From: Amoebidium appalachense
Lineage: Eukaryota > Protista > Ichthyosporea
Assembly (NCBI GenBank): GCA_963693365.1
Contig: CAVNZM010000003.1
Coordinates: 12,435,651-12,499,650 of the forward strand
Direction of reading: 5' to 3'
Length of the DNA: 64,000 nt
In this document: positions 1-64,000 of the stretch, in pieces
Layout: every line of letters begins with the position of its first letter
Numbering within the stretch: the first letter of the stretch is position 1
Translations under genes and position numbers: made by a program
Notes under the pieces: generated by a model
What the model saw: only the letters and a program-made list of their open reading frames with translations
The model's database searches: none
What the model was told of the DNA's origin: nothing

Positions 1-129
1 GATAGGTCGAACTCGTATGGATTGACAACAAGCAACGGTTACGTAATCGAGATATGCAGATACGCAAAGAAACATATGTACTGCCTGATGCATGCTTCGA
101 TTTTTTTTTTTTGTGTGTGTGTGTGTGTC

Positions 130-174
<45 letters not shown>

Positions 175-300
175 GTGTGTGCGTGTGCGTGTGCGTGTGC
201 GTGTGCGTGTGCGTGTGCGTGTGCGTGTGCGTGTGCGTGTGCGTGTGCGTGTGCGTGTGCGTGTGCGTGTGCGTGTGCGTGTGCGTGTGCGTGCGCGTGC

Positions 301-371
<71 letters not shown>

Positions 372-573
372 TTTTGTTTTTTTTTTCTTTTCTTTTTTTT
401 TTTTTGGGGGGGGGGGGGGGGGGAGGGGGGGGGGGGAGGGGGGGGGGATATAAATGCACACTCCTGCTTGCTGACAGTTATTCTTGTTCTAATTTACTGA
501 TTGGTTAGCGTGAGGGGGGTTGTGGGTTTTTGTTGTTGGGTGAGAGGGAGTGGAGAGAGAGAGAGAGAGAGAG

Positions 574-649
<76 letters not shown>

Positions 650-997
650 TGAAATGTATTATCCAAGTGCCCAAACCAAATGTATAGGACGACACAACAA
701 TCGAACATGGAGTATGAGAAGAGGGGGGGGGGGGGGGGGGGGGGGGGAGGGGGGCAGCTACAACGTGTGACAGAGTAAGAAACACAAATTCAAGAGGCAA
801 AAAGAAAAAAAAAAGATGGGGTTGTGCGCGCGCCCGTGTGTGTGTGTGTGTGTTTGTGTGTGCGTGTGCGTGCGTGTGCGCGTGCGTGCATGTGTGTGCG
901 TGCGTGTTTGCATTTTTTTTTTTTTTTTTTTTGGGGGGGGGGGGGGGGGTCCAAACACTTACATCCGGTTTTTCAAGCTCCTCATCCGAGTCTTCAA

Positions 998-2880
998 TTA
1001 TCGCCGCAGAGACCGTCTTCTTCCTCCCCTTGCCCCCACCCCCGCCCCCGGCCTTTTTTCCCGCCCCCCTCTGCCCTCCTCTGCACCGCTCGTCGCCGTA
1101 CCGTCGGTATTTTCCGACTTTTCGCCTTTCGTTTGCTTTTCGGAACCGCTTCCCCCTTCGCTTTCAGAGCTGTTGTTGCTCTCTGAATCTCCGTTTTCCT
1201 CATTTATTTTCCCGTCTTTTTCGGCTTTTTCATCTTTTTCGCCTTTGCCCCCGGCTGTTTGGAAATCGGCCGGTTTTTCCTCTCCCTTTTCGTCCTCTTT
1301 GACTGTTCTTTCGTTATCATTTTCCTCGTTTTCCTGCTTCTGCGCCGGGGCTTCTTCTCTAACCTTTTCGGTATTTTCAGCCTTCGCTTTTTCTGTTTTT
1401 GCTCGTTTCTGCGGCTTTCCCCCTTGCTCCTTCCCTTCCTCGTTCGTCCTCTTCTGTTTTCCCTTTCCCGCTTTCCCTCCTTCCTCTTTCGTTTCACTAT
1501 CCTCGGTCTTTTCCTGTTGTTTCTTCGCTCCGCCCTTCTGTTTCTTTGCTTTCTTTTCCTCCTCCTCCTTCTCTTCTTCCTCCTTCTCTTCTTCCTCTTT
1601 CTTTTCATCCTCGACCTCTTCTTTTGTCTGTTTTTCCTTCTTCGGTCTACCTCTTTTCTTCGGTGGCTCCTTTGCTTCCACCCCCACCCCCTCCTTTTCC
1701 TCCTCCTCCTCCTCTTTCCTCGTATCTTTCTTCCCTCTCTGCCTTCCTTTTTTCGTCTCCTTTTCTTCGTCCACCTCTACCTCGTTATCTTCATCCTCGT
1801 TTTCTTGCTTATCCACTTTTGCCTTCTTTTTCGGCCTCTCCTTCACTGCTGCAGCCGGCTTCTTCCTGTTCTGTTTGGCACCTCCCTTCCCCTTCTTTCC
1901 CTCCTTCTTTTCCTCATCCTCCGACTTTTCATCCTCGTTTTTTTCCTTTTCGCTTTCACTGCTGGCTTCCTCATCTCCGTTGGCCTCCTCGGCTTTGGCT
2001 TCGGCTGAGAATGAGGTGGGGGGGGGGGGGGGGGGGGAGAAGAGAGGTCGAGAGAAACGACGGGGGGGGGGGGGGGAGGGGGGGTGGCGGGGGGAAGGGG
2101 AGGACGGTGGGCCAGACACAGATAAGGGAAGGGGGGGGGGGGGGAAGAGGGGAGTTGGGGGGGGAAGGGGTGGGGGGAGGGGGGGGAGTGAGAGATTGAG
2201 GTTAGAATGCTGACAGACTGACAGAGTGGGAAAGCACAGTTTTTACGGACAAGATAATGCAGGTCTTACAAAGCACACACAGAGTATGTATGGAACTCAA
2301 ACAGAGCCCATCCTCAGGGGGGTTCCCAAGTCATCCCCAGTACCCGAGTTTCGACCCGTTCACCTCGTCGACGAAACCCAACTAGGATACTGTTTTACTT
2401 AAACATGTGTGTGCCACCAGTCTTGATCAGCGACGTGCAGGAATAATCATAATAAATAATTGATTAATTGAGCAGGATTCAGATTCACAGGCAAAAGCAA
2501 TGGGAAAGATCGGTAGCTAAAGTTGCAGCAGTAAGCAGCAAGCAAGAAAAATACAGATAGAAATATATAAATAAATATAAACATATATATAGAAATCTAT
2601 ATAGATATAGATATCTATATAGATAGGAACTCATGAGAATGGGGCTTCTGGGTCGCTCCCTTGTTGCTACCTAAATCGACCTTCCTAGCTAACACACCAC
2701 CTCCTGTTAAGGGTAATCTAGTCCCCAAGGTTGCTGAATACACAAGCAGAGGGGGCAATGGGTAGGTTTTCCTCTTTTTCTTTTCTTTCCTTTCTTTCTT
2801 TCTCTTTTTTCCATTTTTTTGCTTTCCTTTCCTTTCTTTCTTTCTTTTTTTTTTTCTTCTTTTTTTTTTTGCACGGAAGG

Positions 2881-2921
<41 letters not shown>

Positions 2922-3107
2922 TGGAGGGGTAGGCACCGATTTTTGCGTGTGCAATATCGATAGCATCTTGCAGGCCTTTGTTCTTCTTCTTGGGGATAAA
3001 CTCATCCTGTCAAACAGCACATTTTAGCACGTATTCCGTTTACCACCCCCCCCCCCCCCCCCCCCCCACACACACACACCCCACACCACGCCCCTCCCCC
3101 CCCCCCC

Positions 3108-3138
<31 letters not shown>

Positions 3139-3514
3139 ACACGCACACACCCTCCCCCCAACACAAACACACACACACAAAGTAGGGGGACGATACTAAG
3201 CACACCTTCACGACTTACACGGGCACACACGAACACACACACACACACGCCCCAAAAAGCCACCCCCTTCCCCCCGCCCCCTCTCCCCCCCCCCCCCCCC
3301 CCTCCCCCCCCCCAAAAAAAAACAAAACAAAAACACATACATACATTCACACAGGGCCGCACAACCAGGCAGGCAGGGTCGCAGGTAGGCAGGCACGCAT
3401 GCACACACACACCCACGCACCCACGCACGCACGCACGCACCCACCTACCCACACCCACTCCCTCTCCCCTCCCCCCTCCCCCCCCCCCCTCCCCCCCCCC
3501 CCTTCCCCTCCCCC

Positions 3515-3567
<53 letters not shown>

Positions 3568-3930
3568 ACACACACCCTGTGCTCCGAGTACACTCTGATC
3601 GAGTCAGCGATCTTCATCTTTGGGCCTGCCTGGTTGCTGCCATAGAACACAACATCACACGTTTTCTTTGCCGCATTTATGGATGTAATCTGTAGGACAT
3701 AACCGGGGGAAGTGGGGGGGGGGGGGGGGGAGGGGGGAAGGGGGAAGAAGGCAGAAAGAAGGGGTGGGGGGGGGGGGGGGGGGGGGGGGGGAACTACAGG
3801 TTAGAAAGCCGATGGGAAAGATGGTTTGGTGTTGTGTGTGTGCGTGCGTGCATGCGTGGGTGCGTGGGTGCGTGGGTGCGTGGGTGCGTGCGTGCGTGCG
3901 TGCGTGCGTGCGTGTGTGGTATGTGTATCG

Positions 3931-4019
<89 letters not shown>

Positions 4020-4499
4020 CTAGTGCGTGGTATGTGTATCGATATATGTGTGTGTGTGTGTGTGTGTGTAGGTGTGCGGGTATATGTGTAAATGTGCACT
4101 TCTATAACGCGGTAGGAGGGGAGGTCGAAGAGAAGGGGGAGGGTTGGGGGGGGGAGACGGTCCGCAAGCAGATGTTGAAATTTTATTTTATTAGGGATGT
4201 GTGCGCATGCGTGTTTACGTGTATGTTTGTGTGTACGAATGGATGTGTGTGTTTGTAAGGTGAAGGGGAGGGCGGGGGGCAGAGGGGGGGGGGGGTGGGG
4301 GGGGGGGGGGGAATCGAAGAGCAAGGGGGGCTTTATTGGGGGCGGCGCCGGGCCCAGGGGAGAAGAAAGGGTAGGAGGTGGGGAGGGAGGGGGGGGGGGG
4401 GGGGGGGAAGATGAAGGGAAGTTGGGGGACGGGGGGAGAGTGGAAAAAGGGGGCTAAAAAGAGAAAAGAAGGAATAAAATTGAAGGAAAGGGAGTTGAA

Positions 4500-4532
<33 letters not shown>

Positions 4533-4673
4533 CGAGCAAGGGAGGGGTGGGCTTGCTGCAGGCAACGGGGGGAGGGGGGGGGGGGGGGGGGGGGGGGCAT
4601 TATTTGGTGGGGGAGCCAACAACCCCCTAGGGTCAGGCGTGCGTGTGTGTGTGCATGTATGCATGTATGTGCT

Positions 4674-4704
<31 letters not shown>

Positions 4705-5017
4705 CGCGCACGCACGTGTGCGTGTGCGTGTGCGCGTGCGCGTGCGCGTGTGTGCGTGCGTGCATGCGTGCGTGCATGCGTGCCTGTGTGTGGGGGTGGG
4801 GGGGGAGGATGGAGTCCTTCGGAGTGAGAAGCGAAAGTGAGAGTAAGATGCTGCAAAGAAGCCGACAGAATGCGTCATGGGTGGGTAGGGGGGCCCGGGG
4901 GGAGGGGGGGGGGGGGGGGGGAGTCTGCATGGGGAAAAGGGAGAAGGGAGGGAGAGGGAGAGGGAGGGGAGGGAGAGAGGGGGGGAGGGAGAGAGAGAGA
5001 GAGAGACAGAGAGATTT

Positions 5018-5109
<92 letters not shown>

Positions 5110-5269
5110 CGATTGAAAGGGGTTCGGGGAGAGGGGGAGGGGGGAGGGGGAAGAGACGGGAAACGAGGGAGAGCTAGGGATGGAGAGGGAAAGAGAGAAA
5201 GGTGAGGGGGTTGAGGGGGGGTGAGGGGGGGGGGGAGGGGGGGGGGGAGAAAGAGGGGAGGGGGGGGGG

Positions 5270-5307
<38 letters not shown>

Positions 5308-5329
5308 GGGGAGTGAGAGAGAGAGGGAG

Positions 5330-5372
<43 letters not shown>

Positions 5373-5383
5373 GGGGGGGGGGG

Positions 5384-5415
<32 letters not shown>

Positions 5416-5696
5416 TGGAGGGAAGGGGGGAGAGGGGGAGGGGGGCAGAAGGGGAATGGAGACAGAGCGGAAGGGAGGTTGGGGGGGAAATGGAGGAGTC
5501 ACGGGCGGAAGAAGGGAGAGAAACGGGGGGGGGAGGCGGAAAGGGGATGGGGGGGCAGGGAGGGGGGAGGGAAGGAAGAGAGGGAGGAAGCAGGGATAGA
5601 AACTGGGGGAGGAGGGGGGCTTCTTGCCTCTGCGGGCCACCAAGGGTAGCCTTTGACTCGGGCCCAAACAATAGTTCCCTCCTCGTATTGCTCCAT
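998..5696 (-). CDS. PWWP-domain chromatin protein (HDGF/LEDGF-like N-terminus) with long Lys/Glu-rich, AT-hook-like tail; spliced
   Basis: Exons read by hand: 5696-5628 ([25 protein letters not shown] donor), 3689-3576 ([20 protein letters not shown]...), 3006-2937 ([22 protein letters not shown]) and 2004-998 (K/E-rich, KKRGRPKK). Intron phases are consistent. The [13 protein letters not shown] motif is diagnostic of PWWP. The 3' end is uncertain (see findings). Confidence 0.85.
2200..2700 (-). mobile_element. Old, diverged copy of the same element family
   Basis: Three blocks are collinear with the A consensus: cagagcccatcctcagggggg...gtttcgacc...gaaacccaact (2302-2395), agttgcagcagtaagcag (2521) and ggggcttct (2641). 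Confidence 0.8.
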
Positions 5697-5745
5697 ATCT
5701 GCACAAAGGGGGAGGGGGGGGGGTGTATGTGTGCATGTGTGTGTT

Positions 5746-5782
<37 letters not shown>

Positions 5783-5989
5783 GGGAGGGAGGGGGGGGAG
5801 GGGAGAATGTGTGTGTGGGCGGGGAGGGGGGAGGGGGGGAGGGGGTTGTATGTGTGTGGGGGGGGGAAAGGGGGGGGGGGGGGGGAGGCATACATCAGTA
5901 AACCCCGCCGCCTGGTGAGGGGGAGGGGGGTGAGGAGATGAAAAAGAGCTTAGATTTTCGCGCCCAAATGGGAAAGATGGGAAAGGGAA

Positions 5990-6023
<34 letters not shown>

Positions 6024-6699
6024 CGACAAAAGTGGATCGTAAGAAAAATGAACGTGTATGCCAATAGGAAGACAAAGAGGAAATTGAGAGGCAAATCCTT
6101 TTTGGCTGTCAGAACACGATGCCGGGGCGGGGGGGCGGGGGAGGGGGGAGGAGGAAGTTAGATGGGTTATTTTTTTCAAGTGACGGAGGGAGGAAGTCGA
6201 GCAGGAAGTCGAACAAATTAGGTGTGTGAGTGGGCTTACGGGTGTGCATCGATATAGGTGCCTGTGTCTTTCTAAGAACGAATGTGAACATTTTAATTTT
6301 ACGTGCACCGGCATAAGAGTGTCCAATTGTCTACATGTGCCACACCCTTTCATGCGCAAACAGGCGGCGAAAGTGTTTGCATGTGCACCTGATGGTGGCA
6401 ACGGCACCTGCAAAACGTTGGAAATTGAAATCCTTGTGTTTCAGCAACGTGCAAAAAAAACACTGCATAAAAGATGTTCTGCTTGTTTGTTCAACGTAAC
6501 TGTGCAAAGAGGGCATCCATGTGTTCGTTATAAACGCAGAGGAGGGGGTTGCGGGGGTGGGGGGGGGGAGGGGGGGAGGAAGGGGGGAGGGTGGGAGGGG
6601 AAAAGCTACCTGAGGTCTTCGCCATGTTGAAGGCAACACACGCAAGGTGTCCTCCCTCCCTTCCCTCTTTTCGCCCACTCTACTACGAAGCACGTTCTT

Positions 6700-7500
6700 T
6701 TTTTCCAAAAACAAAAACCTCAGATAACGGGCTCGAACCGAAATACTAATGATGACGTTCCCTTGGTAACCGCTTCACACTAGGTCTATAAAGCAACGCG
6801 TGGAGCTCTCAACAAAAAAGAAGAAGAGGAAAAAGGGAGTGCGAAGAGAGAGAACTTAGGTTCCCGGAAAAATGCAGCGAACGCTTAATACTCATCACTT
6901 TCCTCCGCTTTTTTTTTTTGGTTAACAAATCCCAGCTCCTCACAACTAAAAAGCCAAGGCGATGTTAAGAGAAATGACCCTTCCGGCCGGTGAAAGTTTG
7001 GGGCAAACGGTGACTTTTCGCGAAAAACAGCGGTTCGTTTTTCACGTGCAAAAAAGCGGCTAACCCGATTGGTAGACAGGAAGGTTTTGGCGCGCAAATA
7101 TCTCAAGGGGGGTTTTTTAATTAATATTTTGCAAATACATAGTTTGAAGAAACAGTTAAAACTTTCATTGGGGCGTAAAATCTCCTTTTTGTTTCAGATC
7201 TAGCTTGTTGGTCTCCTTTATAGAATCAATTATGATTATTTATGTAATTTAGTAGGTTATATTACTTCATCATAAACCAACAAGTGAATGCCAATCATTT
7301 TACGCAACTCAACCGAAGTTCACAGCTTGAAAGACCCGTTCACTCTTTTGTAACCTGTACCCCCTACATCTCCGTTTTATTGCCGAGAGCCGGCGCCCGG
7401 TCGGCGGTCCGAGATCCGGCGGAGCTGAGGAGCGAGTGTTTCTCTTTCCCCTCTGTTCTTTTCTACGAAGTTTTTCACCTGAAATCGCACGTTGTTTTGT
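6700..7500. promoter_or_regulatory. Probable bidirectional promoter between the PWWP and MAP2K genes
   Basis: Divergent genes, a microsatellite-poor CpG-containing stretch, E2F-like ttttcgcgaaaa (~7015) and tttggcgcg (~7086), and gattgg (~7067). Confidence 0.4.
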
Positions 7501-7951
7501 CATAGTAAATGCCTATTCTTGTGTATTGGCGTCACTGAGGGAAAAAAGAAGTGTTAGGGCCAGAGAGTTTTTGAGCTCAGGCTGTATATTAAAACAGGAT
7601 AGAGAAATTCGCTCACTCAACTGTTTTTTTTTGGCTTCTGGAACCCCACTTCATCTCTACACACAGAAAGTGTAAGACACTTCTTATCATCTCTGGTTAG
7701 GCCGTTCGCATTTCTAAGCTTTGAAACACTGGGCTTACTGACCAGATACAGAAAAAGCAAAAGCAGTTGAGAATTCCTGCAAATTTTTGCCTGGTCGGAC
7801 CATCATCCAGTCCTCGTCTTACATACATAGCCACCCACACGACGATACCCTTCGTACACATCTCATCTTTTTTCATTCCTTTGGGGTTTAATAAAACTAC
7901 ATCATTCGCTGAACCCTGCATGATAACGCCATTAGCCGGCGTGTGGGCGCA

Positions 7952-8878
7952 ATGCCCATTAATCTGCACCTTCCCCCTCTGGGGAAAAAGAAGCGGAATG
8001 TTTTGGGCCTGTCTTTAACGTCACCAAGGTAAGGGCTCTGTGTAAACCCTGGTTTCACACGCTGTCTGTTAACTCAATAACTACATTGAGTGCAAACAGG
8101 CATGTACACAGGCAAAAAAGGCATTGGAACGTTGTCATGTTTGCACATGAGCAACACCTGGACATGCAGACACGAACAAGAAAGCGTACACAACGAGGGC
8201 TTGTGTCTGCGGGAGGCAAAGGGGGGCAGAGTGTGAGGGGGTGAAGGAGGGGGGAGGGGAGGGGGAGGGGGGGGGGGGAGGGGCTGCGCGGCCCTGTAAG
8301 TGTTCCATGAGACGCAAAAGAATTCAATTCACCAACATAAGGTGGTCTTTGTTGGCAGGTACTTGTCAGATGTGCCCCCACCTCCGTCTGCCCTTTCCCT
8401 TATCATCCCATCTCACCCTCATCTTCTCAGACTCATCCGTCCTCTCCCTCCTTACCCCTCCCGCTCGCTCGCATCGTCGCCCCTCCCCTTCATACGTCAA
8501 TCCCTCCCCCTTTCTCGACCTCTAGTCCATGTGTCCCCCTTCCTCCCCATGCTCGCCCCTCCCCCCGCCCCCCCCCCCCCCCCCCACACACACACCGCCA
8601 CCCCCAATCCCCGTTTTTTCTCCCGTCCCTTTCAAACCCCGCTCCAAGCATACAACACTCGCACTCTTATTCTTCCATTTGCCTGCCACTCGGTCCACAT
8701 ATATCCACGTTTATAAATCATTTCCCTGCAAAAGAATGCTGGCGTGCATGTGCGCGTGCACATGCACACACCACACACACACACACACCCACACACACAC
8801 ATACATACACACACACACACGCACGTGCGCGCACACGCACACAAATACACACACACACACACACACACACGCACGCGC

Positions 8879-8916
<38 letters not shown>

Positions 8917-10023
8917 ACACACTCACTCAAAATCACACTCAGCCACACTCAAACGCACGTGTGCGCGCACACGCACACACGCAAGCACACGAACACACAC
9001 ACTCCGACAGAAGCATATAGTTCTTTTACCCGTCCCCATGCACCCAAGCCCTCTCCCACCAAGACACGCAGAGATAGAGCATTGAAACTCTCTGCTCCAC
9101 GAACGTACACGCATCCACCTGCATACACACACACACGCACACACATGCACACACACACACACGCACACACATGCGCACACACACACGCGCACACACACAC
9201 ACCCAACTACTTGTTGTTCCTCTCCTCTCCCATGCACCGCCTCTTTCCTCTTCTTCACCCCGCCCCCTCCCCCCCCCGGCTCCCTTCCACACACCCCTCA
9301 CCCACCCACAGACACATATAACTCCTGTTCACTCCCCGCTTCTTCGCCTGGACACCATTTTGTTTGATTTTTTTCCTACAAGATGTTTTTCAGCCGTTTA
9401 TGTGTACTTCTTACGCTGTAACACATTCTGACACACACTAAACACACACACACACACACACGCACACACACACACACACACACTCACCTCCTACCTCCCT
9501 CCTTCCCCAGCCCCCCCACACGCACACACCCCTCCCCTTTTCCCCCCTCCCCACCCACACACACACACCTCCCTCTCCCCGCTCCCCTCCCCCCCCCCCC
9601 CCCCACACACACCTTCCCCCCCCCCCCTTCCCCCCCCCCCCCCCCCCTCACGCACACATACCTCCCGCCCTCCTCCCCCCGCCCCCTGCCCCCCGCTCCC
9701 CGCCTCCCCACACACACACACATACACACACCTCCCTCTCCCCCCCTCCCCCCCCTCCCCCCTCCCCCTCCCCCTCCCCTTCCCGCCCCCACCCCACCCA
9801 CCCCACTCCCCTCCCCCTCCCCCCCCCCCCCCCCCCCCCCCCCCATCCCCTCCCGTCCTCGCCTTTTTTTCCCTTTTTCCAGTTCAAGTGGCACCCCTTC
9901 AGGGCTAGCACCTGCTAGTGCTACTGCGTCCGTGACGAGTGAGGCCAGTGATAGGTCCGCGTCGTCTGTGCCTGGGTCTAACCCGGAAACACCCGTGCCT
10001 GAGCTCCTGACACATGGAATACA

Positions 10024-10104
<81 letters not shown>

Positions 10105-10534
10105 GGGGGGGGGGGGAGGGGGAGGGGGAGGGAGGGAGGGGGAGGGAGGGGGGAGGGGAGAGGGGCAAGGGAAGGGGGGGGGGAGGGGGGATAGGTGGGA
10201 AAGGGGGGAGAGTGGGGGGGCTGGGCGAGGTGGGGGAGAGGGGGGGGGGGGGGGGGGGGGATATTTTTATGTATGTGTTCCTGATTGTGTGTGGGTGTGT
10301 GGGTAGTTGCATGCACACCCGCGTCTCCTTGTGTGCGATGGCGTGTGTGTGTGGGTGGGTGGGTGGGTAGGTGTGTGTGTGGGGGGGGGGGGGGAGGGGG
10401 ATGTGTGTGTGTGTGGTTATAGGTAGGTGTGTGTGCATGTTAGTGTGTGTGTATGCTTAGGTGTGATTGTGTGTGCATGGGTGGGTATGCATAGTGTTTC
10501 TGGTAGTAGGTAATGGGTGAAGCGGGGGGAGAGG

Positions 10535-10566
<32 letters not shown>

Positions 10567-11130
10567 GCTGGGCGTTGGGAGGCAGGTGGATGGGAGTGAG
10601 TAGGGTTTTCGAGGATGGAAGGTTGAGTGGGTGTGTGGGTCAGCGATGTATTGAGTGAGTGTAAGTGTTGATGTTGATAGGAGGGGGAGAGTGGGGGGGG
10701 AGGAAGGGGAGGTGGGGGGATTGGGGTTGGGTGGATGGAAGACCGAAAGGGAGGAGAGGGAGGGAGGGGGTGGAGGGGGGGGGGGGGGGGGTAGATGGGG
10801 GACAGATGGGCTGGGCTGGGTGGTTAAGAGAAGATAGCGTGTGAGGGTATGTGTTCTTTGATGCATGCTGTGCTGTGTCTGTTTACGTGTGATTACGTTT
10901 GTCATAGTGTTCGTGTGCTCACTTTATGTAAATAGACGCTCATGTGTCAGTCGTTTGCGATCGTGCACTCGCAGGCACGTACAATCTTCCGTGTGCTTAC
11001 GCATACACCAGCACGTGAGTGTGCATGCACTCAACATGCGTACACACGCACGCACACTCACACACACACATGGGCGCACGCGGACATGCGCCCACACACA
11101 CGAACAGGGCAGACGCGCGTGTGCACACAC

Positions 11131-11168
<38 letters not shown>

Positions 11169-11417
11169 ACGTGCACACACACACCAACACACTCTGGACA
11201 CCTTGCGCGTGCACTTGAATACGTACATACAAAACATAGACGAGCACACCCACACACCAACACACGTGGTGTTTTTTTTTTTTTTTTCGTGCTGTGTAAA
11301 TATTCCACACTATCCCTCCCTTCAAGCACATGCTACGTTAAGTCCCGGGGGGCGCGTGTGTGTGTGTGTGGGTGGGGGGGGGGGGGGGGGGGGGGGGGGG
11401 GAGGGAGAGAGAGAGAG

Positions 11418-11456
<39 letters not shown>

Positions 11457-11560
11457 GTGTGGAGGAGAAGGGTTGCTACATTGTTCCGCGACAACCCCCC
11501 TCCACCGCCACCCCCCCGCCCCTCCGTCCGTCAAAAAAAAAGACGTTCCGAGGGGAAAGT

Positions 11561-11599
<39 letters not shown>

Positions 11600-12144
11600 C
11601 TTAAGCTTTTTCGGTCCTTTTCCTTGGGCACTGACTGACACTGTGAATGAAATTTTGGGGGTTTTTCACACAGGGATCAGCCTTGGGCCGGGCATTGGGG
11701 AGGATGGGGAGGGGGACCAGCCGGTGAACAGACAGGAATTTGTCGAGTTGGTGTCGGATGCAAAGCACAAGTTTAGATCGGGGGACACAGAACTGGTCCC
11801 GGAAGATTTGGAGGTGAGTAATTTTTAACGTTTAAACACTTTATACACTTCAAACACTATGGTTTTATGTCTTATTCTTATTTTTCATTAGTATGTATGG
11901 GTGTCGAATGGATGTGTGCTTTACTTCAGTGTTGCTTGGTGTCGGATGCCTTGGAGTAATGTTTTATGTTGGTTAAGTCATAGCCAGGAAAGAGTTAAGG
12001 GGCGAGTTACATTGAAAGGTGTTTGGTGTAAGATATACATTTCTGTTCTATTTGGGGGAGCTTAGGTGCGGGATGCAAGCAACAGGCTCAGACAAGACAT
12101 TGTGATGATGCCGATGGACAATTTTTTCTTTTCCTTTCCTTGTG

Positions 12145-12176
<32 letters not shown>

Positions 12177-12798
12177 CGTGTGTGTTAATGGCTTGTGTCG
12201 ATGATTGGGTTCTTGGTCTCACCATTTATTATGGGGAGGGTGAGGAGCGAACCTGCGCCCAGGGGGGGGGGTTGTGGGTGTCTAGCCGAACTATTAGCGC
12301 CGGTTGGGACCTCTCAGAGGCTGGTCCAAATTTGGGGGGGGGTGCCGTATAAGTACTGGACCTCCGAACTGAAATTTCCGTTTTTCTGGGGGGGGGGGGG
12401 GGGGGGGGTGTTAGACGCTGGAGCAGCTGGGCAAGGGGGTCAGTGGTGTGGTGGAGAAGGTTGTGCACCGGCCCACCCAGATGGTAATGGCACGCAAATT
12501 GGTCCACATAGAGCTGAAGCCTAGCGTCAGGAAGTATAGATCCCCCTCCCCCCCGAGCCCCCGACCCCCCCCTCTCCCCGAGCCCACCCTCCCGAGTTTC
12601 TTAGGATTCTTTCACCCTCCTCCCCCCACCACCCTAAACCTGCCCAAGCCCCGCTCCCTAACGTAGCCCACCCTCCTCTCCTTTGCAAACGCCCCCCTTC
12701 CCCCCCCTTCCCACACACATCCTACGCGCACGCATACACCATGCACGAGGGCACCGTAGCACACACAGAAAAAGAGCCGAAGGACGGGAAGAGGGGGT

Positions 12799-12829
<31 letters not shown>

Positions 12830-13155
12830 CTAAAATTTTTGGAAGGTAGAGTTTGCCCTGTTTACTGTTTGGGAAGAGGGGGATGGGGGGGGGGGGGGGG
12901 GGGAGGGGGGAGGCTGTGGGCTGTGTTTACGTGTGTGCACGTGTGTGTGTGCTGTTTTTTCTTTTTGTTTGTTTGTTCGCTTGTTTTTGGGGGAAGAGGG
13001 GGGGGGGGCGGGGACGGAGGGAGAGGCCGGGGGGGGGAGGGGGAGGGGGGGGGGAATGGAAAGAATGTAAGGCCCTAGTCACTGACACTAACCGCACCCG
13101 TTTTTTTTTGTTTTTTTTTCTCCCCTTTTCTCTTTTTTTCCCTCTTTTCCTCCTT

Positions 13156-13198
<43 letters not shown>

Positions 13199-13512
13199 TT
13201 TTTTTCCCCTCCTTCCTCCCCTTACTCCCACAGACAAATATCCACCGAGCTGAAAGTCCTCTACGAAGCCAAATCCCCCTACGTTGTGGGGTTCTATGGT
13301 TCCCATTTTGCAGACAGCGATCTTTCCATCTTCATGGAGTATATGGATGCTGGGTCACTGGAGACACTATACAAGAGGATGGGCACTATACCGGAGAAGA
13401 TATTAAGGCCTATTACTAAGAGCATCGTGATGGTAAGAGAATGTGTGAATTGGTGGGTGGGTGGAGGGGGAAGGGTGTGTGTGAGCGTGGGTGTGGGTGT
13501 GGGTGTGGGGGT

Positions 13513-13577
<65 letters not shown>

Positions 13578-13700
13578 CTGTTTGTGTTAGTGTGTGTGTG
13601 GGATGCTGGGTCACTTGAGACACTATACAAGAGGATGGGCACTATATCGGAGAAGATATTAAGGCCTATTACTAAGAGCATCGTGATGGTGGGTGTGGGT

Positions 13701-13756
<56 letters not shown>

Positions 13757-13984
13757 GGGGGTGTTTTTTGGAAGGGGGAGGGGGGAGGGGGGGGAGGGGG
13801 GATATGTGTATGAGTTCTTTGGAGGGGGCCGGGAGAAGGGGGGGGGGGGGGGGGGGGGGAGGGGGGGGGGAATGGTGTGTGTGTGTGTGGGGGGGGGGGG
13901 GGGGAGGGGATCGGTGGGTGATTGGATGGGTAGGTGGGTGGTGGTGTGTGCGTGTGCATGTGTGGAGGGTCCGTGTACGTGTAC

Positions 13985-14048
<64 letters not shown>

Positions 14049-15509
14049 GCACCTGCGCAAGTGCAACGACCACCTCTGCACTTCGGCATAACCAAGCACA
14101 CGCCACACAAGTACATGCCACATTACAGACACCTAATGATGTGTCCGCACACGTACGAACACGTACACGCACATACACATGTGTACACGCACATACACAC
14201 GCTTGTCCACAGACGCATGTACCCACTCAAGCTATACACGTAAAGCAGAAGACACACATGCACACAGACGCACACACCCACTCACACCGGTGACACAAGC
14301 CTATGCCCATAGATTCGCATACAAGCACAATCCCTTGTAGACACACACGCGTGTGCGTGCACACACACACAACACACACGCGCGTGCGCACACACAAACA
14401 CACACAAACACACACACACACGGGCACACGTATGTACACACACACTCATTCACATACACACCGCACCCACGCGCACACACGTACACACCAATGAACATAC
14501 GCCCACAAAGGCACACACACACACACACACTTTTCATGCACACACACGCACACACACGCCCAACACACACAAAGAAGCACAACAGAACACGCACACACAC
14601 GTACACACTCAGGTACACGCACACATATCCACCTACGCCCACACACATCCACCTACACACACACATACCCACCTACACAAACACACACCTCTGCGCACAC
14701 ACACACACACGTACACACACGTAAACACACACGTACCCACCTACACGTACAGGGTCTCCACGAGCTCCGAGAGAACCACTGCATCGTCCACCGCGACATC
14801 AAACCGAGCAACATACTCATGAACACACGTGGGGAGGTGAAACTGTGCGATTTTGGCGTCAGCGGACAACTCGTAAATTCAATCGCACAGACTTTCACGG
14901 GAACGCGATCGTACATGGCTCCGGAGAGGTTGCTTGGGGCGCAGTATGCGATTCAGTCGGATGTTTGGTAGGTGTTTTTTTTTTTTGTGTGTGTGTGGGG
15001 GGGGGGGGGGGGGGGAGGGGGGGGGGGGAATGGAGGAAGGATCAACAAAAAACGAGGCTGGGGGGAGGAGGGGGAGAAGGAGGGAGGGAGAGGAAGAGAG
15101 ATGGGGGGGGGGGGGGGGGGGGAGGGGAGGGGGAGATGGGGAGGGGAAGGAAAGAGGAGAGAGGAGAGAGGAGGGAAGGAAAGAGGAGAGGAAGTATTGG
15201 GGGGGGGGGGGGGGGGATAGATGGGAACTAAAAATGTGTTGATAGTAGTTCCGTGGATTGGCCTGCCACCTTTGTATGGATTGGCCATCATTTAACGTAT
15301 GCTTTTGTATGCCCTTCTGTCATGTCTAACGACACCAACCCCACCCACATCCACACCCACGCACACACATCTATACACATGCAAGCACACACACACACGC
15401 ACGCACACACACACACACGCTCAGGCACACACACAGTCCCCTCCCCCTCCCGCCACCCCCTCCCCCCCCCCCCCCACACACACACACACACACACACCCT
15501 CTCTTTTCC

Positions 15510-15559
<50 letters not shown>

Positions 15560-15594
15560 ACATACACACCGTCCCCTTCTCCTCCTCTCCCCCC

Positions 15595-15625
<31 letters not shown>

Positions 15626-15857
15626 GCACACACGTACAGGTCTCTGGGTCTCTCTGTGTTTGAAATGGCCGTAGGGAGGTTCCCCATCCCCCCCGAAGGC
15701 AGCAAGAGGGCGGGCCTAGCCATTTTTGAGCTGATGGAATACATTGTGAACGGTCCGGCGCCAAAACTTCCAAACACTTTTTCTTCTGACTTCCAGGATT
15801 TCATCGCCATGTGTCTGATCAAGGACGCTGCAAAGGTGTGTGTTTGTGTGGGTGGGT

Positions 15858-15888
<31 letters not shown>

Positions 15889-16022
15889 GGGGATGTGGGT
15901 GGGGGGGTAGTGATGGGTGGGTGTGTGACGTGGGGCGGGGGCGGGGGGGGGGGGGGGCGGAGGGGGGAGGGACGGGACTAGGATAGTGGGAATCAGGAGT
16001 GCCTGTAGGTGCTGGGGCTGGT

Positions 16023-16056
<34 letters not shown>

Positions 16057-16216
16057 TCATTTAGATGTTTGAGGTGTGGTTTGAACAGAAACACACAACG
16101 GTACACATGCACACACACGGGTACACACAAACTTACCTCCCCCCGTCCCCCCCCCCCCCCCCACCACCACCACCCACACACCCACACGCTTACACAGAAC
16201 CCCACCTCCCCCCGCG

Positions 16217-16258
<42 letters not shown>

Positions 16259-16331
16259 ACACACACACACATACACACAGCTACCTACCCCCCTCCCCGC
16301 GCCCCCCAACCACACACACACACAATGACCT

Positions 16332-16377
<46 letters not shown>

Positions 16378-17120
16378 TTCCCCGCCCGTAACATAACTCG
16401 GACTATCGGTTTGGCTTTTTTCAAGCCCAAAGCAATGGGTGATACCATATTTCCGGCTGACATCCGGGGGCATAGCTTTCCGTTCGAAGACGTTAAAGTT
16501 CCGCCCTAGTAAGCGTGTTACTACCCTGCGGCGTGGGTCAAATCTTATATTTTCCCCTTTGATTTCGAATTCTGCGGCCTTCGGTACTTAAGTCTTTTCA
16601 GCTGGTGTAGTATGTTAGCCAGGGAAGTATCGACGTAGGTAGCCATGAGGGAGCTTCCCAGAAGCCCCGTCTCCTGAGTTCCTATCTATATTTTTCTTGC
16701 TTCTGCTTACTGCTGCAACTTTAACCCCCGGCCTTTCCCACTGCCCTTGCCTGCATAAGCAACCCTGCTCGTCTCTGATCAAGACGGGTGACCTACCCAT
16801 GTTCAAGTGAAACAGTCTCTGAGTTGGGTTTCGTTAACGAGGTGAATAGGTCGAAACTCGGGTACTGTGGATGACGTGGGCCCCCCCTGAGGATGGGCTC
16901 TGCTTATTATGCATACTCTTTATGTATGGCTTGCATTCAGCATCATGTTATCCGTTTGTTCTTGTGTACTTCGTACTTTATGACGCATTCAAACCCCCCG
17001 TCGCCCCTTCCCCCCCACCCCCCCCCCAACACACGCACAAAAAAAATTACCTGACACCCATCTCCCCCCCCCCCTCTCCCGCACCACACACACACACATA
17101 CATAAACACATGCACACGCA

Positions 17121-17155
<35 letters not shown>

Positions 17156-17694
17156 ACACACCTACACACACACACACTTGCACACCTACACACACACACA
17201 CACACACACTTACACACCTACACACACACACACTTGCACACCTACACACACACACACACACACTTACACACCTACACACACACACACTTACACACCTACA
17301 CACACACACACACACACACTTACACACCTACACACACACACACACACACACACTACACACACACACACACACACACTTACACACCTACACACACACACAC
17401 TTACACACCTACACACACACACACACACACTTACACACCTACACACACACACACTTACACACCTACACACACACACACACACACTTACACACCTACACAC
17501 ACACACACACACACTTACACACCTACACACACACACACGTACACACACGTACACACACACAGCGGCCCAGCCCAGCGCAACTCCTCGACCACCCATGGCT
17601 TGCCGACTGCACCGCCACAAACTCAGACATAGTCGAATGGGTTAACGAGGCACTCAAGCACCCCGTACCCCATGACGACGACGACGGATTCTAG
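7952..17694 (+). CDS. MAP kinase kinase (MEK1/2-STE7 family); spliced
   Basis: Kinase exons: 12415-12533 (LGKGVSGVV...MARKLVH), 13234-13432, 14753-14967 ([35 protein letters not shown]), 15640-15835 and 17563-17694 (stop). N-terminal exons: 7952-8028 ([12 protein letters not shown]-site-like), 9011-9104, 9883-10025 and 11674-11813. The chain between 8028 and 9011 is uncertain. Confidence 0.95.
16381..16993 (+). mobile_element. 5'-truncated subfamily A element in the last MAP2K intron
   Basis: Reverse complement of ~62058-62672. It ends in gacgcattcaaa followed by a C-run and is preceded by a C-run. Confidence 0.9.
17140..17545 (+). repeat. Compound minisatellite (CA)n-CTTACACACCTA upstream of the last MAP2K exon
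   Basis: Directly visible repeated unit. Confidence 0.9.
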
Positions 17695-18267
17695 AACAAA
17701 TCCGGGATATTTGAAACCGGAAACCGGAAACGAGATGTCCAAAGAACAGGGACTTTTTCCGTGTTTGGCCCCTTAAATGGAATTCTGGAAACTGAATGTG
17801 AAGGGGATGTGAAAAGAGAGGGGCCCTTGGTTTTCTCTTTGTTAGTGGTTTCGCAAACGGAGACAGAAAAGCTTGGTTTTGAGGTTGCAATACGTGTGCG
17901 CAGATGTGTGTGTGCGTGTGTGTGTGCGTACATGTGTGTGTGTGTTGGGGGGGGGGGGGGGGGGGGAATAATAATTCTGTTAAGTTAAGAAGTGCTGTCG
18001 TATTGGCTCTAAACCGCTAAGGTATGTGTTAAAATCATGCACACGAGTAAGGTATACAACACTATATGTCCTTATGCGCATAACTTGATTAGAAGGCATG
18101 GGGGAAGGGACAATAACGTAATCGCCCTTCATTTGCTATTCCCCTTTGGTTAGTAAAGTAGAGAAAGCAAAAAAGAGGTTGTGTTTCTTAGTTATAATTT
18201 GCCGACACAAAATGTGCCACGTTTCGTTTCATCGCACCCCGATCAAGATTTGCTTATGTTATCGTGG

Positions 18268-18298
<31 letters not shown>

Positions 18299-18740
18299 CT
18301 CTTATACACATGTAATGTTCTGTGGTTCTGCTTACACATGACAGCAGGTTTTTTTCGATACAAACGTAATATTACTGTATAGCTTAGATGAGCTACCTTC
18401 GAGATGTTTTTTTTTGTTTTTTTTGTTTTGTTTTTTTTTTTGTTTTTTTTCGCGCTTTTTCTGTGGTGTGGCTTTGTTCTCGGAAATACGACCCTGAAAA
18501 AACGGGGTTTGGTATGGCAAAATAAAAAGGTGTGAGCGACCGACCGAAAGCTGTAATTTATGTGCACGTGGGCCCAAGGTTACACTGAGTACGTGTAGAA
18601 ACCCTCCAACGCGAGTTAGACTGCTTTGCATGCGCTTTGCAGCCAAATTATGATTATTCTGTCACGTTTATGTGGGTGATCACACATTACAAGCTTGGCA
18701 TTCGCACACACCACGCACGCACGCGCACACAGGCATGCAA

Positions 18741-18780
<40 letters not shown>

Positions 18781-19060
18781 GGCGCGCGCACGCATGCGCC
18801 TGTGTGTGTACCAGTGTGTGTGTGTTTGTGTGTGCGCGCGTGCACACACGCGCACGTGCCTGTGTGTATACGTGTGTGTGTTTGTGTGTGTGTTTGCGTG
18901 TGCACGCACTACATGTACTACACGTGTGTGCGTTGTGCGTGTTACACGGTGTGTAACACTCCGTGTGAGCAAGTTTGCCTGCACATGTACATGGTGCATA
19001 TGTGGACGCATGTGCCCATGCCTGTGTGCATGTGCACGTGCATATTAAGCTCACATGCCC

Positions 19061-19102
<42 letters not shown>

Positions 19103-19499
19103 ATGTTCATGCGTGAGTCACTACTAATGTTAGTGTGTGTGCATGTGTGTATTTGCATGCATGACGTCTGTGTTACGGCACCGTAGCACCCAACCACATC
19201 AGCAAAATCAACTTGCGAGCTGAATTATTCTGCTTTTAACCAAATATTTCAGCGAAGCCAGAATCTGATTTGCTCTGCTGCTTGCAGAATCATTCAGCAA
19301 AAAGCACAAGTATTCCACCTAAAACTCTAATTATTCTGCGTGGAGCAGGTTTTAATATTCTGGGAGCAAAATAGTTCGGCTCACAGCAGAATTATTTAGC
19401 TCATAATAGAATAATTCTGCTTTTGCAGAATAGCTTCGCCTTTGCTAAACAAATCTGCTGTTCAAGGCAGACTAATACCAAATCTTAGTTTGCAGAATA

Positions 19500-19962
19500 C
19501 TGTAGGGCCCAACCACATCGGCTGAGTCAACTAGCTCCGAGCAGAATTATTCTGCAAAAAAGCAGAATGATTCTGTATACGTAAAAAGCAGAACTATTCT
19601 GCTAAAAGCAAAATTATTCAGCAAAAGCAGAATCAATCTGCTAAAAGCAAAGAATCAATCTGCTAAAAGCAGAATCAATCCGTTAAAGCAGAATTATTCC
19701 GCTAATAGCAGAATCATTCTGCTTTTGACAGCAGAATATATAATTCTGTTTTTTGCGCAATAATTCTGCTTTTAGCAGAATAATTCTGCTAAAATGCTAA
19801 AAGCAGAGTGATTATGCTAAAATAAAAGCAGAGTGATTCTGCTTTTGCGGAATAATTCTGCTTTTTGCATAATAATTCTGCTTTTTGCAGAATAATTCGG
19901 CTTTGGCAGAATAATTCTGCTATTTGCAAGCTGACTCTGCCGATGTGGTTGGGTCCTTACTG
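19500..19962. mobile_element. MITE with TIRs and probable TA target duplication (Tc1/mariner-like ends); internal palindromic GCAGAAT(T/A)ATTCTGC repeats
   Basis: The left end ta|ctgtagggcccaaccacatcggc matches the reverse complement of the right end, ta|cagtaaggacccaaccacatcggc. An older half-copy lies at 19181-19497. Confidence 0.8.
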
Positions 19963-20569
19963 TATTTTCACTCAGAGCATCGCGAGGGGCCCGGGTACTG
20001 TTTACGTTGGCGCCCTTCATAGTTACGTGTAGTAATTGCCACCATGTACATATGTCACATGTATGCTGCCTGATGAACGTAAAGGGTCCAAGCACATGGC
20101 TAATTATGGAATCAAGTTGTGCAGGTGTCGATGACGTTGTTGCGTACGTGGATAAACGTCAAGTTACAACCAGCAAAAGGATTTTTATTTTTATTTTATC
20201 CCGTTTTGTTCCCGGAGGGACCTCTTGGGCCCTCAGGGGGATCCGGAACTACCGTCTAAATCTTCCACCCAGCACCGACAGTACTCTAGCTAGGGTGCTA
20301 CGGTATTTTTAGCTAAGCTAACACACCTTTAAACAATCCTAACTATTTGCACACACTTTGCCCAGGGTATTCACCCCAGCCACGCCGGTGGGTAACCAGC
20401 AAAAGGATATGTGGCATCATCATGTGCATCAAACCACGTGGTGAATGACGTCATGATGACGTGTGCGCATGCGCAAATCATTGGCAACGTTTGTAGGCCG
20501 GCGCCCGGGCCCTTTAAATTTGGTGGTGGTGGTGGTACGGTGGTGGTGGTTGTTGTTGTTGTTGGTGTT

Positions 20570-20603
<34 letters not shown>

Positions 20604-20763
20604 ATAAAAAGCAATTTACGTGCAACAAAAAGAGGCAACATCTAACTAGTGGTGCATGCAAATTTCCCATTCGTTTATTTATCAAATGGCCCCTCACACC
20701 TAGTCCGACCCGTTTGTGTGTCTGCTTGCATGTATTTTTCGCCCCGGACGGACGGACGGGCGC

Positions 20764-20797
<34 letters not shown>

Positions 20798-20798
<1 letters not shown>

Positions 20799-21195
20799 AT
20801 GTATGCGTTAGAGGGTTGGAAATGTGGAGGAGACACCAAAGAGCAACAACAAAAGCGTCACAAAGGTTGGAAATCCAAAATCCAACAATTTAAGCGTGCA
20901 GGCAGATGACACTTGAACAGAGCCCATCATCAGGGGGGTTCCTATGCCTCCACAAAAGCATGGGTTTCGACTCTTTAACCTCTCGCACGTAGTTCCCAAC
21001 CCATACTTTGTTTCAACAGCAATAGGCGAGTCCACCCGTCTTGGCCAAAGACGAGCAGGGTTGTTCAAGGAGCAGCAATCTAAGAACACAGAGTGTACGA
21101 AATCTGCAAGCAGACAAAAAAACAAAAAAAGCAAGCAGAGAGATAGAGCATAAGCCCGGCTTCTACAAAGCTCCCCGACTCCTTAGCCTATAGAG
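20798..21195 (-). mobile_element. Subfamily B element
   Basis: Repeated at 22826-22980 and 54698-55065. It shares aaccctgctcgtct..aagacgggt, gtcgaaac and ccctgatgatgggctctg with A and C, and has G-runs at both ends. Confidence 0.85.
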
Positions 21196-22345
21196 TAGGG
21201 GAGGGAGGGGAGGGGGGGGGGGAGGGAGGGGGAGAGAGAGGGGGAAGGGGGGGGGGGGAGGGGGGGGGGGGGGGGGGGACATGGAGACAGAGAAAACAGG
21301 GGGGGAACGAACCTGGCAACTATTGCTTTATGAGAGGGTTACCCCACGCGGGGGGGGGGGGGGGGGGGGATGGGGGCTAGCTAGGGGAGGAGGAAGAGCA
21401 CAAGCCCATCCTTTGCATTGCTGTCCATCAGAGATGTAAGAGTTATGTATTTGTTAGCACACCAGGTGCCAATGCACACTACACGCTCGTGTAGAGTCCG
21501 TACACTCGCAAATAACCCGGCCCTTAGATCACTTGGGCCCATGCCACCATTATGACATGGAAACTACAGACGCACTAGGCATGCACCTGTTTTCTACACA
21601 TAACATCGAGCCAGTCAATGCAGGAATTTGGGGGGGGGGGGGGGGGGGGGGGGGAGGGGGGGGGGGGTATTTAGTGGGGCTAGCAAGTATCACGATTTGT
21701 GATAGGTCATGCAGTTTCTGTGGCTGCATGCTTGAATAAACATACCGGAGTAATGAAATGAGCAACGAGAGGGAATATAACAAGGATAAGGAATAAGCGG
21801 AAAAGAACAACAAGAGTGGAATAAGCGGGTCCCAATGGGAAACAATACCTTTTACACCAAAAATTATACACATCGACATATCAACATACATATAGGTAAC
21901 TAGCATGCACACAGTACACACATTGTCTAAGAGGTGAAACCCACCACCCTCCAACCCAACACTAGAATGCGTTTAGTTTAGTTTCCAAACAAAACGACTC
22001 ACACACATCAAACACACACACACACACAAGCCCACACGTACGTGTACACCTTGCATGGCAAAATCCGCGCACAAGCACACACACACACGCACAAGCAAAC
22101 ACATACACAAGCAAACACACACACACACACACGCACACAAGCACACACACAGTGTCCACACACACGCACACACACACACATACACAAGCACAAGCAAACA
22201 CATACACAAGCACACACACTACACTCACGTACACAGGTGCACAATCAAATATAGCCGCCTACAAGCCCAAGCATCCGCACACTACACACAGGTACGCATG
22301 TGCACACACACAAGCACACACATACACGTGCATTACATTAACCCA

Positions 22346-22555
22346 TTACAAGCCCTTGTTGTAGTAGAGCACCTCAGGCCAAGCCTCCTTCGTCCTCTTC
22401 ACAAACTCAGACACCTTCTCCTGTGCCTCAGGCTCCATCTTGGACACGGGGATGGAGCTCGTCTGTAGGGGAAAAAAGAAAGAAAGAAAGAAAGAAAGAG
22501 ATAAAGAAAGAGACAAAGAAAGAAAGAAAGAAAGAAGGAGAAAAAGAAGGAGAGC

Positions 22556-22599
<44 letters not shown>

Positions 22600-22604
22600 A
22601 GGAG

Positions 22605-22655
<51 letters not shown>

Positions 22656-22753
22656 GAAAGTGAAAGGAAAAGGGAAAACGGGTGAAAGAGAAAAAAAAGG
22701 AATGGAATAAAAGAAGGAAGGAAGTACGAGGGGGGGGGGGGGGGGGGGGAGGT

Positions 22754-22817
<64 letters not shown>

Positions 22818-23124
22818 GGGGGGGGATGTATGCCTTAGAGAGTTGGAAATATGGAGAAGACGCCAAAGAGCAAAAGCAAAAACGTCACAAAAATGAGAAG
22901 CGTGCAGGCAGAAGACACTTGAACAGAGCTCATCATCAGGGGGGTTCCTATGCCTCCACAAAAGCATGGGTTTCGACTCTGGAGGGAGGGAGGGGGGACA
23001 TGCACACTAGGGGGAAGGGGGCGCACCAAGGGAGGTTGCAGCAAACAAGACAGCAAAAGAGCCCGGGCGGGGGGGAGGCGGTAAGCATCCCAAGGGGGCA
23101 ATGCATTAAGGGGAGATGCTCTCC

Positions 23125-23180
<56 letters not shown>

Positions 23181-24161
23181 AACACCTGTTGGCGGGGGAG
23201 AGGGGGGGGGTGGGGGGGGGGGGCGGGGTTTGAATGTGTCATAAAGTACGAAGTACACATGAACAACGGATAACACGATGCAGAGTGCAAACCATACATA
23301 GTGCAAACCATACTTAAAGATTATGCATAATAAGCAGAGCCCATCCTCAAGGAGGGCCTACGTCATCCACAGTACCCGAGTTTCGACCCATTCACCTCGT
23401 CAACGAAACCCAACTCAGATACTGAGCCGGGGGGGGGGGGGGGGGGGGGGGGTTATATGCGTAACAGTTGGGGATAAATACGTGTAGGGAACATGCTCTT
23501 CAGAGGGAAGGGTGTGTGTGTGTGTGTGTGTGGGGGGGGTGGGGGGGGGGGGGGGGGGGGGGGGTAAGAGAGGATACACACCTGTGGGAAGAGAGCGCAG
23601 CAGAGGGGGGTAGAGAAAACGAGGCAGATGCCAGCAAGACCCACGGTGATTGGTGCAGCCAGCCAGGGGACCTTCTGGAGCAGCACACCCTTGGACAGCT
23701 TATTCATCACAATGGGCGGGATCACCATGCCTGGCGTGGCCATGAGGATACGCGAGGGAATCACCTGTGCGCGTGTGTACGTGTGTACGTGTGGGTGAGT
23801 GTGAGTGTGTGTGTTGGGGGGGGGGGGGGGGGGGGGGGGGTGGAGGCTGGAAGGTAAGGAGGTGTGTGTGTGCGTGTGTGTGTGTGTGTGTTGTGGTGGT
23901 TGTGGGGAAGGGGGGGGGGGGGGGGGGGGGGGGGGGGGAATAGGGTTAGTGGTTGCAGTGTGAGGGTTTGTTTATTTGCGTCTCGTGTATTGTGACCAAA
24001 AAGGGTGGAAACAGGAGAAGAATACATTACCAGAGTAAGAAGTGCACATTCCATGCCGGGCACACAATGCAGTTTGAAAGCTACAAACAAGGAAAAGAAC
24101 CGCAGAAATAACACAAACCCGAAATGAATGTGCATATGTATGCTATGCAATGTACACTCCC

Positions 24162-24195
<34 letters not shown>

Positions 24196-24267
24196 ACACA
24201 CACCAAAAAGGTGTGGCAAGTTCATCTTTGCAGCCTCCTTGCTATCCGTCACAGGTACGCCCTCCCC

Positions 24268-24304
<37 letters not shown>

Positions 24305-26288
24305 CAACACACACATACGTACACGTACACACACACCACCCCATACAACCCCCCCCCCCCCCCCCCCCCCACACACACACCCACGTACACGTACACACAC
24401 ACACACACATGAGCCACTGCCATCTTTGAAGCCTCCTTGCTATCCGTGACAGGCTCACCCTCCTTTGTGCTCACATATGAAGCAGGCACACATACAAAAT
24501 CTCCCCCCTTCCTCCGCTTTTCCAAACACACACACACACTCCTACAAAAAACACACGCACACAGACACAGACACCCAAACAACCACACACAGACATATAC
24601 GCGCCCTCCCTCCCTCCCCCCCCCCCCCCCCCCCCCCACACACATACACACACATACACACCCATGTACACCCACACCCACACACCTGAGCCACGGCCAT
24701 CTTGGCAGCCTCCTTGCTATCCGTCACAGGCTCACCCTCCTTTGTGCTCACCGTGATACCACCCACCAGCTCACGCTGACGCATGAGGGGAATGTTGACA
24801 CAGTTGGCGGCGGCAACAGCTACCAGCTACAAAGGGAACCAGCCTGTATAGGGGGGGGGGAGGGGGGGGGGGAGGGATAGTTAGGAGGTGAGATAGGTGG
24901 TGATGGTGTGAATATGAGACATGGAAACACAGAGGTAGTGGTGAGATATTTTAGGTTGGAAAGGGTGAAATATACATTGAAGGCGTGGTGGGTTGTGTAA
25001 CGTCTACAAAGGAAACCAGTCTGTAAGGGGGGGGGGGGAGGGGGAGGGGGGAAGGGGCTTGCTGGGGGGGGGGGGGGGGGGGTTAGAATGTGCTACAGGG
25101 TCCTGAGTATACATAGCACATGTTGATAATGGAAAACATAATGCAATGTGCAAACCAAAGGTTATGTTTGAAAAGCAGAGCAGGGGACGCAGGGGGAGGG
25201 GGGAGGGAAGGAGGGGGGTGGGGAGCCGATAGATAGGCGTAAGATAAGATATGTGTTGATGGTAAGGGGATAGAGGATGGAATTAATGAGATAGCGGTAG
25301 GATATATGATGATGGAATAGGTGGGAAATATACATTGATGCTGTTGGCTACTGCTACAGTCACAAAGGGAACCAGCCTGTAGTTCTGAAGGAGATAGTTA
25401 GGAGGTGGGATATATGTTGATAATGTGGCTCTAAGAGACGGAAATAAAATTTAGTGGTGTGACATGCGATAATGGTGCAATAGGGGAGAGGATTGCAAAT
25501 GTAGCGAGGGAGGGGGGGGGGGGGGGGGGGAGGGGGAGGGGGGAGTGTCATAGGCGTGAGAAACACATTTGATGGTGTAGCGAGTGAGGAAGGAAATGAA
25601 GAGAGAGGGGGGATGGGGAGGGGAAAGGGTAGTGGTGAGACACTTTGTGATGTAAGGAGGATAAGGTTTTGGAATACAGTTTAACTTGTATTCCCGTGTG
25701 TGCGTGTGTGCACACGCCCGTATGTGTTTGCATGTGGGTGTCTCTGTCTTAGTGTTTGTGTGCCTGTTACATGCATGCATGCATGTGTGTGTTTGTGTGT
25801 ACGTGTGTGTGTGTGTGAGTGAGCATTCGTGTGCCTTTATTTGTGTGTTGTGAGTGCATGCGCGTGTTGCACCGCGTAGCCCAATTGTGTTTTGCATACA
25901 TGCATCCTTGCTCATTTGCACAACTCCCTCCCCCCCCCCCCCCCCCCCCACGCATTTGCACAACAACCCCCCTCCACCCTCCACCCTCCCCCCCCCCCCC
26001 CCCCCCGCGCACACACACACACGCACCTTCCAACGAGGCCGCCAGCCAGCTTAGGGCTCCTAGCGACCAACTTGTTCAACCCCACGGCCGTAACAACGGA
26101 CGCACCGCATGCGGCCGCATAGGCCTGTGCCAGTTGCTCGTTGGTGATGCCGGCACTTGCGTTGCGGTTGGTGTAGTTGACGATGCAGTTGAAACTCTGG
26201 TTCAACCACAGTGCACGTGGATGTGTGTGCGTGGGTGCATAAGTGGTAGAGGCGGAGGAGGAGGAGGGCGGGGGGGGGGGGGGGGGGG

Positions 26289-26323
<35 letters not shown>

Positions 26324-26385
26324 GGGGGTCGGTGTGTGTGTGTGGAAGTGGTCAGGGTATGTGTGTGTGGAAGTGGTCAGGGTAT

Positions 26386-26416
<31 letters not shown>

Positions 26417-26536
26417 GAGGGGGGAGGGGGGTTTGAATGCGTCAAGAAGCACGAAGTACACAAGAACAAACGGATAACACGATGCAGAATGCAAGCCATA
26501 CATAAAGAGTATGCATAATAAGCAGAGCCCATCCTG

Positions 26537-26573
<37 letters not shown>

Positions 26574-27217
26574 GGGATAGAATGTGTTGAAGAAGACAAG
26601 CACAATCATATCCGGGCAATACAATGCTTCAAAGGTCACACAAAGAGTATGCATAATAAGGTAAAGGGTTTTTTTTTTTGCTTTCGTTGGTTGTGTGTTT
26701 TTTTTTTTTTTTTTTTTTTTTTGGGGGGGGGGGAGGGGGGGGGGGTAAGAGGTACAAACCTGCCAGAAGATGACAGCCGGGGTGGAGCGGTAGAAGGCCA
26801 ACATTCCGCCTGGAGGGGGAGGGGGGGGGGGGGTGGGGGGGGGGGGGAGAGAGAGGGGGCCGGGGAGAAGAAGGTAAGTTTCACGGCCGGGAAAAGGGGG
26901 GGAGGGGGGTATGATGCAAGCGCTGACATGACGTACAAGGCACCTCCTTCCCCACCCTCCCCTCCCCCCACCCTCCCGGAGGAGCTTCCAGACCCTGAAG
27001 CTAATGAAACATCTCCTCTTTCCCCCGCCCCCCCCCCTGCCCCCCTCCCCCCTTCCCACCCCCTCCCCCCTCCCCTTCCCCACCAACACACACACACACA
27101 CACTCCTCCAGCACAAAATCCCGGTGTTGTCCCTGTTTCTCCCTCCCCTTCCTTACATCTCTCTCTGCCTATCCCTCTCGCTCACCCTCCATCAGATCTC
27201 TCACTCCTTGACCCTAG

Positions 27218-27296
<79 letters not shown>

Positions 27297-27377
27297 GGAC
27301 CCTTCTCTTAGGCTTTGTGTGCATCTGTCTGGTTGCCTGCTTGCCTGTCTCTTATTCCTGTGTTTGTGTGTGTGTAA

Positions 27378-27409
<32 letters not shown>

Positions 27410-27641
27410 TAGCGTGTGTGTGTAGGTGTTTGTGTGATCCTCTTACCTTACGTTATATGTGTGTGTGTGTGTGCATGCGCACGTGCATGCCTACCCGAGA
27501 TAAGCATGTTGCCAGGGACCTGGAAGGACATTCTGCCCAGAATGAACTGCTTCTCCCCCGTCTGCGGGTGGAAGGCACTGTCGTACAGCTTCTTAGCTGC
27601 CCACACCTGAAAGAAGGGGGTATGCTGTTAGTGGCTGGAAG

Positions 27642-27684
<43 letters not shown>

Positions 27685-28186
27685 AAATGTTATATACAGC
27701 ATACAAAGTACACAATTACGAAGGAGAAGACAGGAAGTGGGGGGGTAGAAGGGGGGGCAGGGGAGACAGGAAGAGGAGGGAGGGAAAGAGGGGGGGGGGG
27801 GGGGGGGGGGGAGGGAGGGAGAGGGAGGGAGGGGAGGAGTGAGAGAGAGACAGAGCGAGAGAGAAAGAGAGAGTGTGTGTGAGTGCGCGTGATAGAGAGA
27901 TAGCACAAGAACCCCATCGGGAATCAGGGATGTGTGTGTGTGTGTGTGTGTGTGGTGAGCGGGGAAGAGACACTCACACCCCCACATAGCTTGACACGTG
28001 TCCGTGAGCGTACACAAATACACACACGTGCGCACCCACCCACTCACCGGCCCACATCCCCCTACCCACCACCAACCCACCCCTCCCCCCCAACCACCAC
28101 CATACACATATACACACGCCCACTCACCCACACCCACCCCATTATCCCCCTTTCCAGCCACCATACACACACATACACGCACACAC

Positions 28187-28238
<52 letters not shown>

Positions 28239-28450
28239 ACCTGCTCATCAGTTGTTCCAGCAGGCTCAGTGGCACTGCCGTTCTTGTACGCCTCCACAAG
28301 CGCCTTTGCATCATCAAGCTCCTTGTCAGAGGCAAGCACCGTGCGGGGATCAGTGACATTGAAGAAATGCTTGGCGCGGCCAAGGTAGGTGCTCTGCTCC
28401 CAGCGGGGCTTGGAAAGGTCCAGACGACCGTTGACCTTGGGGGACTCCAT
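22346..28450 (-). CDS. SFXN: Sideroflexin (SLC56 mitochondrial carrier); spliced, with an apparent 7-nt frameshift in exon 5
   Basis: Exons: 28450-28241 ([22 protein letters not shown]), 27606-27495 ([12 protein letters not shown]...GRMSFQVP), 26809-26760, 26208-26027 ([16 protein letters not shown]), 24843-24686 ([13 protein letters not shown]), 23764-23582 and 22462-22346, which ends in the family C-terminus YYNKGL*. Confidence 0.95.
22475..22660. repeat. (GAAA)n microsatellite; a (TTTC)n pyrimidine tract on the gene strand
   Basis: Directly visible, just upstream of the last sideroflexin acceptor. Confidence 0.9.
22826..22980 (-). mobile_element. Subfamily B 3' fragment
   Basis: Homologous to 20798-20975 and starts next to a G-run. 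Confidence 0.8.
23229..23424 (-). mobile_element. 5'-truncated, diverged subfamily A element
   Basis: Homologous to 62058-62239, with G-runs on both sides. It shares the truncation junction ...agatactgagccgggg with the 36760 copy. Confidence 0.85.
26432..26535 (-). mobile_element. Short 3' fragment of subfamily A element
   Basis: Matches 62058-62161, with G-runs on both sides. Confidence 0.85.
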
Positions 28451-30389
28451 GTTTGTGTGATTGCGAAGGATGATGCGAACGAGGGGTGAAAGTTGGCTGG
28501 TCGGAGTGTTTGGCCTGTGTGGATATGATTGAGTGAGTGGGTTGAAAAAAGCAAAGCGGAGGGGGAATAAGCTGGGGAAGGTTATGAGCTCGGGGGAGGA
28601 TGTGGAGGGTAAGGTCGGCGAAGTTCGAGTCGGGGGGAGATGATGGGGTGGGTGGGGGAGGGCAGAAAAGAGAGAGAGAACAAGTAACCAAGTGGGGAAG
28701 AGCCGAGCAAGAGTGTGGTGTATGAACAGGAGGCTTGTGGTACGTCAGAGCCCGGCTGATGATAGTTGTGGCAAACAGGCTACCCCTAAGATCTCTACAC
28801 CTAATTTTCACAAAAGTGGTGGAGAAATGGGGCGTGGGTGCAGGGTGAGGGCAGGAAAATGGGGGGTAAAGGTGTAGGCTTAGGGGTAAGTATGAATGTT
28901 GCAAAGCAGGCATCTTTCCTATAATGCAAGATGTAAACATCAGGCAGCTAGCCCCATAGCTGGCAAATACTGCTTTTTCGCTATGTTTGTGTGTTAATGT
29001 TTGTCTTCGTGTGTGCACACGCCCAAGTTATCTGCTTATTTGTACTTATACATCCTCCTGTGTGTGTACGACTGTGTTTGCTTTTGCGAGCATGCTGTGG
29101 CCCTGTGTGTAAGTGTAACTGCGTATGTGTGTGTGTGTGTGTGTGTATGCGCGTGTGTGCGTGTGTGTACGTGTGTGTGTGCGCGGGCGTGTATGTGGGT
29201 GTGTTGGTTTCTTCTACGACTAAACAACGTTGTAACAAAAACATCACCAAAACAGTCTGCTCTCTCTCTTCCTTACAAGCGGAAACCCAGCACCAGAGCA
29301 CCACTGAATCTGTTCTCCTAGAACTAACCTCAGAAATTAGAACCAATCTCAATTATACTATCAACCTAATGGTTATTAAGGAATCCTGCTGTTACCGAAA
29401 TCAAGCATTCTCGGAACAATCTTTTCATGTGAACAGAATATGGTACCACCCCTTCCTCCAAAACAACTACTGCAAAACGCACCCATTATCGCTTACCTTT
29501 GGCTCCTAACAGGAATCAAACGTGGCTGTGAACCGTGCGCGTCTATATTCCCGCCTCTTTCACCCCTTACACGTACGTGTGCGTGTGTGCGTATGCGCGT
29601 GTCTGCGCAGGCTGTGTGCTCTCCTTCTTGCTTGTTTTTTATGGCTGGCCAACGTTAACTGGCCCGCATGGGAACCAGATGCGCGTTCAACCAATCGGAA
29701 ACATTTGATGCGCTCCGAGCTAATCAACGTCTTTGTTTTGTCACGTGATCACTTTATCCGCTCTGAGATAAAATGATTATGTGGCCCGTGGTCACGGCGG
29801 CCAGCGGATGACGGCATTGCATAGAGCACTGTTCACTTCATAGCACTTTAAACAATTTTAGTTATATTTTGATCATTTTTATTGCTTACGTTACTAACTT
29901 AATATATCTTGCTTACCAACGTGAATTTGATAATACTATACTACGGGTTCCAATAATAGTAAGCAGCTGACGTCACGCGGCAGTCGCCCAGTCACAATTA
30001 TCGGATATTATTGTATTTATGCACTGCCGGATTGTTATGATATTGGCCATGCCCCGGGTGCACATTCACGAAGCCTTAGCTTGCCTAGCTAGGGGTTGCC
30101 GGTTGCAAGCGAGCGGGGAAGGTGCCGGTACGTGCGGTGCAGTGGTGTGTGTGTGTGTGTGTGTGTGTGTGTGGACCAGGTGCACGTGTGTGTGTGTGCG
30201 CGCACGTGTGTGTGCGTGTGTGTGTGCGTGTGTGTGTGCATGCATATGTGTACGTGTGTGTGCACATGTGTGTGTGTGTGTCACGGTGCACGTGTGTATG
30301 TACCATGTCATGTGTGTGTGCACGTGTGTGTGTGTGTGTGTGTGCACGTGACACGTGTGTGTGTTGTGTGTGCACGTGTGTGTGTGCGT

Positions 30390-30450
<61 letters not shown>

Positions 30451-31082
30451 ATGCGTGCGTGGTAACCGTTGTGTGTGTGTGACCCAGTGACTACATATTA
30501 GTGTGTGCGTCTGTGTTTCGTTGCAGTGTGACGTCTGTACGTGTGACGGTGTGTGTACACGTGTTTGTTTGCGTGTGCAACGGGATCACGGTGTGTGTGT
30601 GTGTGTGTGTGCACGTGTGCAGGTGTGTCCGGACTACTAATCACGTGCACACTTTGTACGTGTATTATGGCATGACTTTTCAATATTGGCCACCATAGCA
30701 TCACACTCTACTCAAACTTAATTACTACGCCGTACCGGCAGCTTACCTGATTTGCTCACACTTCATCCGTAAATTACATATACACATCTGCCAATGAAAA
30801 CGAGGCTTTGAAACCCTGCTGCTGATAAATATTGTTTTAAAGCTCTAAGTCTAAAACGAACTTCTTTCCCTTGCACAACACACACCCATATCAGCATAGA
30901 ATAATCCATGCTTAAGCTCAACTTTTGCCGTTCACCTCTGGAAAATCCCTTATTAAAATTTAAACACGAACACGGAACTTAAAAATCAATTTTATGCAAA
31001 AGTGTACAGAAAAACTATTTCCTGCGGCAAAACTACCTGACATGTGTGCAAATGATCGTGCGAGTACCAGTGAGGGATGCCT

Positions 31083-31226
<144 letters not shown>

Positions 31227-31269
31227 ACTGTGTGTGCGCGTGCGCGTGTGTGTGTGCGTGCGTGCGTGC

Positions 31270-31347
<78 letters not shown>

Positions 31348-31798
31348 AAGTGTGTGTGTTGGGGGGAGGAGGGGCGCGGGGGAGGGTGGGGTCTAGGTAG
31401 GATATTACATTACCAATACACGACAGATCAAAAATAGCCGAAAAAAATCGAAAACAGGCACACTGGAACTCACAACCCTCCAAATTCTCAGCTTCTTCGC
31501 ACAGTCGAGAACTCACTTTAACAAAACATCGCAACTAAAACTAAAATCTCGTGACATCAACTCATCTCATATCCTTTCTGAACCACGTTAAATATTTCAC
31601 CAATTCATCATCTTTACACGACCTAGAACACACCAACTCACATAAATAACACCAAAATTTGCCACCACAGACCGCTACCCAAAAAACCCACTCATTCTTT
31701 CCCACTTGTTCACCTCACATCCCAGCCGGCCACAACAACATCACCCGCACAATTAAACCGACGATCATGTTAAGTCAGCCTAACCATTAAACCAACGC

Positions 31799-43621
<11,823 letters not shown>

Positions 43622-43699
43622 CGCAACACTTGTGTTTCTAGGTTCAAAAAACACTAACTGAAAACACAGAGAACAGGGACCCAATAATTATTATTATTC

Positions 43700-44780
43700 A
43701 GTATTTTTTTTAACAATACTTAATAGTTCTCTCCTTCGCAAAACACTGGAATTATCCTTGGGGGAAAGAGTTCGCAGGAAGAAAGAAAACATTCATAATC
43801 GAGAAACGTTCACAGTGGCCGTGAGAGCAGTACGACACACGAAGGGGCAGCTTTTCCCCCTAGCTTCAGCAGGAAGGGGAAAAAAAGCCTCCAAGAACAT
43901 GATAGATCCAAATAGAACGCGTGTATTTATATTTTTCAAATAATGAAGAATCAATTTTACCTAAAAAGTGTTATATTACTTAGAAAAATAAGTTGTGTGT
44001 TTCCTTACTCTGTAATCCACAAAATTAAGCTCTTTGTAATAGTTCTGTTGATTACGTTCTTCAACGAGTAAATGATCTAGGAGAAAACATACCCGATAGA
44101 ATAACCTTTTCCTATTGGCTACTCTTCCATCCCGGTGGATCCCGGTTGTTGATTGGTTAGGTCTAGATTCATGAACAGCCAATCACAACACAGAGATTCA
44201 CGGTAAGGGCGTAAGGCGAAGGGCGGATTCGTGCATGTTGAAGTCATGAAACGGAAACGAAAAAACGCGAAACTTCCCCAGTGAGAGTGTAGTAGGAGTG
44301 GGTACGGTGAAGAAGTTTGAATCTTGTATTAGTTTGTAGCGAGACATTTTTCACTCCGTGTAACGTATATTATAATATAGCGAGTTTGGGAGGCTTTGCT
44401 ACTAGAAATAGCCTCTCCCTTCCATTCCTTTCTCCTACCATCCTACGCACGTGTACGCCTGCCCGTGCATAACACGCACCACATCCTAGGTTAGTGGTGA
44501 GTGTGCAGTTTTTTTTTTTTTATAACCGAATTGTGTAACGGGGATGTGCCTTTTCCATCACATTTTACTCTTTTCCCCAGCCGGGCTTCACATGCCTATC
44601 GAAAACAACTCAGTACAAGTCTTACAACACTAGCCTAGATTTTGGGACGTACCATCATCACAACGAAAAACAGATAATCATATAAACGCACTATCACACC
44701 AATTCGTTCATTATTTTGACGTAGTAGCATATTAAATTCGCAAAGCCTTTGCTGCTGTTTCTTTTCATTTATTTTCCCAT
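43700..44780. promoter_or_regulatory. Probable bidirectional promoter between the amidohydrolase and SLC25 genes
   Basis: Divergent start codons at 43621 and 44787, microsatellite-free sequence, and CCAAT/ATTGG boxes at ~44114, ~44152 and ~44179. Confidence 0.5.
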
Positions 44781-44786
44781 GCAATC

Positions 44787-45445
44787 ATGGCTACCAACGA
44801 GTGTACGCCTTTCCAGCTTATGCTGTCGTCCTGTACCGGTGCCTTCCTCTCTGCATGTCTCAGTAAGCCACCTCACTTCCCCTATAGTCTCCACGCACAT
44901 GTCCGCCTTTTTTCTCGTGTTTTGATTCTTTATGTGTGTGTTTGTGTGTGTTATGTTCGTCGCAAGGCCGAGTTTGCCTGGTCACTTATTGTTTCAATTA
45001 ATTATTGATGTACCGGCACATTCGAACGAAATGCATCAATGCAAGTGCTCGTGTAGGCTTGGGCAGAGCTCATAACGTCATTGAGGTGCACGTGCATTCC
45101 TGGGGTGGGGTGTGCAATCTTGTGCAGGGAAGGAATGCGCACGAGATCTTGTGTATACCTGTACATTGTGTGCATGTGCCGTGTAGATACCTATGTATGT
45201 AGTATACGTGTGTGCATGCGCTGGTGTAAATACATGTATCTTCGTGTGTGCATGTGCACGTGCTTACATAAGTTTGCGTGTGCTCACGGGCGGTACATAG
45301 GGTATGGCTGAGCTGTGTGGCTGTGGGCGTGCGTGCTTGGCAAAGTGTGTTTGTGCTCACGCAAAATGTTTTTTGTGGGTCGACGAGAGACATGTATACG
45401 TGTGTAGGGGGTTTCTGAACGAGGGTTGGGGTTGTGTGCACGGCA

Positions 45446-45482
<37 letters not shown>

Positions 45483-45543
45483 TGCACGTGTGTTGCGTGC
45501 ATACGTGTGTGTGTGTGTGGGGAGGGGGTGGGGGTGGGGATGT

Positions 45544-45574
<31 letters not shown>

Positions 45575-45845
45575 GAAGGGGGGAGGGGGGGGGGGGGGGA
45601 CTCCTGTTGGTAAAGGATGAACAGACATTAACATTCTTACTGCCAGTGACACCTTTTGACGTTGTCAAGACTCGTCTGCAAGCCCAGCATTCCGGCCAGG
45701 TACGAGTTCGAGTGTGTGTGTGTGTGTGTGTGTGTGTGCGTATGTGTGCTTGTGTGTGCTTGTGTGTGTATGTCTGTTGCGCTCTGTGTGTATTTGTGTG
45801 TGAAAGGTCACGGAGATCACGAACGATTGAAGGGGAAAGGGGAAA

Positions 45846-45876
<31 letters not shown>

Positions 45877-46764
45877 GGGGGGGGGGGGGGGTCCTTCTTG
45901 CTGCAAAATCAGCCAGCAATGTAGTCTTTGCCCGTGGATTTTTTGTCGCACGTTGTTTGCATCCCTAGCAAAACCACGTTTTTGTTGATGTTCACTATTA
46001 ATACAAACACCTTTGCTCGGTGAGCATGTCTTTATTGACTGAGACGATAAAAAGAATAAGTTACAAGGCAGAGGGTGGGTTTATTTTTGGGGGGGGGGGG
46101 GGGGGTTTGGTCTCTCGAATACAACCATGAAACAGAGATAAGCGAGCAACAAATCATTGAATCATATACATAAATATGGGTAAAAAACACATTAAAAGAC
46201 AAGGCACTTTCAATATGTGTTGGTCGTGCACCGTCTTTGTGGTTGGAATGGCAATGCTGCGGTGCTGGTGTGATGACGGCTGTGGTTGCATAAAAAGAAA
46301 AGAGAAAATTGAGCTTACACCGTTTTCTTCTTCTTTTTCTTTCTTCTCCCTTCCTCCCCCGCCCCCTCCCCCCCCTTCCCACCCCTCCCCCCCCCCCCCC
46401 CCCCCCCTCACCCATCCCCCCCCTCCCCGTTCTCCTATTCTTTTTTTTTTTTTGCCTTTCCCTCCCTCCTTCCTCCCTCTTCCACCACTTACAGGTTACG
46501 GGTCGTTGCATCCAATCCGCCTGTCCCGACCTAGTTGAACTCTGTGTGACCTGTGAACAGCAGACCGTCCTAAGGGGCACCAGAGATGCATTCACAAAGA
46601 TAGCCCAGACAGAGGGTCTACCTTCTCTGTGGAGGGGCTTGGCTCCTACACTGTATGTACCCCCCCCTTTCCCCCCCGTCCCCTTCGTTTTTGGTTTTAT
46701 TTCTGTTTTTTGCTCGGTTTCAAGAATCTTTGCATCTATACTTAACATACGCTGACACATGTAT

Positions 46765-46796
<32 letters not shown>

Positions 46797-46941
46797 TCCT
46801 CTTCCCGGAAAGGAGCGAGGGAAGGATGGAGGGGGGATCTGGGTCTCCATCTTGTGTGTCTGTGTGTGTGGTTGTTTTGTTTTTTTCTTTTTGTTTTTTT
46901 TTCTGGGGGGAGGGGGGGGGGGGGGGGGGGGTCTGTGTGGT

Positions 46942-46972
<31 letters not shown>

Positions 46973-47191
46973 AATGCGGATGGATGATTGCTTAGGCAAT
47001 CCGACAATAAAGAAGAAGGACAAAGGACCCCTAGTGTGTGTACGTGCGTGTTTTTTACTGGTAGTAACTACACTAACCAAGGCTTTTTGTTTTTTATGGT
47101 GTACAAACGAAGGAGATGATCCAACTGCGTTCAGATGCACTCCCCGAAAGTGGGCACATTGCGTGCAAATCTCGAGATGTGTATGTTCCAT

Positions 47192-47238
<47 letters not shown>

Positions 47239-47334
47239 CACACACATTCACTCACCCCCCCCCCTCCCCCTCAAAGAAAAAAAATTACCCACCCAGCGCC
47301 ATCACCAAAAATGTGTGTTCGCGCGCGCGCACGT

Positions 47335-47419
<85 letters not shown>

Positions 47420-47923
47420 CTCATGTCTCTGCCTTCCACCGTGATCTACTATACGGCCTACGACACTCTAAAGCCACACCTCGTTTCTATTTTTGGCGTC
47501 GCTGCTGCTCCAACAGTAGCAGGAATCACCGCAAGAGGTCAGTATATTTTAAAGTTTTATGCATTAATCACAAATGGTCAATATATCTACTGTTTGAGGT
47601 CGGCATATTATTTAAATAGAAGTATTAAACATGGAGGTCCTACCTTTCTACTTAAATGGAGTTTTGCTAAAATATTTCTGTTTACTGGACGAGGTTTTTG
47701 GGGCTTCTTGTGAGCAGGGTTTCTTTTCTTTTCTTATCTTTTCTTTTTTTTTCTTTTTTTTTTTTTATTAAAAAAAAACTGGAAAAACGAACCGATTTAT
47801 GGTAGAGCTTGGCTATGCACCTTCTATACTTTGTATATCTATCAGAGGTTCTTAGAATCTGATGTTTTCTTGTATTGCTTTGTAAGGGAGGGATTATGGG
47901 CAGGAAGTGTGTGTGTTTGTTTT

Positions 47924-47962
<39 letters not shown>

Positions 47963-48065
47963 TGAATCCCGTTTGTGCAAAGGATATATCGAGCAACCTT
48001 GCGAGTGTGCTCTGCTAAGTATCGTGTTAACCTCCCCCACCCGCAAACACACACACACCCTCCTC

Positions 48066-48144
<79 letters not shown>

Positions 48145-48962
48145 CCGGCACTGCTGTTATTGTATCCCCTCTTGAGCTCCTACGGACCAATGCCCAATCG
48201 TTGCAGGGCAAAGGAGGACTCGGCATGTACAGTGGTATGTGCCCCCCGCCCCCCGCCCCCCTCTCCCTGCACTCTATCCCCCCCCCCCCCCTCCCCCCCC
48301 CCCCCCCCCCCCCTCCCCCCCGCCTCCCCCAGACATCTTTACTTCCATGCAACCGGGCATGGTTGCTCTGTGTCGTGCATCTGTAAGCACATACACATTT
48401 TTCGCTGCACTGCATTAGTTTGCACACACATCTTCACCGTTTTGCTCACCTTGCTTGCATAAGCAACCCTGCTCGTCTTTGATCAAGACGGGGTGACCCA
48501 CCCAAGTTCAGTTGATGCCGCTGTCTAAGTTGGAGCGTCGTATATACGCGGGCTAAGGGGTCGAAACTCAGACGAAATTGATGACTTGGGCCCTCCCTGA
48601 GGATGGGCTCTGCTTATGACGCATACTGTGCGCATGGCTGATGTTGCATACTTGAATGTTTGCCTTTGCATGTGTCCTGCACCATGCTTCTCATCGTGTA
48701 TGCGTACTTCGTACTGTGTTCCGCATTCAACCCCCCCCCCCCCTCCCCCCCCCCCCCCCCGGGGGTGGGGGGAGGAAGCAAGAAAGAAAGAGAAGTCAAA
48801 GAAAAAGAAAGAAGTGCTACAGTTATATCCCCTCCCCCCTCCCCCTCCTCCCCTTCCCCCGCTCAGTCTCACTCACTCATCTCACTCTCGCTGCACTCAT
48901 ACTGATGCAAACACACGCTCTCATATGTATATGCAATACACACATGCGCGCACGCACGCACG

Positions 48963-49011
<49 letters not shown>

Positions 49012-49220
49012 AAACACACAAACACAAACACACAGTCACACAAAAACAATACACCTGTATTTGCCTTGCCCGTGTTCCCCTTTGCCCCCCCCTCCTCACC
49101 CCCCCCCCCCCCCCCCCCCCCCCCCAAAGTTCCACCACTATCACCACCATCAACAACCAAGAGGGGGGGGGGAGGGGGGAACTGTGGAAGGGGGGACGAA
49201 CCGGGGGAGGTGTGTGTGTG

Positions 49221-49264
<44 letters not shown>

Positions 49265-50683
49265 GGGGGAGGGGGGGGGGGGGGGGGGGGGGGGGGCAAA
49301 GGAATGACATAAAGAAACAGAACAAGAAAGGAAGACGACCTGTTTTTTCTTTTTTGGTTCCGTTTTTTCTTTTTTGGTTCTGATTTTTCTGACCTTTTTT
49401 GGTTCTTTTATATTATTATTTTTTTTTTTTTAAAAAAAAAATCTGTTTTTCCGTCACCGATTAACTGATTGACCAATCACAGAGCTGTTCATGCGCATGT
49501 ACGGCATGGTGCAAGCCAATGGGATCGCTGCGTTGTGGCGAGGCCTGGTGCCCACATTGTGGAGGGACATTCCCTTTTCGGGTAAGTGCTACTTTCCTTA
49601 TTTGGCAACCAACATGTAAAAACACTATTATCTTTCTTCTGTTTCCTTCCATTTGAACCTTCCGCCCCCCCCCCCCCCCCCTTCTTGCTTCTGCTTACTG
49701 CTGCAACTTTAACCCCCGGCCTTTCCCACTGCCCTTGCCTGCATAAGCAACCCTGCTCGTCTCTGATCAAGACGGGTGACCTACTCATGTTCAAGTGAAA
49801 CAGTATCTGAGTTGGGTTTCGTTAACGAGGGGAATAGGTCGAAACTCGGGTACTGTGGATGACGTGGGCCCCCCCTGAGGATGGGCTCTGCTTATTATGC
49901 ATACTCTTTATGTATGGCTTGCATTCTGCATCGTGTTATCCGTTTGTTCTTGTGTACTTCGTACTTTTTGACGCATTCAAAACCCCCCCCCCCCCCCCCC
50001 CCCCCCCTCTCCCTCCCCCCCTCCACCTCTTACTCACCACATTTTTCTTGGACGTTTTTCAAGAAAAGGGGGTGGGGCGGGGGAGGGGGGAAGGGGGGGA
50101 GGGGAGAGGATGGGGAAGGGAGGGGAAGGGAGGGGAAGGGAGGGTTGTGACCTATTGTGTTATGTCATGTCTCCTCCATTATTCCAACCTCCATGCATAT
50201 ACATCCCCCCTCCACACACACACACACACACACTCACACACACACACCATCCGAGGGCGTTCCTCCTCCCTCTATTCTTCATGAATCAACTTGATTTCTT
50301 TGGGTGTATGGTATTCTCGGTACCTGTTTTGAAAACAGAAAACCTGCCTTTGATTGGGGGACATGTTGGCTGGTTGTACAAAAGGGAATAGGCAAGGTGG
50401 TGGTGATGGTGGGTGGGTGGGTGGGTGTTGGGAGGGGGGAAGTAGATGAGAAGGGGAAAAGGGGGGGGGGGGGGGGAGTGAGGGGGAAGGTGGTGTGGTA
50501 TAGGATAGGTGCTAATGCGATGGGCCACCCAGCCATCTACTGGACTGCCTACGAGGCGGGAAAGAGGTCACTGCACCGCATAAGAGGCCCAGTGGGGAGG
50601 GAAAGGTGGGTGTCAACCTCTCCTTCCCCTCCCCCCCCCCCCCCCTCTCTCTCTCTCTCTCTCCCCCCCCCCCCCCCCCCCCG

Positions 50684-50752
<69 letters not shown>

Positions 50753-51327
50753 GAATCAGAGATTGGGGCAAGAGGGAAGGGTGGGGCGGGAGGAAGTTTT
50801 TTTTTTTTTTTTGGGGGGGGGGGGGGGGGGAGAGGGAAAAAAGTAAGAAAAAGAAGAATAGGTGGGTGATGAAGAAGGGTAAGAAGAAGTTCAAAAAAAG
50901 CGTGTTTGGAGGAAAAGCACTCCAGAAAATATGAATAGCCTTGAACCATTGGATAGAAAACACTCCATGTATTCTGCCCCCCCTTCCCCCCCCCCCCCCC
51001 CCCCCCTTCCCCCCCTCTTTCCGGCCCCCACCACCACCACCCACCCACCCATCCACTCACCCACTCACCCACCCAGATATTAGCAATTCTTATTCGAGGC
51101 TTTTGATTGGTTGACTGATTTTATATTTGGGGGGGCTGCAGCACGTTTGATCGTTTTTGGTCGTCATTTGCTTTGGGTGCTTGTGCCGGCATGGTGAGTG
51201 ACGCCCCCGATATTCCCCCCCTTGCCCCCCCTCCCCCCCCCCCCCCCCCAACCACGACCACCTTCCTCTTCCCCTCACCACACACCATTTTGTCTCTCTC
51301 TCTCTCCCTCTCTCCCTCTCTCTCTCT

Positions 51328-51412
<85 letters not shown>

Positions 51413-51805
51413 CTCGCTCTCGCTCTCTCCCTCTTTCCCTCCCTCCCTCCCTCCCTCCCTCCCTCCCTCCCTCTCTCTCTCTCTCTCTCTCTCCCTCCCT
51501 CCCTCCCCCCCCCTCCCCCCTCCCCTCCCCCCCCCCCCTCCCTCACTCCCCCCTCCCCGCCCCCCCGTCTCCTCCCGCCCCCACCCCACCTTTCTGTGTA
51601 CTAACTCGTTTGTGCGCTGAACAATGAAATGCATGCAGGTTGCTGCCACACGTTTTGAATATTTCAATATAACCATTTATGGCTATTTACCTGTGTACTG
51701 ACCAATCAAATGCATGCAGGTTGCAGCCACCCTCACCACCCCCTTTGATGTTGTCAAGACACATCAGCAGCTCGACTTGTCCGGTTTGTCCCTTCCCCCT
51801 CCCCG

Positions 51806-51837
<32 letters not shown>

Positions 51838-51857
51838 TTCAAGCACAAACACATTGA

Positions 51858-51916
<59 letters not shown>

Positions 51917-52368
51917 TTAAGCACACACAAACACGTACACATACACACATTGCCCCTCTGCCGACAGTATAACCATTATGCACGCACCCCAATGCCCCCC
52001 CCTCCCCTCCCCCCTCCATTTTTTGGCAACTAATTGGTGGGTTAGTTCATGGGCAACTGCACTTCGCACTGTACACACACAGATCCCCCCTCCCCCCCCC
52101 CCCCCCCCCCCCTCCCCCCCCCCCCCACACACAGAGAGAGAGAGACCGGGGGGGAGGGGGGTGGGGGGAGGGGGGGATCGGTGCGATACAATGTTGACAC
52201 AACCATTCGCGTGCATGTGCTCTGGCACAGCCACACCTAACCCAGGCATAATTATTCTTCTTCCTTTTCCTTTTCCCCCCAGGCCACCGTGCCCACAAAC
52301 CAATGCTTGAAGTCATGCGGTCCATTGTCCAGCGCTCAGGTCCCACAGGCCTTTTTGTTGGTGGGTAC

Positions 52369-52411
<43 letters not shown>

Positions 52412-53215
52412 CCCAAACAACAACAACAACAACAAGCAGACACACACACTTCTCCCTCCTCCTGCCCCATGTGTGTGCATTATGACAACCCCCCACTCCC
52501 GACACATACACATACACACATACACACATACACACATACACACATACACACATACACACATACACACATACACACATACACACATACACACATACACACT
52601 CGACCCCTCCCCCCCCTCCCCCCCCCCCTCTTCATCCCCAACCTCATCCCCCTTCTCGATTGGATGGGCTTTGTTTATAACCCTCTCTCTTTTTCAGTGT
52701 GTGCTGTGAAAGATGCCTCGTGCTGTCCGTTGAAAATGTATACCTCATACTCTGTAACACATTCTAACCCCCTCCCCCTCCCCTCCCCCCCCCCCCCCCC
52801 CTCCCCCTCTCCCCCTCTTCCACGCCCTTCCTGGCCCCCTCTTGTGCATGAAGAAAACAGGTTGTTGACTTGCTTATAATGCCTTTTTTGCAGCTTGAAC
52901 CGCCCGTAAAAGATAACATCAAATAGTCAAAAATAAAGAAAATGTTTACAAGTGTCTTCTCTAGGGTACCTTACCTACTCATCTGGTTTTGTTTGTGGTT
53001 TGTGCCTCGTCTTGGGCATTCACTCAGTTATAAATGAAGAACGCCCAAATAATGAAAATAAATTATGAAGAATAAATCTAACTAACAAATTACATTTGCT
53101 GCCAACAGGGCTACCCCCCCGACTAGCCAAGGTTGCGCCTGCCTGTGCGATCATGATCGGCACATATGAGTGGGGCAAGATGTACTTTGCATCAACACAC
53201 ACCGGGGATGTTTAA
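44787..53215 (+). CDS. Mitochondrial carrier, SLC25A39/SLC25A40 (MTM1)-like; spliced
   Basis: Exons: 44787-44862, 45647-45699 ([11 protein letters not shown]), 46495-46652 (Cys-rich loop, LWRGLAPTL), 47419-47537, 48145-48234 (SPLELLRT), 49483-49581 (RDIPFS), 50533-50605 (AIYW), 51142-51193, 51720-51783 ([11 protein letters not shown]), 52283-52360 and 53109-53215 ([10 protein letters not shown]). There are three carrier repeats, and the RD(I/V)PFSAIYW and APACAIMI motifs are typical of this subfamily. Confidence 0.93.
48450..48730 (+). mobile_element. Subfamily C element (3' part) in an SLC25 intron
   Basis: Shares gcataagcaaccctgctcgtc, ggtcgaaact, ccctgaggatgggctctgcttat and the 3' end gcattcaa+C-run with subfamily A, but has different helix sequences. 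Confidence 0.85.
49681..49982 (+). mobile_element. 5'-truncated subfamily A element in an SLC25 intron
   Basis: Matches the 3' ~300 nt of the full-length element and has C-runs on both sides. Confidence 0.9.
49741..49897 (+). ncRNA. Candidate strand-permuted (pseudoknotted) hammerhead-like ribozyme inside the element
   Basis: GTT at 49811-49813, GAAA at 49841-49844 and CTGAGGA at 49875-49881. A 13-bp stem III-like helix pairs 49800-49812 with 49844-49856. Helices covary among subfamilies A, B and C. Activity is untested. Confidence 0.6.
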
Positions 53216-53373
53216 GGTCCATGATTTTTTCCTTATTTGGCAAATAATGCAAGATGTTATAAAAGGAGACTGTGTTATGCATAGGCAAAGCTAAGCCATG
53301 TGATCTGATGTTACTATGACGTAGAGCTCTGGTCTTCTGATGTCATACCGCGAAATGCAGACTATAGACCTAA

Positions 53374-53457
<84 letters not shown>

Positions 53458-54663
53458 CCCAACCGCCATCACCATCACCCGACTTTCCGAGTTAGCAAAA
53501 TATGCTCTGTTTGTACGAATGTTTATGGTTCGACTATTAGTGCACACATGTACATTTACACACGCAAGACAGTACCCGTGTATGCAAGGCGCACCAGTTT
53601 AGTACTAGGGACGTTATATGCGAATGTACAAATATTTCCTCCCCATGCAATGTTATGGGTTTTTGAAACTGCTGCCGTTGAATGTTTGGGGGGTTTTTTT
53701 CTTGGTTTTTTCTTTTTGAGATGGTATCTCTTAGCTGGTATTTCTTTTCTTTCTTTTCTTTTTTTTCTTTTTTTTCCTGGGGGGTTATCTAAGGCTTGTT
53801 TATTTGTGCGCTCCAAGCTCGACGAATGCATGTCTGCTTTGAGTGTGTTAACTGTGTTATCGATTAGTGAGTTTAGGTTTTACATGAATAGACATTTTGT
53901 TAGATGTGAATCTCTCCCTCTTCTCTCCTCTCTCTCTCTCACTCACCCCCTCCCCCCCCCCCCCCCCCCCCCCCCCTTTTTTTTTTTTTTTTTTTTTGTA
54001 TTTTTGAAGGAACGCTAATGTGGCACAAAAAAAGTCATGTTCACGATCTGGCAGCAAGAGTTCCGACGTGACAGACTCACATGAAAATCTTCTCAATGAT
54101 TGGTTGAATGCAAAAGATGGTATGCTGGGTGGTATAGAAGAAATACGTGTGCTGCAGTGTCTAGACGGGTGATGATTGCGCTGGGTGGATGGTTGGTGGA
54201 TGTGGGTGGGTTGGTGGAGGTGTGTGTGTACATGTGTGTGTGTGTGTTGGGGGGGGGGGGGGGGGAGGGGGGGCGCTCGTGCTTGCCCCCTCTCCCCCCT
54301 CCCGCCCGCCCGCCTGCTCCCTACCCACACACACAGGTTTCAGATTCAATATTAGATACAGTACTCAAGTAAAGTTTATGATGACAGTGCAATGCCGTAC
54401 ACATGTGACTGCAACAGTTCGGTGTGTGTGTACACTACATGTTCGTTTGTCACGTGTGTGTGTATAGTTGTGGCCGTGGTGGTGGTGGGTTTGGGGGGCT
54501 AGCTGGAGACACTGCAGGAAGTGTTGGCCGAATTACTGTCGCCTAATCCCAAGCGGCACCACCAACACCTTATTCCTTTTGTGTGTGTGTGTCACGGGGT
54601 GTGTGTGTGGGGGGGGGAGTGGGGTGGGGTGGGTGGGTGGGTGGTGGTGGTGGTGGTGGTGGT

Positions 54664-54697
<34 letters not shown>

Positions 54698-54699
<2 letters not shown>

Positions 54700-55065
54700 T
54701 ATACGTATGCGTTAGAGGGTTGGAATTATGGATGAGACAACAAAGAGCAACAACAAAAACGCCACAAAAAATGAGAAGTGTTCAGGCAGAAGATACTTGA
54801 ACAGAGCCCATCATCAGGGGGGTTCCTATGCCTCCACAAAAACTCTTTAACCTCTCGCACGTGGTTCCCAACCCATACTTTGTTTCAACAGCAATAGGCG
54901 AGTCCACCCGTCTTGGCCAAAGACGAGCAGGGTTGTTCAAGGAGCAGCAATCTAAGAACACAGAGTCTACAAAATCTGTAAGCAGACAAAAACAACGAAA
55001 GCATGCAGAGATTTAGAGCATAAGTCGGGCTTCTACAAAGCTCCCCGATTCCGTAACCTATAGAG
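54698..55065 (-). mobile_element. Subfamily B element with a small deletion removing the GAAA motif
   Basis: Collinear with 20798-21195 but lacks gcatgggtttcg at ~54840. Confidence 0.85.
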
Positions 55066-55679
55066 AAGGGGAGGGAGGGGGAGGGGAAGGTGGGGAGAGG
55101 GGGCGGGGGGAGAAGGGGGGGAGACGGGGAAGGGGGGGGGGGGGGGGGGGGGGGGGGGCAGCGAGTAGAAGCATCGAGTCTTCATTGATTTGCACGTATG
55201 GTACACCGTATATTCACCATGTTGCTTACAGTAATGGCTTAATAAATAAACCGAGCAACACACCATGTATAATACTTGTGCACCACAGCAATTTTTTTGC
55301 TTGCCAATGCATATCTTTACAAATACATCATAATTTCCGTCTGTATGAGACTCTTGCCAGGTTCAGAACATCCTTAGGCTAGACGAGTAATCGAACCAAC
55401 ATACAACCTACACCACTTATGTGAGTGATACACTTTCCTGATCCCCACCCACCCACCCACCCACACAATCTATATACACGCAACAAATCCCGACAAATGC
55501 CCAATTAAACTACACAAAACTACCACAAACACACGCCCAGGCCCTTTCATACCATTTCACCGAAACTAAGAAACCCCCCCTCTATCGCGCGTCAATCAAA
55601 GGTTTTCAGCATATAGCAAGCCCTTGAACAAGATACATTGTTAATCACACTTACGAATAAACATACATTCCATACACAT

Positions 55680-55729
<50 letters not shown>

Positions 55730-56040
55730 ATAGTGAGGACATCCGTTTCGATGTGATCTATTCGGCGCGCTACATTTGTCAGCCACCCAAAGAAATAGCA
55801 GAATACCCCAGAAAATCGGCTCCAAATCATCAGCCCCCCCTTCCCCCCCCAACTCACACACACAGAACGAAGGTGTATGTGTGTGTGTGTGTAGGACGAG
55901 GATTGGGGGGAGAGGGGGGAACAGACAGAGAAAGAGAGAGAGGTTTCCCACCTTTCTTTTGGGTGGACGAATGCGTACGTGTGTGTATGTGTGTGTGTGT
56001 GTGTGTGTGGGGGGGAGGGGGGGTCTCACATCTTCTATCA

Positions 56041-56307
56041 CTACAATCCACGATACTCCCCCACCTGCCCCGGTCTCCAGACCCTCACCTTCCCATCCTT
56101 TGCCGCCGTAGCCACAAGCCCATCCCTTACCACAATATCCGTTATCCCGTTTGTGTGGCCCCTCAGTTCCACACTAGAGCCACTCCCACTATCCACAACC
56201 ACCAACACCTCCCTCCTTCCGTACATGAGTGTTCCCGGTCCAAAACCAAAGCCGATGCACCCTCCTTCCATGTTTGCGTTGTGCACGGGAAGTTCCTTAG
56301 TCTGTTG

Positions 56308-56350
<43 letters not shown>

Positions 56351-56395
56351 ATATTAGGAGGCACGCATGCAAAATCAACTTCCTCCATTCTCCCC

Positions 56396-56453
<58 letters not shown>

Positions 56454-56589
56454 AAAAAACCCGTTTTCTCAGCCAATTCACCCTTCCTCCCCTCCTCCCC
56501 AACCAACCAACCAAAAAAAAGAAGGAAAAAAAAAAAAAGGGGGGGGGGGGGGGGGGGGGGGGGGATTTCTTCGCCGGCATTGTATGGGC

Positions 56590-56634
<45 letters not shown>

Positions 56635-56901
56635 CGCTCGTGAGTGTATGAGTGTTAGAGTGTGTGCATGCGCGCATGCGTGCCCGTGCGTCCGTGCGTG
56701 TGTGCGTGCATGCATGCGTGTGCATGTGGTGGTGGTGGTAGTGGTGTGAGGGGGAGAAACGGAAGGACGGGAGAGGAGAAGGTAGGGGGGGGGGGGGGGG
56801 GGGAAGAGGGGGGAGGGTAGGGGTTGAATGCGCTATAGAGTGCGGGGGAAGGGAAGGAGGGGGAGGGGTGGGGTGGGGTGGGGCAGGCGCCCGGGGGGGG
56901 G

Positions 56902-56938
<37 letters not shown>

Positions 56939-57189
56939 GGGGGTAGGTGAGAGCCAACATCACTAACATACCTGCACCGAGTCCCACACTATGAACCTAT
57001 TGTTTACGTCACGTGTGCACAGCAACGAGCCCCAAGCAGCCACGGCAACTAGGTTGGACCCGAGAAGGGGACTGACTGAGCGTAAACACTGGCCAGTAGA
57101 AGGGTCATAGAGCTTGAGGGTGTCTTGAACGGGTATGGCTAGGTGCCGCCCCTGTACGTGTGTGTGCGTTTTTTTTTTGTTTTTGTTTT

Positions 57190-57220
<31 letters not shown>

Positions 57221-57346
57221 GGAGTGTGTGTGTACTGTGGTTGTGCATGTGTGTGTGTGCGCGCGGCGCGTGTGTGTGTGTGTGTGTGCTTGTGTGCATA
57301 AGTGCGTGTGTTTCTGGTTGTGTGTGTGTGTGTGTGCGCGCGCGCG

Positions 57347-57384
<38 letters not shown>

Positions 57385-58076
57385 TTGTAGAATTGTAATA
57401 GTTCATAATGTGGCCGCGGTTACCAGCTTGACTGTGCAGGTTTGCAAGGGGAGGCTGCAAGGACACCAAAATAAATGTGCAAGCTAGAGAGACGAACGAA
57501 GAGTCCGTCGTCAAGGAGGGGGGGGGGGGGGGGGGGGGGGGGAGGCGGGAGAGACGACCTTATCCCTCCACAAACAACTCTTTCGACTCGCTTTACCCCA
57601 CCTCCTACACGCCTTTCCTCGGGGGTTTAACCAATTCACTCACCTGAAAGCATATATGGTATGTCGTGTTGACATTCTCCAACACCATCGTCCTAGTACC
57701 CGTGCCCAGTTCATACACGCTCAGTTTCCCCCCCTGAGACAACGACGCAACGTGCGCAGGCGAACACGCCACCGCCCACACGGGCTCCGAGCCTTCCTCC
57801 ACACCCCCCCACACGGATAATACACGACCAGTGCCTAGGTCCCATCTACGGGTGGTGCAATCGTAGGAGCCACTTGCAATCGTGTCGTGACATACGGCTA
57901 CAGAGTTGATGGCGTCTGTACGTGTGTGTGTGGGTGGGTAGGTGTTAGTGTGAGATAGTAGGTAGGAGTGAGAGGCGTACGGGCGGGGGGGTGGGGGGGG
58001 GGGGGGAGGGAGAGGAGGAAGGGAAGGAGGGAAGGAGGGTGGGTGGGGGGCTGGGTAGGTGGGTGGGTGGGTGGGT

Positions 58077-58109
<33 letters not shown>

Positions 58110-58276
58110 GAGGGGAGGGGGGAAGGAGGGAGGGATAGGTGAAAGGGTGGATGGATGGGTGTGTGTATGCGCACCCGTGTGTGTGTGTGTGTGTGCGCGC
58201 GCGCATGCACACACATTTGTGTGTATGTCCAACTGGATGTGAAGGGACAGAGTGGCCATTCTTTTTTTTTTTTTTT

Positions 58277-58308
<32 letters not shown>

Positions 58309-58687
58309 GAATGCGGAGCACGGTACAAAGTACGCATACACGGGGGGAGGGAGGGAGGGAGGGAGGGAGGGAAGGGAGGGAGGGAGGGAGGGAGGGAGGG
58401 AGGGAGGGAGGGAGGGAGGGAGGGAGGGAGGGAGGGAGGGAGGATGGGTGTGTGTGTGAGTGCGCGCGCGCGCGTTTGTGTGTATGTACAACTGAATGTG
58501 AGGGGCAGAGTGGCATGTTTTGTTTTTTTTTTAACACGAAGTTTACATTCATGAAGGGCAGGACAATGCAGATTTTGCAGAAAAAGAGCACAGAGTCCAT
58601 GAAGCTAGCTAGTAGAGCCCATCCTTAGGGAGCGGCGCACGGGCAGGTGGGGGCGGGGCATGTGGGGGTGGGCGGGCGGGCGGGCGG

Positions 58688-58725
<38 letters not shown>

Positions 58726-59652
58726 GGGGGGGGGGGGGGGGGGGGGGGGGATGTATACCCTCGTGGCCGGTAAGAACTCTCAGACATTGGCCCGTAGCGG
58801 CGCTCCAAACCCTCAGTGTCATGTCTACGGAGCCACTGACTATGAAGGTCTCCGTGGCAGCAAGGCAGTACACCTATATTTGGATCACGGGGCTATAATT
58901 AGATGCAAGGCAGTACACCTCTATTTGGATCACGGGGCTATAATTAGATGCAAGGCAGTACACCTATATTTGGATCACGGGGCTATAATTAGATGCAAGG
59001 CAGTACACCTCTATTTGGATCACGGGGCTATAATTAGATGCAAGGCAGTACACCTATATTTGGATAGTACGGATATTAATCAACAGGTGCAACGTGTGTA
59101 CATCCATATTTAGATGATGGGGCTATAATTAGATGCATGGTGTGTACATCCATATTTAGATCGTGTGGCTGTAGTTAGATGCAACGTGTGTACATCCATA
59201 TTTAGATCGTGTGGCTGTAGTTAGATGCAACGTGTGTACTCATGTATTTAGATCACAGAGCTATCAATAAATGCAAGGTGTACGCCTATATTTAGACCAT
59301 GCGGCTATAAATAGATGCAATATTTGTAAACCCATATTTAGATCAAAGCACTATGTTTAGATGCCGCGTGGGGGTGGGTAAAAAAAGAAAAGGAGGAAAG
59401 GAGACTGCCGAGGGATATATATATATAGATGGGCAAAGGTGGGGATGATGCTGAGGATGAATGGCTGAGGCTGTGATGTGCCTGCGTCACTGTAGGCATG
59501 CCGGCAGGAAGTGCATCTATATATAGAGCAGAGGGCTATTATTAAGTGGAGGGGGGAGGGGGGGGGGGGGGTTTAGTGCATAGGGGAGCAGCGCTAAAAG
59601 GGGGGAAAGAGGTGTTCTGTGTGCCCTAATTGGAACGGATGGAAACGAGAGG

Positions 59653-59693
<41 letters not shown>

Positions 59694-60164
59694 TTGCAGA
59701 ATGTGTTTAACAGCAACGGACAAATTCATGACGGACAACACAGTAAAAAACCTGGAAACAATGTACAAAGACTATGCATCATAAGCGCAGGGTGTGTGTG
59801 TGGGTGTGTGGGGGGGAGGGGGGAGGGGGGAGGTTAGAATGTGTTACAGTACTGCATACCAATTTACATCAAAATATCAACACGATGCCAATTCGCAAAA
59901 TAATATCAATGCAGGGTAGACGGGTCGGGGGTAGGGGGGTAGTAGGAGTTGGGGGAGGGGGGGGGGGGGGGGGCAGTATTTTTTACCCACCTCTGCGGTG
60001 TGTCCGGCAAGTTCCTCTGACGTCACGGCACTTGGTGACGTCATGATGCGTGCAGCCATGCTTGCGTCCTCTGTGGAGATGCAAAAGTACTGGAACTCTT
60101 CTAGGACCCTCTCCCTCTCATCCTCATCCTTGCACGTGATCTTGGGCGGTCGCGTGCAGTCGGA

Positions 60165-60236
<72 letters not shown>

Positions 60237-60257
60237 TGCGTGTGTGTTGTACCGGGA

Positions 60258-60302
<45 letters not shown>

Positions 60303-60878
60303 GGGGGGGGGGGGGGGGGGGAGGGATGAGGGATTGATTACATAGACCCCAAACAACCAAAAAACGTTACCATGAGTGCACACCCCAACACACACCAACC
60401 TTATCTATTCCCCCCGTCCTCATCAGTCAATATTACGGCTTTCCGGCCAGGATCTTTTTATCCACCCGCCCACCCACCTCACCGAATCCTTACATACACT
60501 TGCATGCACGAACACAGGGGAAAGGCAGGCAGACACACAAGCTGACATACCACACGCACACACGCACAGGCACATATGCCCGCTGGTGCGCGCACACACA
60601 CACACACGCACGCACCCAACCCCAACCTAATCCCCCCTTCCCGCCCCCCCTCCACCCGCCACCCCACCTACAGCTCACCCAATTATTCCCCCTCCCCCCC
60701 TCCCCGCGCAAAAAAACCAAAGAAAATCATTCCTTCCCCCTCCCCCCACCTGCCACACAAACACAACGCACACACACACACACACACACACCCACACACA
60801 CACACCCTCCCTGCCCCCTCCCCCCCCCCCCCCCCACACACACACACCCACCCACACACACACACCCTCCCTGCCCCA

Positions 60879-60912
<34 letters not shown>

Positions 60913-61031
60913 ACACACACACACAAACACACCCACCCGCCCACCTCAGATAGTTGAGCGCATGCGCAGAGCACTTTGGGTCATCGACAGATCCCCCCCC
61001 CCCACACACACACACACCCCTTCCCCCCCTC

Positions 61032-61084
<53 letters not shown>

Positions 61085-61337
61085 ACAGGCACACACCAGC
61101 CTCCCCCTCCCCCCTCCCCCGCCACACCCCCCATCTCCCCCCTCGGCCTCCCCTCCCCTCCCCCCCCCCACACACAAACCCACCCCCCACCACACACACC
61201 TCACATAGTTAAGCACATACACAAAGCACTTTGGGTCATCGACAGCCCCCCCCCCCCCCCCCCCCCCCCCCATCTCCAAAAACACACACACACACATGCA
61301 GACACACCAGCCTTCCCCCATCCAACCCCTCCCCCCC

Positions 61338-61368
<31 letters not shown>

Positions 61369-61720
61369 ACGCACCTTCTCCCCCCACCCCACCCCCTCCC
61401 CCAAACACCCACCCACCCACACCCACCCACACGCACCCACACACACACACACACACGCACCTTCTTGCCCCACGCCTCCCCTCCCCAAAACACCCACCCA
61501 CACACACACCCGCCCACCCACACACACACCTCAGATAATTGAGCACATGCGCAAAGTACTTGGGGTCTCTGTCAATGAAGTACCGTCCCTCCTTGTCCGT
61601 AGCCAACCTATGCCTCCCACTGAACATCGCTGCTAGCATGCTGTCGGGTAGTCTGCACAGCGTAGACCGCGTGGTAGTGATGGGCTGGCCACCCACGTTA
61701 AGAGTGATGATGTCACAGGC
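56041..61720 (-). CDS. KCTD-type BTB/POZ domain + WD40 repeat protein; spliced, 5' end not resolved
   Basis: Exons: 61720-61530 (ITLNVGG...TTRSTL...DSMLAAMFSG...FIDRDPKYFAHVLNYLR), 60165-59991, 58873-58759 (SGSVDMTLRVW), 57915-57644 (SGSYDCTTRRWD), 57151-56972 and 56301-56041 (GHTNGI...DGKVRVW). The start exon lies further upstream and was not identified. Confidence 0.88.
58860..59365 (-). repeat. 45-bp tandem repeat spanning a splice acceptor of the BTB-WD40 gene, decaying distally
   Basis: The unit caaggcagtacacct(a/c)tatttggatcacggggctataattagatg repeats from 58861 to ~59065, followed by degenerate copies. Confidence 0.9.
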
Positions 61721-62057
61721 CTGAAAAAGTGAGAAAAGAAGCACGGTTATTTTTTATGTTTTTGTTTGAAAGAAGTGTTTGTTGAAATTTAAGAGGAGGG
61801 ACGAGGAGAAGAGGGGTGGGCAGGATAGGATGTGGTACACGGCAGGCAGTGCAATTCCACGGATGGCGGAAAAGGTGACACAGATGTGAAAAAAAGGACT
61901 CACATAAATGGTATGCTACAGAAACAACCAACTTTCGGGCAGAAAGGTGCCCATGTCATCCACGGTATCTTTTTCCGACCCGTTCATTGCAACACAAACC
62001 TCCACTCACATGCCCCTTCATTTGAACATGGGAGCCCCAGGGGGGGGGGGGGGGGGG

Positions 62058-62862
62058 TTTGAATGCGTCAAAAAGTACGAAGTACACAAGAACAAACGGA
62101 TAACACGATGCAGAATGCAAGCCATACATAAAGAGTATGCATAATAAGCAGAGCCCATCCTCAGGGGGGGCCCACGTCATCCACAGTACCCGAGTTTCGA
62201 CCTATTCCCCTCGTTAACGAAACCCAACTCAGATACTGTTTCACTTGAACATGAGTAGGTCACCCGTCTTGATCAGAGACGAGCAGGGTTGCTTATGCAG
62301 GCAAGGGCAGTGGGAAAGGCCGGGGGTTAAAGTTGCAGCAGTAAGCAGAAGCAAGAAAAATATAGATAGGAACTCAGGAGACGGGGCTTCTAGGAAGCTC
62401 CCCCGTCGATACCTAAGTCGATACTTCCCTGGCTAACATACTACACCAGCTGAAAAGAATTAAGTCCCGAAGGCCACAGAATTCGTAATCAGAGGGGAAA
62501 ATATGAGATTTGACCCACGCCGCAGGGTAGTAACACGCTTACTAGGGCGGAACTTTATTGTCTTCGAACGGAAAGCTATGCCCCCGGATGTCAGCCGGAA
62601 ATATGGTATCACCCATTGCTTTGGGCTTGAAAAAAGCCAAACCGATAGTCCGAGTTATGTTACGCCGGCGGGTAACATGCCGCATGGGTTCCAAGGGAGC
62701 TGTCGCCAACAGAGCGGTGTGTGCATGCGTGCGCGTAACGCAATGTGTGAAGTGTGTCTATAGCTATGAAAGGGGGTATGCAGAAGTGGACAGATGAAGT
62801 GTGTGGAGAGAAAAACAGTAAGAAGAAAAGTAGACACCGGTATGTGCAACCCCGCACAACAT
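62058..62862 (-). mobile_element. Full-length non-autonomous poly-C-associated element, subfamily A (tandem copy 1)
   Basis: Near-identical to 62881-63684, and its 3' portion matches the copies at 16381, 41513 and 49681. G-runs flank both sides on the + strand. No long ORF. Confidence 0.9.
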
Positions 62863-62880
62863 GGGGGGGGGGGGGGGGGG

Positions 62881-63684
62881 TTGAATGCGCCAAAAAGTAC
62901 GAAGTACACAAGAACAAACAGATAACACGATGCAGAATGCAAGCCATACATAAAGAGTATGCATAATAAGCAGAGCCCATCCTCAGGGGGGGCCCACGTC
63001 ATCCACAGTACCCGAGTTTCGACCTATTCACCTCGTTAACGAAACCCAACTCAGATACTGTTTCACTTGAACATGGGTAGGTCACCCGTCTTGATCAGAG
63101 ACGAGCAGGGTTGCTTATGCAGGCAAGGGCAGTGGGAAAGGCCGGGGGTTAAAGTTGCAGGAGTAAGCAGAAGCAAGAAAAATATAGATAGGAACTCAGG
63201 AGACGGGGCTTCTAGGGAGCTCCCCCGTCGCTACCTAGGTCGATACTTCCCTGGCTAACATACTACACCAACTGAAAAGAATTAAGTCCCGAAGGCCGCA
63301 GAATTCGCAATCAGAGGGGAAAATATTAGCTTTGACCCACGCCGCAGGGTAGTAACACGCTTACTAGGGGGGGACTTTATCGTCTTCGAACGGAAAGCTA
63401 TGCCCCCGGATGTCAGCCGGAAATATGGTATCACCCATTGCTTTGGGCTTAAAAAAAGCCAAATCGATAGTCCGAGTTATGTTACGCCGGCGGGTAACAT
63501 GCCGCATGGGTTCCAAGGGAGCTGTCGCCAACAGACCGGTGTGTGCATGCGTGCGCGTAACGCAATGTGTGAAGTGTGTCTATAACTATGAAAGGGGGTA
63601 TGCAGAAGTGGACAGATGAAGTGTGTGGAGAGAAAAACAGTAAGAAGAAAAGTAGACACCGGTGTGTGCAACCCCGCACAACAT
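62881..63684 (-). mobile_element. Full-length non-autonomous poly-C-associated element, subfamily A (tandem copy 2)
   Basis: Head-to-tail repeat of 62058-62862, separated from it by an 18-nt G run. Both copies end at the same point (...gcaaccccgcacaacat on +). Confidence 0.9.
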
Positions 63685-63771
63685 ACACACACACACACAC
63701 ACACACATAAATAAGCGAGGATTACAGGTAATCAACCAGAACAACAAATGACAAGCAAAACAACCGGCGCC

Positions 63772-63883
<112 letters not shown>

Positions 63884-64000
63884 AGAGGGGGTGTGTGTGT
63901 GTGTGTGTGGGGGGGGGGGGGGAGGGGGGGAGGGGGAGGGGGGTCTTAGGGATGCTGCAGAATCGTCAGATATTAGACAAATCGTATCAATACGATCATT

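Follow-up and report, generated by a model that had tools for sequence, protein, structure and literature searches.

The closest described relatives of the RNA considered here are the type-SGC hammerhead ribozymes. Eckert et al. 2023 (PMC10085705) divided the hammerhead into three blocks, S, G and C, and validated non-circular orders of these blocks, chiefly SGC; an S-G-C order in which a helix connects stem I with stem II was reported to cleave in vitro. Block C is assumed in that paper to be uninterruptible beyond 1-2 nt, and the published search patterns call for 4-7 bp in stem I and for no more than 8 nt in the linker between stems I and II. Natural hammerheads carrying a single extra base at the A9/G10.1 position have also been reported (PMC4209133).

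Three further systems are relevant. Non-LTR retrozymes and minimal hammerheads of Penelope-like elements (PLEs) are non-coding, hammerhead-bearing repeats whose tandem copies give rise to unit-length RNA (PMC7229834, PMC4209133; bioRxiv 10.64898/2026.07.22.740005). Naiad elements and most Chlamys elements, both Penelope-like, were reported to be devoid of canonical hammerheads (Craig et al. 2021, PMC8557442). The same source describes 5' truncation, (C)n and (CA)n as the targets of Chlamys, and non-autonomous head-to-tail copies such as Chlamys MRC1; in eight Naiads it lists “HHR_half_core” motifs, whose second half stands at a distance of 35-50 nt; these are left unexplained and are given without a fold in the available part of the text. 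Finally, the standard kink-turn (Huang and Lilley 2016, PMC5061560) is built from a 3-nt bulge followed by G.A and A.G pairs, A.G being the best-folding combination at position 3b,3n.

The stretch of DNA analysed here (64 kb in full, hereafter the window) contains a repeat with hammerhead core letters in the order S-G-C. It is likely, with a probability of about 0.63 by our estimate, that the repeat carries a split-core hammerhead, predicted from sequence to cut after GUU (49813) and most likely processing the RNA of a non-autonomous retroelement of the Naiad/Chlamys type in a slow or gated manner. The preliminary description of this locus had presented the crosswise strand order itself as new. 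This was overstated: since the order of the repeat is S-G-C and its “extra helix” (helix E) occupies the position of the SGC I-II helix, the arrangement is one already published and seen to cleave (PMC10085705). What is left without precedent in the literature searched is the split core with its bracing; that literature included PMC3088659, PMC13725137 and PMC10162972, consisted mostly of papers outside subscription, and in its accessible parts yielded no description of a split core with two helices in the A9/G10.1 gap. No paper bringing together a hammerhead ribozyme, a k-turn and a retrotransposon was found in the literature search. The competing downstream strand for stem II, the kink-turn, the junction formed with helices P0' and H1, the off helix and the type of element, all discussed below, were absent from the preliminary description.

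Core letters and helices of the repeat

Fifteen copies or fragments of the repeat were identified in the window (nhmmer, E<0.05), more than had previously been listed, and six of these are full-length with an intact core. The copies have a common 3' end and varied 5' truncation points, the predicted cut lying 168 nt from the element 3' end. The subfamily A copy to which most coordinates below refer (49682..49981, +) is 5'-truncated, carries C-runs at its flanks and lies sense in an intron of a mitochondrial carrier gene, one exon of which has a Pfam Mito_carr match (49473-49616), further carrier exons having been read by eye. Subfamily A copies are nearly identical to each other and include one with an intact core (16378..16993, +), which lies in sense orientation within the final intron of a MAP kinase kinase gene, and a 5'-truncated one (41513..41700, -). 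The two longest units, of ~804 nt each and 97.4% identical, stand head to tail and are joined by C18 (62059..63684, -). Intact motifs of subfamilies C and B are found at 48449..48627 (+) and 20901..21077 (-), respectively, while another B copy (54787..54949, -) has lost GAAA through a 12-nt deletion. In a divergent copy, D (2286..2476, -), the 3' half is intact and H1, the upstream stem II, helix E and the kink-turn are damaged. Further fragments are located at 23229-23428, 36767-36934, 22826-22980, 26432-26535, 58608-58632 and 61908-62034, all on the minus strand, of which the last two belong to more diverged subfamilies with different sequence past the core; further subfamilies are likely to exist genome-wide.

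The full set of hammerhead core letters is present in the repeat: CUGANGA, C11.1-GAAA, A15.1-U16.1 and the NUH triplet, which is GUU, a weak hammerhead cleavage site. Block S (49800..49816, +) comprises the 3' strand of stem III (49800-49812), GUU and the 5' strand of stem I, GGG; block G (49836..49856, +) comprises the 3' strand of stem II, GAAA (49841-49844) and the 5' strand of stem III; the 3' strand of stem I, CCC, and CUGAGGA follow at 49872..49881 (+; C3 = 49875, A9 = 49881), GAAA beginning 34 nt before CUGANGA in copy A. This 5'-to-3' order is not the circularly permuted, unknotted order of types I, II and III.

All helices proposed in the preliminary description were found in the sequence, and stems I, II and III surround the core with pair-preserving changes among the three intact subfamilies, A, B and C. 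Over these subfamilies, stem III is paired at 23 of 24 positions in its first 8 pairs, with three both-side changes, and the stem II formed with the upstream strand (49778..49782, +, where G10.1 = 49778, with 49836-49840) at 15/15, all Watson-Crick, with two. Stem I pairs at 9/9 over three pairs, with one both-side change and an extension to 4 bp in C; helix E (49784..49793, +, with one bulged U, and 49860..49868, +) pairs at 24/24, its number of both-side changes varying with the bulge register chosen; and the closing helix P0 (49743..49749, +, with 49889-49895) pairs at 7/7 in each subfamily, with three. An HDV-like reading of the same region, in which the closing helix would be P2 and CUGCUCG would be L3, was dropped by eye, as there is no P3/P1 partner and no GCNAA. 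As first described, CUGANGA varies only at N7, and the catalytic letters are all kept in A, B, C and D.

The pairing is largely specific to cognate strands. When strands were swapped between subfamilies, it went from 15/15 to 26/30 in stem II, from 24/24 to 28/48 in helix E, from 23/24 to 38/48 in stem III and from 9/9 to 16/18 in stem I. Across helices I, II, III and E, G-U combinations outnumber A-C by 6:1, which points to the given strand of the element. Because covariation is drawn from only three intact subfamilies, stem II by itself amounts to two covariation events; pairs were counted from motif anchors, since MAFFT puts subfamily B out of register, with the consequence that a scan of alignment columns missed stem II. 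In line with the earlier expectation of no full hit, none of the Rfam matches reaches the gathering score, the best hammerhead trace being a partial Hammerhead_1 at 49778-49851 (14.2 bits, E 9.5).

The proposed opening between A9 and G10.1

The principal difference from type-SGC hammerheads (HRIMA-1 and its variants) concerns block C. The repeat has in common with them the S-G-C order, the full core, a covalent I-II linker and a helix that connects stems I and II at their other ends, but block C is intact in those RNAs, whereas in the preferred fold here it would be opened between A9 and G10.1 to admit P0' and H1. The best-pairing 5' strand of stem II starts at 49778, ~100 nt upstream of A9 (49881). 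Next after A9 stands UGGG, part of an invariant UGGGCUC that opens the segment 49882..49895 (+) and is followed by the 3' strand of P0; its GGG (49883-49885), directly past A9, is predicted to pair with CCC at 49751..49753 (+) as helix P0'. As P0' is invariant in the four copies examined, it offers no covariation. On the other side of the gap, hairpin H1 (49755..49777, +) adjoins G10.1 with 0-1 nt between them. With A9 running into P0' and G10.1 placed right after H1, the core, stem II, H1 and P0' would outline a four-way junction, within which the core and stem II may still be able to stack, while helix E would link stems I and II at their far ends and a kink-turn would bend the long E-III rod.

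The kink-turn (49794..49799, +) consists of a 3-nt bulge and then G.A, A.G and A.G with 49857-49859. In sequence it agrees with the standard motif, in which two helices flank a 3-nt bulge and the G.A and A.G pairs after it, with 3b,3n being A.G in A and B, so that a kink-turn fold is predicted; it differs from the standard one in being set in a hammerhead scaffold. Exactly one such element, in the same register between helices E and III, is present in six of the seven copies scanned and is absent from the decayed copy D. A loose kink-turn motif turns up somewhere in 13-17% of shuffles, and it is therefore the shared register that carries the evidence.

The remaining differences from type SGC concern dimensions and origin. 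As in SGC RNAs, stems I and II are joined on their free sides by helix E. Stem I has 3 bp in A and B and 4 in C, and the linker between stems I and II is 19 nt long in A, compared with ~3 nt in type SGC, and holds a variable hairpin with a palindromic centre (49817..49830, +); the published patterns (PMC10085705), with their 4-7 bp and at most 8 nt, would thus miss the present RNA. The GUU site and the kink-turn also set it apart, and type-SGC hammerheads are known from metatranscriptomes, whereas this motif comes from a eukaryotic genomic repeat.

Taken as a structure, the split-core fold is in our view real, and the initial reading of a hammerhead core with cross-connected helices, A9 and G10.1 on separate segments and a predicted cut after 49813 is well supported, with additional support from the Naiad ends discussed below. 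A competing fold may regulate it. The 5' arm of H1 has an alternative partner at 49880-49886, where it would cover G8, A9 and the five bases that follow (-9.3 kcal/mol, vs -9.5 to -10.9 for H1), and the MFE structure of A favours this alternative and has U17 and A14 paired. The resulting helix, by locking G8 and A9, is a predicted off state. Nested MFE z-scores are weak (-1.2, -1.07 and -2.19), with off folds favoured in A and C.

If true, the split core would break the assumption of an uninterruptible CUGANGA-stem II block, which restricts hammerheads to six permutations, and would account for the failure of standard searches to detect a class of ribozymes in genomes. At 160 nt, with predicted on, off and possibly dimer states, the RNA would also lend itself to straightforward bench work and might serve as a scaffold for switches.

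Naiad 3' ends and the type of element

Six Naiad 3'-end passages in the supplement of PMC8557442 (two beside octopus headers, three near-identical and one separate, forming three sequence groups) show by eye the order II5'-E5'-S-G-E3'-C in the available text, with an upstream stem II of 6/6. The bases past CUGAUGA give at most 2 pairs with the strand before GAAA, so that no usable downstream strand for stem II is seen in these passages; P0' and H1 are visible by eye in five of the six. Read in this manner, the Naiad ends favour a split core. The orientation of the kink-turn as read in octopus Naiads is opposite to that of the repeat. Other passages of the supplement that were looked at hold canonical hammerheads or are ambiguous, and in those Chlamys passages that were looked at, a part of the total, no split-core motif was seen.

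The repeat resembles Naiad/Chlamys elements in its 5' truncation, its head-to-tail insertion, its microsatellite (C)n target, typical of Chlamys, its lack of a canonical hammerhead, and the wiring that recurs by eye in several Naiad 3' ends. The spacing of 34 nt from GAAA to CUGANGA here may be compared with the 35-50 nt given for the Naiad half cores. C-runs of at least six lie within 20 nt of 11/13 3' ends and 9/13 5' ends, as we set these ends, against a background of 7.6% of random windows. The window is very rich in poly(C)/poly(G) and (CA)n tracts, which the element may use and extend. The repeat differs from Naiad/Chlamys in having no ORF and in its host lineage, absent from the list of Craig et al. 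in the accessible part of that paper. No Pfam match was obtained in the element's frames scanned, no tRNA or Pol III A box was found in the unit, and no reverse transcriptase was found among 148 of the 159 window frames, so that an autonomous partner was not seen in the window. Scans for relatives elsewhere gave 57 loci in metagenome contigs, 25 + 2 in viral contigs and 2 in genome contigs, with no relative among them; these were read as chance matches, mostly to coding DNA, apart from two viral contigs that carry true type II hammerheads at or above the Rfam gathering score (L063, 399-466; L079, 399-464). A third, L074, looks the same as L063.

With the retrozymes and PLE hammerheads cited above the repeat shares its non-coding, hammerhead-bearing nature, the PLE link and the tandem-to-unit-length scheme, while some of them are active as dimers, a use which for the present RNA is a proposal. 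They have type I unknotted cores in repeats of 150-450 nt, whereas the present units measure ~800 nt and are mostly dispersed and truncated. By analogy with retrozymes (PMC7229834; bioRxiv 10.64898/2026.07.22.740005), RNA made by host read-through of a tandem would undergo one cut in each unit. In the one tandem of the window, which has two whole units, the predicted cuts fall at 63048 and 62226, 822 nt apart, and the product would be a unit RNA of 822 nt, possibly circularised, which a Naiad/Chlamys-type reverse transcriptase may copy in trans into C-runs. Finished RNA may lock G8 and A9 in the off helix, and cutting is likely to be slow or gated. The repeat may carry the ribozyme that one class of retrotransposon was reported to lack; it would make the question raised by Craig et al. 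2021, whether Naiad/Chlamys elements really lack one, testable. What the window contributes is a host likely to lie outside the animals, an element aimed at (C)n and three diverged subfamilies.

The unit is contained in 20/24 sequencing-run rows, among which no RNA run is listed, making this uninformative on expression. For contigs over 61900-63800 in one DNA run (X3), summed depth, which does not equal copy count, drops from ~787,000 at the 3' end to 41,000 at the 5' end. A U-A to C-G variant of stem II has comparable depths on its two sides (X3, 14,499/12,513; X20, 1,423/1,434); it may represent subfamily C and is not counted as independent support. A (GT)n tract stands in front of the longest unit (62862 and 63685-63705). 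As the contigs of three other runs also run into this repeat at the 5' end of the unit, the true 5' end possibly lies further upstream.

Alternative readings and neighbouring sequence

The alternative that survives best is a variant of the preferred reading, in which the loop of one E-III rod docks on the base of a second such rod, so that single intronic copies are silent and only tandems or paired RNAs cut. That closure needs two molecules, as in this dimer-only form, is possible and falls somewhat short of an even chance in our judgement. Crude geometry points to it: a folded kink-turn leaves a gap of ~56 Å between the end of helix E and the top of stem II, where the linker has 1 nt, although this is a back-of-envelope estimate with an uncertainty of ~20 Å. 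The palindromic centres of both hairpin loops change and yet stay palindromic, the H1 loop being UGAUCA in A, C and D and UGGCCA in B, with the exceptions of the A2 copies, where the palindrome is G-U-interrupted, and of one B copy, where it has only 4 nt; the comparison was made post hoc. The gap and the conserved palindromes together make dimer action possible, a mode already described, with palindromic loops, among other hammerheads of retroelements (PMC4209133, PMC7229834). On the other hand, the same geometric puzzle exists in SGC RNAs that do cleave (PMC10085705), and cnidarian Naiads, in the passages available, have a 13-bp stem III without such loops. In its most extended form, the proposal would be a seventh natural hammerhead wiring, in which a four-way junction interrupts the catalytic strand at A9/G10.1, the kink-turn acts as a brace and activity is limited to a head-to-tail-docked RNA pair; it would be the missing ribozyme of Naiad/Chlamys, extending beyond animals to their unicellular relatives, with sense intronic copies silent and tandems releasing unit-length RNA. 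As a whole, this combination appears unlikely.

Also unlikely is that the hammerhead-derived fold is real and no longer cuts usefully, serving instead as a structure near the element 3' end for protein binding or for recognition by reverse transcriptase. The GUU site, the 3-bp stem I and the truncation points all speak against strong predicted activity, none of the seven truncated or fragmentary copies beginning at the predicted cut (offsets -20, -13, -13, +23, +55, +49 and -28), and together with the off helix they favour this alternative. So does the placement of copies: the four that lie between exons (16378, 26432, 48449 and 49682) are all sense to their host gene, carrier exons having been partly read by eye, and the gene of one of them matches a transcriptome-derived protein at 97-100% over most exons. 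Most other copies share the strand of the nearest Pfam-hit exon, and long C-runs are ~62% sense (81/130, in five rough gene spans). Kink-turns are moreover known to bind proteins of the L7Ae family (PMC5061560). Against this reading, every catalytic letter is retained and N7 alone varies, a pattern that would be difficult to account for if chemistry were not under selection.

A third possibility, which we consider less likely still, is an ordinary type-SGC hammerhead with block C intact, in which a 2-nt insert (UG) precedes a stem II built from GGCUC (49884-49888) and the upstream GACYY acts as an inhibitor until displaced. The downstream strand is invariant and pairs at 4 positions in A, 6 in B, 6 in C and 5 in D; it pairs better than the upstream strand in B (-7.1 vs -6.4 kcal/mol) and in D, and copy D, damaged in its 5' domain, has kept its 3' half. 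One extra U at block C is allowed by the published SGC patterns (PMC10085705), and covariation alone does not distinguish an active from an inhibitory helix. Against this, the downstream pairing shows no cognate advantage (16/18 vs 32/36 when swapped) and contains 6 G-U pairs, and it is weakest in A, the most recently amplified subfamily (-2.3 vs -7.3 kcal/mol for the upstream strand). Helix E is connected to the upstream strand in precisely the manner of the SGC interaction helix, and the Naiad passages offer, by eye, no downstream partner. An uninterrupted block C is obtained only with the weaker pairing and is lost with the preferred upstream strand.

Chance resemblance within a repeat, or helices that merely reflect DNA terminal inverted repeats, is largely refuted. 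A loose any-order core descriptor does match outside the element, at one of its 10 window sites (55920, a low-complexity chance match; the other 9 lie inside copies) and at 5/82 control loci (two of them the sequence of a true type II hammerhead). Such a core is nevertheless rare by chance, as 20,000 dinucleotide shuffles per copy gave 2 matches for A, 1 for C, 6 for B and 2 for D. Also against this possibility, three diverged subfamilies keep five helices and a kink-turn in register, the G-U bias points to one strand, and published Naiad ends show the same wiring by eye.

Some further observations concern the surroundings of the copies. For a retroelement with a ribozyme, a sense bias of copies is unusual. 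The host is an intron-rich eukaryote: among named matches, the best for a sideroflexin exon in the window is from Ichthyophonus hoferi (80%), and a kinase exon gave matches of 99% to a EukProt protein and of 78% to an Ihof record, which makes an ichthyosporean, a unicellular relative of animals, likely. Part of a kinase exon (P0008 residues 198-226) is duplicated inside the gene, at 13232-13432 and 13602-13688. Tandem repeat arrays at 39129-39933 and 58860-59364 overlap M20 peptidase-like and Zn-ribbon-like frames.

What the first reader, a model, noticed from the sequence alone, without database searches (positions are those of the whole stretch)
62058..63684. Head-to-tail pair of full-length ~805-bp non-coding elements; two ribozyme sites would excise an 822-nt unit-length RNA
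Seen: two near-identical but not identical copies separated only by G18, with the same 5' and 3' limits and no long ORF. Predicted cleavage points on the - strand are 63048/63047 and 62226/62225, 822 nt apart. Established: Penelope-like retroelements and retrozymes occur as tandem copies and use hammerheads to release monomeric RNA, which in retrozymes circularizes. Inference: this is a non-autonomous Penelope-like or retrozyme-like element mobilized in trans by a reverse transcriptase not present in this window.
Basis: partly seen in the sequence, partly recalled or inferred. Interest (0 to 1): 0.8.

Follow-up and report, generated by a model that had tools for sequence, protein, structure and literature searches.

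The report
Rewired hammerhead in protist jumping repeat
Two adjacent copies of an abundant 805-base non-coding repeat in a likely single-celled relative of animals each carry a predicted self-cutting hammerhead RNA with its strands in a scrambled four-part order, the same fold that ends many animal Naiad jumping genes reported to lack one; cutting, and the enzyme that likely copies the repeat, are untested.

Summary
The tandem is real: copies 62058-62862 and 62881-63684 are 97.4% identical, not an assembly duplicate, and belong to a dispersed, 5'-truncated, poly-C-flanked family (12 more traces in the window) in a probable ichthyosporean. All core letters are present in the order X strand, site, GAAA, CUGAnGA: stem II is supplied by an upstream strand, a hairpin and closing helix split the core after A9, and a kink-turn links the I-II helix to stem III. 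Three subfamilies keep every helix by compensatory change. By eye, at least 10 of 54 published Naiad consensi end in the same fold. Published type-SGC hammerheads lack the X strand and were known only from metatranscriptomes. The tandem likely arose by re-insertion of a young copy into an older copy's C tail, not as one concatemer; an 822-nt monomer would still be released if both sites cut. Cleavage, circles and the partner RT (Naiad/Chlamys-type likely, HERO possible) are untested. The scan noted this fold before in animal genomes; here it is outside animals.

The parts
62881..63684 (-). Copy A, full-length unit (804 nt); carries at least 12 letters that are rare in the family
   Evidence: allele tables
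62058..62862 (-). Copy B, full-length unit (805 nt); near the family majority, identical to copies D (300 nt) and E (188 nt)
62863..62880 (-). C18 between the copies: tail of A and 5' flank of B
62040..62057 (-). C18 after B; same length as the upstream run (target-duplication-like)
63685..63708 (-). (GT)12 upstream of A; the same repeat is the loose end at the unit's 5' limit in runs X9 and X19
62966..63118 (-). Predicted X-S-G-C hammerhead of copy A; predicted cut 63048/63047; G12 63020; C3 62986; G10.1 63083
62144..62296 (-). Predicted X-S-G-C hammerhead of copy B: closing helix 62296-62290/62150-62144 and 62288-62286/62156-62154; hairpin 62283-62263; stem II 62261-62257/62203-62199; I-II helix 62255-62249/62177-62171; kink-turn bulge 62245-62243; stem III 62239-62227/62195-62183; cut 62226/62225; stem I 62225-62223/62167-62165; CUGAGGA 62164-62158
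62226..63047 (-). Predicted 822-nt monomer between the two cuts (3' part of A, C18, 5' part of B); not rod-like (circular MFE z = +1.35 against 30 shuffles)
   Evidence: inferred, not observed
61912..62034 (-). Decayed third copy (P) of the ribozyme region directly behind B's C18
   Evidence: nhmmer E 5e-5, cmsearch E 0.0055; not in the training alignment
16378..16993 (+). Copy C, 5'-truncated (618 nt), intact ribozyme, in an intron of the MEK-like gene
49682..49981 (+). Copy D, 5'-truncated (300 nt), intact ribozyme
20798..21196 (-). Copy K of a diverged ~400-nt subfamily with intact ribozyme (CUGAUGA); sisters L 54699-55066 and N 22826-22979
48333..48730 (+). Copy J of a second diverged subfamily with all core letters

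Best explanation
The unit is a non-coding, high-copy repeat that is likely a non-autonomous retroelement of the Naiad/Chlamys branch of Penelope-like elements, and each copy holds a predicted self-cleaving hammerhead whose strands run X, site, GAAA, CUGAnGA. Shown: all catalytic letters and seven helices are present and covary across three subfamilies; copies share one 3' end, are 5'-truncated and sit in C runs. Inferred: the element RNA ends in a C tract that anneals to a nicked genomic G run, which primes target-primed reverse transcription by an RT supplied in trans; truncations also join at C runs. Because every insertion leaves a new C run, later copies land beside earlier ones: B likely inserted into A's C18 tail, just ahead of a decayed third copy. 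Inferred: the ribozyme cuts read-through transcripts 168 nt from the unit's 3' end; in this tandem two cuts would release an 822-nt monomer. Copies read through the cut site, so the RT template was uncut or re-ligated (circular) RNA.
For: Core CUGA(G/U)GA, GAAA, GUU intact in 6 of 7 copies parsed (L has lost GAAA). Swap test: within-subfamily pairing of A, J, K is all Watson-Crick for stem II (5/5 each), closing helix (7/7 each) and stem I (3/3 each) and falls in cross-subfamily swaps. On the unedited MAFFT alignment 89.1% of cells pair, 17 cells change on both sides, 0 of 500 shuffles reach either; slid registers give 35-50%. Strict descriptor: 5 hits in the window, all in family copies; 0 of 144 motif-preselected loci from other collections; 0 of 3000 shuffles with the core letters fixed. 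Kink-turn pattern (3-nt bulge, G.A, A.G, then A.G or U.U) in A-D, J, K (consensus recalled). Same fold by eye in at least 10 of 54 Naiad consensi. C-rich 3' flank in 12 of 13 copies and 5' flank in 11 of 13, background 6.6%. Chlamys families target (C)n/(CA)n, have non-autonomous head-to-tail members and lack canonical hammerheads; Chlamys-1 and -2_cRei end in AA plus C run. Contig depth is about four orders above the flank and falls 5- to 15-fold towards the 5' end. A has at least 12 rare letters, B one; a second old-then-young pair lies at 26545-26665/26432-26537.
Against: No cleavage data. The split after A9 breaks the block rule assumed by Eckert et al., and stem I is only 3 bp. Covariation rests on three related subfamilies, and the shuffle control ignores relatedness; MAFFT misregistered K/L by one column, and my anchored extraction was fitted to the model. 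A looser descriptor passed 5 of 144 unrelated loci. No autonomous partner was found: no genome is held, and 0 of 150 scanned ORF stretches (of 302) hit an RT or GIY-YIG family. The fold was not seen in the Chlamydomonas Chlamys passages read, although the target preference is Chlamys-like; Naiads are described from animals only. None of 11 copies with a clear 5' end begins at the cut and depth shows no step there, which also fits weak or no cleavage. The MFE fold recovers only part of the model, z = -1.0.
Confidence: 0.6

Rival explanations
1. Same ribozyme and element, but the mobilising partner is an RLE-type non-LTR retrotransposon (HERO-like), making this a SINE-like passenger rather than a Penelope derivative.
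For: An earlier scan note reports a rewired hammerhead in HERO 3' UTRs (unchecked); some HERO families target microsatellites (PMC4640811). Shared 3' end with 5' truncation fits any TPRT element; no inverted 5' copy or 30-40 bp tail typical of PLEs was noticed.
Against: The fold matches Naiad tails helix for helix; (C)n targeting and AA-Cn ends are documented for Chlamys.
Confidence: 0.2
2. One reading: the tandem is a functional master (retrozyme or pseudo-LTR type) that releases an 822-nt RNA, which circularises and is the RT template for new copies.
For: Both ribozymes are intact and 822 nt apart. Copies read through the cut. RT primed at the C18 of such a circle would give exactly B: full length, C18 on both sides, 5' limit equal to A's. 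Runs X9 and X19 (RNA by guess) cover the whole unit while the flank has no cover.
Against: A and B differ in age; most copies are single; at the 5' limit X9 and X19 show (GT)n, not a C run; the monomer is not unusually structured; retrozyme repeats are 150-450 bp with type I hammerheads.
Confidence: 0.25
3. The active fold is a plain type-SGC hammerhead, with stem II and the I-II helix both formed by the strand 3' of CUGAnGA, and the X-strand pairing is an inhibitory or alternative fold.
For: That fold can be drawn (87.7% of cells paired), needs only a 2-nt insertion after A9, and is the only one open to copies F and G, which lack X and share one 5' start.
Against: It rests on G-U pairs (2-4 Watson-Crick of 5 in stem II), its stem II 3' strand never varies, its covariation does not stand out (69/500 and 36/500 shuffles), and swaps do not lower pairing.
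Confidence: 0.1
4. The fold is conserved as an RT- or protein-binding element and cleaves little or not at all.
For: No copy begins at the cut and contig depth runs through it; split core and 3-bp stem I.
Against: Only the free N7 position varies in CUGAnGA among intact copies, and no core position shows a variant at the listed thresholds in the eight run layings (lists partly cut).
Confidence: 0.1
5. The tandem is an assembly duplication.
For: No laid contig is shown to bridge the junction.
Against: 21 substitutions, several shared with copy C or segregating in independent runs; two further adjacent old-young pairs in the window.
Confidence: 0.03

Closest known systems
Type-SGC hammerhead ribozymes (HRIMA-1 and variants; Eckert et al. 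2023, PMC10085705; read Results in full, Discussion part 1 of 2, part of Methods)
   Same: Site, GAAA, CUGAnGA in that 5'-3' order; pseudoknotted stems I and II; a helix tying stems I and II together.
   Different: Here stem II's G10.1 strand lies 5' of the site, so the core is split after A9 by a closing helix and a hairpin, outside the six permutations they allowed; a kink-turn joins the I-II helix to stem III; it sits in chromosomal DNA of a eukaryote, whereas their 583 SGC sequences came from metatranscriptomes.
Naiad and Chlamys Penelope-like elements, incl. non-autonomous MRC1 (Craig et al. 2021, PMC8557442; passages, sections 9 and 15, supplement parts 1, 12, 19 and motif hits)
   Same: 5' truncation, head-to-tail copies, (C)n/(CA)n targets, AA-Cn 3' end (Chlamys); the same rearranged hammerhead by eye at Naiad 3' ends; no canonical hammerhead.
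   Different: No ORF; host is a probable ichthyosporean, a lineage not listed for either group; combines a Naiad-type ribozyme with a Chlamys-type target; partner not seen.
Non-LTR retrozymes (Cervera and de la Pena 2020, PMC7229834, passages; Li et al. 2026, 10.64898/2026.07.22.740005, part 1 of 5 and passages)
   Same: Non-coding, hammerhead in each unit, two cuts would give a unit-length RNA, probable PLE dependence.
   Different: Those are 150-450 bp tandem arrays with type I hammerheads; this is an 822-bp period, mostly dispersed and truncated, with a four-strand ribozyme.
HERO clade non-LTR retrotransposons (PMC4640811, passages)
   Same: TPRT anatomy; some families target microsatellites.
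   Different: No sequence link tested here; the hammerhead claim comes from an unchecked scan note.

Membership tests
Hammerhead ribozyme | Core letters CUGAnGA, GAAA, NUH | tested here: met
   6 of 7 parsed copies
Hammerhead ribozyme | Stems I, II, III around the core, with covariation | tested here: met
   stem II through the upstream strand
Hammerhead ribozyme | Canonical circular permutation (type I, II, III) matching Rfam | tested here: not met
   0 Rfam hits at gathering; none among 5 weak matches
Hammerhead ribozyme | Site-specific self-cleavage | not testable with these tools
   only contigs were available
Type-SGC hammerhead | Block order S-G-C and I-II helix | tested here: met
Type-SGC hammerhead | CUGAnGA directly followed (at most 2 nt) by its stem II strand | tested here: not met
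   X-strand model beats the plain model; plain fold remains drawable
Naiad/Chlamys PLE (non-autonomous) | Frequent 5' truncation with a shared 3' end | tested here: met
Naiad/Chlamys PLE (non-autonomous) | Microsatellite target, (C)n or (CA)n | tested here: met
   12 of 13 and 11 of 13 flanks against 6.6% background
Naiad/Chlamys PLE (non-autonomous) | Head-to-tail or partial tandem insertions | tested here: inconclusive
   tandems present but copies differ in age
Naiad/Chlamys PLE (non-autonomous) | 3' similarity to an autonomous N-terminal GIY-YIG + RT element of the same host | not testable with these tools
   no genome held; no RT in 150 of 302 window stretches or by motif search
Naiad/Chlamys PLE (non-autonomous) | Inverted 5'-truncated copy or 30-40 bp tail | not tested
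   not noticed in the flanks printed; no formal search
Non-LTR retrozyme | Type I hammerhead in 150-450 bp tandem arrays | tested here: not met
Non-LTR retrozyme | Monomeric linear and circular RNA in vivo | not testable with these tools
   no raw RNA reads offered
DNA transposon / Helitron derivative | Terminal inverted repeats, or 5' TC and 3' CTRR ends | tested here: not met
   ends read directly; one-sided truncation argues for reverse transcription

The most novel reading that the evidence does not exclude
A four-strand, split-core, kink-turn-bearing hammerhead that lies outside all six published permutations is the long-missing ribozyme of N-terminal-endonuclease Penelope-like elements, predates animals, and in this unicellular holozoan drives a poly-C-primed, circle-templated amplification of non-coding elements to very high copy number.
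Probability: 0.35. Interest if true: 0.88.

Novelty: new variant of a known kind. Interest (0 to 1): 0.72.

Why it matters
Naiad and most Chlamys elements were reported to lack hammerheads, which left the role of ribozymes in Penelope transposition open; non-circularly permuted hammerheads were known almost only from environmental RNA. A covarying four-strand form in Naiad tails and in a probable unicellular relative of animals would overturn the first point, give the second a cellular host, and break the assumption that CUGAnGA cannot be separated from stem II. The 153-nt domain can be tested in one transcription assay, and a tandem of two intact copies gives a natural substrate for testing monomer release and circularisation.

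Tried and rejected
Whole-genome search: no genome held. HDV-like, pistol, twister readings: considered by eye and dropped; Rfam gave 0 hits at gathering and 5 irrelevant weak ones. Plain type-SGC was my first reading (notes) and was replaced after the upstream strand was seen. Relatives in other collections: viral contigs 0 and 16 matches, metagenome contigs 7, genome contigs 121 (scan stopped at its limit); all 144 loci fail the strict descriptor, the 7 metagenome loci look bacterial. Sequencing runs: no RNA holder listed on record; X9 and X19 are RNA by guess only, and contigs cannot show ends, strand or level. The stretch 63672-63775 was skipped as repeat, so whether the element extends beyond the (GT)n is open. 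RT partner: none in window; a search with a published Naiad or Chlamys protein was left out because no tool supplied that sequence. Naiad folds were read by eye only and not computed. Rod-like viroid-type monomer: not supported. Literature searches for a prior description found none; subscription papers are not covered, and bioRxiv supplements were not read. No paper on Penelope elements in ichthyosporeans turned up. Earlier scan notes by sequence and by place: nothing.

Full report
Observation. The two copies exist as described: B 62058-62862 and A 62881-63684 on the - strand, 97.4% identical, 21 substitutions of which 14 are transitions, separated by G18, with another G18 at 62040-62057. ORFs inside a unit do not exceed 99 aa. 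Rfam finds nothing at gathering thresholds in the window.

Host. No genome is held. The window is intron-rich eukaryotic DNA with MEK-like kinase, sideroflexin, M20 peptidase, mitochondrial carrier, WD40 and BTB exons. One kinase exon is 100% identical to an unnamed EukProt protein; the next records by identity are labelled Ihof (79%) and CFRG (76%), which I recall as Ichthyophonus and Creolimax, above animals at about 69-75%. The host is therefore probably an ichthyosporean (inference from one exon).

The family. A covariance model built from 12 copies finds 14 matches in the window, 12 by construction and 2 new; nhmmer adds a fragment at 58609-58632. Copies share the 3' end and are truncated at the 5' side. 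Of 13 copies tabulated, 12 have at least 14 C in the 20 bases 3' of the end and 11 in the 20 bases 5' of the start, against 6.6% of all 20-mers. Twenty of 24 listed runs hold the stretch. Summed contig depth in X1 and X3 is 38.5 and 6.4 on the flank, 1.56 million and 0.81 million at its peak in the 3' part, and 0.31 million and 0.05 million near the 5' end (the tool warns that this is no copy number); X8 shows the same slope. One-sided truncation with a fixed 3' end is the mark of target-primed reverse transcription (established knowledge). X9 and X19, RNA by guess only, cover the whole unit and not the flank; at the 5' limit their loose ends are (GT)n as in copy A.

The ribozyme. The core letters occur in the order GUU (site), GAAA, CUGAGGA, the order of type-SGC hammerheads (PMC10085705). 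Comparing subfamilies showed a better partner for stem II: a strand upstream of the site. The model has, 5' to 3': closing helix, hairpin, X strand of stem II, I-II helix, kink-turn, stem III, cut, stem I, linker hairpin, stem II partner, GAAA, stem III, I-II helix, stem I, CUGAnGA, U, closing helix. In A, J and K stem II pairs 5/5, the closing helix 7/7 and stem I 3/3, all Watson-Crick, and cross-subfamily swaps lose pairs; for the plain SGC stem II swaps change nothing (anchors fitted to the model, and the plain I-II helix of K was read one base out of register there, where 4 pairs are possible by eye). On the unedited alignment the X model has 89.1% of 384 cells paired and 17 double changes, 0 of 500 shuffles as high, slid registers 35-50%; the plain model has 87.7% and 9, reached by 3 and 15 of 500. 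These shuffles ignore relatedness and there are only three independent subfamilies. A loose descriptor gave 5 hits in the window and 0 in 60 resampled windows but passed 5 of 144 motif-preselected foreign loci; the strict one, with hairpin and closing helix, gave the same 5 window hits (A, B, C, D, K; J fails on a stem III mismatch), 0 of 144 loci and 0 of 3000 core-fixed shuffles. Between the I-II helix and stem III, A-D and K have a 3-nt bulge followed by G.A, A.G, A.G and J has G.A, A.G, U.U, which match kink-turn consensus as I recall it; I looked for this after an earlier scan note named it. Decayed copy I has lost pairs in most helices.

Naiad link. Craig et al. (PMC8557442) failed to detect canonical hammerheads in Naiad and most Chlamys elements, noted half cores 35-50 nt apart, and described (C)n/(CA)n targeting and non-autonomous head-to-tail Chlamys. 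Reading their consensus sequences by eye, I found the same X-S-G-C fold with stems I-III, I-II helix, hairpin and closing helix near the 3' ends of Naiad_Bfor, Amil, Aacu, Anas, the consensus before Plae (2_Movir by list order), Plae, EuTe, Obim, Ovul and one unnamed consensus near part 9, and partly in the one before Adux: at least 10 of 54. Coverage: CTGATGA places 1-7 and 15-62 of 62, CTGAGGA 25 of 25, CTGACGA 23 of 23, CTGAAGA 32 of 43; motifs broken by a line end are missed. Nematode and spider Naiads showed canonical-order cores, and the Chlamydomonas Chlamys passages showed no such fold. I reached this reading (notes) before consulting earlier findings; one search then showed that the scan had noted the fold in animal genomes, and in HERO tails.

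Origin of the tandem. With A as reference, 12 positions show another letter at essentially full depth in all four runs, and none of these appears as a variant of 5% or more at the matching B position in X1 or X3; B has one such letter (62559). B is identical to D over 300 nt and to E over 188 nt. So A is old or rare and B is young. B has C18 on both sides, a decayed third copy lies right behind it (61912-62034), and a second old-then-young pair lies at 26545-26665/26432-26537. Re-insertion into C tails is the simplest account; template switching between two RNAs is not excluded. An assembly duplication is unlikely, though no contig is shown to bridge the junction.

Mechanism. Shown: anatomy, covariation, target preference, truncation. 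Inferred: priming by a nicked G run on the RNA's C tract; RT in trans, most likely from an N-terminal GIY-YIG Penelope-like element (about 0.6) or a HERO-like element (about 0.2); self-cleavage (about 0.8). Of 11 copies with a clear 5' end, 8 begin upstream of the cut, 3 begin 25-65 nt downstream and none at it, and depth has no step there, so templates were uncut or re-ligated. If the tandem is transcribed and both sites cut, an 822-nt monomer results; its circular fold is not unusually stable (z = +1.35). No RT was found in 150 of 302 complex ORF stretches or by motif.

Novelty. Seven searches found no paper describing this form; PMC13725137 mentions variants with extra helices or other permutations only by citation. 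It works like a hammerhead and is closest to type SGC but fails the SGC block rule. I class it as a new variant of a known kind, interest 0.72.

Noticed in passing
window, copies C, F, N, H, G, E, J, D, O: 9 of 9 copies inside exon-bracketed spans of five host genes lie in the sense orientation, although C and G runs of 10 or more are 79 against 60 on the sense strand (p = 0.006, copies not independent, gene spans approximate). The tandem is also on the strand of the BTB exon below it. Unexplained.
   Followed up: partly
window 23229-23428 and 36767-36934: Copies F and G share the same 5' start with four extra letters, a C3-to-U change in the core, and lack the X strand; they could be a short subfamily limited to the plain SGC fold.
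   Followed up: partly
window 20798-21196 and 54699-55066: K and L (84.5% identical) share one 5' limit, so they are probably full-length members of a separate ~400-nt family with the same ribozyme; L has lost the GAAA block.
   Followed up: partly
window 62164-62170: The internal C7 run is a truncation hot spot (copies H, O; poly-G loose ends), consistent with 5' joining by C-run microhomology.
   Followed up: partly
window 60900-61540: Three degenerate repeats of the 3' end of the BTB exon follow it in the intron; the kinase gene has a similar duplicated exon end at 13601-13690.
   Followed up: no
window 58860-59364 and 39129-39933: Tandem arrays of about 30/90 nt and about 117 nt units unrelated to the element.
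   Followed up: no
PMC8557442 supplement, near parts 17-19: One consensus near part 17 and the Darwinula Naiads have GAAA upstream of CUGACGA with longer inserts; possibly further arrangements of the same ribozyme.
   Followed up: no
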